A stretch of DNA of 63,562 bases, filler included, from Collodictyon triciliatum (taxonomy: Eukaryota), in the NCBI GenBank assembly GCA_043381765.1. It is 9 parts of 9 records of this genome, joined end to end, with 100 filler letters (N's around TTAATTAATTAA, not from the genome) between each part and the next. Parts side by side here need not be neighbours in the genome. Positions count along the whole stretch, not along the records: positions 14,186 to 21,163 come from JBHJMP010004135.1; 8 more parts are not named here. One strand, 5' to 3'. A program made the translations under genes and the position numbers. The notes beneath the pieces are model-generated. The model saw nothing but the letters and a program-made list of their open reading frames with translations. It was not told the origin of the DNA and made no database searches. This document shows positions 1 to 63,562 of this stretch, one piece after another; positions within the stretch are counted from its first letter, which is position 1, and each line of letters starts with the position of its first letter.

Positions 1-148
1 TTGTTTTTCTTTTGTTTTTCTTTTGTTTTTCTTTTGTTTTTCTTTTGTTTTTCTTTTGTTTTTCTTTTGTTTTTCTTTTGTTTTTTTGTTTTCATGTTTT
101 TTTATTTGAAGCGCGCCTCATAGGAATAATTTTCTGTGTTGCTGACAG

Positions 149-3100
149 TGAGTTTAGGGATGTCGGATCAGATTCCAAAAGTAAAGACTGGCGGATCTGC
201 AAAAGAACTAACTGCTCGCAACAAGAGCGGAGTCCGCTTTTCCTTCCAGGAGAAAGGCAGGCGATTATTTATGCTTCTAGCAACTGTGCATGTATTTGAA
301 ACACAGTTCCAATCGAATATCTATTTTCATGGACAGATGAGTGCATGGAATATTGCCGAGATATATTGGAGGCTACAAGCAGCCAACGCGCTTCAAAACA
401 AGTGGAAATCGAAGCAACCCGACAGAGTTTGGAGGCAGTTTTCAATACACTATTTGTTGAGAAAGAAACTGAAATATCTGCACACATAACATGGTTAGTG
501 AATGACATCTCTCCAATCTTCATAATATTATTTTCGTATAGAGAAAGAGAGTGAAAAATTGAAATCAGCATGTGTATACACATACATATTCGCTTATTGT
601 TTTTTGCACCTTGGTCTTACTTTCGGATGATGCGAATTTTTATCTTTATCTGGGTGTTTGCAAACCTTTATCTATTTAAAAGTAATGCAATTTTAATTTA
701 TTTTTTGTGATTTATAACGATAGAGTGTAATAAGTTAATATATAGTATCCAAAAAATCGCGGAACTCCACCGTTCTTGTCTGCACAGGTACAACATGGAA
801 AACATAAAACTGAAAGAGAAGATTGAATATATGGAGAGAAGGTTTGCTTTTGTTCTGATTTACTTAATATATTATTTGAATGCAGACGGCCATGACCTCT
901 TTCAATATTCCTAAATCAGGTGATAGTTTTTTCATTACTGATTTTCTGCGCTTTAAGGATGAAAGGCATCGGGGAATCTGAAACAGAGAGTCATATCTCG
1001 GAACTTGATAGAGATTATGTTTTAGAAATCACAGATCCTTTTCACAAGAGGGTCCTCGACGCAGAGACAAACTATAAGGCCAGTAGAAAAACTATGGATA
1101 TGTCTGTGATGATACACGAACTCACGGAGCAGGTTTGATCTTTCAAATTATTTTTTTTGAATTTTTTATGCATTAAAATTTTTGTATTCCTTATGACTAC
1201 ATCTTGAATTGCAATTGACAAGAGTAACTGATTAATAAAATTTGAACAATGAACAGAGCACTGTGTTGTCCGACCGTAATGCGATGCTAGAAAATGAGGT
1301 GCGGTTGATGACTTTATCTAATGTGAATTACATTGCGTGCTTTGAATTCGAGGGGAAAAAAAGAAGATGTCTCATTTTATGTTAAGGTAGAAGCTGAGAA
1401 TCCTCCCAGAAGGCGATTAATTTTGCTTTAAAATGTGTTAGGTTAAAAGGCTGAAGTTGGATTTAGCGATTGTTCGAGCAGAGAAAATGACATGTGAAAA
1501 CGAACTCAGTGAACGAATCATGTGATTATTGAACAATATGGCATTAATTGATGTTGCTTGGAGTGCTTTTTCTTTTAAAATATAACTAATTGTAAACTCA
1601 GCTTACTAGAGGATGAATTAGACGAATATAAACTAAAATACGAGCAACTTTTGCACCGGAGGGATTATACATCTCCCTCTAGAAAGGTTTATCTTTCAAA
1701 ATGATTTAAAAATCATGAGATACTTTTCAATCGTTTTTTTTTTCCATTCATTCATTCATTGTAATTGAACTTGAACTTTCTTAAATAATAAATAACGATA
1801 ATAATCAGGGAACAGCCACTGAAAAACAAGTCTTGGATGAAAGGTGTATTATTCACCTCCAGGCTCTGGTCCGGGGTTGGCTTGCACGACGAACTTTCCA
1901 ACGCAGTGGTATAGTGTACTTTTAAGAATATATACATTTTTTTCAAAGTATTGATACAATGAATAAAATATATTATCACCCAGCGTTAATATTCGTCTGA
2001 AATGAATAGCAATCATCAACTTGAGAAATCTTGCGTATCGGAAATTTATGACTCGATCGTCTGTGATTGAGGAGTTGCTTCACACTGAGAAGACCTACGT
2101 TCGGTGTCTTGGTGTTATTGTTGAAGTATCTTTTTATAAGTCTTGATATCAGTAACAAGATGTCCATATTTGGTTAATCAGCTAAAAGGCTAAAGCAATA
2201 CTATTTTCCACTCTTTCATTAGCATTTTTGGAAACCATTCACTCAGCAAACACAATCTAAGCATTTGAACATACAGATGATGGTAAGACATCCAAAATGC
2301 AATTGAATAATTATCATGCAGTAATGAATAATGGGGACGCAAATCTTGTTGACTGGATATATTCCATTAAACGAAAACTAATTATCAATAGGATGTCCAA
2401 TCTATCTTCTGCAATGTAGAGATTATATACTCTTACAACCAGGAATTGCTTCGTGAATTCCAGAAGAGAATTACATCCACAAACCCGATGATATATGACA
2501 TCTTCCTTCAACTTGTATTGGCCTATTACGTAGATGATTATAATACCATGACGATAGCTACTAAAGTACATGAAACATTAGGGAAGCTTCTTTAAAGTGT
2601 ACTCAGACTATGTGCAGAATTTTGAGACAGCTTTTTCTAGTTTTTCGAGAATATGTCAGAAAGCTTCAGTTGCTCGATTTATAAAGGTTTGTCAGTATAG
2701 TTGTAGTCTTTCAAAATGTTGGTACAATGAAGAAAAAAGTATTTTTTATTCATAACCCATACAATTACCTTGAATAAATTTTAATAGCTTAAGGAAGCAC
2801 ACAACTGCTGCTCAAAGACAAAATTATCCTCCCTGTTGTGCATCCCAGCAGAAAGGATTCCACAGTATATCTTTTTAGTTCAGGTTATTCTCTTTTACAA
2901 AAATTATGTATTTCATTATCCCAACATTTACGATTTCTAGCCACTTAGCTTGGTATATTTTATATATGGTTTGATTCTTTTGTGTAATGGAACTGCATAT
3001 TATTTGTATTTGATTCACACTCTTTTTACCTATTAAAATTGTTGAATGAGCAATATTTGGTTGAGCATCAAAATCGGTCTTATTTATAGGATTTATTGCT

Positions 3101-5957
3101 ATTGACACCCTTGGAACATCCAGAGTATCTGTTATTGTGCAAGTTACTTTACTCTTTACGTGGTCTTTCAAAAAAATTTAATGAAGAGCGCATCAAAGTG
3201 AGCCATCCCTCGTTACTATGATTTATCAACTCTGCTCCTTTATATTCATTCGCCTTCTCATTTATTATAGAAAATCATATAACGATTTTCTAATTGCATA
3301 TTTTTATTTCGTATCTGTTTTGTTCCTTTCTGCTTTTGGACAATACATAGTGTATTCTTAATTTACTTCCATGGGGCTTTATTCATTTCTTGTTATTGGT
3401 TTACTATTATTTTTATTCTTATTATTATTAAAAAAAAAAAGAAAAATTTAGGCATTTAACATCGAGAAAGTACTCAACCTGCAGACCTCTATCGAAGGAG
3501 ATATCCCAGTAATTATTTTATTTCAGTTCTTTGGAGAAGAAAAAAAAGAAGGGTTTACCACCATCAATTATTTTCATCATTCAAAATATTTAATAATGTA
3601 AATAATATCTGAAAGAATCTTTGCGAGCCATTCAGAAGGTTTGTTGCTGAAGGGAAAATAATAAGGTTAGCTTGAATAAATTTCTGGTTTGAAGATGAAT
3701 GAAAAGATGGATAGTTATTGAGTTTTTGTGAACATATCTACATATTAAAGTTGGATATATATGTACAGACTGGTTGGCAACTTTGCGAAAACCAGATTTA
3801 TCTGCCTTCTATCGGACTGCATAGTTATTGCTTCCAGGTTTGTCGAATATCTCCCGTCAAGTCGGTATATATATTTGATTTATTGATTCTTCTTTTGGTT
3901 GCCACTCATGTCATCTAGTAAGGAGCAAGGGAAACTTATATTCGAAGAGCTGGTTCAGTTGAATGGCTTCACTGTCTTGAAAGACATCCCAGATACACAA
4001 TGTAATATGAAATATTTGCTTTGACTCTCAATACACATGTCGCACTGATGGCACACCATCAGATGGATTTGCTGAATTGAAACTCATGTCAAAATCAATC
4101 CACAGTGATGAGCAGGCAGTACGCCTTTTCAGTGACTCAATCAAACGTAATAGAGTCCATAAATACTACTATCTATATGAACCGTTTTTTTTTTTTTTTT
4201 TACACAATTATTGTAATTGTTCATAACAGTTACTCATTTTATAAAATGTATCTAGGGAAAATCCTATACGTTTTGTACAGAGAGCACTCAAGAAAAAATA
4301 GCCTGGATGAGAGTCATTACTGACACTGTTTTGAAGCTCAAGAAAACACTCGAGACAAAGCAGAAAAGAATAATTGTATATTTTAGAAAAGTTTCTTTTC
4401 AAAGAATCATGACGCATGACATCAATTTAAAACCATATAGACTCAAGGCGGTCCCACTCTAAGGCAAGGATTTCTGATGAAAAAAGGTTCTCGTCTGCTT
4501 CTTCACTTCTGCTTTATATCTCCTTTCCAATAATACTGTTTATTCCTCTTTTATTGACTTTTGCTTGTTTATAAAAATTAAGATAAATTGGTGGATGTTA
4601 TATACCAACATTTTTAATTAATTAGTCGATAATAACATGCGTTCGATGTTATGAAATGGACATAATACTAATATTTTGATATTTGTAAAATTATCAAATA
4701 TTTCGTTGCATGGAAATTAAATCATTTATCCAACTTTTAAAAAATATATAAATATGTGAACCAGGCGGCCTTGTCAAAAATTGGAAAAGGCGATATTGCG
4801 TTCTCAAGAAGGAGTATCTTTTCTACTACAAAACAGAGCAAGTATGCCACCAGGCAAAGAAGACAGAATGATTATGGTTTTACCCTTCAACATTTTTTCC
4901 TTTGCTCGATTCAAAGGTTTTGCCCTTCAACATAATAGGAGCGTTGACAACTTTATTTCTATTTTCTATTTTCTATTTTCTATTTTCTATTTTCTATTTT
5001 CTATTTTCTATTTTCTATTTTCTATTTTCTATTTTCTATTTTCTATTTTCTATTTTAGACTGACAATGTAGATCCATGTGGAATAATTCCTATGTACAAC
5101 TACGAGCTGAAAACATCCGCTAACGGTAGAATTTACTCTTTCGAGCTGTATCACAAATCTCAGGTGACTTTTGTTTTCAATTACCAAGTTGTGCAAGGTA
5201 ATTTGTTTCTTGAAATTATGTTTCAATAATATTCCAGAAGAAAAAAGCTTACATGGTCGAATCTCTAATCATTTTTTTCATATTTTTTTAAAACATCACA
5301 TAAAATCTGCTACCTGCGCCTTCAAATTAACGCGTGGGCCCCTACTCAACAAATTCAGAGGACATTTTATTTTATGGCAGAATCGCCTGAATCTTACAGC
5401 GATTGGACGGACTCCCTTCAAACATTATTGGTTTTCGATTTAATTGAAGCATGAAAAAAATATTTTAAATTTAAATTACAAAGCACTCGAATATTTTGAC
5501 TGCTTGGGAAACTTTAAATTACATAATTAAAATTGTTCATTTAGCAGGAAAACTGGCAGGTGCAGTCTCTGGGTGCGAACTCCGCCATTTTCTTCACAGA
5601 AGTTCCACTGGCTGCTGACAAATTAGATTCTCACCCAGAAGGCTCATCTCTTGAACAACCCCCTCAGGAGCAAAATCCAGATGTATGATAAATAATTTTG
5701 AGTTTTGTTATTTTCTCATATGCTAAATCTTTTTCTTTTTGGGTCATGTATCAAACTAGTTACTCGATGTTAGTGCTGATTTTTAAATAGCTTTTATTTT
5801 TAAAATTAAAATGCGCACCCAGAACGCCAACTGGAGGGCATCCAAAACGCCCTTTGAACACATCAAAACCCCTTTGGCCATCGACTTTATAACACCTGAG
5901 GGAGCAGTTTTGAGGTTCAACACAGTAACCAAGGAGCTGACATCCTCCGACAGCTGA
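149..5957 (+). CDS. Multi-exon Rho guanine nucleotide exchange factor (coiled-coil, IQ, DH, PH); 5' end uncertain
   Basis: Manual splicing gives an IQ motif CIIHLQALVRGWLARRTF (~1845-1900), DH motifs VIEELLHTEKTYVRCL (~2065), FKVYSDYVQNF, LSSLLCIPAERIPQY and DLLLLTPLEHPEY, then PH-like RRFVAEGKI and RFICLLSDCIVIA. The probable last exon ends at TGA 5955-5957. Confidence 0.8.
4876..4933 (-). mobile_element. Ultra-short poly(A) retro-insertion (22 bp) with 18-bp TSD, family A
   Basis: GGTTTTACCCTTCAACAT (4876-4893) + TTTTTCCTTTGCTCGATTCAAA + GGTTTTGCCCTTCAACAT (4916-4933); one mismatch between the TSD copies; intronic. Confidence 0.75.
4955..5056. repeat. (ATTTTCT)n microsatellite
   Basis: Direct tandem repeat in an intron. 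Confidence 0.95.
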
Positions 5958-6042
5958 GACTTACCGCCGCACTGCGCAGACATCTCTCTCAATGTTCAAT
6001 TAATCTCGTTGAGTCAGTCTCACCCACCCTCATAAAGCCAAA

Positions 6043-6225
6043 GTGAGAAAGAGAACCAGAAAGATGAGAACCAGAAAGAGAACCAGAAAGAGAACCAGAA
6101 AGAGAACCAGAAAGATGAGAACCAGAAAGATGAGAACCAGAAAGATGAGAACCAGAAAGATGAGAACCAGAAAGATGAGAACCAGAAAGATGAGAACCAG
6201 AAAGATGAAAACCAGAAAGAGAAGA
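6043..6225. repeat. 15-bp tandem repeat (GAGAACCAGAAAGAT)n with 12-bp variants
   Basis: About 12 units, ending ~45 bp upstream of tRNA-Lys. Confidence 0.95.
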
Positions 6226-6271
6226 GAATATATTAATATTATATCTTTATTGCTCCCCTCTCCTCAAGAGA

Positions 6272-6344
6272 GCCCGGTTAGCTCAGTCGGTAGAGCGTCA
6301 GGCTTTTAACCTGAATGTCGTGGGTTCGACCCCCACACCGGGCG
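6272..6344 (+). tRNA. tRNA-Lys(TTT)
   Basis: Acceptor stem GCCCGGT...ACCGGGC, D arm GCTCAGTCGGTAGAGC, anticodon arm TCAGG-CTTTTAA-CCTGA, T loop GGTTCGA, T-run terminator downstream. Confidence 0.97.
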
Positions 6345-6805
6345 ATATATTTTTCCTACACCGACGATAGTTGTGGAAAATACATGCGTATTATCATATT
6401 TCTTCCCACAAGGCATTTGACAGTGAAATTCTCTATTTTATATATCATAGTATAACTTTTTACAGAATTTAGCACAAAGCTCACTTTTTCCGTTTCTGTT
6501 CATTCGCACTCATATGGCAGCTGAACAAGCCAGCTATAATTATTTCCCAGGCTGCACGCGCTGAACAGGTACTGTAAAATGCAGTACATATTCAGTTGCG
6601 GGTGAATCGAAGCATTCTCTGATCAAGGCATCTGCTCAAGGCAAGGGGGTCGAAGACGGCCAAGCGTTCACGCACAATAACCCCTGGGCCAATATCCAAT
6701 CAATGTGTCTCTCTTTTCTTCTCTCTTATCTTTTTTCTTTTTTCTTTTTCTTTTTTCTTTTTTCTTTTTTCTTTTCTCTCTTTTTTCCTTAACTTCTGCT
6801 GCTCC

Positions 6806-6973
6806 ATGACAAAACCACCTTCTCATACGATCAAGCCAAGGGCGCCAAGCATGAGCAACTTCCACCAAAACATCCCAATCAACAGCTGGCAACGTGGCGT
6901 GATTGCAGCCGGCTCGGCCGTCTTTGCCTTTCTGAACCCAACACGTGGCGATCTCGTGGCCACCCTGTCCGAA
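6806..6973 (+). CDS. COQ4: Ubiquinone biosynthesis protein COQ4, N-terminal fragment cut by scaffold end
   Basis: NIPINSWQRGVIAAGSAVFAFLNPTRGDLVATLSE matches the COQ4 N-terminal pattern HIP..LQ+.LLA.GSA..AL.NP.R.D+VA.LGE. Confidence 0.8.
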
Positions 6974-7073
6974 NNNNNNNNNNNNNNNNNNNNNNNNNNN
7001 NNNNNNNNNNNNNNNNNTTAATTAATTAANNNNNNNNNNNNNNNNNNNNNNNNNNNNNNNNNNNNNNNNNNNN
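6974..7073. other. Artificial scaffold-joining spacer (N44-TTAATTAATTAA-N44); repeated at 14086, 21164, 28234, 35302, 42368, 49434 and 56499
   Basis: Identical 100-bp all-frame-stop linker about every 7.07 kb; the intervening pieces are 6964-7012 bp and roughly size-sorted. Confidence 0.98.
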
Positions 7074-7226
7074 TACTTTCCCTCTCCCAAGGACTTCACC
7101 CACAAGTCCTATCCTGAAAGGAATCCCTGGGCCTCTTATCAAGCCCCAGGGTCTTTACCTCCTTTTTTCTTCCTTCTCATCCCCTTCTCTCCTTTATCTT
7201 TTCCCCATCTCTATACTCCTCTGATG

Positions 7227-7339
7227 GCACATCCGCCATCACTTTCTCTTTTTTACCTCGGAATACTTGCTTGGTGGTTGAAAAAAGATTGTTGGCATGG
7301 GCGCCAACAGCAAAGTCTGTCGTGAATAAAAAAAAAAAA
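7227..7339 (+). repeat. Dispersed ~110-bp poly(A)-tailed repeat (family C), probably a non-LTR/SINE 3' end
   Basis: Nearly identical to 35464-35575; ends GTCGTGAATAAA(A)n; contains hairpin TGTTGGC..GCCAACA. Confidence 0.75.
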
Positions 7340-7394
7340 GTAAAAGGCAGCAGTAATTACGACCACTAAGCTGATAAATAATAGTTCACGGTGA

Positions 7395-10032
7395 ATGAGC
7401 TGCCCCTTCATTGAGGGGCTGTGCTTCTACCCATGTTTCCAAGCTCGCAGTCGATCATCTTCGGGAGCAATTTCATTTCCGTCAACACCTTCTTCGACGG
7501 GGTCTGCTCCGCCACTTGTGCCTCGAGCTTTCGGCCTCACCGACGCCCCTATTCTTCCAGCAGATTCTCATATGGCTAACGAGTGGGAGGCGATTCTTGA
7601 ATGGATCTGTGATGTAGGTCATCCTGGGGAAAACGAGGCTGTCTCACAAAGCAGCGGTGTACATGACTCTGCTCGCAAATTAAAAGGCCGCCAATCACAG
7701 ATGGTTCGCATGCGAAGTGACTTTGCCTTTGGCGATGTGCTCGGGGAAGGGGCGTTCAGTCAGGTGCTGCATTTTTTCATAATCACGCGCAATAATATCA
7801 GTCAGTTTCGATAGATTACAGAAGGAATTTCTTGAAAACAATCATCACGTACTGATATGCTGGCATATTTTGTATGCTGCTGAATCACATATCATATTAT
7901 ATGTAAAATTAAAAAAATATGTAATTTTCATACAACAATAAAGCATAACTCGCATCTTTTATATGCAGGTAGTTGCGGCCACTGATATTTCAACAAGGGA
8001 GGTATTTGCCATCAAAGTTATTCATAAGCATCGAGTATCACAAGCTAAAAAGGTTGATACAATCAAACGCGAGGCAGTAATAATGGCAAAACTGAGTCAC
8101 CCATATGTGATGCAACTTCACTTTTGCTTTCATGATTCGATAAGCTTTTATTTTGTCTTGAGCTTTTGTGAACAAGGTGATATGTTGCGGTACATCAAGA
8201 AAAACAGTGCTTTGGATGAAATATGTGTCCGATTTTATGCTGCCGAGCTTGTTTCTGCTATTTCGTACCTGCGCTCGCAAGGAATCGTTCATAGAGACAT
8301 AAAACCAGAGAACCTTTTAATTCAGTCGGACGGGCATTTGAAGTTGGCGGATTTTGGGTCTGCAAAGGTATGTAAAAACTCATTTGGTGCAACTAAAAAA
8401 AAAAGGGGAGGCCTTATTCACGAAATTTAATTTTGTATTTGTATTTGTATTTGTATTTGTATTTGTATTTGTATTTGTATTTGTATTTGTATTTGTATTT
8501 GTATTTGTATTTGTATTTGTATTTGTATTTGTATTTGTATTTGTATTTGTATTTGTATTTGTATTTGTATTTGTATTTGTATTTGTGTTGTGTTGTGTTG
8601 CGATTCAACCTAATGTAATATGATTAATATTTTCCTTTATTTTGTTTTCAATTTATCCATATTAACTCTAAGGATTTCAGCATGAATACCAATCAAATGT
8701 TAAATACAAAAAGGATGGTAGAAACAGACAGGAAAGGTTTTCATCCCCTATTATCAAGATATTAATGCAACTTCTAGTCATCTAATACTATTGAAAAAAT
8801 ATATCACAACCAGAGCGAGCAACCTCATTTGTCGGAACTCCTGATTACATGCCTCCAGAAATTATTGAAAATAAGCCGATTGACTATTCGTAACTGCCCT
8901 TTAATACAACGTTAATCATATTTAAAGTGAAAATAGAACCGAAAAGGCATGGGCTCAAACTCATCATCTTTCGCATTATGCATTCCATGTAGGTGTGATG
9001 TCTGGTCCTTGGGTTGTACAATATTCCATATGCTTGCAGGGAAACCACCTTTTCGTTCGGTCAATGAGTTTGTAACTTTTCAGAAGATAAAATCTCTGAC
9101 TTACTCGATTCCAGATGGCTTCTCGGAGCATGCATCTGATTTTATCCGAGGAATATTGGTAACTCACTGTTTACAATATCACCCACACTTCAAATCAAAT
9201 GACATGTATTATGCTCGGGTAAGAAGTAGTGAAATATTGAGGTCTCTTTCATTCATTTTTTATTTGATTAACAGACCTTAGACCCTGGTTCCAGGCTTGG
9301 AGCAAATGATGATTTGGAAAAAAGTCTCGGATCTCATGCTTTTTTTCGAGGGACTGATTTTAGTTCGTTGAGGAGCGTAGAACCACCTTACTTTAGACCA
9401 GCAAAGGGGCTTGGTTTTTCGCGTGATGCGCTCACTTCCCATATCATACCCTCGAGATATGAAGATACTCGGAATTACTCGCAGTTGAGAGACTCAAAAG
9501 AACGTCAAATTAATCACACAACAAGGTTGTTTTTCAGTTACCTAAAAAAAACATAATGAATCTGTAGGGTATTTCATTAGAGTACTTGTTTTCTGAAACA
9601 AGTAGTGATATATTAATAATGATAATTAGGACCTCATGTCTCAAAGTCGGTGAGAAAACTGTTGTCGAAGGAATGATCATCAAAAGGTCCGGTTTATATG
9701 AGAAATTGAGATATTTAATTCTAACAGATCACCCAAGACTATTTTATCTTGACCCGGAAAAAGAGAAGATTCGGGCAGAGATCCACTGGACTTTTGACAT
9801 GTGCTGTATTGAAAGTGGTGATAACGCTCTTGTTCTCGATATGGTTTGTGTATTTCTATTGTAATTAAGACATGCTTGATAGTTCTTTAATGAGAAATTT
9901 TTGTGAGAGTTTTTCCAATCAATACAGGGGCACCGAGTGTATATTTTCTGTACACCATCCCGCATGGCCAATATTTGGAGAAAGCAGATTCTTGAAGCTC
10001 ATTCTACATGGGTATCCAGACAACCAGTCTAA
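7395..10032 (+). CDS. PDPK1: 3-phosphoinositide-dependent protein kinase 1-like (AGC kinase + C-terminal PH domain)
   Basis: DFAFGDVLGEGAFSQV, FAIKVI, HRDIKPEN, DFGSAK, ATSFVGTPDYMPPE, DVWSLGC; PH region KRSGLYEKLRYLILTDHPRLFYLDP; stop TAA 10030-10032. Confidence 0.9.
8432..8586. repeat. (TTTGTA)n microsatellite
   Basis: Intronic tandem hexamer. Confidence 0.95.
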
Positions 10033-10774
10033 CAAACACATTTTTATTCATTTATCGAACGCCATGGCTATCTAGATAAAGTTAAAATCGGTCTATTTGG
10101 ATAAGCTAATGGTACTTTATACTTCAAGACATCCAAGTTTTGAGGCTAGGTGCACAGTTGCCATGTGAATACGATTAATATGTTACTTTCAATTGAATAA
10201 AGGGAGGATATTTTTAAGAAGTCCTTTGATATTACATGACAAATGTGCTCATTTATCCTGTTGCACATATTTTTTTGGTCCATATGCTAATCATTAAGGA
10301 AAAAACGGCAGCTAGCTGACCAAGCTAAATGAGTCAGGCATATGTTCCATCTCATGAGGAATGTATATGTGCCTAACCATCGGAGCAAGGTAAATTGGAA
10401 CCTCACACTCGACAGTGTCTGTGTGCGATGGTGTTGGTGATGAACCAGAATAAGGGAAAGCATGATGGCCTTTTTGATATTTGNNNNNNNNNNNNNNNNN
10501 NNNNNNNNNNNNNNNNNNNNNNNNNNNNNNNNNNNNNNNNNNNNNNNNNNNNNNNNNNNNNNNNNNNNNNNNNNNNNNNNNNNNNNNNNNNNNNNNNNNN
10601 NNNNNNNNNNNNNNNNNNNNNNNNNNNNNNNNNNNNNNNNNNNNNNNNNNNNNNNNNNNNNNNNNNNNNNNNNNNNNNNNNNNNNNNNNNNNNNNNNNNN
10701 NNNNNNNNNNNNNNNNNNNNNNNNNNNNNNNNNNNNNNNNNNNNNNNNNNNNNTTTTTCTTTTTCTTTTTTCTT

Positions 10775-11553
10775 TTACAAACCGGAGAAAATGAGTCGTT
10801 GGGCCGAAACTATAGGCATTATAGACCCGCCGATAGTCAAAAGCTGGAAGCAAGCCCGTATACCTCAGTTACTCCCAAAACACCGTGCCCTACTTCTCAA
10901 TATCTCCAACAGAGAGCTGTGGATGGGTGCGCGTGTAGTCCATGCAGCAACGACCTCTCCAGAATGCACCATGTGCCATAGTGGAGATGACTCTATCGAA
11001 CACACATTTGTGAAGTGCTCTCTTGCTCAAAAAGTGACAGAGTCTACCCACAAGATGCTCTCTGAGCTTGAATTATGCTCTCAACCGGCTCAGCGCGTCT
11101 GACATCCTGTTTGGCCCACAATACCAAATGACCCACGACTCTAGAATACTCTGGACAGTCACAAGGGGACATATGCTGTGGTCCTTATGGAGTGTGCGCA
11201 TTCTCTCGCTCTAATGATTCACTCGAACGAGAAATCCATGTATCCAGGCTTGAAAGCCTCGTTCGATACAGCTTCCTGAACAGCCTGCTGAAACACGCCT
11301 GCATTCTTTGCTACTCTGACCGCAAGCGAAGAGAGATGTGGGAATGGGTCATGCGATATCTCCCACAGCATATCCAACTCCTGCTACCCACGCAACCAAT
11401 CAAACAGTTGGGACGCCCACATGACCAACTCGCTATCACTGATTTCTTTCGCAGTAGCGACCTCTTCACGGCATCACAAAACCCAGAGCCGCAGGTTTTT
11501 CGCACCAGCGAATCCATCCCTGCACGTCAAATTTACATTTAATATACAATAAA
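10775..11553 (+). mobile_element. Degenerate 3' end of an L1/Tx1-like non-LTR retrotransposon (ORF2 C-terminal zinc finger)
   Basis: CTMCHSGDDSIEHTFVKC (zf-RVT CxxC..E+.EH.F..C), then ILFG..., LWTVTRGHMLWSLW; frameshifted; homologous to 50855-51454. Confidence 0.85.
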
Positions 11554-11576
11554 TTTCCGACTCTCATCAAGAAAAT

Positions 11577-11648
11577 AGCAAAGTGGCGCAGTGGGAGCGT
11601 GCTGGGCCCATAACCCAGATGTCCCAGGATCGAAACCTGGCTTTGCTA
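11577..11648 (+). tRNA. Initiator tRNA-Met(CAT)
   Basis: A1:T72 pair (AGCAAAG...CTTTGCT), anticodon arm CTGGG-CCCATAA-CCCAG with three G:C pairs, GATC in the T loop. Confidence 0.97.
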
Positions 11649-11974
11649 GTTCGTGTTCTTTTTGGCGCTCCAGTGAGGCCTCCAGCAATCCAACAGTCTC
11701 GTCTGCCGCAACTGGGATTCTTGTTTGGGTGGAGACGATGCGATACACTGCTGTGTTTGCATGGCAAGATTGGTCAACTTTTTTGCATCTGATTCGGGTT
11801 GGAATGTGTTCTCTTCACAAACCCTGCTTATGGCGCGACGAAATGGCGTTGTTGGGTATTAAACTATTTTATATTTAGTGGCTGGTTTTAGGTGAAGAAA
11901 TAAAAGACCGATGTGAGATTATCTCTCATCGAATTGGAGCATCTTGTCACGATTTTTTATATCGTTTGTTTGCT

Positions 11975-12152
11975 TTTTTGTTTTTTGTTTTTTGTTTTTT
12001 GTTTTTTGTTTTTTGTTTTTTGTTTTTTGTTTTTTGTTTTTTGTTTTTGTTTTTTGTTTTTTGTTTTTTGTTTTTTGTTTTTGTTTTTGTTTTTGTTTTT
12101 GTTTTTGTTTTTTGTTTTTTGTTTTTTGTTTTTTGTTTTTTGTTTTTTGTTT
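11975..12152. repeat. (TTTTTG/TTTTTTG)n microsatellite
   Basis: Tandem low-complexity tract. Confidence 0.95.
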
Positions 12153-12545
12153 TCTTCTATTACACTTGGTGTCTCATATGCAGAATTCTTTGGTAATTTA
12201 TCGTAAAGCTTTTTGTACCTCTCTGCCACGGCCACCATATGACAAGATAAATAGGAAAGAGCGTTCTTTTCTTTTCAAACAAATATTGTTTGTGTCTGTG
12301 AGAATGTCTCAAATAAAGACAGTTGATGCGTTTGTGGCTGTTAAAGTCTTCCGATTGGACAATATTCAAAAGGGATGCCGTGTCAGAGAAGCGCATGGGA
12401 GCCGAGGCGATGAGAGGATGATAACGGGAATTTATTTCATTTAAAAAAGTTGAAAGGAATGAAAGAAACGAGACTTGGGCAAGACAAGCCGATAAAGTAT
12501 TTAATATGGAATTTTTCATCGATTTCTTTTAATTTTCATCCTTAT

Positions 12546-13830
12546 TCACGGTTGATTCTCTTCGAATGATAGTTTCCCACATATTCTCCATGTCGAACCA
12601 GGTCCAGTAGAAGCATTCAGCTTTCGCTCAAAGATAAGGTATTCTCCGACGGTTTCAGGCTCGGGTTCGTTCTTTATGAATTTCCCCTTTTTCATAATCT
12701 TCAACGTCTGTGATTTTTCAAAAATATGCATCATCATCATCATCATAATAATAATAATAAATCAGTATGTAAAAGACTATTACTTGCATGGTTTGGGGAT
12801 TGTAGTGAAAATGATTCAAATGATGATAATTCAACCTTTTCTAGAGAATTAAGAATGAGGTAAAAGTGGTAGAATAGACCGCGTACTTGTTGTGCCTGGA
12901 TGTATACAGTGGCCTGAGCGAACTCTGGGGTTCCGACCGTGTCATGGGTAAGCTATAAGTGCATGTAAGTAAACAGATGTATATATATATTTAAAAAATA
13001 GAGTAGATGACATTCACTTTCTCCTCATAAGTATTAGGTTTGAAGGTTATTTAAAAAAATGTTATTGTATGAAACAACAGATGAAGTAGAAATACCTGCC
13101 CACTCTTTACTCTAAAGATTCGTATTCCAACCAACTGCACATGTTCCAGTTTATCGAATTCATATTGGTGCTGTTCACCTGTTGGGCGAGTGCGTATCAT
13201 GTGGCGCAATGACAAATACACTCTGTCAGTCGTCAACTGACTGATTGTGTGTTTGTCCTCTTCAGATATTGCCTTCAGTAGCGATTGTCACAAGATGCAA
13301 TTATTTAGATTAACCAGACACTATCATTTGTCCCATTTTTCTTGAATGTCCTCTATATTGAAACTTAATCTTATTGTTTCCTATCAAAGAATAGCCACCT
13401 TGTTCAATCGCTGGTAGTAATCCACGCATTCTTGCTCAAATTTCGCTCTATTGTATCCGATTCTTTTGGTCAAAGCCTTCTCCGCACTAAGATAATTGAT
13501 AGCCGATTAATACAACTGTATATTTTAAAAGTAAACACGTGATAATACAAGTGGTATGATATCTACGAACTCGTTTCGTATCAGTTATTCTGTTTGGATT
13601 TTCAAGTTCAGCGCTTTCCTTTATAGTCAAATGACAAAGTTTGCAAACCTGTAAGTCTTGATTAAGCCCATCAGCCGCTCCCAGAGCAGCGTTACGCCTT
13701 CCTTAGAGAACATAGATGTTGTGTCTGTCTTGAAAGGCAAGCGAATGACAAGTCCAGATTCAGTGCTATCCATGCGGGCACTAATAAAGGTGGTGGAAGA
13801 ATTATTCGATGGCATTTCGTCTCGTATTCA
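12546..13830 (-). CDS. Tim44-like domain protein (mitoribosomal mL45/Mba1-like); 5' end uncertain
   Basis: Exons FSKEGVTLLWERLMGLIKTY, FEQECVDYYQRLNKAISEED, EFAQATVYIQAQQ and C-terminal EYLIFERKL..STWRICGKL, typical of the mL45/Tim44 domain end. Confidence 0.7.
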
Positions 13831-14387
13831 TTATGAAACATAGTTGAAAATTAATAATGCAGACACTTTTTGTATATCCTTCTGTTATTGGTTTTTTTTT
13901 TGGTTTTTCTTGGTTTTTCTTGGTTTTTCTTGGTTTTTCTTGGTTTTTCTTGGTTTTTTTGGTTTTTTTGGTTTTTTTGGTTTTTTTTGTTTTTTTGGTT
14001 TTTTTTTGGTTTTTTTTGGTTTTTTTTTGGTTTTTTTTTGGTTTTTTTTGGTTTTTTTGGTTTTTTTTGGTTTTTTTGGTTTTTTNNNNNNNNNNNNNNN
14101 NNNNNNNNNNNNNNNNNNNNNNNNNNNNNTTAATTAATTAANNNNNNNNNNNNNNNNNNNNNNNNNNNNNNNNNNNNNNNNNNNNAAAAAAAAAAAAAAA
14201 AAAAAAAAAAAAAACAAAAAAAAAAAAAAACAAAAAAACAAAAAAACAAAAAAACAAAAAAAACAAAAAACAAAAAAAACCATGAACAAATACACACACT
14301 AAATCAATTGCAATATTCAAATGCATTAAATCGAACATATCACTCTCGAAATATTAGAAAATCGAGCCTTTCAAACTGACTATCCCT

Positions 14388-16813
14388 TTGGCGCACCAAG
14401 ATAATCCCACCTTAAACTTCGACGATAAATTTAATGACATGATTCGACACGAGTATACATATCATAGTTTTCTAAATTTGCAATGTAAAGAGAAAGCATT
14501 TCTCCCCTTCTACGATTCTAAGACATACAACATATTAATTAAAATAGATATGCTGTTCGTTATCTTGAACACCTTGGGGTTAAGGCGAGCAACACAAACA
14601 TATCTATGGTCCTTATTCCATTTCTTTATTTCACTTCTTAGGATTATTTATACCATAACAAAGCCTATATATGTTCTCTGACACATATGTTACTATCTTC
14701 GAATCAGCCACCCTTAAATTTAATTTGTAACCCATTCAACACAGGTAAGGTCTCAGATACCTATCGAAGAAAGTGATGTTACAGCATTTTATCGATCGCG
14801 AGGATGGCTCGCTGATTATCTTCAAATTGTATGTTTGCGATGTGTACTATCATATATGAAGCATGCGGTTTCAAAATAAAATCTTCTCCAACACATAATC
14901 TCACAATTTTTTTTGAACCTTAAGAAACCATCAAACTTGACGAAAGAAAGAAAAGTAAGGCTTCGTGCAAACTCCAAGTTGGTTTCTAATATTTCTGCGA
15001 TAGCAAACGACAAAATTGACCCTCGTGAGGTAATTAAACGAATAAATACTTTTTCATCGCGTGTTTTTATGCCACCAATCATAGTAAAATGAAGTACTTT
15101 TGACTAANNNNNNNNNNNNNNNNNNNNNNNNNNNNNNNNNNNNNNNNNNNNNNNNNNNNNNNNNNNNNNNNNNNNNNNNNNNNNNNNNNNNNNNNNNNNN
15201 NNNNNNNNNNNNNNNNNNNNNNNNNNNNNNNNNNNNNNNNNNNNNNNNNNNNNNNNNNNNNNNNNNNNNNNNNNNNNNNNNNNNNNNNNNNNNNNNNNNN
15301 NNNNNNNNNNNNNNNNNNNNNNNNNNNNNNNNNNNNNNNNNNNNNNNNNNNNNNNNNNNNNNNNNNNNNNNNNNNNNNNNNNNNNNNNNNNNNNNNNNNN
15401 NNNNNNNNNNNNNNNNNNNNNNNNNNNNNNNNNNNNNNNNNNNNNNNNNNNNNNNNNNNNNNNNNNNNNNNNNNNNNNNNNNNNNNNNNNNNNNNNNNNN
15501 NNNNNNNNNNNNNNNNNNNNNNNNNNNNNNNNNNNNNNNNNNNNNNNNNNNNNNNNNNNNNNNNNNNNNNNNNNNNNNNGAAATCCTACTCCTCCATCCA
15601 ACCTGGCTCTGATGGGAATCAGACAAGCAAATCATCCCAGGCGCATGCACCTATATCAGCACGAAAATCAGTTGCATTTGAAGGGGTTTGTGGAACTATC
15701 TTAGATATAACACTCGAAGTGGGTTGCTTTTATTGATAAATAAAAAAATCACATATTTTCATTTCTCATTTGTATTACGCGTAGGATGCTGCGAATAATA
15801 CACAGCCCCAGCCGAATTCAAGTATATCTTAACGAATTTGATAACATTATAACAATAAGAAAGGAAATTATGCTGATGCTAAATACCCCCAGTGACCATA
15901 CTCTCCTCATGATTTTTTTTTTAATTCTTGAATCCAATATATTGTTTTTTTTTAGACCCTCGGATTGATATTATGGAAATAGAAGAGGCCGAAGAGGAGC
16001 TTATTACGACAAATCTAAATGTTGGCGACACATTAGTAACTGACATACAACAAGCATTCATTGATAAATATTCCTTCGATACAATGCAACACAGACTTAG
16101 CGATGAAAACATTGCTGTACTAAAAAAGGAGCTTTCTTCTATACACCAAAGTATAAACTTTAGCTGTCAAATATTTTCATTAGTTTTATTTTTTCTTACC
16201 TATATTTCGTTTCATTTCACTTCACTACACCAATACCGTGTTTTCTTCTGCGCTCCTGCTCTGATATTCCTTCTTATTTCCTAACTATTTGCAACTTCGT
16301 TGCTGTGTAAAATTAAATCTTTTAAATTCAATTACAGCAAGATTCATCGCTATGACCTGTGAGTATTTGTACTGGAAATTCCTTGGAAAAAGAGTACTGG
16401 ACGAACAATCTCAGTATGGAATATCAAGGCCTATTCGCCCTGAAAACCTCCAAAACTATGAGAAGCACTACTTTCTATCCCTGCATCAGGTATTTGTAAT
16501 ATGAAAACCAACCAAATGATTATGGTTCACAAATCCCTTAGTGATTATCCAATCATATTAATGTACATGAATTCAATTATATCGCTACAGAAAGTTGAAT
16601 AATGAACCGCATTCGAGGGTTTTTTTTTATTTTTTTTATTTTTTTCTAATGCTTTCTTTATTCTCCCTACATACTGTAGATTTACAATAAAATCGAGACC
16701 AGAGTCCAGAAAAAGCTAGGACATAAGATAATATATATACCCGTTATTTTACTTATGCTGCGCGTTTCGGTTGAAGTAACTTTCTTCCTTTCAATGTGTG
16801 CTTTCTTTTTTTA

Positions 16814-16844
<31 letters not shown>

Positions 16845-18597
16845 AAATAAATAAATAAATAAATAATAAATAAATAATAAATAAATAAATAAATAAATAA
16901 ATAATAAATAAATAAATAATAAATAAATAAATAAATAAATAAACGGTGTAGGCAAATAATTTATCCGTACTTATCCCTGACCAAATCAAAATGTATTACT
17001 TCGTTCCAGGCTGTTTTTCGAAATAATTTTCCCAGATGGAGCAAATTTAAAGAGGCAGAAAGCATATACAAAGATATGGACTCAGCAATCATATCCATAT
17101 TCGACCCAGAGCAATATATCTTTCACATGAGCACTGCAGAATGTAATTCAACCTTCCATGAAAAACTATTCCGCCTGAAATATAAGCTAGATTCATTCAC
17201 TTGGTCAAATGGATGCGTTTCTAAGAAAACCAATAAACATACTCGATTCCCTTTCGTTGGTGCTCATTTCGAAAATAGCCACCTCAGAAGGAATGATGCT
17301 CTCTGCTGCCCCGAAGCGTTTTCGTGAACGTGGGTTGCAAGGAAAGTACTACTCTACAAGGTATGCCTCTGTTTTCTTCATGCACAGAAGCATCATAATG
17401 TTCTTTCATAACACCAGGAATTTTAAAAGTCAGTGTTGAGGTCTATTTATTTGTCTTCCTCACCTCTATTCCTGTAAGCCCGATGGTTAAATGCCTATTT
17501 GGAACTGAAGCAGTTGCGCACACGCACCAAAAATACTTGCGTTCGATTTAACTTCTCTTTCTTTTTTTTCTTGTAAATAATACCGAAAAGATAAAAAGAA
17601 AGGTGAAGCTATAAGAATATAGATGAGGCGAGGAAATAAAAGTTGAACAAATAAAAAAAAGAAGAAAAGGAAAGAAAAAGAGCCGTACGCATCCCTTTTG
17701 AACATTTTAGATCAATTATCATCTTCTTATATAGGCCCTAATGAGACTACTGAGCGTCTTCCAGACTTCACGCAAGATGAAGCCTCACGAAAACAGTTGT
17801 ATCACCTGACCATCCAAAGATTGCATCCTGACCATTCCAGTCCCCTTCCTTCGTTGGGAAGACCTGCATCAATTGCTAACCTGGGTAAAGCAGGCCACAC
17901 TATCACAATCCGAGGCCCGGATGAACACGGCCTAATGGGCGAAACGACAGGGGATGGAAACGCAAGTCTTGGGGGGTTCGGTGCCGTTGAGATAGAAGGA
18001 AGCCGTGGGAGCCGGTCCAGGCCGCGTTCCTCGGACAGCCGCGTCAGTCGGTCTAGTCGCTCGCATTCGGCGTTATTTTCAAGAGAATCGCTCCATACGC
18101 CGATTGCAGTTATCTCTGATGGGAGCAACTTATCAGTCCCACGCCACGGAATTCCCAAAACCCGCTCCAATATGCGATTGACTGAGCTTGAATCGCACTT
18201 ATCCAAAGTAATCCGTATTTTAATCCAGATATTGGTACCATTCAATCCGGGCTATTCTTTCGTTACTTTTCATTCTTCTTTCTCCAGATATTATCTTTTT
18301 TAAGTTGCATATATTCCTTTTCTTTTTCTTTTTTCTTTTCATCAATTTCTCAATCCATTCATCCATTCGTCACAGTTGGCAAACATGTCCCTGAGTGGAT
18401 GGGGCACCAAGCAAGATGCTGCGAAAAGCGAGGGGGAGGAAAAGGAGGCTTTGGAGAAGGAACACAAGGCGAGAGAGTTGGCCAGTATGGTGGGAGGGAT
18501 TGTAGACCGCATTCCAAGAAACACACCAACTCCCCTCAGCCAGACAAGACGATACGCATCCCCAACACAAAACACCCGAACGCCCACATCCACATAG
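14388..18597 (+). CDS. Multi-exon uncharacterised protein (spans an internal N gap)
   Basis: Spliceable exons such as ARFIAMTCEYLYWKFLG, PVILLMLRVSVEAVFRNNFPRW, IISIFDPEQY, GKYYSTSPMVKCLF; Ser/Arg-rich tail; stop at 18597; no family recognised. Confidence 0.6.
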
Positions 18598-19149
18598 TCG
18601 CAACCTCGCGCGTCGTAGACGAAGGAAAACAAGGAGCCCCACGCAGCTTTCTCCTTCATGTCTTTTCTTATCATCTCTCTTTCATTTCCATTTCTTACAT
18701 CTGAGCTTACATATCACCCATGCTTGCGTGAAAGGAAGGCAGTGCGCATCTCTCATACTGATGAGGTTTTTTAATATTTATATTTGATTGAAAAAACTAT
18801 CAAAAAATAATAGGGAATCGAAGGATAATTCCTTTTAAAATTCATCCAAATATAATCAGATTAAAGTTTTATTTGCCAAGTTCATATCGTGGAAGAATAA
18901 TCCACTTTTTTTTTTTTAAAAAAAAAAATAGAAGTATACACAGAGTAATAAATTTGAAGAGAACTTCTTTCTTTATTCGATTCAAGGGGAGGGATTTTAG
19001 ATTATTTTTTTTTTACAGTCCGACGTAGTTGTATGCGCCTTGGTTGAAAGCAGTGACGCGTGTCGGATAAGGGTGCATGCTGGCTTGGTACGGAAGCTGG
19101 ATTCATGGTCGTCACTATGCGCCTGAGATGGTTGAGAATAATTACAACT

Positions 19150-19199
19150 CTAAAAAGCAGTACCTTGAATCGAATAAAGGAGAAAATCAAACAGTTCCT
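19150..19199 (+). mobile_element. Ultra-short retro-insertion, family A, with degenerate TSD
   Basis: AAAGCAGTACCT + TGAATCGAATAAAGGAGAAAATC + AAACAGTTCCT. Confidence 0.55.
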
Positions 19200-20620
19200 A
19201 ATGATGAGAATATTACGGAAGCTATTAAAAAGGCAGAGTTACGAAGGTTAAAAAAAAAAAATAATCCATCTTCAAGAATCTCGAAATACCGGAACAATAT
19301 AAAGAATGGGCTATAACGCATCTGAATCATATCATTTTCAGTGATATTGTAATGATATCAAATATGACGTCAAAGTCTATCCAAATAAGTACATTCCATG
19401 TCTGATTTACATGAATCGCATTTTTGAGGACATTGGAACCAAACTGTTTCAACCAATCCCCATAAGAACTAACAATTTTTTTATATTCTTCCTTTCAATT
19501 TTGTGCAGGATGGTGAAGATGTTGGCACATAAGAACTAACAATATACCATGTCATATTAGTCTAGATATTGATGTTTGATAGATATACTAGTAATATCTG
19601 TAAAATCATCATTACTGAAGAATATATCAGGATGCAAAGAGACCTATGTGATGATTTCTTTGAAATGAAGAAGAGGGTCTTTCATCAAAGAGACCACAAT
19701 TTTAAATACATGATACAAACAGACGGCTTGGCGGTGTCATTATTATTTGAAAAGAAAGGTATTCTAAATTCAAAATCCAAATATAATCAATCAAAAGACC
19801 GGAGAATATGTTTATATAGATGAGCTTTCCGAAGAGCAGTTATTTATATTAGCGAAAAAAAATAGCTGGAGTGGACTCAGGCAAGTTTAATTTGGTTTAC
19901 ATGGTGGATGAGACAGGTAAGAAATTACGTTACACGACACACCAAAGAATATATGATAGCAAATCTCTTAAAAACCACAAAATACTCTTGCGCGATAAAA
20001 AAAAAAGAAAAGCACAAGGCTTCAGGGATATGCATGGTAACAGATTTTCAAAGTGCTGTTTCTTTTGGTGCCATGACTTTTGAAGAAAATCAGCGGTTTG
20101 AGAGATTAAGAGTATCCTTAATCGATTTAGAGACAGAACTGAGTAAACATAATTCATGCACGGCCAATTATGAAAAATTCGGAAATATGTATCTATTAAA
20201 TCAAGATACCAGATAGAATTTTCCAGATTTTACGAACAAGGAACTTTTCGAAAGATGAGATGGACACAGTATGTTAGTAAACAAAGAAGTGAACACTTGT
20301 TTATGAACCGAATTGAAAAGACATTAGGCAAGGATGTTGTCCTGGCGTTGGAGACTGGAGCAGAAAATCCCCGATAAAACATTTTATGCCACCAATTGGG
20401 AGAGGATTACGAAAAATACTATCCAAACGTGTTGAAACAGTTTTTGTAGATGAATTTAGAACCTCCAAGATGCGCTGCAATTGCAAAAAAAGAACTGGAA
20501 TATATGAAGCCGAAAGGAAGTAAAAAAAGTGTATAGATGTCTCACATGAAAAGAATGCAATCGCTTAGAAAGCAAACAAACTGTATTCTTGACAAGGGAC
20601 TCTAACCAGCGATAAAAAAA
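19186..20620 (+). pseudogene. Fanzor1 (eukaryotic TnpB/Cas12-family RNA-guided endonuclease), 5'-truncated and frameshifted
   Basis: Across frames: YDVKVYPNKYIPCLIYMNRIFE..KLFQPIPIRTNNIPCHISLD; YMIQTDGLAVSLLF (TDG ~19719); RuvC-I IAGVDSGKFNLVYM (D 19874); LRYTTHQR; ETELSKHNS; FYEQGTFRKMRW; GDWS..KHFMPPIGRGLRK; RuvC-II VDEFRTSK (E 20452); Zn-finger CNC..CLT*KEC; RuvC-III TRDSN (D 20598). Confidence 0.9.
19461..19543 (-). mobile_element. 51-bp 5'-truncated LINE 3' end (family B) inserted into the Fanzor ORF, perfect 16-bp TSD
   Basis: CATAAGAACTAACAAT at 19461-19476 and 19528-19543. The insert's reverse complement, ...CCATCCTGCACAAAATTGAAAGGAAGAATATAAAAAA, matches the LINE tail at 51405-51454. 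Confidence 0.85.
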
Positions 20621-20660
20621 AATATATTCAACCAAGTTCTTTTAATCCTTCATAAAATGC

Positions 20661-20793
20661 ATACACCTTCCTCTAAAAAACAGGCTGTTGGGTCTTTCCT
20701 GGCAGCCTTCACCACTATGCAATCTTTGTGAAAAAAGTGGTGAGACCTTGCATACTAGCGCACCAGGTTTACCAATCGAAAGATTTGTGTATA
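20661..20793 (+). ncRNA. Putative Fanzor omegaRNA scaffold / transposon right end
   Basis: Lies directly 3' of RuvC-III. Hairpins 20683-20707, 20709-20743 (TCACCACT/AGTGGTGA) and 20774-20785 (AATC-GAAA-GATT); pseudoknot ATGCAA (20717-22) with TTGCAT (20748-53). Confidence 0.65.
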
Positions 20794-20879
20794 CCCCTTC
20801 TAGTAATACAATACTTGACGAAAACTAAAATCATGCCAAAATATTATTTATATATTATTATCTCCTTGCTGTATAAGAA

Positions 20880-20950
20880 GCATTGTTGGTGTAGTGGCAG
20901 CATGATAGCCTTCCAAGCTGTCGACCCGGGTTCGATTCCCGGACAATGCA
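20880..20950 (+). tRNA. tRNA-Gly(TCC)
   Basis: Acceptor stem GCATTGT...ACAATGC, anticodon arm ATAGC-CTTCCAA-GCTGT, T arm CCGGG-TTCGATT-CCCGG, TTTT terminator. Confidence 0.97.
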
Positions 20951-21370
20951 TTTTGCCTGCCGCGACTTTTTCCTCAAGGCGTGGGACGCCTCTGCCCCTG
21001 CAACCATTAAAAAAAAAACCCCCCTCCGCGGTCGCAATCGCCTATGCCATCGTCAGACCAGAATAAATCTTTTTCTTCTGTTCTTGGTACCCATTGATTT
21101 TTATTTTTATTTTTATTGTATAGTTCTCGTCAGGTCGGATTGTATTTACAAGTACAGCGAACGNNNNNNNNNNNNNNNNNNNNNNNNNNNNNNNNNNNNN
21201 NNNNNNNTTAATTAATTAANNNNNNNNNNNNNNNNNNNNNNNNNNNNNNNNNNNNNNNNNNNNTTTTATTTTTGTTTTGTTTTTATTTTTGTTTTGTTTT
21301 TATTTTTGTTTTGTTTTTTTTTGTTTTTTTTTTGTTCTTATCTTTTATTCATATTTTTGTGCCCATAAGG

Positions 21371-24300
21371 ATGGCCCAGTCCGCAACCCCAGGAAACACG
21401 GGCGTTAATATTGTTGACTCTGTGGCAAAGTATGTGGCGAGAATGGTGGAAGAACACAAAGGACATAAAGTCCTCCTCTTAGACGAAGAAACGGTACGTA
21501 GCTGATCTCCTGACACAAGATCCAAAGGATTTCCGTGATCTATTCTTGCCAATACTTTGTGTCCTTTGCTTTACCTTATGTCCAAGCGAGTCTCCCGAAT
21601 TATATATATATTTCGCCATCCTTTGATAAAAGAAGCCCTCTTTTTTTCGTTCTTACGTTTTTATTTTAAAAAAATATCAGATCGGAATTATCAGTATGGT
21701 CTTCTCTATGTCCAAGATAATGGAGCACGAGATTTTTCTGGTCGAGCCGATGAAAAAGCCACGCGAGAAAATGGGGCATGTAAAAGTAAGATATGTTATT
21801 TTCCTCGTGAAATGTTGACGCCTGATACCGAATCGATATATTATGGTCTGAATATGCAGCCTAAATACAATCTATCTATATATCTTTTTACTTTGATTTC
21901 ATAGGCCATTTGCTTTATCCGCCCAACTAAAGAGAATATGAGACTTATTGCTCAAGAGCTACATGAACCGTTGTACCCTGAATATTACTTTTGTGAGAGA
22001 ATTTCATATCAATCAATCACTATCGCAGAGTAATTCCGAATCTAACACACTTGATACATGATATCCCGAACTAGCGATAAATGAATGGGATTTTTTATGC
22101 GACATCAAAAACATTAGATTTCACAAATGTATTAGACTCCCACAAACTTCAGGATTTAGCAGAATCAGACACACATGATGTCGTTCGCCAAGTTCAGGTT
22201 TGTGTGAAAATAACGTTTATACCATTTGTATGAATTATAAGGAATTAATATATATGACAATAAATGCGAAGCGAGGCCAGTTTCATTCCATCTTTGCTCC
22301 AATCTTAACCTCAACTTTCTCTCATTTTTAAGACCAACGAAAAAATAATTACATGAAAACGCTTTGCTTTCTTTGATTAGGAGTTCTTTTGCGATTTTTA
22401 TCCCATATCTCCCAACCTGTTCTCGCTGAACATCGACACATGCATCACAAAAGCGGACCCTTCTGCAGAGTTCGACCTAATTAACAGGATATGCGATGGA
22501 ATCAGCTCCTCTTTTCTTGCCTACAAACGAAAACCTGCAATCAGATATTCCAGAGCTTCTCCCTTGGCGCAAACTGTGGCGGAAAGGCTTGTGGTTTGTG
22601 GTTTTTTTTTTTCACGACATCTCAAAGTATAATACACTAACACGCACAAAAACGGCTGGAACTCTGATGGCTTTCATAGTAAAGTAAATGAGCTTGAATA
22701 TTCACTTCACATACTTTTCATTGCCTCTACTAGGCTCGTATCAGATCAGATGGTGAATTATACGATTTCAAAAGGACAGATGTGGTGTACCTCATCGTCG
22801 ATCGCCGTGGAGACCCAATAACTCCCATGCTCAACCAATGGACATACCAGGTTTTACACCCAATACCTCCTATTCGTAAGAATAAAAAAAAATTGCACAT
22901 TTATTGTTCTGTAAGTCCATACCATCACAAAGAAAATACTAATTGGCAATACTATTAACTGATATACTGAACACACCCGTTTCAAGTTGAAATTTGGATT
23001 ATATATCTAAATTCTTTATGTTGTAAAGCATATTTTATTCATAATACATCCATACTATTTGAAAAATGTAGGCAATGCTCCATGAACTGCTTACGATTCA
23101 CAATAATCGAGTTAGCCTGGAACATGTCGCTGATATTCAGCCGGAGCTGAAGGTTTTCCTTTATGTTATAATAGTGTAAATAACCCAACATATCGGAGTA
23201 TGGTACATTTGACACTAATCTAATTACGAAAATATTAATTGCATTTCAATCATACATGATTTGTTGTCACCGCAATTTTTTTTTTCATGTGAATGTGCTG
23301 ATAATTTTCGTTTTTGCACAATTACTCTGAATTGTAGGAGGCAGTTTTATCAGTGGAAGACCAATTTTATATGTCCAATATATACAGCAACTTTGGAGAC
23401 CTGGCTGCCAATGTCAAAAATATGATGGACGAATTCCAAAGCAAGGCAATCAACAAGGACCAAATCACTTCCATTGGTGTGTAAAATTTTGAATGATAAA
23501 AAAAATTAGTATTCACTGATCACCGAATTGATTCATATCTTTATGATGAATTTCTCATTTTTCTATTTTTTCCCCTTATCCTAATATCTTAGATGACATG
23601 ATGAGAATAGTCCGAGACTTACCCGAATACAAGAAGAAATCATCGCATGTGACTAAACACATCACACTTACCAGCGAATTATCTCGCTTGGTTCATCTCA
23701 ATAAGCTATTTGACGTGTCTGAGCTGGAACAAGACATCGCCTGCGCTCAACTTCCAACAGGCCTTTTCGATGTTAGTTTCACAATACTTAGATTGATTGT
23801 AAATGACACATTTTCCCATGTAGTTGTGACATTTAGATACTGTACGTACTGTATCATGCAAACTCAAGGAATTTTACCTTCCCAGTTCCTTTTATTTTTC
23901 TATTTAAAAAATGAATAAAATAGCATTATTCAATTCAATAGCGCGTCTCTTCATTGATTCGCAATCCTGAGTTCCCTCCATTCGAAAAACTGCGGCTGGT
24001 GATTCTATTTTCCCTTCGATATGAAACATCCAACCCCGCGCAAATCGAGGAACTAATCCGGCTGTTGCGTGAAGTTGGAATGGAAGCAAATCTTGTGTCA
24101 TATGTTCGAGGTGTTCTGAAATATGCTGGTGCAAGGGTTTGACTTTTACTCATGTATTGAAGCTGAAGTTCTACAATGAATTCGTTTTGTCTCAAAAGTG
24201 CTACCGATAATGATGGCTCCTTCTTGTGTGAATTTATTTCTGATCATTCAAAAGAGCTTTACTTATTCTAGGTCCGGGGAAGTGAGCCTGTGACCAGCAA

Positions 24301-25283
24301 AACATACATGCAGATGGCGAAGAAAATGATTCAAAAGGAAATTAAGGCATTCTTTTATATTTATTTTTATTATTTTTATTTTTATTTTTATTTATTATTT
24401 TGCCTAACAAAAGCGTGTCTACAAAGCTATCTTGTAGTCAAAGTGATTTTTTTTTCATATCATTAAATTTATTCGTTCAGTTGCTCTAGCCTGTCTCGAA
24501 ATATGCTAGCATGCTAAATCCACCTATCGACTATGAAGGGCGTCTCCAACGTGTACACCCAGCATCAACCAGCCATTATGGATACCATCGAAGCCCTTGT
24601 TTCAGGGACTTTGCCAGAGGCAACATATCCGCACGCCATCGGACCATATCCTGCAGGGTAAGTGTCGCTGCAGTCTTGTGATGATAAATTTTTTGGATGA
24701 AAATCCAGAAAAAAAAATAAAGCACTTTGTTGATTATTCCAGCTTTCTTAACTGTGACTTTACAGACTTTGAGCCATGTAGAAGTATGAAGTGTCAATAC
24801 ACCGCAGATTATATGATTCTTTTCTTTTAAAAAGTTCAATGGTTTTTTCCCCAAAAATATAAAAATCTCCTGTATGAGTTTTTTGTCATTGCTTTGTCTT
24901 GTATGTATACAGAGCCAATGGACTGTCCGAAGTTTTCGTGTTTTTTGTCGGTGGTGCGACTTACGAGGAAGCTAAGGCCATCGCTGCATTCAACGAAAAG
25001 TCTCGTCGTACTCGTGTTGTTTTGGGAGGAACTACAATCCACAACTCGTCGAGGTTCTTTATCTCTTTCATTTTATTTTTATTCAAGAAATCACATGATT
25101 CAATCATAAAATTATTATCTTTTTTATAGAAGACATTTGCACAAACATGCAATTTAGATCTATTCATTTCCTCTCATGATATATGCAAATATGTCGTTCG
25201 ATTTCTTTGTTTAACGTCTAATATCTTCATGGAACTTAAATAGCTTCCTCCGCGATGTTAAATTGTTTAACATCGAGCAATAA
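21371..25283 (+). CDS. VPS45: Sec1/Munc18-family vacuolar protein sorting protein VPS45
   Basis: [100 protein letters not shown]; stop TAA 25281-25283. Confidence 0.95.
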
Positions 25284-25722
25284 ACAAACACACTTCGCAG
25301 ATTTTCAACTGTCATGTCATCTCCAAATACATGCCAACTTATCGCCTTTTTCTTTTGACCTTTTGCAAGGAAAAACATCACAGAGAAAAAAATAATAAAA
25401 GAAGAGAAAATCACACCACTTTTGCTGAATGTCATATGACAATAAAAAAAAATTATTGAAAGAATTAACCCTTTGTCTGATTTCTCTTTCAAAAACATGG
25501 ATTGTTTACCTAACCGCATCATTACTTACACATATGACCTTTGACTGGAACGCATACATGTAAAAGGCTGTGTAGATAACCGTACCAATAATAACAAACC
25601 TTATAACCAGTGTTGCCTTAAAAACGTGTCGTACGAGGTGTATTTATATTTATTTTCATTCCAAGCCGCTCATTTTCTGAAAGGTCAATGCGCATTTGAG
25701 ACTGGAATACGGAAATATAGCT

Positions 25723-25756
25723 TCACAAAGAGATCGCCAAAGATTCCTGAGTTTCA

Positions 25757-25787
<31 letters not shown>

Positions 25788-27427
25788 CAAATTAGTTAAA
25801 TAATATAAGAAGCAAATAAAAGGAAGACAAAGATAAATATATAATATTACAGGGCGACAGAGTGAGAAAGTAACAGAAATGAAAGAGTTTTTTTTTCTCT
25901 TATCTCATTTGAATTAACCCAGGGTTGTGTGAAACTAGGAACGATTATTTTTATTATAATTATAATCATATATATATTGAAAAAAATATATATACGAACC
26001 TGATATGTCAACATCGTCCTGGAGTTCGTTGTGGTTGATACGCGGACACCGTCAAGTGTTTCAAGATGACCCATCACATCCTGCCTCATCTCCGCATGGG
26101 TTTTGTGGCACACACGAAGGAAATCCCACAAGTCCGACTCGCTGATTGTTTTGAATTCCTGATAATTGTGCAAGGTTCATGGATGATACGCATAAAATAT
26201 AAAAATGGTTACCCACGGCAAAAAAAGGAAAAAGAAAAAGAAAAAAAGGGTGGACATCCTTCACAGAAAAAAAAAACGAAAAGACAGGGAGTTGGTAAGT
26301 TACCTTCACTACAGCCAACGCCAAGTTTGCATGATATATCACCGCCAGTTGATATGTAACATAGTTATTTATCTTCCATAAAATAATAAAGATGACAATA
26401 ATCTCGCATAGTAAGACCGTGTGTGATTGTGAGTGCACACTGAGGTGGATAATGCCATCAACGATTGCGCGTTCTCCTGAAAAAACGTCTCGTGCAAGAC
26501 AAAAAACGCTGTCTGGCGTGGGAATATACGCACACTATTTAGAGTAATACATTAGTCGTAAAATGTACTCCATTATTTACCCTCGACTAAGGAAATCATT
26601 GTGTGGTAGATATTACCAGAGTATTTTATTTTTTTCTTATATATTGGAAAATAAACAAACCAAAGAGTCATAGCACTCGATTAGGCCTTCCTTCTTAAGT
26701 TCATTTATCGCCAGGTTAGCCACCTATGAAGGTGGAATTACTATTATATTCGGTAAGGATGTGATGCAATATGGTTTATTTCCACTAAAATGCAATACAA
26801 TATATATAAATGTATTTATTTATTTCACTCACATTGCTTGGTGGCGAAGAGGCATAAGTTCTTGGATCGAGTACATCGTCAATAAAATGAAACGAAGTGA
26901 TATTAATGCTCGCCAAGCCGTAGCATTTGGAAAATCTCTAGACAGAAAATACATTAATCATCTGCGCGTTCGAATATTAACATTGAATAATACTAATTTT
27001 TCAAATTAAGCAATCAAAGGAATACAAAAGTGATAGCCCCATTATTCCTAGAGACATATTATATTTCTTATCAAGTTTATTTTGGCTGATATATAAACGC
27101 CCTGGATAATTATCAAAAAATTTTTTGATATGCATAGATAAATATATAAGGTGTGCATTGACAAGATAGACCACGAGTCTTGATGCATATGAAAGGAACC
27201 TTTCTTTGCTCCAGATGGCTAATATATATATTCTTAATGGCCTTCTTGTGTGTACGAAAGTCTTTCAGGACGCAGGCATCCCCCTTAAAATGCATCCCAG
27301 ACAGACAGACGGCCTTCCGATCCACACAAATCCAGTTTTCCGGACAAGGTAGACAAACTTCTGCTTCAAAGATAAACACGTGAGCAAGTATGCTCATACA
27401 TTTTCCTTTCTGCTATTTATTTATCTA

Positions 27428-27511
<84 letters not shown>

Positions 27512-28130
27512 TAAAAATAATAAGCGGATAAGAGACCATGGCTTCTATATCTCTATCTTAACATCTCTATCTACCCACACCAAAACCAAAACACACACCA
27601 CAGCCAAGAGAATAGTCTGATGCTCAATGCGACAAGAGAGCAAGTAAATAAGCAGGCAGTGAAGCATCAGCTGAGATACCTTTGTCCAAGATGTCTGTGT
27701 GGGTTGGTGGTTGTGAGTTGCAGAACATGTCCGGAAAGTGCAGCCAGGCCACCCACGCGGAAAAGAGCACAAGAGCGGCAGAGAAGTCAAGGACCAGGCG
27801 GCCCATCTTTGAGGATGCGCGAGCTTTATCTTCTTCTCTGGAGTGTGCTTTCTTGACGAGCTGCGCAATAGGCGATTCTATCGTCGCACTTTTGTACGCA
27901 CTATTTACTTCCTTCCTTCCTTCCTTCCTTCCTTCCTTCCTTCCTTCTTTTTCTTTCGTCTCAATTATACTTACATATTTAAAAAAAAAATAGTTATATG
28001 AACCTTCAGCAACTTGCAGTCTGGGTATATGCGTTTGCAGCCGAGGATCAGGGTAGATATTATGCCTTTTGTTTTTGTTTTTTTAAACGTAGTGAGCCAA
28101 GACGTTCACGCTCGTGTGTGGCCCAGGTTT
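25723..28130 (-). CDS. Man1/Src1 C-terminal (MSC)-like inner nuclear membrane protein; 5' partial
   Basis: TM helix (LVLFSAWVAWLHF), then spliced FCNSQ..EVCLPCPENWICVDRKAVCLSGMHFKGDACV, the Cys pattern of the MSC lumenal domain; a second TM; a winged-helix-like tail LWDFLR..VMGHLETLDGVR. Confidence 0.5.
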
Positions 28131-28436
28131 CTTCAAAAACAAAAACAAAAACAAAAACAAAAACAAAAACAAAAACAAAAACAAAAACAAAAACAAAAAC
28201 AAAAACAAAAACAAAAACAAAAACAAAAACAAANNNNNNNNNNNNNNNNNNNNNNNNNNNNNNNNNNNNNNNNNNNNTTAATTAATTAANNNNNNNNNNN
28301 NNNNNNNNNNNNNNNNNNNNNNNNNNNNNNNNNTCTCTTTCTCTTTCTCTTTCTCTTTCTCTTTCTCTTTCTCTTTCTCTTTCTCTTTCTCTTTCTCTTT
28401 CTCTTTCTCTTTTTCTTTTTTCACCTCTTTTCTCGC

Positions 28437-31400
28437 ATGTTCATGACCAGCCGCGACAAACGTCCTATATTTAAAATAAAACATAGCCAAGACAAAGCGG
28501 CCGTCGATCAACTGAGTTTGAGTAGATGCAGCGGAAGAGTAAGTGGTGCCTATACCTTTTCAACCTCGGGACAACTTTCTTTTCTCTCGGGTTTCATTTT
28601 GCCCGCCACTGACCTATCGCTTGCTCGCTCCATACTTTCAGATTTATTCGTAGACTTACTCTTACCTTCCTCTTGTTTAACTTTCTGTCATACAATTAAT
28701 ACTAAAGTTTTTTTAAAAAAAAAATACGAAAAATGCCCATGATTCATTACATGCATTAGAGTCCATTTCCCTAACACCTGACGTCGCTCCACCGTAAGTT
28801 CATACCAATCTCCTTTTATCAATCCAATGGTTTTTCATGAGATTATCTCATCTTTTTAAATATAAACAGCAGTTGTATATCACATTTTGTGAACGAAATG
28901 AATTCCTTAAAAAAAACGATATTTCCTTGGGGAGATATGAAAACAATATCTAAAATTATATCTTCACTATATTCTTGGTCCCTTCAAGACATTTAATCAA
29001 ACGATTGGTTTACTCATTTACTGGATCCATTTCTATTTAATCTTTAAAAGGCGGCGGGGCTCTATCGCTGATCGACTTCGAGCTTTGAAGCCTTTTGGAA
29101 ACCCAGCGACACAATTAGAGTCTGACGGCTTCACTGTGGACAACATCGTTCTCTCTAGGTTTAAAAATGAAACACAAAAACAAAAGAAGAGTTTTACCAA
29201 AGAATACTTGCCACAAATTATGTGTAAAGCGTATTCTTCGATTATCATTATCATTATCATTATCATTATTTGCACTTCTACAATTAATTTACCTAATCAT
29301 TTTTTTAAAAAAGTTTTATCGTCCAAACAAATGGTCACCAGCCGACAGAAAGGTGTAATCACACGGCAACTGTTATCGGAGTATGTCCTGAAATCAAATA
29401 GATTATTCTCATAATTCAATCCGGCTTTATGTTAATTCAAATGAAGCTCATGCCATGTATGGTTTACTAATACAAAATTGTAGGATAATCTCATCATTAT
29501 TGGCGGGCGAGACCCTGAAACTGAATCACATTTCAACGATATATACGTTTTAAATCTGCGTATGTATATCCCTCTGTCAACAATTTTATTCCTAGTGCTC
29601 CTATTTTAAAAAATTATATATCAAGTGTACCTTCATAGTATACATTATTAGTTAAATCCTTGAACTCAAATAATATACATAGTTTTTTTTTTTTTGAAGA
29701 AAGTGGACCTTAACAATATTTTTTTTTCATAATTTTGATGTAATAAAGTATACATTGTATTCAATAGAAAACATGACCTGGACTCGCCCAACCACATCCG
29801 GAGACCCTTTTATTGCCCGGGCCTTGCATTCTGCGACCCTTCTCAGCGATGAAAAGACCATATTGATTATCGGCGGTGCTACCGGAGCGTCTCAAATGGA
29901 TGATGTTGTTTTTCTCAACACAGGTAATTTAATTTTAATTCGATTTATTTTGAATCATTAAGCACAACAAAAAATTGATAATACGAATATTATTTACTAC
30001 ATTCGCAGGAACATATGTAGAGATACACTTTTTTTAGGAGATTTTTTTGTTTTTGTTTTTGTTTTTGTTTTTGTTTTTGTTTTTGTTTTTGTTTTTGTTT
30101 TTGTTTTTGTTTTTGTTTTTGTTTTTGTTTTTGTTTTTGTTTTTATTCTTTAGCTCTCATTTCTCAACTGTAATGCTCATAGAAACTTGGACATTCGAAG
30201 TATTCAATGCATTGGATGGATTTCCTGGAAATGGAATTGGAGGTCACGCGGCTGTTTATTTCCCACCCCACGAAGTATACATATTTGGTGGTCGATATAC
30301 AACAACGGGCCACGCTTCCGCTGATGTCCATCTGTTTAACACAGGTTAGCTCTCGGTTTTAGATGTCAACCCAATACAAATATTATTTGTTCATATAAGC
30401 AGACTAAATCTCTTTTACATATATTTGTAGATATATAACTAAACATATATAGATAGCAGAGTGTGGATGGACATATCAACATCTGGAAAAGCTTTGGAAA
30501 GGTTAATTAAATGCTAGCCTAAATTGCTCAAATGATATTTATTGATTCGAACGCATAATACAATGTAATTTCATACAGGGCTGGTCACTCTGCCACGGTA
30601 TTGAAAGGTCCAGGTGGAAAGCCATATGTCGGAGTTTTTGGAGGGAAGAATACAGCACAAAATGTTGATGAGAAAATATCGGTGTTTGACCCAAGTGCGA
30701 AAATGACAAATTTTTTATGACCACGAATATTGTAACCATCACCATCCTTGCCATCCTCATCATTCTCACCACCCTTTTAAACAAGATATTGTATTATAAT
30801 GCATCCCCATTTGCCCTATCTTATCTCACTTCGCTTTCATCGTTTTTCAGATTGTAATTATATTTTTTTGTATCTTTAATCAGCGGACGGGAACTGGAGT
30901 AAATTGGAAACATACGGAAAGGTGATCTACTTTCCTCCTACTTTCTCGTTTATTTAAGGTACCACTCAGTACCTTTCACTTAGTGTAAATTCACGCAGGG
31001 ACCCAGTAAAACTCGTTTCTTCCATACTGTCGCTACTATTCGCTCCATCATATTATTTATTGGAGGAAAAACGGATTCCTCGGACGAAGGGATGACATCG
31101 ATTTATTCATTTGATACGAGTAATACCTATAGATTTAATATATATCATTCTCTTTGGCATGTCTCTAGTCAGTAAATTCTAATACCGCATCATACTCACC
31201 CACTTCATTAGAATCGTCAACTTGGAAAAAGGTTAAGGACCGAAAAATGCTTTCCTTAAACGGGCGGTACGGTCACTCTGCCTCTGTCCATAAGGGTAAT
31301 ATCATCGTCTTCGGAGGCTGTCATTCAAAAACATCATACAACGACGTGCATATTGTGCATGTAGACGAGAAATCAGGTATATGTATAAATGATTAATACC

Positions 31401-31549
31401 CAACGAAGTATCAATATCACCTCCCCAATTTACATATAGTGCATGCTGCGATTTGATAGCTTGATTGGATATCATTTGCCATACATACATACATACATAC
31501 ATACATACATACATACATACATACATACATACATACATACATACATACA

Positions 31550-31580
<31 letters not shown>

Positions 31581-31706
31581 GTCTATAATACTACATTCTC
31601 AACTCACCATGCAAAATATTATATATATCTAAGGCTCTAGTCGTGAATTTCAGGAGGATGTGGTTCCCTAAGAAAAAAATTGTCATCGATAATGTATTGG
31701 TCATAG
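28437..31706 (+). CDS. Kelch-repeat beta-propeller protein
   Basis: Six repeats with H-x-A/GG/W signatures: IIIGGRD..NDIYVLNL, RALHSATL..IIGG, GGHAAV..YIFGG, RAGHSATV..VFGG, FFHTVA..FIGG, RYGHSASV..VFGG; stop TAG 31704-31706. Confidence 0.9.
31480..31578. repeat. (ATAC)n microsatellite
   Basis: Intronic tandem tetramer. Confidence 0.95.
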
Positions 31707-32444
31707 GAACCAATGAAAACAACATAAAATCGAGAATGGAAATTCTACCCTCCCTTCCTCTCCATACCTACACACCCAGAACTCTTCATAATTGCTGGAC
31801 GCGTCGCATAGCCCTCAAAAAAGAAAGAAAAGAACTATCAACCTTTCCTCTTAATATAAAATCGCATAAGTCACAAAAAGTATATTTTACCACGCTGCTA
31901 TCTCCAAATATGACCTCAGAACAAACGAGCAATTCCTATGTCATCTTCAGAAGTCCTAAAAATCAATTGTGTTGCGAGTGTATTATCCATGTGCAATTTC
32001 ATTCTCTTTTTTTATATATTTTTTTTATTCTTTTTAGAAAGTCATCATTCAGATATGTAATATTTTCTTGCCTAGTAGCCATCAAGACACCACAAGTATT
32101 TATTCGCGATTTATGGCGATAACTGTGATTATGAATGACATATGTCTTTTGCTCGCTGGAGTGTATATCTAACTTGCTCGTGTGAGAAACAAGGAACCAG
32201 ACCATAGGCATCTAAATCAGACACTTTTCTTTGTCGAATAAGTTAATCTAACTATTTTTTTTTTATTTATTTATTCAGAATCCTCTCCTTTTCATAAATC
32301 AAGCAGAGAGAAACAACAAAGAAACGAACATAAGGGCAGTAAACCGAAGGGTGGTTCGCAACAGAAGCATCGGCCCTCATTTCAAGCTGGATGATGCCGC
32401 CCTGGGTTAACCAGAGGGAATAGACATTCAGTACGTGTGAGCAA

Positions 32445-32838
32445 CTATCGGCGGAAGGGGTCCATCTGATTTTCCTTGCGGTATTCCTCCGTGCTCTTTT
32501 GCCATTCGGGTGTGAGTGTCTGGGGGACACCTGTGTATATTTGGTACACGATTACGTCTAATACATTAAGGCATGTGTCATTTTGCTGCGACGAGCAATA
32601 GATGTCTTATAGTTCGCGTTCTCACACTTGAGTTCACACAGCAATTGCTGCTCGATATTTTGACAGCTGATAATTAAAAGGTTGAAAAGAGAAGAAATGA
32701 TTTTGACAGACGGTATGGCTTGGTCGACGCCCAGGATAGGATTCCCCCTAAGATAACAGCGGAAGCGACACCGATGAGGTTAAACTGCAGGCGACCCATG
32801 GCTGGGGGCGCTTGATAGCGGTTTGGAGGATATCCCAT
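32445..32838 (-). CDS. Cytochrome c oxidase subunit IV family, short form (like Dictyostelium subunit VI)
   Basis: Two exons (intron 32531-32711) give MGYPPNRYQ..TM..KPYRVPQTLTPEWQKSTEEYRKENQMDPFRR*; P.TLT.EWQ..EY....DP is the COX4-family C-terminal motif. Confidence 0.8.
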
Positions 32839-33617
32839 TGTATTCTGCTTGCCTCGCCCACAAGATGATTTGAGTCGTTGTTTGAGCAAAAGGAGTATGG
32901 ATGGATGCTTGATAAATCACTGACTATTCCATTTATACACGCACATAAACAATCGTCATCAACATTATCCCAACCCCCTTTTTCACAAGACAGACCTAAT
33001 AATTGCCCATAATCCCAGCGACATTGAGGTGCAGTGGTCGCCGGACTGTGTAAAGTCAATCACAAGAGAACGCATTTAAGAGTCATCGGATTTTGATGGG
33101 GGTGGCAAAGAAGCCGATGCAAAGGTTCTTCATTTATATGGTTGCAAAGGTGCACAGCGTCGCAATCCCGTGTGATGTTTCCTTGAACCGAAGCCGTGTT
33201 TGGATGAAGCCAGTACACGACTCCTGACGACGGTTTGGCGTGTTGTGTCGTAAGCATCTCGCGCTGGATATGGCTAATAGGCTGGTACTATACTCCAAGG
33301 ATGTGGGTGGCTACTTAATGAAGCGGCGCAAGGTAATTGAAATGTAGTTTTCTTATTATGTATATATTTGATATTTATAATATACAATTATGTAAATTAA
33401 TCAGATATAATTGATTATATTAACATTATATATTATTTTCCATATTTGTATGATTTCTCTAATCTGATTTTTTCTTTTTCTTCATCTTTTGTCCTTCGTT
33501 TTTTGCCGAATATTTTTCATTTTTCTTCTTTTTTTCTTTGATCTCACTCTGCAGCAAAGTCACGCGTCAAAGTAGCACACGGCCGACTCATCTTCCGTCT
33601 CTACAGGCAGAATCTCG

Positions 33618-35292
33618 ATGGATGCACAGCAGGGAGAAACTGCCCAGGTCTGCCTCCAACTTTGACATTTTTTTCTTTGGTCTTTTCTGTTTTCTGTTTT
33701 TTGTTTTCTTCTCCTTTTCTAAATAATTTCTTTTGAAGGGGTTTCCCCAACCTTCTCTCGTCCTGTTTGTTTTGGTTTCTGTCTCGATTTTCCATTTCAG
33801 CCTTCGTTAACTCGTCGCTGCCCAGACCCAGACTCAGAGCCATGCAGATTCGGCGGGCTGCGATGTTCCTCAAATCATAGTCAAAGTCGAAGTCCACGAG
33901 AAAGTTGGTGACGGACTCAACTCGTACATGACCTACAAAGTCACAGCCTCGGTTTGCAACAATATATATATCTTCTTGATAATACACTCGAAATAAATGA
34001 ATAAGTAAATAATTCAATGAATATATGAATATATCAATAAGTAAATAAGTTAATATAAAAAAGTAAATGAACGAATGAATGAATATATAAATAAATAATA
34101 AGAAAATAAATAATTCAATGAATATATGAATGAATGCATAAATAAATCCTGCATACTTGCGAGCTCTTTTGTAGACTAGACGATGTGGAGCTAAATATGT
34201 GTTGTCTCTCGCCAATCTTTCCTTCAAGTTGCCAGATAAGATTTTGTGTGAGTATTGGGTCTTAATATGATACGCCTTTTTTTTTTTTATCGGGCGTTTG
34301 CGTCCTTTATAGTCTGAACTGTCAGGATTTGGAGGGCAGACGCATGAGAGAATTAGGCGCTTCAAGGACTTCGAATGGGTCCACGAGAAGCTTAGCACGG
34401 GGTATCCTTACTTGATTATTCCACCACTCCCAGAGAAGCATGTTACAAGCACAGGTTGTCCTGAGGAATCAGACAGAAAACAAAACATTTTTTCCTTCGA
34501 TAAAGAATGACTTTGCTGTTATAAGATTGAATCGAAAATTACAATACATATTATTCCAGTTTTTTTTTTTGTTGGCTTAAAAATACGATCGAAGTAATTT
34601 CAACGAATGTATCTAATAGCTGCGATGTTATAATTTCTACTGATTAATAGCTATTATCGTTTCAAACTGACTTAGGGAAATTTTCAAAAGAATTCATCGA
34701 AACTAGAAGAAAAGAGCTAGAATATTTTCTGAAGGTACGAATCTATGACTTCCAAATTCAATATCGTGATTTTAACTGCATCCAAAGAAAAATTTAAATG
34801 TTTTCTTTTGTTATCACACAACTGCGAATGCAATCTTCGTGCTGATAAGCTAAGTTAATTAGAAAATAACTACACATCCTGGCATTACCAACAGCCCTGA
34901 TTTATTGATGTTTTTGACGGCCAGCGAAGAGGTTATTTGATTCTCTCGATTTACGAAATATTAATGCTAGTTGTCCATTTGAATATTTATTTGGAACGCC
35001 CTATCAAATCTGTCAGATTGTCTAATATTTCCTATTCGTAAGAATCCATATGCCATAAAATGAATATGGATAGAATGATTTTTTTATATATAAGGTTCTC
35101 TACTTAATATAAATTTGAATTTTCCTCAAGAAGAATTCTGATCAGATTAATAAAAATTATCACTGTTATAGGGATGGAATACTGCAAAATCTCAAACCAA
35201 TATTTTGTCTTCGAAATTGGGCCGAGCTTGGACATCTGGGTTCATTTCTTTAGTTGATTCAGTCATGGGAGCTCCGAAAGAGCCCGAACCCG
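33618..35292 (+). CDS. Sorting nexin (PX domain); 3' truncated by scaffold end
   Basis: KVGDGLNSYMTYKV, RRFKDFEWVHEKL..YPYLIIPPLPEK, FSKEFIETRRKELEYFL..HP..FLT. Confidence 0.9.
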
Positions 35293-35401
35293 TACATTTA
35301 TNNNNNNNNNNNNNNNNNNNNNNNNNNNNNNNNNNNNNNNNNNNNTTAATTAATTAANNNNNNNNNNNNNNNNNNNNNNNNNNNNNNNNNNNNNNNNNNN
35401 N

Positions 35402-35463
35402 CCCGCCCCTTTGTATGGCATAACCTCGCTACACTTTGAATCGAATAAAGGAAAAAAAAAAAA
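35402..35463 (+). mobile_element. Longer copy of the family A retroelement 3' end at a scaffold edge
   Basis: ...GCATAACCTCGCTACACTTTGAATCGAATAAAGG(A)13. Confidence 0.6.
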
Positions 35464-35575
35464 CACATCCGCCATCACTTTCCCCTTTTTACCTCGGAAT
35501 ACTTGCTTGGTGGTTGAAAAAAGATTGTTGGCATGGGCGCCAACAGCTAAGTCTGTCGTGAATAAAAAAAAAATA
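35464..35575 (+). repeat. Second copy of the family C poly(A)-tailed repeat
   Basis: Matches 7227-7339 with a few substitutions; sits in the A-tail of a family A end. Confidence 0.75.
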
Positions 35576-36554
35576 AATAAATCTCATGTCATCCTGTCCA
35601 AATGAAAGTCTCACAAATTACCTCGAATCCTTCAAACCTGTGAAAAAGAAAAAGAAAAAGAAAGAAAGACTAGTTTTATTGCTCCAGCCCGATGCGGTCC
35701 ATCTCACCCGATTTAGCGTTTCAGATCTCTTACACCTTTGATAATTATTGAGATAGATTGATTTTGTAGTGACAGCTTTCGCCGCGAGTTTACAGAACAT
35801 TGCCCAAGAACGAAAAGAAAGAGAATTCTGATCGAAAAAATGAAAAAAAATGTCCACACTTTCGAGCTTCGTGTCTCTCCCCCAAACAGGGTTCCCCACA
35901 TTCAAACTGCACTAAAATTAGCGCACAAGTTTGAAAGCGCCCGCTATACCACCATTGACCATAGCCTATTGCATAGCCAATGCGATTAACCGACTCTTGG
36001 TTGGCGGTAAATCACAGAAAAGCACATACAAGCTGACATATTGACCACACAGCCCGATTACAAACTATTCCGCCTTAATATTCGCAAGGCTTTGAGTCCT
36101 TCGCGAATAAACAAGTAAATGAGAAATCGACAAACTGGAGTTACGCAAGTGCGTTGAAGCAAGCAGATAAACCAGATCACTAATTGTCCAGTTAGCCGCA
36201 AGAATGGGGCTCAGTGCCTCCCCAGGGTGACTTTATGAACTGGGATTCGAGTATGCTCCATAGTTGAAGAGAAAGCAAGTTGAATAACACTCGGGCACAT
36301 CTCGGTTTATTTCCCCAATACCTCTGAGAGAAGGTGCTGGGGATATGGCAATGTGAGTTGTGTATGTGCCTGTATAAAGGACGCCACATTGGCCAACTCA
36401 AACCATCAGTTCTAGATGGAGTTTATTTTTTTTTTCCTTTATTCGATAGATGGAGTTTATTTAAATATCGGCAAATCATTCATATTTGCGTCTTTTATGC
36501 TATGTTATTCTTGTCTTTATCTTTAACAAATCTCATATAAATTTTTTTTTTTTC

Positions 36555-39500
36555 ATGACCGGGCGATACCTTAAGAAAAGTGGGGAAATAATAACAGGGG
36601 GTGTTTTGATTTGATCCATTTTATGTGTGTTAAATTCTCACCCACTTTAATTCAATATGTTTTTTTTTTTTTTAACTGAAGTGTGAAACGAACTGCTTGT
36701 AAAGCTGATCAAAGTAAAACAATGTTCGTGCAATCCCAAGAGACCAGAAAAAGGACTATAGTCTTAGGTGACTCGATCGTACCAACCTCTCCAAATAGTA
36801 CTGCCTGGGTTGATGTAAGATTTTTTTTCTCATGAATTCCCCAGGAAACAAAAAAAAAAAAAAATTATTACAGAAAGTCCTCGATTTATGTTTGAAATTA
36901 ACCCGATTCATTCCAATTCATATTGTGAGCATTCATGCCTTTCAAGTTGCATAATAACTTACGTATAAATAAGCAGCTTGACTCCATTATTCACGATGCA
37001 ATGTCTAATACCCATATGTGAAGGTCGAAAATGTTCGGAACTGTCATGTTGAAGGGAATAAACCCATGGGTCGCACAATATCACTTCGAAATTCCATCTT
37101 GTTGATGTCATTCTTTTCTGTCGTCTCCGTGGCCCTGGTGAGCGTCGTCCCGTCATACACATTTGGATTCTCCGTGAGGATAATTTAATGAAAACATGCT
37201 AATTTACCGCACTTTTTTTTTAAAGCACTTTGTGTCGTGACTTTGTACAAAAGAGCCATAACCCTTAGAACAGTATTCATATAATGTTGAGAACTGACAT
37301 TAAGTTCACATAGTCTGTGGAGGATATCTCCGATCAACTGCAAACTCAAGTTTGTCTCGCCACTTTGGTCGCTTTTCCCCTTATACTTCCCTTTACCCAT
37401 CTATTTTCTTTATGATTCAAAGATATGTATCTAATGATATTCTCTTTTCGATTGGTCTATGAACAAAGACGGTGGAGCGTATAAGGAAAGAAATTCAAGC
37501 TGCTTTGGATGTCCCTCATGAAATCCTACGAAATTTTGAAAGTACGTTGTTCCACATAGATTTGGATGAAAATGGAATTAAATGTGATAACGTCCCCGCT
37601 AGACTGATGAATTTTGGTGTTATTGAGGTATGGGGTTTTTTTAGTTATTGTTACTGTCAGTTTGTGAAAAGAAAGATGAGGCCGAAAAAAATGAAAAACC
37701 CAATTGTAAAGTTGATGATCTAATAGAAATCAACATTCATGTCCCAATCCTGGTTTGGAATCGAGGATGGAAGTGTTTTTGGTAATATTTCATCCATCAC
37801 GTAATTTGTTGCACTTTAGCAGAAAAGCATTATGGTTTAATGTGTTTTTATTTTTTCCCTCTATTTGATTCGAAGGGTTTAATGTATTTTATACTTTTGG
37901 GCTGGTGAGTCCTAAAACCGACTTTTTTTTTTTAAAATCATCAGGTGTTGTAAAAGAACGAGGTCCGATATCGATATTGTGTGCTGCACCTGAAACCAAT
38001 TTTGATTTGAAGGATGCTCATGTCACAAATAAGACAATCTTGACGCCGTTCAAGGATTTGAAAATTAGGAACAGCGTTCCGAAGTTTGACACTACGCTTA
38101 GGCCATGGTAAATAAGGAACAATATCAATATCAGCAAGAAAAATTGCTGAAATTATCTACTTCTTGCGTGTGATTGACATATCTATACTAATGTTCAAAT
38201 CACATACGGAAAGGTACAAAGCAGCCAAAACAATGAAGGCCCCGACATGGTCCCCGGTTTATCGTTTAGTTGCAACAGGAGGCAGGATCTTAAGCTTAGG
38301 AGCTGTGAGGCCCATATATAAGGATTTAAATGAAGGTAACAAAGTCGTATTTCTTAATTAAGTATTAATGCATCTTCCTTTTGAATCAACAATAATAATG
38401 ATTATAATTATACTATAAATTTTTTATCTACAAAGAGAAATTCGTCGGTGTTGCTCTGGCAGGCATGAACTTAGCTTTAGTGGAGGAAAAATTACAAAGC
38501 ATCCAGACGAGCGAAAACGGATTTGCATACATCCTACAAGAGGTTAATCCGTACATTTGAGAAAATGCCAAATAAATGAAGTAAATTGAAAAAATAAATT
38601 GAGGAATTTACAATCAAGTAGATCAAGGTCATTTTTATTCTGATGGAATATTAATTCCTAATTCTTTGCTCAAAAAAGAATGGTACTATTATTGCGAATA
38701 CGATGGGAGTGAACACTACCAACAGGGATAATCTAATGGTTTTCTACGATGATTCTGGCAATGAACTCATGATCAACTCGGCTAATGTAAGGCCAAAACA
38801 CACAATTCATAAATGGCTTTGGTCGATAAACAGTTTGAAATCTTGAAATTCTATGAGTAAATACCTTCATATAGGAATTAAAGAGGAAATCAGACGGCGG
38901 GTTCAGTATTATCCACGGAATTCGGAAATACTCCACTTTTAAAGGAGACACAGAGTATCTAACTTTTGCAACAACTATAATCGACCCAAGAGGAGGTCTG
39001 GAATGGGTATGTATTTGGTTTTATAATTTTGGCTACTTGACTCTTTCCTGTTCGAATAAAATAGTATGAATCATTTTGTAGACGGTGGTTATTCTCATTC
39101 CTCGAAGCGACATGTTTTCAAAAGTAGACCATATGATTACACTATCTTCATCTCTCACTGCTGCACTATTCGTGCTTACACTCTCAATTACTATGGTTGC
39201 TTCGACATATATCAGCCGGTAAAATTTCGCCACCACAAAGTCGTTTTTTATCCTCCTTTTATTAACTCATCTAATAACTAGGCCCTTAAATGTCGTTGCA
39301 GATGCGATGCAAAACATTTCGAAGCTGAATTTCGATAATAGGGACTCTGTTAGTTATTTTATATTCAGTTTATTTATATCTTGATTTGTTGTAAGGAAAT
39401 ACTGCCGAATATGATTTATATGAGTTCTTTCCACATGTAATAATGAAAATGATGCTTGGTGACAGAGAAAATCAGAGTCCAATTTGAAAGAAATACGGAT

Positions 39501-41350
39501 GATACAATCTTCATTTCAAGTAACATCTTTCTACAATATCAGAGCAAATATGTCACAGTGGCAGATTCTTTTTTCTTTCTTTACAGTTTTTTTTTTTAAA
39601 AAAAAATACGATAATAGGTGATGGATTCCGCACTGCAATCATTTGGAAAATTCGTGCCTCTGGCTGTAGTCAAGAGGATTATGAGCAACTCAAACTTTGC
39701 TAACGACCTTTATGTGGAACGCAAAAACTTGACCATCATGTTTACTGGTAAAACATATAGAGATAATAAAATTAGATGAGAGAAAATAAGGACATCAATA
39801 ACAGAATGTATATTTTCTTATCATAAGCGCTGTAAAGGTATACATAAAATGACTACTTTACAATTCTTTTGTAGATTTGAAAGGTTTCACATCACTTTCT
39901 GAATCCTTGCCTACCGATGCCCTTCTGAACCTAATATCAGATTACTTCGAAATGATGGTTTCGTTAGTATCACAGTCAGATGGAGTAATTTGTGATTTCA
40001 TAGGGGACGGGATAATGGTTAATACTAGATAAAATATGTATCAATGACTAATTTGAAAATGAGTGGGAATAGGGTGTTTATCTGAGATAAGTCGGATGTA
40101 CCTATTTGCATTATGAAATATGTATTTTACTTATTGATAAATAAACGTCCAGTCATTTTGGAATTCACCTGTCTCTGTGGAAAACCACGAAGCTCTCGCG
40201 ATTAAAACCGCCCTATTACAATTGGTAAGTGACTCATCTGTTATTTTGTTTTTACTTATCTATACGGGGTCATACCTAACCATGTATGCTGCAGGATTGC
40301 ATGATGTTTGCATTACATTTTATCAAAATAGTGATGATGAAGATAATTTAGGAAAATTCTAAACATGCTCTCATATTATAAATAAACTGGATTTAGGAAG
40401 CACTCAAGAAATTGAATGATAATTGGATTTCAAATGGGTATATTCGAGAGGGTCTGGGAATGCGGATAGGCATTCACACTGGAGAGGTACTGGTTGGTAA
40501 TATTGGGTCTACAAATCGCATGAAGTACGGTGCCGTGGGAGACGCCGTAAATATTGCATCCAGGTTTAGCACAAGAAATAATACTATCAATAACCCATCA
40601 TCTAGCACAAATTGAAAGGAATAATAATAATATGGCTATATAATCACTATTTTCTTTGACACTTAAAATTATAATCGGTAATATCACTTAGTTTACATTA
40701 GAGTAACTTATTCTTTTCAGTAATTTTGAAGTGTTCTCTGTGATTATTACTTCACTATTTACATCGTACTATCTAATTTACAAGAACAGATTAGAAGGAT
40801 TGAACAAACGATACGGATCTGAGATTATCATTAGTGATGTGACTCATGAACATGTAAAAGAGCTCTTCTTTTGCAGACCTTTAGAAACTGTCGTTGTCAA
40901 GGGGAGGTATGGAATTTTTTTTAATTAAAAATGTGACTGATGCTCCTGCAATAAGAAGATTCAACCGTTGTATTGACAAAAATACGCCAACAGAAACATG
41001 CAAAAAGATTTCCATTGAATAATTTATTTATCTTCAATATTATTACACCTTTTTCTTTTTCTTTTCTTTCTTTTTTATTTTTTTCTAGAATTGGTTCAAT
41101 CAAGATTCATGAGGTCATGGAAAGTGTGGACGCCGATATGACTGATGATAGGCGAAGTTTTAATGTAAAAAAGAAGGAGATACTAGAGAGCGCCCAAGAT
41201 ATCCACCTGAAAACCAAGGAAACCAAGTCAATTGTTATCGACCAGCTTCGGGATTACGTCTGCCATAACGATGATCCACCTGCATATCGTATCCTGGAGA
41301 TAATTTCCAGTCCCTTTTACGATGGTGTGTCTATTTTGGATACGAAGTAG
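36555..41350 (+). CDS. Membrane sensor class III nucleotide cyclase (TM-Cache-TM-HAMP-cyclase), bacterial-type architecture; start approximate
   Basis: Cache motifs [17 protein letters not shown] and [101 protein letters not shown]. Confidence 0.9.
37834..37891 (-). mobile_element. Degenerate ultra-short retro-insertion, family A, ~16-bp TSD
   Basis: GGTTTAATGTGTTTTTA + TTTTTTCCCTCTATTTGATTCGAAG + GGTTTAATGTATTTTA. Confidence 0.6.
40595..40630 (+). mobile_element. Short family B LINE tail fragment in an intron
   Basis: CCATCATCTAGCACAAATTGAAAGGAA vs CCATCATCTTGCACAAATTGAAAGGAA at 51416; TSD unclear. Confidence 0.6.
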
Positions 41351-41995
41351 GATCGGATTATCCAAGCAACAAATCTGATTTCGCAGAATGAAACGGGAGA
41401 AAGCTTGGCGCTCCCAGTGTAGCCATAGACATAGCCAATATATCTCCAAGTTGGGCTTTGTATGGGTGTGAGATTCATTTCCTACTTCACCTTTTAAAAA
41501 AATATTTTCCCAAGCTTTCAAATTCAAGTGCCTGCAATCACTCCTATATAAACGCCGCATAGTAACATATGTTAGTCATTCTTGTGCTATGTGTTGTTTT
41601 TGTTTGTTTGTTTGTTTGTTTGTTTGTTTGTTTGTTTGTTTGTTTGTTTGTTCGTATGTTCGTATGTTCGTATGCCTCTTTTATAACTTTATTTTTTCAT
41701 TACACTTCTTCACCGGTAATTCAGTAGATTGGTTTTGATTTTTCTATTTGAGTGAATATTTGGAGGCGCATTTTTTTCTGTATCTTCCTTTTTCTTCATT
41801 TTTATACACTGGATTATGGGTCTATGACAGGGGGTGGGTTGTAATATATCACATTACATAAACTTTACGGGGTGTGGGCCTGTTTTTTTCTTTAAGAGAC
41901 TCGGAGAGATTTTTTCTCGCTTTCATGAGTTCATTATTATCTCCAAAGCCATGTTATATGCTTGCATATGTATATGGGTAAACATATAAGAGGAG

Positions 41996-42367
41996 ATGTC
42001 AACTAGCGTTATCCATGCGATCCTGTCTTCGCCTACTCTCTTCAATCTTGCGCTTGCTTCGATTACCTCCTCCTATTCGTAAGTGCGGTGGAGTTTAGAA
42101 ATGCGATAAATAATGCAAGTGCCTCGCATCGAGCAATGTCCTTACAAAACGGCCCCAGATATAGAGGATAACGATTTAGATCGTTTATATATATTTTGTT
42201 TTATCTACAAATATTTCCAAATGCTATAGCACGCTCAAGAAGAGAATATAATGGTTAATAAAGGAATATTACATATTTTCCACAAACAAAACATCGCCAC
42301 AGAATGATCAAGGCGTTTGTCTTTGATTCGCGTTTTGCCCTGCTTCCATCAAAGCTTTCCTCCTACA
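41996..42367 (+). CDS. 5' exons of an unidentified gene cut by scaffold end
   Basis: ATG-initiated exon MSTSVIHAILSSPTLFNLALAS ending at a GTAAGT donor, plus further short exons. Confidence 0.35.
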
Positions 42368-42659
42368 NNNNNNNNNNNNNNNNNNNNNNNNNNNNNNNNN
42401 NNNNNNNNNNNTTAATTAATTAANNNNNNNNNNNNNNNNNNNNNNNNNNNNNNNNNNNNNNNNNNNNTGTTTTTTTGTTTTTTTGTTTTTTGTTTTTTGT
42501 TTTTTGTTTTTTGTTTTTTGTTTTTTGTTTATTGCTTTTTGTTTATTGTTTTTTGTTTATTGTTTTTTGTTTATTGTTTTTTGTTTTATGTATTTTTTTT
42601 TGTTTGTTTATTGTATACGAATATATTGATTGACTCAATAAACCATCTTTTCGGTACAG

Positions 42660-47830
<5,171 letters not shown>

Positions 47831-48760
47831 TGATACATTCTCATAGGCTATCCTATCCAACATAAACGATGAACAAAAGAAAACGAAGGGCAAAATAGTG
47901 ACGACACCACCAATCTATAAGTTTTGCTGTCGACCAAAGCTGAACCCGGATGCGCTCCGATATCCGTCATTTAATGAGAAGAGACACCAAAACCCATCAT
48001 TTTACCTATTTCTGGAAAATATAATGTTTTCTATATACCGCTTAATATAATGTATTAATAGATTTTATGATTGATAATAAGGAATTAAATATATAATAGT
48101 ACTAAGCACATATAGAATATAGTAGCCTGGTAGAGGGATATCTAGTGCCATGCAGTGAAATTTGGACAGAACCAGAAAATTGACAACTTCGCACCGTATT
48201 AGCCTATGAACGAATTTTCCATGTGTGGGTAGTGAATCGCAACCGACAAACAGCCGAACACCCAAACAGACATTTGTGCAAACACCCAAGGAGAGTCCAT
48301 TCGGAGCCGCCCCAACGAAACCATCACAAAGACAACCCAGCCGCAGGGAAATCCACATCGCTTCATCTCCCGTCTTTCGCACCAGTGCCGGATTCCGCCT
48401 CAGAACCCTCTCTCTTTCTCACTCTGTCTGCCTTCTCCACATTTTTTCATATGTGCGCTTCATTTCACTCTCTTGTATACTCTGTGGTTATTCTTTACTT
48501 CCTATCTCCCCTTTTTTCTCTCTCTTTTTTATTTTTATTTCTATTTTTCGTTCCCCTTTCGGCTCCATGTCTGGTTCGGCTAGTGTCTTTGTTGCCATTT
48601 CCAACGGACGGGAAATGAAGTCTGAAATTTTCCTCGGCTTTTCTCTTTGTTTTGCCCGCGCCGTGGTTGCCGTGTCCGAGCATTTCAATCCAACCCACTT
48701 ATCGCGCCGTTGCCCAATCTCTTCTATTCAGATAAGCGCAAAGGCACCACACCCAAGAAA

Positions 48761-49378
48761 ATGGGCTCAAATATAATAGACCCAGACTGGGAGCTCTACT
48801 ATTACGAGGCCGAGCGCCTTGACGACAAAAAGTGGATCATAAACAGCCTGAAAGACAGAGCCCAAGTTCTTTTATTTCGTTTTCCTCCGTTTTTTTTTTT
48901 AGGCGTCCTTTCACTTTTAAATAAAAGAAAACAAATTGTATCTATGATTCTGCTTGCCGCTATACCTCCACTTTTTTTCCGTGGTTCACAAGTATTCAAA
49001 CAAGACTCATGCAGAAGCCAGCAGACTTTGAAGTCGTCGAATGCACCCCAGCAACAGGAAAATCAGCTCAAGGGCTGGGTGAAAAAGTGCGGAGTGTGCC
49101 AAAGCACGGGAGATATTCTCCGTCATCCTCATCCTCATCCATTGAGCCAGTCACTACAGCTCCATCAGCGCCCATCGTAAGACCGCGTTCTGCCATGGAG
49201 AATCCAAGGCCTCGGCCGCAATCATCGAAACATCCCAATACACCACTACGCTCATCATCTCCATTGCGTCCGGCTTCGGCGTTGACTGCATCTCAGATGT
49301 CTCACGGACTAGGTGATTCACTAGTGGACTATAGCGATCCTCTTCTGGAGGCAGATGCAGTGCCGGGGTGGCCAAAGG
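48761..49378 (+). CDS. 5' part of an uncharacterised Ser/Pro-rich protein, cut by scaffold end
   Basis: Open exons MGSNIIDPDWELYYYEAERLDDKKW and MQKPADFEVV..RPASA..GWPK followed by a GT donor. Confidence 0.45.
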
Positions 49379-49533
49379 TCATTACCGCTTGTTTTTTTTT
49401 TTTTTTTTTTTGCTTTTCTTTTGAAAAAAAAAANNNNNNNNNNNNNNNNNNNNNNNNNNNNNNNNNNNNNNNNNNNNTTAATTAATTAANNNNNNNNNNN
49501 NNNNNNNNNNNNNNNNNNNNNNNNNNNNNNNNN

Positions 49534-50646
49534 ACCGACCCGATTCCGAGACTGCGTATTCCCAAGGGCGTTCGTGCGGTCTTTATTCACGCTGTCTGCC
49601 CGTGGGGCGCTGCCTGGGGAACCAAGGAGGGCCACAACAACATCGACATGCTAAAGAATATCAACGGTATCTACACCGTCTCTGCAAATCATACATCCCC
49701 TGTTCTTGTTGACCTTTTTGATACCATGAATATTCGCAATGTTGGAACTGTCGAGGGCTTCTTTTCGGCCTTCCAATACTTTATGACTGTGCAAAACGGA
49801 CCCGATGGCGAGGCACTTCGCAAGGAGTTGTCATACGGCCAGAATCAGCGCCAGATTGGCCTCTCGTACTATGGAACAGAGGCAACCTGGGAGACTCTGA
49901 CCGTACGTCAAATTGTCAAGGAGCATCTCACGGGCGCCTGCAAGATTCTGCTGGCTGACCTTCACACGGCTGCTGGTAAGTATGGAGACTGGTTCATAGC
50001 TGGGCATGATGTGGGGTCTGGTGACCTTGTAGAGGAATGGAACGAAAAGTCTGGGGCAAAGGCGACTATCGAGCCCCTCTATAAGGCTGGTGTCGGAACA
50101 GACCCGTGGCCTTTTTACGAGTTTGTGCGTGACTACTATCCCAACGCCGACTTTGTCCGTGTTGTTTGGGAGGCTGGAACTTTCCCACAGAGCCTGTATG
50201 AAACAAACATGCTCATGCTTGTGCACTGTCGACACTACGGAGACATCAAGGTCAACGAACCGGGCTGTGAAGATTTTTTCTCAACACTCGACCCTGCTTC
50301 CTGGACTGGGCCTTGCTGTAAGTTCCATCACGAGCGTTTGAATGAATTCTTTAATCCTCACAAAGGTACCTTCAGCGATTGGCCCGAGCTTGTTTACAAT
50401 GCAACGGCTGCACCTTTTTCTGTGATGAAGTACGGACTGGAATCGATGCTTGCCACCCAGGACCAATGCCCTTCGACGCCCATCCCAAAGACCAACAATG
50501 GTGGTGACGACGGAGATGATGACGACATATCCATGGGCGAGGCGGTGATGATATCTCTGCTCTGCATCGCCATCGTTATCGGCATCGCCATTCTTGTTGT
50601 GGTTGTCACCAGAAAAAGCAGCTCAAAGGATAAGCCGCTTCAATGA
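49534..50646 (+). CDS. DUF2817-like (M14 zinc carboxypeptidase-fold) protein with a C-terminal transmembrane anchor; intronless, 5' partial
   Basis: Frame open from the scaffold start: FIHAVCPWGAAW..NNIDMLKN, LSYGQ....GLSYYG..ATW, ADLHTAAGKYG, WEAGT; hydrophobic helix AVMISLLCIAIVIGIAILVVVV followed by RK. Confidence 0.7.
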   Translation, partial: TDPIPRLRIPKGVRAVFIHAVCPWGAAWGTKEGHNNIDMLKNINGIYTVSANHTSPVLVDLFDTMNIRNVGTVEGFFSAFQYFMTVQNGPDGEALRKELSYGQNQRQIGLSYYGTEATWETLTVRQIVKEHLTGACKILLADLHTAAGKYGDWFIAGHDVGSGDLVEEWNEKSGAKATIEPLYKAGVGTDPWPFYEFVRDYYPNADFVRVVWEAGTFPQSLYETNMLMLVHCRHYGDIKVNEPGCEDFFSTLDPASWTGPCCKFHHERLNEFFNPHKGTFSDWPELVYNATAAPFSVMKYGLESMLATQDQCPSTPIPKTNNGGDDGDDDDISMGEAVMISLLCIAIVIGIAILVVVVTRKSSSKDKPLQ

Positions 50647-50854
50647 GCTTCCTTGGGCCTCGTCTTCACAACGAATGAATAAAACCAAGAAGTAACCAAA
50701 ACGGAAATTATAGAGATATTTGCAGAATAGTATAAGCCATATTTTTATATAAGGAATTTGACAGAAGACGACTCAAGAAATACTAGGCATATAAAATAAC
50801 GTATTTGACTGACTAGAATACTTTTGCATACTTCGTGATGCAATTTATCAACAT

Positions 50855-51454
50855 CACATAGATGCACATTTTTCAGCAACGGTAATGAATCCATCGAGCA
50901 CACATTTGTGCAATATCCCTTTGATCAAAACCTGCACGAAACAGCCGGCGAGATTCTTCGACTGACACTCAAGACAGCAGCGGCTGTTGGCCCAATCCAG
51001 GCGATATTTGGGCCTCTGCAACAGCTGAGTCCAGATGCAAGAACGTTCTGGGCAGTGACGCAAGGCCATTTGCTATGGACTATGTGGATAGCGCGCATAT
51101 ACTCACGCAAAGCAAGAGTCAACAACCAGCCACCCATTCCTGATAATAGGCTGGATGATATCATACAAATCTCTTTTCTTAACAACTTCCTTCGCCACCT
51201 GCTCGTTCTCTACTACTCCGACCCCGTGAGAAGATACATGCGGAAAGAGGCTGAGAAAGAGATTCAACCTCGACTTGTGTCCCTCATGCAAGCACAAGAC
51301 GCAGGCTACAGGCCAAACCGCAGGATGCAATTACTGATTACCGAATACTCCACTGCCACCCGGCCAACAAGTAGCGTCCATGCAAACGATGGCGAGCGAA
51401 CCAAAGTCAGTATTTCCATCATCTTGCACAAATTGAAAGGAAAAATAAAAAAAA
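50855..51454 (+). mobile_element. 5'-truncated L1/Tx1-like LINE (family B), ORF2 C-terminus plus A-tail
   Basis: Degenerate zf-RVT CTFFSNGNESIEHTFVQY, IFGP..ARTFWAVTQGHLLWTMW, SFLNNFLRH..YYSD; ends AATAAAAAAAA; paralogous to 10775-11553. Confidence 0.85.
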
Positions 51455-51759
51455 TGTGGCTGCTACTCGAAACAGCCTTTGATAATTTGTCAATCATAAG
51501 AAGCTGCTTTCTGAATCTGCCCTCTAATTAGATACCAATATATGCACGGAAAAAATTGAGAAAGACACAAGCCCCTTCTTAGCATAATTATGCGTATTCT
51601 TTTATATTAGGGCTGTATTTTCGACAGAACTCGAGGTAACACCAGAAACTGATGAGCACAAATCATTCTTTTCCCCTTTATTTGACCTAATTTTCTAAAT
51701 ATCAAGCCGTACGAAGGGCGAATAAAGTCATACAGTCGATAGCACACTAAACTTAGGTT

Positions 51760-53460
51760 GACTGTGTGAGCAGCAGGGGTTAAATATGTGGCGGGCCACA
51801 TTTTACAGACGCATTCCCACACCTCTTTTCGCTTGCGGTCAGGGTGGCGAATAATTTGAGCTTTGGGCTGTGACTCCTTTGTAGCTGGTGTTTTGGGGGA
51901 TGCACTCTGTTGTTCATCAGCGACCCTAGGCTCCAATTTTTCTCCCTTATCCCCGCGGTAGGCAGGGCCACCCATTTTTCCACTTTCATTCTGATTTGCT
52001 TTCTGGCTCGCTATATTCGGTGGTGTACTTGACTGATTCATTCTCTTTTCCTCGGGCGAGGCTTTATCTTCGACGGTTTCGATCTTTTTTGGGCACCAGT
52101 GATGTCAGGATGAATAGCCGGTGTTTTATATTCGTCTACGTTTCTTTTTCTTGGATAGGAAGCTGCTTCCCGCTGAGCAGTCGAATCTATTTCGATAGTC
52201 GGTTTGTCCCCATAAACAGTACTTGAGGAGTAGTTTGTCGTTCTCGAAGCTTCAAGCTGCTCACTTTCTTCTTCAGCAGAACCTTCTATGATGACGACAG
52301 GTTGGATGGACTGTTGTTCTTCCAATCCCGAGTCTGGAACGTCGCTTCTTATGGATTGCGCAGTACTTGCTGAAGAAAGAGAGTCTTGGGTGGTCCCGGG
52401 AGCCATGACCTCTAAGGTAGCTGGCGGGTGTGGCTTGCTGGGTGCCCTTATACTGTTTCCCGATTCTGTTACCGAGTTGGCTTGGGTTTACCTTTCCTCG
52501 GAATCCTCTCCATGATTTAAAGGAGAGTTTGGTGAGATATCATCGGCTTGGGGAGGTTGGAAATGTTGGAGGCATGCGATGTTTCCTCCACTTCCTTGGA
52601 GCCATTCCACGATTGATATTGCTTTCTCTGTGTTCATTGGCGAACTTGATGAAGCACTTTTGAACAAATCGCCTGGTGATTCGTCCATTATTTCGATATC
52701 CATTTCTTGGTTTTGGGGCCGTCCCTGAACCTTTGTCTTGATTAAGACTTCGAGCACTTCATCCACGGGTTTCTTGCCGACTTCTCCCTCTGACTTTAGA
52801 AGACGACGCGTGTTACCTTTGGCCTCGTTTGTGTGCTCTAGACTTGTTTTGCACAGACGATCCCTGCACGGTTGGCCAGTCTTTAGCGAAGAAGTCGGCT
52901 ACTTTTGTGTGGAAGCCTGAGAAGCGAGTGGCGGCGTTTTGTTTATTGATGACCGCTTGCTTGATGGTGATCGGCTCGGCAGTGGTTGTTTCTTTGTGGT
53001 TTGACCTTTTGTGTCATACCCTTCTTTGTTGGGGAGAGTTGATGGGATGTCAGACTCTTTGAGGGCGCGTATCTCCACGTGACAGCGTCTGCCATGAATG
53101 ACGACAAAGGTAGGTATTTCCCCATTTTTTGCTGTTCTTTGTCATACGTAACGAGTGCATCATTCATGCATATTCCTCCAGGTTTTGTCCAGTTGACTTT
53201 GATTGGGATGAAGTACTCACCACAGGCCTTAAAAATATCAGTCCAGCTGGCACCCAGCGGTATGTTAGACAGGTGCGCAACCTTTGTGACGGTTTTTGCT
53301 GGCGTGGGGTGTAAAGGTGGTTAAGGAGCTGGAAAGGCTCCTCTTTATTAAAGGCAGCTGCGTTTTCTTTTCTTGGGAAGGCGATTCTGAGTCCAAGGGC
53401 AGGGTTGTCCATCATAAGTCTCACGTCCTTTTTGTGAAGTTGGGTGGCGCAAGAAAAATG
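51760..53460 (-). mobile_element. Degenerate, internally deleted LINE: ORF1 (RRM-like plus low-complexity) joined to an ORF2 C-terminal remnant
   Basis: Intronless, frameshifted: GLRIAF..KVAHLSNIPLGASWTDIFKACGEY (ORF1 RRM-like). Near 51780-51850, HPDRKRKEVWECV resembles YSDRKRREMWEWV in the 10775-11553 element. Confidence 0.6.
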
Positions 53461-53714
53461 CTACCACCACATTCAAATAAAAAATCCTGTTATCGTTCAT
53501 CAACATATAGTTTGAAGTTGGTATGCTTGCTACGATTGGAATTGGGTGCCTTGTTTCTTGAGTACGAATCCCAAGAGGCTCAATCAAAATACTTTAACTC
53601 CGCTTCACATAAAAAAATACATGTTTAATAAATATAATATCAGGTATAAAACTCTTCAATTTTTTTTATTGCGCGCTCACAATGTGTTAAGAGAGAACAA
53701 TATGTCTGAAAATT

Positions 53715-56320
53715 TTATGCATTTGAATCGGAAAAAGATGGTTTGTATCGGTCGCTGAAGTCATCCTCGCTCAGATATCCGTCTTTTCTTTGGGAACGTC
53801 CACTTCTATGGTGTTTCCTTTCATTGCTCCTACTTCTTAGCCTGCGACCCCGGTGAATATGAACCTGTTTTTCTTTGCTTCGACTTCGGCTTCGGCTTTT
53901 CTTTCTTTTATCCCTGTTATCCTGTCGCTTTTCCTGGCTTCGAATTCTACTTCTTCTAGTTACGTCATGGCTCCTTAATTCGGCGCTCAGATTCTTTCTG
54001 TATTCTTCTCGATCTTTGTATCTCTCTGTGCTTCTGCTTCTGCTTCTGCTTCTGCTTCTGCTTCTGCTTCTGCTTCTGCTTCTGCTTCTGCTTCTGCTTC
54101 TGCTTCTGCTTTTGCTTTTGCTTCTGCTTTTGCTTTTGCTCCTTCTCCTGCTTCTGCTTCTTCGGAATTCATCACGAACTCTACCTCCGATTCTGGTATT
54201 TCTGTCTCTATTTCCGTCTGATTTCCAGTCATCATCTTCTTTACTCTCTTGCTCTCTTCTTTTTTGCTTCTTCCTGTCATCCTCTTTCACATGAGAATCC
54301 CTTCGTTGGCTGTTACCTTCATACCCACTGCCTGGGTTCCGAAAGACATGAAGAAAATTGCAATGCTTTCCTTTTGGGCACGTGCCTCGGAAAGAAAGAC
54401 CACAGACAGCCATGTTCCACTAAGAAACACAATAACCTGAATTATGGGAAAATATCTGACAAATACCATGTGCTAAAAAATAATTATGAATACAAATGAG
54501 ATAATACTTTTGTAATGGCTGTAAATTCAGCAATTAGGGGTCTTCCAGCATAGAATCTTCCATGGAATGTCTGGTACGCTCTATGAGTGATGGAATTATC
54601 ATTATCATATATTATTTTTTTTTTTACTAAAAGTGAAAAACAATATGACGCACTGTGAACTTTTATCCATTTAATTAAGATTGAAGCGAAATGATTCGAT
54701 TAATTCGATAAACCTCATCGCGTCCTCGAGACTGTCGTATTGCACGTATAGATTTCCCCTGAGATGGGGCGCATGATTTCGACAGACCTTTATCGATTTA
54801 ATTATGTTATATTATAGTAATGATGAGATTTCAATATATTCAGATTCTAAACAAGTGCAACGAATGAACACTTTAAATTGCGATATCGGGCCTATGGCTG
54901 CGAATTCTGGGAAAACATCCTCATAAAAGTCTTCAAAATGCTGCATAACTTCACTTTCGTCATACTAGATTTAAATGAGAATTATGAAGCAATTAGCTAA
55001 TTAAAAAAAGGAGTGGAAGAGTGCTGGGCACCTATAATAACAAATATATGTATTAGTTTTAAGTTCATACCTCGAGGCCTTCATCTCCATCTTTGTCTAT
55101 TTCACGGAGGTTGATACCATCATACATGTTTTTAAACAAGAGTGTATGACTTATGGGGATGTATGGATGCTTTCTTCCTGTTAATGCAGGCACACACGAC
55201 ATTATTGTTTCAAAATGTGCGTCGAATGTACGTGCTTCTAATGTATAATGTATTTATTTTTGGTGGGGTCATAATTATGTAAATTTACCGCATTTATCGG
55301 CAAATCTACATGAGCCTGTTTTCAAATAAAAGGGGCAGTTGACCATGTCCTTTGGTAATAAATCGATGTTAATTAGTTTTGTGGGTCTGAAATACAGATT
55401 CTTACTTTTCATTCAAATTGTTCTTACAAATTTTACAAATGAACAAAACAAAACAGAACAGAACAAAACAAAAACCGAAATACCATTTCTGTTCCAATAT
55501 TGGCTAATTCAAATGCAAAAACACCAGCAGAGTTCTCCACCGATGCAAAGTTGTCTATTCTATCTTCAGCACTAGACGAGTTTTTCTGCGTAAAGGACAA
55601 TAGACAAGTTGTAGAAATAAAACAACTAATGAAGATAATACTCTAGGTGATGTTTGAATGTGCAATATTGGGGGAAGAGAATTATGAAGCAGCACTGCAT
55701 GCTGGGAAAAAGATACGATCACTTCCATATATTTTCTTTTCCCAAGATTTATTTTACATCCAGAAAAAATACGGTAACTTCATCAAAGAAAATCTTCTAT
55801 ACAATGGTGTATTATTGACACGTAAAATTACACATTAAAAATTCCATATATAAAAGTGTAATGTTGGATATGCCAATAATCTTGAGCCGATATGACAACG
55901 TCAAAACGGCATTTTTAGCAGTCTTACAGGATTTGGTCTCTTCTTTGCTAAGAGTAGCTTCATCTCTTCTTTGAGTCGAACTTTCATTACATTTCGCTGA
56001 TAATCCTCTTCCCAATACATCTCCAAGTTCTTTGATGTTAAGTGATGATGTTGATACACTGGTTATATTTTTCTCTAGCTCTTGTAGCCTTCTTTGAATT
56101 AATATTCGATGTATGGGCATGAGTATTGTCCAATCAGTAAATGCAACTTACTTCAGCCTTTTCTCTCTTTTTCTCATGCTCTGCATCCAGTTCTAAGTTT
56201 CTTTGGATCCACCTCCGCTCGTTCTCTTCCAACTCGCGTCGATACTTTTCTTCATCAAATGCATCTGCAACTAATTCGTCTGACAGGTCGATTGAGGCAT
56301 CTTTCTCGACAGAATGTTCC
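53715..56320 (-). CDS. ZRSR2: U2AF35-related splicing factor ZRSR2/Urp (CCCH-UHM-CCCH-RS); 5' partial
   Basis: [85 protein letters not shown], long RS tail. Confidence 0.93.
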
Positions 56321-56326
56321 CTACAT

Positions 56327-56440
56327 ACATTTACATTTACATTTACATTTACATTTACATTTACATTTACATTTACATTTACATTTACATTTACATTTAC
56401 ATTTACATTTACATTTACATTTACATTTACATTTACATTT
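56327..56440. repeat. (ACATTT)n microsatellite
   Basis: Intronic tandem hexamer. Confidence 0.95.
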
Positions 56441-57488
56441 GTATTACTACATAAATTTACATACATAAATTTCATTTCATGAGAATAATAACATACAANN
56501 NNNNNNNNNNNNNNNNNNNNNNNNNNNNNNNNNNNNNNNNNNTTAATTAATTAANNNNNNNNNNNNNNNNNNNNNNNNNNNNNNNNNNNNNNNNNNNNGG
56601 CGGACAAAGCAGTCTTCGTCTTTGAAGAGTTCGTTCTCAATCGCACTTTTTGATCGCGGTACGTCAGCCACGAATGATCGATCGGGAGGTTCCGTTTCCC
56701 GAAGCAAGGTCGACCGTGCACGAGGCTGACTGGCGCTTTGGTGGGTCGAAGTCGAAGAGTGAGGTTCCTGTCCAGCCCAAAAGTGCCAAGACTGTCAGTC
56801 GCATGCCACCGCATCGAAACTCGGTCGGTTCTGTTTGCTCTGGGTGAGGGACAACGCTCCATGTTTCTTCTCAGCAGGCTTCACCCGAGAAGAGAATGAG
56901 CACGGCAACAACGCAGACAACACAGTTGAATGGCGAAGTGGCATCGCCTTGTTCTCTCTTGTTGCATCGCCTTTGCAGCACATGCCCGAAAGAGTACAAG
57001 GGCATCGCGTTGAAGACTGAATCATCATGTCTCACACGCTCGTTTCTTTGTTCTTTGTTCTTTTTTTTATTTCTTTTTCTTTTCATAATTATTTTTTTTT
57101 GATGATTATTTGGCAACAAGTCAACAAAGAGAGATTGCATGAGTGTGGTGACAACACGTAAATTACGAGAAAAAAACAATGCCTGGCATTAGAATCCATA
57201 GATGGTGATAAGTTGCTTTTGAGTCGATATCACAGATGGTAAAACCGTTTTAAGGAAAGAAACCGGACTTAGTTCATGGTGCAGTATTTCAACGAAGCAA
57301 GAAAGGAAAAGAAAATCTAAGAGGAAAAGCGAAGCTAAGGGAAATGATTAAGGAAAAGGGTAATTGAATGGTTGCGTCAATATTCTAAGTCACTCATCCC
57401 TAACCCCATCACCTTAAAAGCAACAATCAATAACTTCAAAAAAAAAAAAAAAAAAAAAAACTGCCCGTATCCAAACAGCGGTGTTCTC

Positions 57489-63395
<5,907 letters not shown>

Positions 63396-63439
63396 TATGA
63401 CAGAAAATAGAGAAAATGTCAAACTACATGTTCCATGAA

Positions 63440-63562
63440 TCATATCATATCATATCATATCATATCATATCATATCATATCATATCATATCATATCATAT
63501 CATATCATATCATATCATATCATATCATATCATATCATATCATATCATATCATATCATATCA
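63440..63562. repeat. (CATAT)n microsatellite
   Basis: Tandem pentamer running to the window end. Confidence 0.97.

Follow-up and report, generated by a model that had tools for sequence, protein, structure and literature searches.

The window, a stretch of 63,562 nucleotides of Collodictyon triciliatum DNA, is composed of contigs of about 7 kb chained by artificial linkers. The features described here are situated on the contig at positions 14186-21163. On its plus strand this contig carries a broken Fanzor1 gene (Table 1), which is very probably a dead, 5'-truncated member of a DNA-transposon family with many copies in a freshwater eukaryote. Apart from this relic, a tRNA-Gly gene situated 149 nt 3' of the relic stop is the only recognisable gene of the contig. 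All 11 other ORFs tested gave no Pfam family, and ORF 17647-18300 gave no match in a word-index protein search. The contig has 23-38% GC and long low-complexity runs. The earlier note had cited host genes of the scaffold as an argument against contamination. This argument fails, because the window is a chain of contigs and none of the 11 ORFs showed a Pfam family. The presence of unrelated contigs in one window also bears on all other findings made there. A DUF2817 gene is found on another contig of the window, and for this gene the protein atlas gave bacterial-labelled clusters only, with scores of 0.80 or less.

An intact metagenomic protein of 648 aa, P0002, was used as the reference for the relic. 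In a frameshift-aware alignment, residues 159-640 of P0002 were placed on 19185-20713 with 287 of 474 residues identical (60.5%), and tblastn gave the match of P0002 to the window an E value of 1e-58, spread over three frames. This agreement is far above chance, and the broken ORFs which the earlier note had joined across frameshifts are indeed one decayed protein gene. Its reading frame does not end at 20620 as had been proposed, but continues to the stop codon given in Table 1. Among 152 family proteins, 148 matched the window at E<=1e-3, all 430 HSPs fell within 19000-20900 and none aligned 5' of 19265. The relic lacks the first ~158 codons along with the start. As it begins only near residue 159, the window holds a fragment and not a whole Fanzor1 member. 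The N-terminal REC/WED half, present in P0002 (residues 4-415 align to SpuFz1), is missing from it.

Table 1. Features of the relic and its immediate surroundings (positions along the window)
Feature	Position	Strand	Remarks
Inverted-repeat element	18971-19179		31-nt arms, 81% complementary; abuts the truncation point
5'-truncated Fanzor1 pseudogene	19185-20731	+	Residues ~159-648 of P0002; TGA stop at 20729-20731
67-nt frame-breaking insertion	19477-19543	+	Perfect 16-nt direct repeat, 19461-19476 / 19528-19543
IQTDGLAVSLLF motif	ORF 19566-19823	+	Placed here also by the earlier note
TDG codons	19719-19727	+	T312, D313 and G314 of P0002; aligns to TDG of all three solved Fanzor1 proteins
VDSG, RuvC-I Asp	19874-19879 (Asp codon 19874-19876)	+	Aligns to D-P-N of SpuFz1
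Lineage-specific coding segment, ~33 residues	20000-20112	+	Part of the frame of P0002 and P0047; lacking in 6 other relatives
FRKMRW motif	ORF 20174-20377	+	Placed here also by the earlier note
GDWS (..GLRK)	20350-20361	+	Gly invariant in the family
VDEFRTSK, relocated RuvC-II Glu followed by RTS	20452-20466 (Glu codon 20452-20454)	+	Family alignment
Degraded zinc finger	20473-20558	+	First Cys codon CGC (Arg); frameshifts at 20485 and 20522; third Cys TGA (20547-20549)
RD.N, RuvC-III Arg-Asp	20595-20600 (Asp codon 20598-20600)	+	Family alignment
Non-coding tail, presumed right end of the element	20732-20792	+	Family similarity stops at ~20792

The relic pieces themselves are below recognition in Pfam and PDB, and the recognition runs via P0002. 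Five pieces of the window gave OrfB_IS605 alone in Pfam at E 0.02, below the cut-off; two pieces of 68 and 76 aa gave no match at E<=1 among PDB sequences, and the 68-aa piece found nothing at 'near' lengths in the word-index protein search. P0002 itself showed in Pfam a Cas12f1-like TNB domain at E 0.11 only. The clade is unrecognised by Pfam, so routine annotation misses it. In the protein library, 3147 matches were obtained at E<=1e-3 and 537 at E<=1e-30. Among PDB sequences, the only significant matches of P0002 were three Fanzor1 proteins, GtFz1 (E 2.1e-28), PpFz1 (2.7e-24) and SpuFz1 (3.7e-23). The predicted structure of P0002 (pLDDT 85.2, pTM 0.83) has Fanzor1 chains as all of its top seven fold matches in PDB, with TM scores of 0.74/0.79 to SpuFz1, 0.21/0.28 to Fanzor2 (9b0l) and 0.20/0.31 to TnpB (8h1j). 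P0002 is therefore a Fanzor1 protein by sequence and by fold and, by this proxy, the family of the relic is nearer to Fanzor1 than to either Fanzor2 or TnpB.

P0002 was compared with the solved Fanzor1 structures of Spizellomyces punctatus, Guillardia theta and Parasitella parasitica (PDB 8gkh, 9ceu-9cez, 9cer-9cet, 9cf0-9cf3), which it resembles in sequence and fold (TM 0.65-0.79). They have in common the TDG motif, a D-P-x RuvC-I site, a Glu before the TS and zinc finger, and the RD pair, and the relic keeps these codons. However, P0002 shows only 18-21% identity to the solved proteins, and the lineage of the relic possesses an extra low-confidence segment of ~33 residues; the relic further differs from them in being truncated and broken. 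TnpB of IS200/IS605 (ISDra2, 8h1j) and Fanzor2 (ApmFz2, 9b0l) share the RuvC and zinc-finger core along with the D...[TS][TS]xx-C4...RD pattern, as outlined in PMC3627910, but P0002 matches them far less well in fold (TM 0.20-0.31). In canonical TnpB, according to PMC10530073, the RuvC-II Glu is located at a different place.

According to Bao and Jurka 2013 (PMC3627910), Fanzor and TnpB proteins follow the motif D-X(125,275)-[TS]-[TS]-X-X-[C4 zinc finger]-X(5,50)-RD. P0002 possesses this motif in the form of D364, T558-S559, C562/C565/C587/C590 and R603-D604, and the relic retains D, TS and RD with loss of two of the four cysteines. The same source marks Fanzor1 by G500, the Gly of GDWS, and the relocated E536 of SPu-1-1p. 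Both are present in the family and in the codons of the relic; the corresponding G521 and E555 of P0002 are shared by all 40 of 40 family sequences, and the window retains both, at 20350 and 20452. The relic Glu aligns with the DE(F/Y)(R/K)TS motif of PpFz1 and SpuFz1. Every motif listed in the earlier note was found in its place, and the note's coordinates were exact for all three catalytic codons, for the Cys-to-TGA change and for the insertion of 67 nt. Asp at 19874, Glu at 20452 and Asp at 20598 all survive, as had been observed. In total, 12 of 13 family-invariant and 18 of 22 near-invariant residues are retained. The residue following the RuvC-I Asp is Ser in the relic while it is Pro in 40 of 40 family members. 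In SpuFz1, D383 and N385 are reported as magnesium ligands (PMC10432273).

The frameshift-aware alignment with P0002 revealed 13 frame-breaking events in the relic, consisting of 12 small frameshifting indels and the 67-nt insertion. They are located at 19263, 19349, 19477-19543, 19571, 19636, ~19766, 19855, 19997, 20181, 20348, 20485, 20522 and 20607. Two insertions had been proposed by the earlier note; the first is exact, while the second, at ~20005-20115, is native sequence, in frame in P0002 and P0047, and is therefore not damage of the relic copy. In the P0002 model, residues 416-438 within this segment have pLDDT below 50. The zinc finger is more degraded than had been described. Its first cysteine pair, given as an intact CxxC, reads R-C-N-C in consequence of the CGC codon, and two of the four Cys ligand codons are gone, one to Arg and one to TGA. 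The relic cannot encode the protein, which in Fanzor1 would carry out RNA-guided DNA cleavage dependent on a TAM. Introns were considered as a source of the breaks and rejected, as nothing intervenes at the shifts of 1-2 nt, and GT...AG ends are lacking in the 67-nt insert. A Euplotes-like code, with TGA as Cys and +1 frameshifting at stops, was also ruled out, since the shifts at 19855, 20485 and 20522 are away from in-frame stops and other copies have TGT where the relic has TGA.

Run X6, whose RNA or DNA type is a guess, yielded 309 contig pieces of the relic family with 80-100% identity. They are distributed as 24 pieces at >=99%, 77 at 95-99%, 117 at 90-95% and 91 below 90%. So many copies in one run mean that the family was mobile, in agreement with the mobility in this lineage which the earlier note had proposed. 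The upstream inverted-repeat element has its own, lower depth in X6 (22-83). Many X6 copies do not carry the lesions of the relic. Indels relative to the window at or beside its breaks include +C at 19571, +A at 19643, 19771 and 20348, and -1 at 20486 and 20607. At the site 19477-19543, joints skipping 67, 70 or 72 nt were found in other copies. The reading of 20547 as a Cys-to-TGA change held, as all 16 covering X6 contigs possess TGT (20549 A>T), and so do X2 and X3. Seven X6 contigs diverge from the window at 19184 and extend upstream; read by hand, the extension gives H-F-V-K-R-L-L-R-F, matching residues 149-157 of P0002. Copies which lack several lesions and continue in frame further 5' suggest, and only suggest, that intact copies may exist as the earlier note had expected, while no full-length close copy was seen. 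The sequencing-run search gave no run with at least half of the sampled words; 16 of the 22 rows listed contained a small share, and no RNA run was among those listed.

The similarity among copies falls off steeply at the 3' end, with a summed X6 depth of 285 at 20664-20727, 47 at 20728-20791 and 4.9 at 20792-20855. A truncated relic inside a multi-copy family is the expected state in view of S. punctatus, for which PMC10432273 gives 19 full-length Fanzor copies, partial copies (42 loci in all) and 134 ORF-less derivatives. The same work (Saito et al. 2023) reports that omega-RNAs of such 'ghost' loci function with SpuFz1. It is conceivable, though hardly probable, that the protein is dead while the 3' end of the relic still yields a guide-RNA scaffold usable in trans by an intact Fanzor1. 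In a Fanzor1 system, the omega-RNA would extend from the 3' end of the gene to the right end of the transposon. The region 20660-20800 is predicted to fold with -40.9 kcal/mol (z -3.52), and none of 200 shuffled sequences reached this stability. The similarity among family copies stops at ~20792, which is what a right end would show. Against this, the fold is that of a single sequence without covariation, and the relic shows indels relative to other copies at 20623, 20632 and 20674. Of the 160 relative loci, 149 have in common a non-coding 3' module with an identical terminal motif, but its profile is unmatched here. The RNA model (R1) constructed from 52 relatives is sequence-only, as RNAalifold gave no consensus base pairs on the alignment (A4), and it found nothing at the relic 3' end (20680-20800). 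Its best match in 19000-21160, on the minus strand at 19224-19279 (E 0.0045), is T-rich and was discarded as low complexity. While the ghost loci of S. punctatus are described as keeping both inverted repeats and a working omega-RNA, in the relic the guide RNA is a candidate only.

The nearest labelled relatives of the relic are abundant, intact genes of giant-virus contigs with 38-47% identity. Scanning IMG/VR with an alignment of eight sequences showed that 368 of 449 candidate stretches encode relatives of the family, while P0002 alone gave 36 pattern matches and none of them was a relative. In L001 and L004, a divergent HTH+DDE_3 transposase adjoins the Fanzor1 gene, and the flanks encode a capping enzyme and the ribonucleotide reductase small chain. 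A transposase-like match was present inside the fetched flanks of 57 of 160 loci. This pairing is like that of PGv-1 and PUl-1, the two-gene Tc1/mariner-type Fanzor1 elements of giant viruses and protists described by Bao and Jurka 2013 (PMC3627910). Tc1/mariner-borne Fanzor1 elements are recognised by a DDE_3 transposase and by terminal inverted repeats with a TA target duplication. In contrast to such elements, the window has no transposase remnant (best tblastn E 0.86), no match to the 3' module and no pairable inverted repeats. A repeat search of the window gave no inverted-repeat pair bracketing the relic, and with its 5' end lost, terminal repeats cannot be paired. The Tc1/mariner assignment is therefore drawn from relatives with only 38-47% identity. 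When the 5' and 3' flanks of the relic were compared with the 160 loci, blastn matched the coding part only.

These viral relatives, together with the viral genes flanking L001 and L004, would fit a contig derived from the genome of a giant virus, whether integrated or free, with the relic as a viral Fanzor1 and not a copy of a host transposon. The neighbouring tRNA-Gly would fit as well, as tRNA genes can occur in giant viruses. This explanation is nevertheless quite improbable. All 160 viral and metagenome loci have intact ORFs of 573-651 aa against the 13 frame breaks of the relic; the spread of the 309 X6 pieces from <90% to >99% identity is the pattern of an old cellular repeat family; and none of the 11 other ORFs tested on the contig matched a Pfam family, whether viral or not. 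In the tree, the relic belongs to a clade of five rows, none of them viral, apart from all sampled viral copies, which distinguishes it from the Tc1/mariner Fanzor1 elements of giant viruses. Support for its placement relative to the viral clades is only 50. Giant-virus origin of the relic's Fanzor1 lineage, raised by the earlier note, is neither shown nor refuted.

It is very improbable that the organism possesses an intact gene here and that the frameshifts are errors of assembly or sequencing. In line with errors, five of the 12 small indels (19263, 19855, 19997, 20485 and 20522) are located at A-runs of at least 7, and three gaps separate the window from a 234-nt contig of X2 that spans 19789-20025. 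The breaks at 19263, 19855, 19997 and 20485, which are without identical independent contigs, could be assembly errors. However, X1 and X3, freshwater-metagenome runs from different studies, contain 151-nt contigs identical to the window, at 20185-20335 and 20497-20647 in X1 and at 20076-20226 in X3. Together these contigs span the TGA as well as three of the breaks (20181, 20522, 20607), so the lesions there are real. Seven indels are outside homopolymers, and errors of these kinds do not take the form of a 67-nt insertion, of Cys-to-Arg and Pro-to-Ser replacements or of 158 missing codons. A contaminant's bacterial TnpB, hinted at solely by OrfB_IS605, has practically no standing against the sequence and fold of the family, which match Fanzor1 and much less TnpB or Fanzor2, and against the base composition and low-complexity runs of the contig.

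Under the preferred reading of a dead transposon copy, the intact ancestor would have been an RNA-guided double-strand DNA endonuclease of ~650 aa, composed of a REC/WED front half, a split RuvC in which the RuvC-II glutamate is relocated, and a NUC domain with zinc finger. Judged from its closest labelled relatives, it probably resided in a Tc1/mariner-type (DDE_3) element, and its guide RNA was probably specified by the 3' end of the gene. The relic copy itself carries the 5' truncation, 12 indels, the 67-nt insertion, the loss of two cysteines and the Pro to Ser change at RuvC-I. A further and unlikely possibility is a eukaryote-resident Fanzor1 lineage with its own ~33-residue insert, distinct from the sampled giant-virus copies and still active in a freshwater microbe, with hundreds of copies of which some are intact and with truncated copies as guide-RNA-only 'ghost' loci. 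If so, the ghost copies would supply extra guides to intact nucleases, and the guide of the relic would come from the sequence just 5' of the tRNA-Gly.

Many protists, fungi, animals and giant viruses are already known to harbour Fanzor1 genes as well as decayed copies of them. The relic is an ordinary molecular fossil of this known family and alone changes nothing. It flags a host-side clade related to very abundant Fanzor1 transposons of giant viruses, and this clade is raw material for studies of virus-host exchange and for searches of compact nucleases.

Short open frames lie in all three phases of the plus strand between 19.2 and 20.7 kb, and in order they display the motifs from which an earlier note had proposed a hidden Fanzor1 remnant at 19186-20620. 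A word-index protein search with a 68-aa piece (20317-20523) returned two proteins, including P0002, an intact metagenomic relative of 648 aa encoded on a 2610-nt contig. In tblastn, P0002 matched the window at E 1e-58 in three frames, all at 19247-20713, with nothing better than E 1.5 in the rest of the window. Frameshift-aware alignment placed 19185-20713 on P0002 residues 159-640 with 287/474 identical residues (60.5%). The frame continues past 20713 to a TGA stop (20729-20731), about 110 nt beyond the proposed 3' limit. Among 152 family proteins, 148 match the window at E<=1e-3, and all 430 HSPs fall inside 19000-20900. The first ~158 codons are missing, and upstream of 19265 no match to any of the 152 was found. 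Seven contigs of sequencing run X6 part from the window at 19184; their onward consensus, read by hand as H-F-V-K-R-L-L-R-F, is the P0002 stretch directly before residue 159. The inverted-repeat element at the truncation point has its own depth in X6 and so may be a small non-autonomous element. The relic no longer works as a nuclease and is, for its known family, an unremarkable fossil; the earlier observation is correct, read with care.

Pfam does not recognise the family, P0002 reaching only E 0.11 against Cas12f1-like_TNB. Against PDB sequences, its only significant matches were the solved Fanzor1 proteins GtFz1 (2.1e-28), PpFz1 (2.7e-24) and SpuFz1 (3.7e-23). The AlphaFold2 model of P0002 from 40 relatives (pLDDT 85.2, pTM 0.83) had Fanzor1 as all seven best PDB fold matches (TM 0.65-0.79), in contrast to Fanzor2 (0.21/0.28) and ISDra2 TnpB (0.20/0.31). 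Fanzor1 membership is thus borne out. D-P-N of SpuFz1 aligns with D-P-G of P0002, and D-E-F/Y-R/K-T-S of PpFz1 and SpuFz1 with N-E-F-R-T-S. The active-site account in PMC10432273 has SpuFz1 D383, N385, E541 and D606 holding two magnesium ions. The family shows both the superfamily motif order, as defined in the relevant part of Bao and Jurka (PMC3627910), and the relocated RuvC-II glutamate described in that of Jiang et al. (PMC10530073); as had been claimed, the matching codons survive in the window. The family is large, with 3147 representative proteins matching at E<=1e-3, of which 537 reach E<=1e-30.

Alignment to P0002 revealed 13 frame-breaking events, 12 small indels and one 67-nt insertion; five of the 12 coincide with runs of at least seven A. 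Window reading and alignment agreed exactly with the earlier coordinates of the catalytic codons, the 67-nt insertion and the TGA at 20547. This TGA is a former Cys codon, since other copies carry TGT there (16/16 covering X6 contigs, also runs X2 and X3). The zinc-finger region was rightly recognised, but its first Cys pair is not intact: two of four zinc-ligand Cys codons are lost, the first being CGC. The relic keeps 12/13 invariant and 18/22 near-invariant residues, and has Ser in place of the Pro which follows the RuvC-I Asp in 40/40 family sequences. Two freshwater-metagenome runs from separate studies, X1 (20185-20335 and 20497-20647) and X3 (20076-20226), contain 151-nt contigs identical to the window. 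These contigs jointly span the TGA and three of the breaks (20181, 20522, 20607), and do not confirm the homopolymer indels at 19263, 19855, 19997 and 20485. As X1 and X3 contain only 0.14-0.17 of sampled words, they are an unlikely source of the assembly. The identical contigs show that the organism, or the exact relic sequence, occurs in fresh water.

Coordinates of features in the window
Feature	Position	Strand	Remarks
Small indels	19263, 19349, 19571, 19636, ~19766, 19855, 19997, 20181, 20348, 20485, 20522, 20607	+	Frameshift-aware alignment
67-nt insertion	19477-19543	+	Flanked by perfect 16-nt direct repeat; skipped in other copies' contigs
Catalytic codons	Asp 19874, Glu 20452, Asp 20598	+	Present in relic
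~33-residue insert	~20000-20112	+	P0002 ~408-441; between RuvC-I and next helix
Inverted-repeat element	18971-19179		209 nt; abuts truncation point; 31-nt arms, 81% complementary, 147 nt apart
tRNA-Gly(UCC)	20880-20950	+	149 nt past relic stop, ~88 nt past presumed element end
zf-RVT domain (reverse-transcriptase-associated zinc finger)	10377-11099 or 7942-8427		Other contigs; E 2.9e-07; beside 270-N gap
Protein-kinase exon	Listed with 10377-11099 and 7942-8427		Other contig; E 2.4e-37
Artificial 100-nt linkers, N44 + TTAATTAATTAA + N44	6974-7073, 14086-14185, 21164-21263, 28234-28333, 35302-35401, 42368-42467, 49434-49533, 56499-56598		Join contigs

The segment at ~20005-20115, previously taken for a second insertion, is native coding sequence. 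It is lineage-specific, lying in frame in P0002 and P0047, both intact relatives, and absent from six more distant ones. Only the window copy, P0002 and P0047 share it, and it marks the host-side clade; it is predicted to be disordered (pLDDT <50 at residues 416-438 of the P0002 model).

Relatives were collected by pattern scan with an 8-sequence alignment. One was encoded in 368 of 449 candidate stretches of IMG/VR, and at least 530 were found among the 597 candidate stretches listed from JGI metagenomes. The best among the matches listed are 44-47% identical over nearly all of P0002, and one sits on a contig of 254 kb whose name designates a giant-virus MAG. Each of the 160 viral and metagenomic loci examined has an intact ORF (573-651 aa). 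Immediately upstream of the Fanzor1 gene, loci L001 and L004 carry a divergent HTH+DDE_3 transposase (343-346 aa), and mRNA capping enzyme and ribonucleotide reductase small chain are encoded in their flanks; a transposase-like match occurs within the flanks examined in 57/160 loci. This pairing is the known two-gene Tc1/mariner-Fanzor1 element. In an unrooted FastTree of 195 rows, the window copy groups with P0002, P0047 and the family proteins P0001 and P0004, nested (99) among 19 rows that include four viral contigs. An unrooted better-model tree of 35 rows, leaving out the other 160 of the 195, keeps the five-row clade (99) without a viral member and supports its place relative to viral clades by only 50. 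The proposed giant-virus link is thus real at family level, but the trees give neither origin nor direction.

The putative guide-RNA region at 20660-20800 forms an unusually stable fold (-40.9 kcal/mol, z -3.52; 0/200 shuffles as stable), and similarity to other family copies stops near 20792. By contrast, no consensus pairs emerged in an RNA model based on 52 relatives, and this model gave no match at 20660-20800. A shared 3' module was found in 149/160 loci within ~260 nt past the Fanzor1 stop codon, ending in one fixed short word (AAAGGTGTAA-like) beyond which sequences diverge. The module probably represents the omega-RNA scaffold together with the element's right end. In the sister group its DNA stays conserved also at loci whose reading frame stops sooner (L003, L005), and one hairpin in the relatives' module showed paired changes by eye.

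The window is not a single scaffold: the pieces between linkers become steadily shorter, from about 7012 nt down to 6965 nt, and are unplaced contigs in falling size order; no linkage can be inferred across linkers, since the contigs are unrelated. The earlier note placed host genes and a tRNA on the relic's scaffold: the tRNA-Gly is on its contig (14186-21163, with a 472-N gap), but the eukaryote-type genes are on others. The zf-RVT domain and protein kinase are eukaryote-type assembly content unlinked to the relic. Other ORFs tested on the relic's contig had no Pfam family (11/11), and a word-index search with one gave no homologue. On a different contig, of 44-46% GC against ~35% elsewhere, a 370-aa DUF2817 (M14-like peptidase) frame (49534-50643) has nearest atlas clusters that carry bacterial labels and score no higher than 0.80; the gene may have been acquired by transfer, or its contig may be contamination.

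Mobility of the family, as proposed earlier, is supported by 309 contig pieces from X6, a run whose type, RNA or DNA, is a guess. Identity to the window copy is >=99% in 24, 95-99% in 77, 90-95% in 117 and <90% in 91, and the pieces span 29/30 bins. Summed depth is 135-860 over 19192-20727 and 22-83 to its left; to the right it is 47 past 20728, 4.9 past 20792 and 0 past 20856. Other copies have indels at or near relic breaks (+C 19571, +A 19643, +A 19771, +A 20348, -1 20486, -1 20607), at least four in the frame-restoring direction. No full-length close copy was seen among aligned contig pieces of the sequencing runs. The pattern is that of a repeat family whose numerous members have decayed to differing extents. 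The ancestor's carrier would have been a cut-and-paste transposon. From TnpB work, the presumed role of such nucleases is to cut transposon-free target sites, leading to the element being copied back. By analogy with characterised Fanzor1, as portrayed in the functional account of PMC10432273, the intact ancestor would have been an omega-RNA-guided, TAM-dependent double-strand DNA cutter.

Follow-up and report, generated by a model that had tools for sequence, protein, structure and literature searches.

In this study, we believe that positions 20661-20815 of the window, which is the whole 63,562-nucleotide stretch of Collodictyon triciliatum DNA that was analysed (filler included), are probably relic sequence from the right, omegaRNA-coding part of a Fanzor1 transposon copy that has decayed, and that the surviving part is most likely the front half of the scaffold. 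The evidence, read from sequence, makes this assignment probable by four observations: the position at the end of the nuclease ORF, a fold of the + strand, a covarying module in relatives, and a match to a covariance model (R3) of that module. Against it stand the negative results of two other models (R1 and R2), a 3' half that folds no better than shuffles, the lack of a left-end copy and about a dozen comparable folds elsewhere in the window. The features discussed are as follows.

19265-20731, + strand: remnant of a decayed Fanzor1 gene (tblastn with the protein P0002, E 3e-54)
20606-20731, + strand: C-terminal tail frame of the dead ORF, …KKQAVGSFLAAFTTMQSL, with TGA at 20729-20731 (stop-to-stop frame)
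20683-20707, + strand: hairpin 1, GGCTGTTGGG (20683-20692) with CCTGGCAGCC (20698-20707), 10 bp, three G:U pairs, loop TCTTT (fold and R3)
20708-20744, + strand: second helix, a perfect 8-bp stem of TCACCACT (20709-20716) and AGTGGTGA (20736-20743) (fold and R3)
20744-20768, + strand: third predicted hairpin, GACCTTGC…GCACCAGGTT, no better than chance, counterpart not found
20774-20785, + strand: 4-bp hairpin with a GAAA loop, AATC-GAAA-GATT, seen in the sequence, without comparative support
20787-20793, + strand: GTGTATA, the proposed right end, able to pair with ATACAC at 20661-20666 and like GGTGTAA at the motif level
20794-20810, + strand: proposed flank-derived guide CCCCTTCTAGTAATACA, placed by position
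20880-20950, + strand: tRNA-Gly(UCC), a neighbour outside the element, 87 nt past the proposed end (ARAGORN; Rfam tRNA, 63.1 bits)

The dead Fanzor1 gene and its surroundings

The window is eukaryotic, with host genes broken by introns (kinase, WD40 and DUF2817 pieces), three tRNA genes and no long ORFs of the prokaryotic style. One 68-aa fragment, used as a search query, led to P0002, a relative of the window copy that is intact and 648 aa long, and residues 182-641 of P0002 aligned to positions 19265-20716 in three frames (tblastn, E 3e-54). The E-values of P0002 against the solved Fanzor1 chains GtFz1 (Guillardia), PpFz1 (Parasitella) and SpuFz1 (Spizellomyces) were 2e-28, 3e-24 and 4e-23, respectively, and its relatives at E<=1e-3 numbered 3147 among cluster representatives. 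The first-pass annotation had called the gene dead, and this was borne out by the three frames, the in-frame stops and a longest stop-free stretch of 116 aa. The RuvC motifs GVDSGK, VDEFRTSK…CNC and TRDSN are still readable, and by its homology to solved nucleases, its RuvC-I/II/III motifs and its zinc ribbon the remnant belongs to Fanzor1 as a pseudogene member. No second copy of the element was found in the window.

The tail frame PAIKKNIFNQVLLILHKMHTPSSKKQAVGSFLAAFTTMQSL ends at the TGA at 20729-20731. It was identical to the P0002 tail at 16 of 31 positions (BLASTP, E 2e-5), and the 41-aa tail used as a protein query gave no match. Protein-level homology to P0002 extends to about 20713, so the element does not lose its homology before 20680, the limit that the first-pass annotation had set for its proposal. 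The ORF tail and the 5' part of the candidate therefore share sequence, and the coding sequence includes the 5' strand of the closing helix, hairpin 1 (which encodes AVGSFLAA), the 5' arm of the 8-bp stem and most of its loop, in which the stop codon sits. The tails of the closest intact relatives, P0001 and P0002 (KKQAVG…(T/A)A), would permit a hairpin of this kind too. The candidate had been placed downstream of the dead Fanzor; the strand and the 3' end were right, but the RNA overlaps an ORF whose frame runs on to the stop codon.

Some further observations were made on the pseudogene and its neighbourhood. A 16-nt perfect direct repeat, with its copies 67 nt apart, lies within the pseudogene (19461-19543), and one metagenome contig connects 19461 to 19529 and omits 67 nt; therefore, the window copy has a 67-nt duplication or insertion that is absent from a sibling. 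A zf-RVT relic (Pfam E 5.9e-8), the tail of a reverse transcriptase, was found at 10755-11099 on the + strand, about 480 nt upstream of tRNA-Met (11576-11649), an arrangement like that of the Fanzor relic and tRNA-Gly. Four clustered tRNA genes lie 36 nt from the start of the left terminal repeat in one relative, a giant-virus element (L001:789-1138). Regions flanking tRNA genes here may collect mobile elements. As a habit of the family, adjacency to tRNA genes was rejected, because such genes were present in just 2 of the 28 relatives' loci checked.

Sequencing runs with the window sequence had shares of <=0.11 and were mostly freshwater or lake metagenomes, with no RNA run among those listed. 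Many short (117-313 nt), diverged metagenome contigs from Logan lay over 18943-20886, with a pile-up on the tRNA that came from other organisms; among the contigs listed, cover of the Fanzor region reached 20717 only. The window also holds paired 44-N runs about every 7066 bases (for example, 6974-7073, 14086-14185 and 21164-21263) and two longer N runs (10484-10753 and 15108-15579), all of which seem to be masked stretches or gaps of the assembly and not biological features.

Fold of the candidate RNA

Every pairing that the first-pass annotation named could be located in the sequence, namely hairpin 1, the 8-bp stem and the GAAA hairpin as listed above, the closing helix of ATACAC (20661-20666) with GTGTAT (20787-20792), the putative pseudoknot pairing of ATGCAA (20717-20722) with TTGCAT (20748-20753), and the alternative pairing of GGTCT (20691-20695) with AGACC (20743-20747). 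RNAfold gave -41 kcal/mol for the + strand of 20661-20815 (z -3.10, 1 of 200 shuffles as good), in a structure essentially like the one first proposed: the closing helix has 6 bp and the first hairpin 11 bp, and the 8-bp stem, a third hairpin and the GAAA hairpin are present. The z-value of the opposite strand was -0.52. The candidate is thus encoded on the strand of the nuclease, at and over the 3' end of its ORF, with a tail running to 20731 and a fold specific to the + strand.

The two halves of the candidate behaved differently. The z-values of 20679-20744 (hairpin 1 and the 8-bp stem) and 20744-20793 (third and GAAA hairpins) were -4.35 and -1.32, and the shuffles folding as well were 0 and 24 of 200, respectively. 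The fold signal is confined to the 5' half, 20679-20744. For the genomic background, 6060 windows of 133 nt were taken from both strands of the window. Folds as good as that of the candidate were obtained for 0.6% of the 978 GC-matched windows, and by the composition-corrected residual it ranked in the best 0.4%. About two dozen overlapping windows, amounting to about a dozen places, gave comparable folds, which makes the candidate unusual, not unique. In Rfam, the only matches at the gathering threshold were tRNAs, none of them at the candidate, and no match was obtained at E<=10 over 20400-20900.

Taken singly, the features could arise by chance. Among 3000 dinucleotide shuffles, 153 had a perfect hairpin stem of at least 8 bp, and a 6-nt complement between the loop of the stem and the next 30 nt appeared in 265 of 5000. 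These counts, together with the dozen or so window loci that fold equally well, favour a chance or composition fold in decaying sequence, for which the R3 match described below would reflect a generic two-hairpin shape and not descent from an omegaRNA. We consider this explanation unlikely: the z-value of the 5' half speaks against it, and so do the three G:U pairs, which make hairpin 1 strand-specific.

The RNA module of relatives and the covariance models

The relatives' loci (n=160, L001-L160) came from lake and other metagenomes and from viral contigs, many of them giant-virus bins; the alignment-based scan kept 80 of 566 confirmed loci from metagenomes and 80 of 469 from viral contigs. 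These loci encode an uninterrupted Fanzor1 whose best segment is 36-47% identical to P0002, and no close relative of P0002 was found in the viral and metagenome contigs scanned. In the aligned relatives, a conserved RNA module spans the 3' end of the ORF. The conserved stretch runs from about 95-130 nt before the stop codon to 47-82 nt past it and ends in GGTGTAA, directly after which conservation breaks off (33 of the 33 loci listed). An inverse copy of the right end was present at the left end in 9 of the 14 loci checked; the relatives therefore carry terminal inverted repeats, the right one of which forms part of the scaffold.

Three alignments described the structure of this module. In A4, there were 18 pairs with 91.2% of cells paired, 11 of them with double changes, and 0 of 500 shuffles equalled this; the structure consists of a helix closing a 7-bp stem behind an invariant TTCAC, and a third hairpin. 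A5 contained a 12-bp terminal helix, TTTTACAC…/…GGTGTAA, with 96.4% paired. A6, made from the clade closest to P0002 (L001-L006 and L082-L085, 41-48% identity), had 21 pairs with 91.3% paired and 14 with double changes, and this clade has an extra covarying 10-bp hairpin just upstream of the module. Among these giant-virus and lake elements, the Fanzor1 scaffold measures ~165-195 nt over the ORF end (for example, L007:4229-4409 and L001:4289-4452), and the pairing partner of the right terminal repeat (…GGTGTAA) is the internal copy TTTTACAC…. A minimal variant was seen at L085:3260-3327, which lacks the inner 4-7-bp stem and has, as its closing helix, a simple hairpin of 8 bp, TTGACTAC…GTAGTCAA; its stop codon lies in the loop of this hairpin, the same layout as in the window.

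Three covariance models, R1, R2 and R3, were all built without the window sequence. R1 covers the 5' module, and 28 of its 33 sequences are from the larger, more distant clade. In a search of the whole window, the candidate was absent among the 25 matches of R1 at E<=10, and a local search there gave 3.2 bits only; in the control, R1 recovered 10 of the 11 loci kept out of it (E<=2e-4). R2 describes the 3' module, of which the right terminal repeat is a part. It had no match at the candidate at E<=10 in the whole window and nothing in a local search of the + strand, and in its control it found 10 of 14 held-out loci at E<0.01, while L004, L005, L006 and L085 were not above background. Profiles of the relatives' 3' halves (nhmmer) gave no match in 20745-20800. 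Matches to the larger clade had been picked out by eye (TTCAC, GAAAAAGT, AGACC, GGTTTAC and GTGTA); R1 and R2 gave them no support, and they were rejected.

R3 was built from 9 loci of the closest clade and describes the 5' module of that clade, first hairpin included. Its top match in the whole window (both strands, filters off) was 20679-20757 on the + strand, with 18.2 bits and E 4.4e-4, and the next-best match had 9.4 bits. All 21 of 21 pairs were standard, including all 10 of hairpin 1. In the control, the true site was the top match in 15 of 15 held-out loci of the other clade (10.9-25.3 bits), and the best off-site match had 11.5 bits. The calibration of R3 was shortened and its E-value is therefore rough, but the location and strand of the match and its distance from background are independent of the calibration. 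In the R3 alignment, hairpin 1 corresponds to the relatives' first hairpin and the 8-bp stem to their closing helix. The second helix in this register has 7 bp (20708-20714 with 20738-20744) and encloses a weak 4-bp inner stem (20718-20721 with 20727-20730), the stop codon and the A-rich segment GAAAAAAGU (20731-20737), and the window AAAAAAG is aligned to the relatives' invariant GA(A/G)AAAGU. When the window was added to the alignment, several pairs acquired a new type and remained paired, in an alignment that is fitted to R3 and biased in that direction.

For a chance fold, the negative R1 and R2 searches and the rough calibration of R3 count in favour. On the other side, the best of all R3 matches over the 127 kb of strand searched coincides exactly with the end of the Fanzor ORF, on the ORF strand, and it lies 8.8 bits above the next match and above every off-site match in 196 kb of control strand. 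We keep to the reading of a probable omegaRNA relic, in a narrower form than was first claimed. The proposed identity as an omegaRNA found support in the first two stems, which match the relatives' covarying module in R3, but not in the 3' half, which matches none. The third hairpin and the GAAA hairpin, of which the latter had been counted as part of a well-paired RNA, fold no better than chance (24 of 200 shuffles), and neither R2 nor nhmmer matched them.

The window resembles the closest clade in having a 10-bp hairpin followed by a helix around a small stem and an A-rich segment, which in the clade reads GA(A/G)AAAGU. Compared with the L001-L160 elements as a whole, it lacks three features, namely the invariant TTGATTTTAC, an internal copy pairing with the right terminal repeat, and an end of the form GGCGTTTTAAATG…GGTGTAA; it is missed by the model in which the larger clade dominates (R1), and it lies in a cellular genome with introns, not in a viral contig.

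Two other pairings of the first-pass annotation were not upheld. For the H-type pseudoknot, 0-3 of the 6 aligned cells pair in each of 8 relatives (in the R3-fitted alignment), against 6 of 6 in the window, where the pairing itself is of a kind seen in 265 of 5000 shuffles. Such a pseudoknot would leave no linker on the 5' side between its two stems, which would be sterically awkward. The word "pseudoknot" does not occur in PMC11423790. The alternative GGTCT/AGACC pairing competes with hairpin 1, and the R3 register favours hairpin 1.

The proposed right end and guide, and what the probable relic means

The border at 20793, which is unsupported, was drawn from the closing helix and a motif-level echo of GGTGTAA. 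In the relatives, the terminal GTGTAA pairs with a nearby internal copy; the closing helix of the window encloses the whole fold and is not equivalent to it. A right terminal repeat with an internal pairing copy and an inverse at the left end was not found in the window. The search of the window for a left-end inverted copy of the proposed end was negative, with a best local alignment score of 24, which 30 of 200 shuffles matched. The short TATACACA at 18935-18942 is the inverse of TGTGTATA at the proposed right end and could be a remnant of a left end, and the cover by metagenome contigs begins just after it. As the left end of the element it was rejected, because it sits where the N-terminal third of the ORF is expected and the match does not extend.

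It is quite possible, if short of probable, that the 5' module is real and the border is not near 20793, the right end being elsewhere or lost by truncation or decay, and CCCCTTCTAGTAATACA never having been a guide. The proposed scaffold extends 49 nt past the second helix here and about 95 nt in the relatives; neither the terminal-repeat module nor its left-end partner was detected; the 3' half is not structured beyond chance; and GTGTAT can also pair with ATACA at 20806-20810, inside the supposed guide. Three points favour a border at 20793: the whole fold is closed by a helix, the last one predicted, that ends at 20792; GTGTA at the terminus recalls the invariant GGTGTAA of the relatives; and little may follow the first stem-loop in published Fz1 scaffolds, such as that of PpFz1, whose SL2 has 4 bp (PMC11423790).

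Published Fz omegaRNAs are located at the 3' end of the ORF, or overlap it, and extend into the right end (PMC10432273 and PMC10530073). For example, the GtFz1 omegaRNA is reported to overlap 17 codons of the ORF (PMC10432273, Saito et al. 2023), and the structure of the ApmFNuc fRNA reaches into the coding region (PMC10530073, Jiang et al. 2023). The first stem-loop is described as conserved and the remaining scaffold as variable (PMC11423790, Xu et al. 2024). As far as these accounts go, the candidate shares with the SpuFz1, GtFz1 and PpFz1 omegaRNAs the strand of the nuclease, the position at the 3' end of the ORF and the overlap with its last codons, and its front module is likewise the part shared with relatives. 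The layout of the window can be likened to the published one, in which stem-loops are followed by a flank-derived guide, with the guide here a proposal. By the same accounts, the published Fanzor1 omegaRNAs have a 7-bp SL1, to which no window stem has been mapped as the equivalent, and the SpuFz1 scaffold spans the 3' inverted repeat, whereas no terminal inverted repeat was detected in the window. The window also differs from these published cases in that its nuclease gene is dead and its RNA is predicted from DNA.

By analogy with active relatives, the 3' end of the nuclease transcript, overlapping the last codons, would fold into a scaffold bound by the nuclease. In the ancestral element, transcription would have passed through the end of the ORF, and the nuclease would then have bound the front stem-loops. 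The surviving front module would be the 10-bp hairpin at 20683-20707, followed directly by the 7-8-bp helix at 20708-20744. The scaffold may have continued to about 20793, and the bases that follow may once have been the guide; in the analogous systems, the 15-21 nt past the end of the element serve as the guide, and such a guide would have directed cutting of DNA with a matching flank next to a TAM.

The copy is most likely inert, because its nuclease gene is broken. With the nuclease broken, the RNA could therefore act only in trans, as ghost loci do. The first-pass annotation had taken the RNA to be better preserved than the ORF and perhaps active in this manner. We consider it very improbable that the relic is an orphan "ghost" omegaRNA still in use and loaded by an intact Fanzor1 whose gene lies at another place in the genome. 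There is precedent, as the S. punctatus ghost loci are reported to yield working omegaRNAs (PMC10432273) and C. reinhardtii to have 20 extra fRNA copies (PMC10530073). In addition, the 21 modelled pairs are all intact beside a broken ORF, and freshwater metagenome contigs contain multiple copies of the family, in identity classes ranging from 99+% down to below 90%. On the other side, no intact Fanzor1 copy is present in the window, and the closest intact protein found, P0002, is just about 52-61% identical to the window copy in the best segments. By a rough estimate, not computed, it is not improbable for 42 bases to stay paired under modest decay. The relic shares with the ghost Spu-1 loci and the extra fRNA copies, as these are described, a scaffold persisting without a working nuclease gene next to it. 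The ghost loci are portrayed there as clean, conserved, repeat-flanked, short and expressed; in the window, the dead ORF is still attached.

A bolder generalisation, which we regard as quite unlikely, is that omegaRNA is modular, with a front module common to this freshwater eukaryote and lake giant viruses and a different rear module derived from the end of the element. If true, the protein-bound core would travel with the nuclease while the tail is swapped with the transposon end. It would also suggest exchange of Fanzor1 between giant viruses and their hosts and, in the boldest form, a scaffold loaded in trans.

The relic opens no new question by itself, and its comparative value is modest: the front two helices are recognisable at 41-48% protein identity to giant-virus Fanzor1s, and the rear part derived from the terminal repeat is not. 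This contrast of front and rear agrees with published work, in which the first stem-loop is conserved and the remainder evolves freely. What the window adds is one more probable case, in decayed form, of the known rule that the guide-RNA scaffold of Fanzor1 lies over the 3' end of its ORF.
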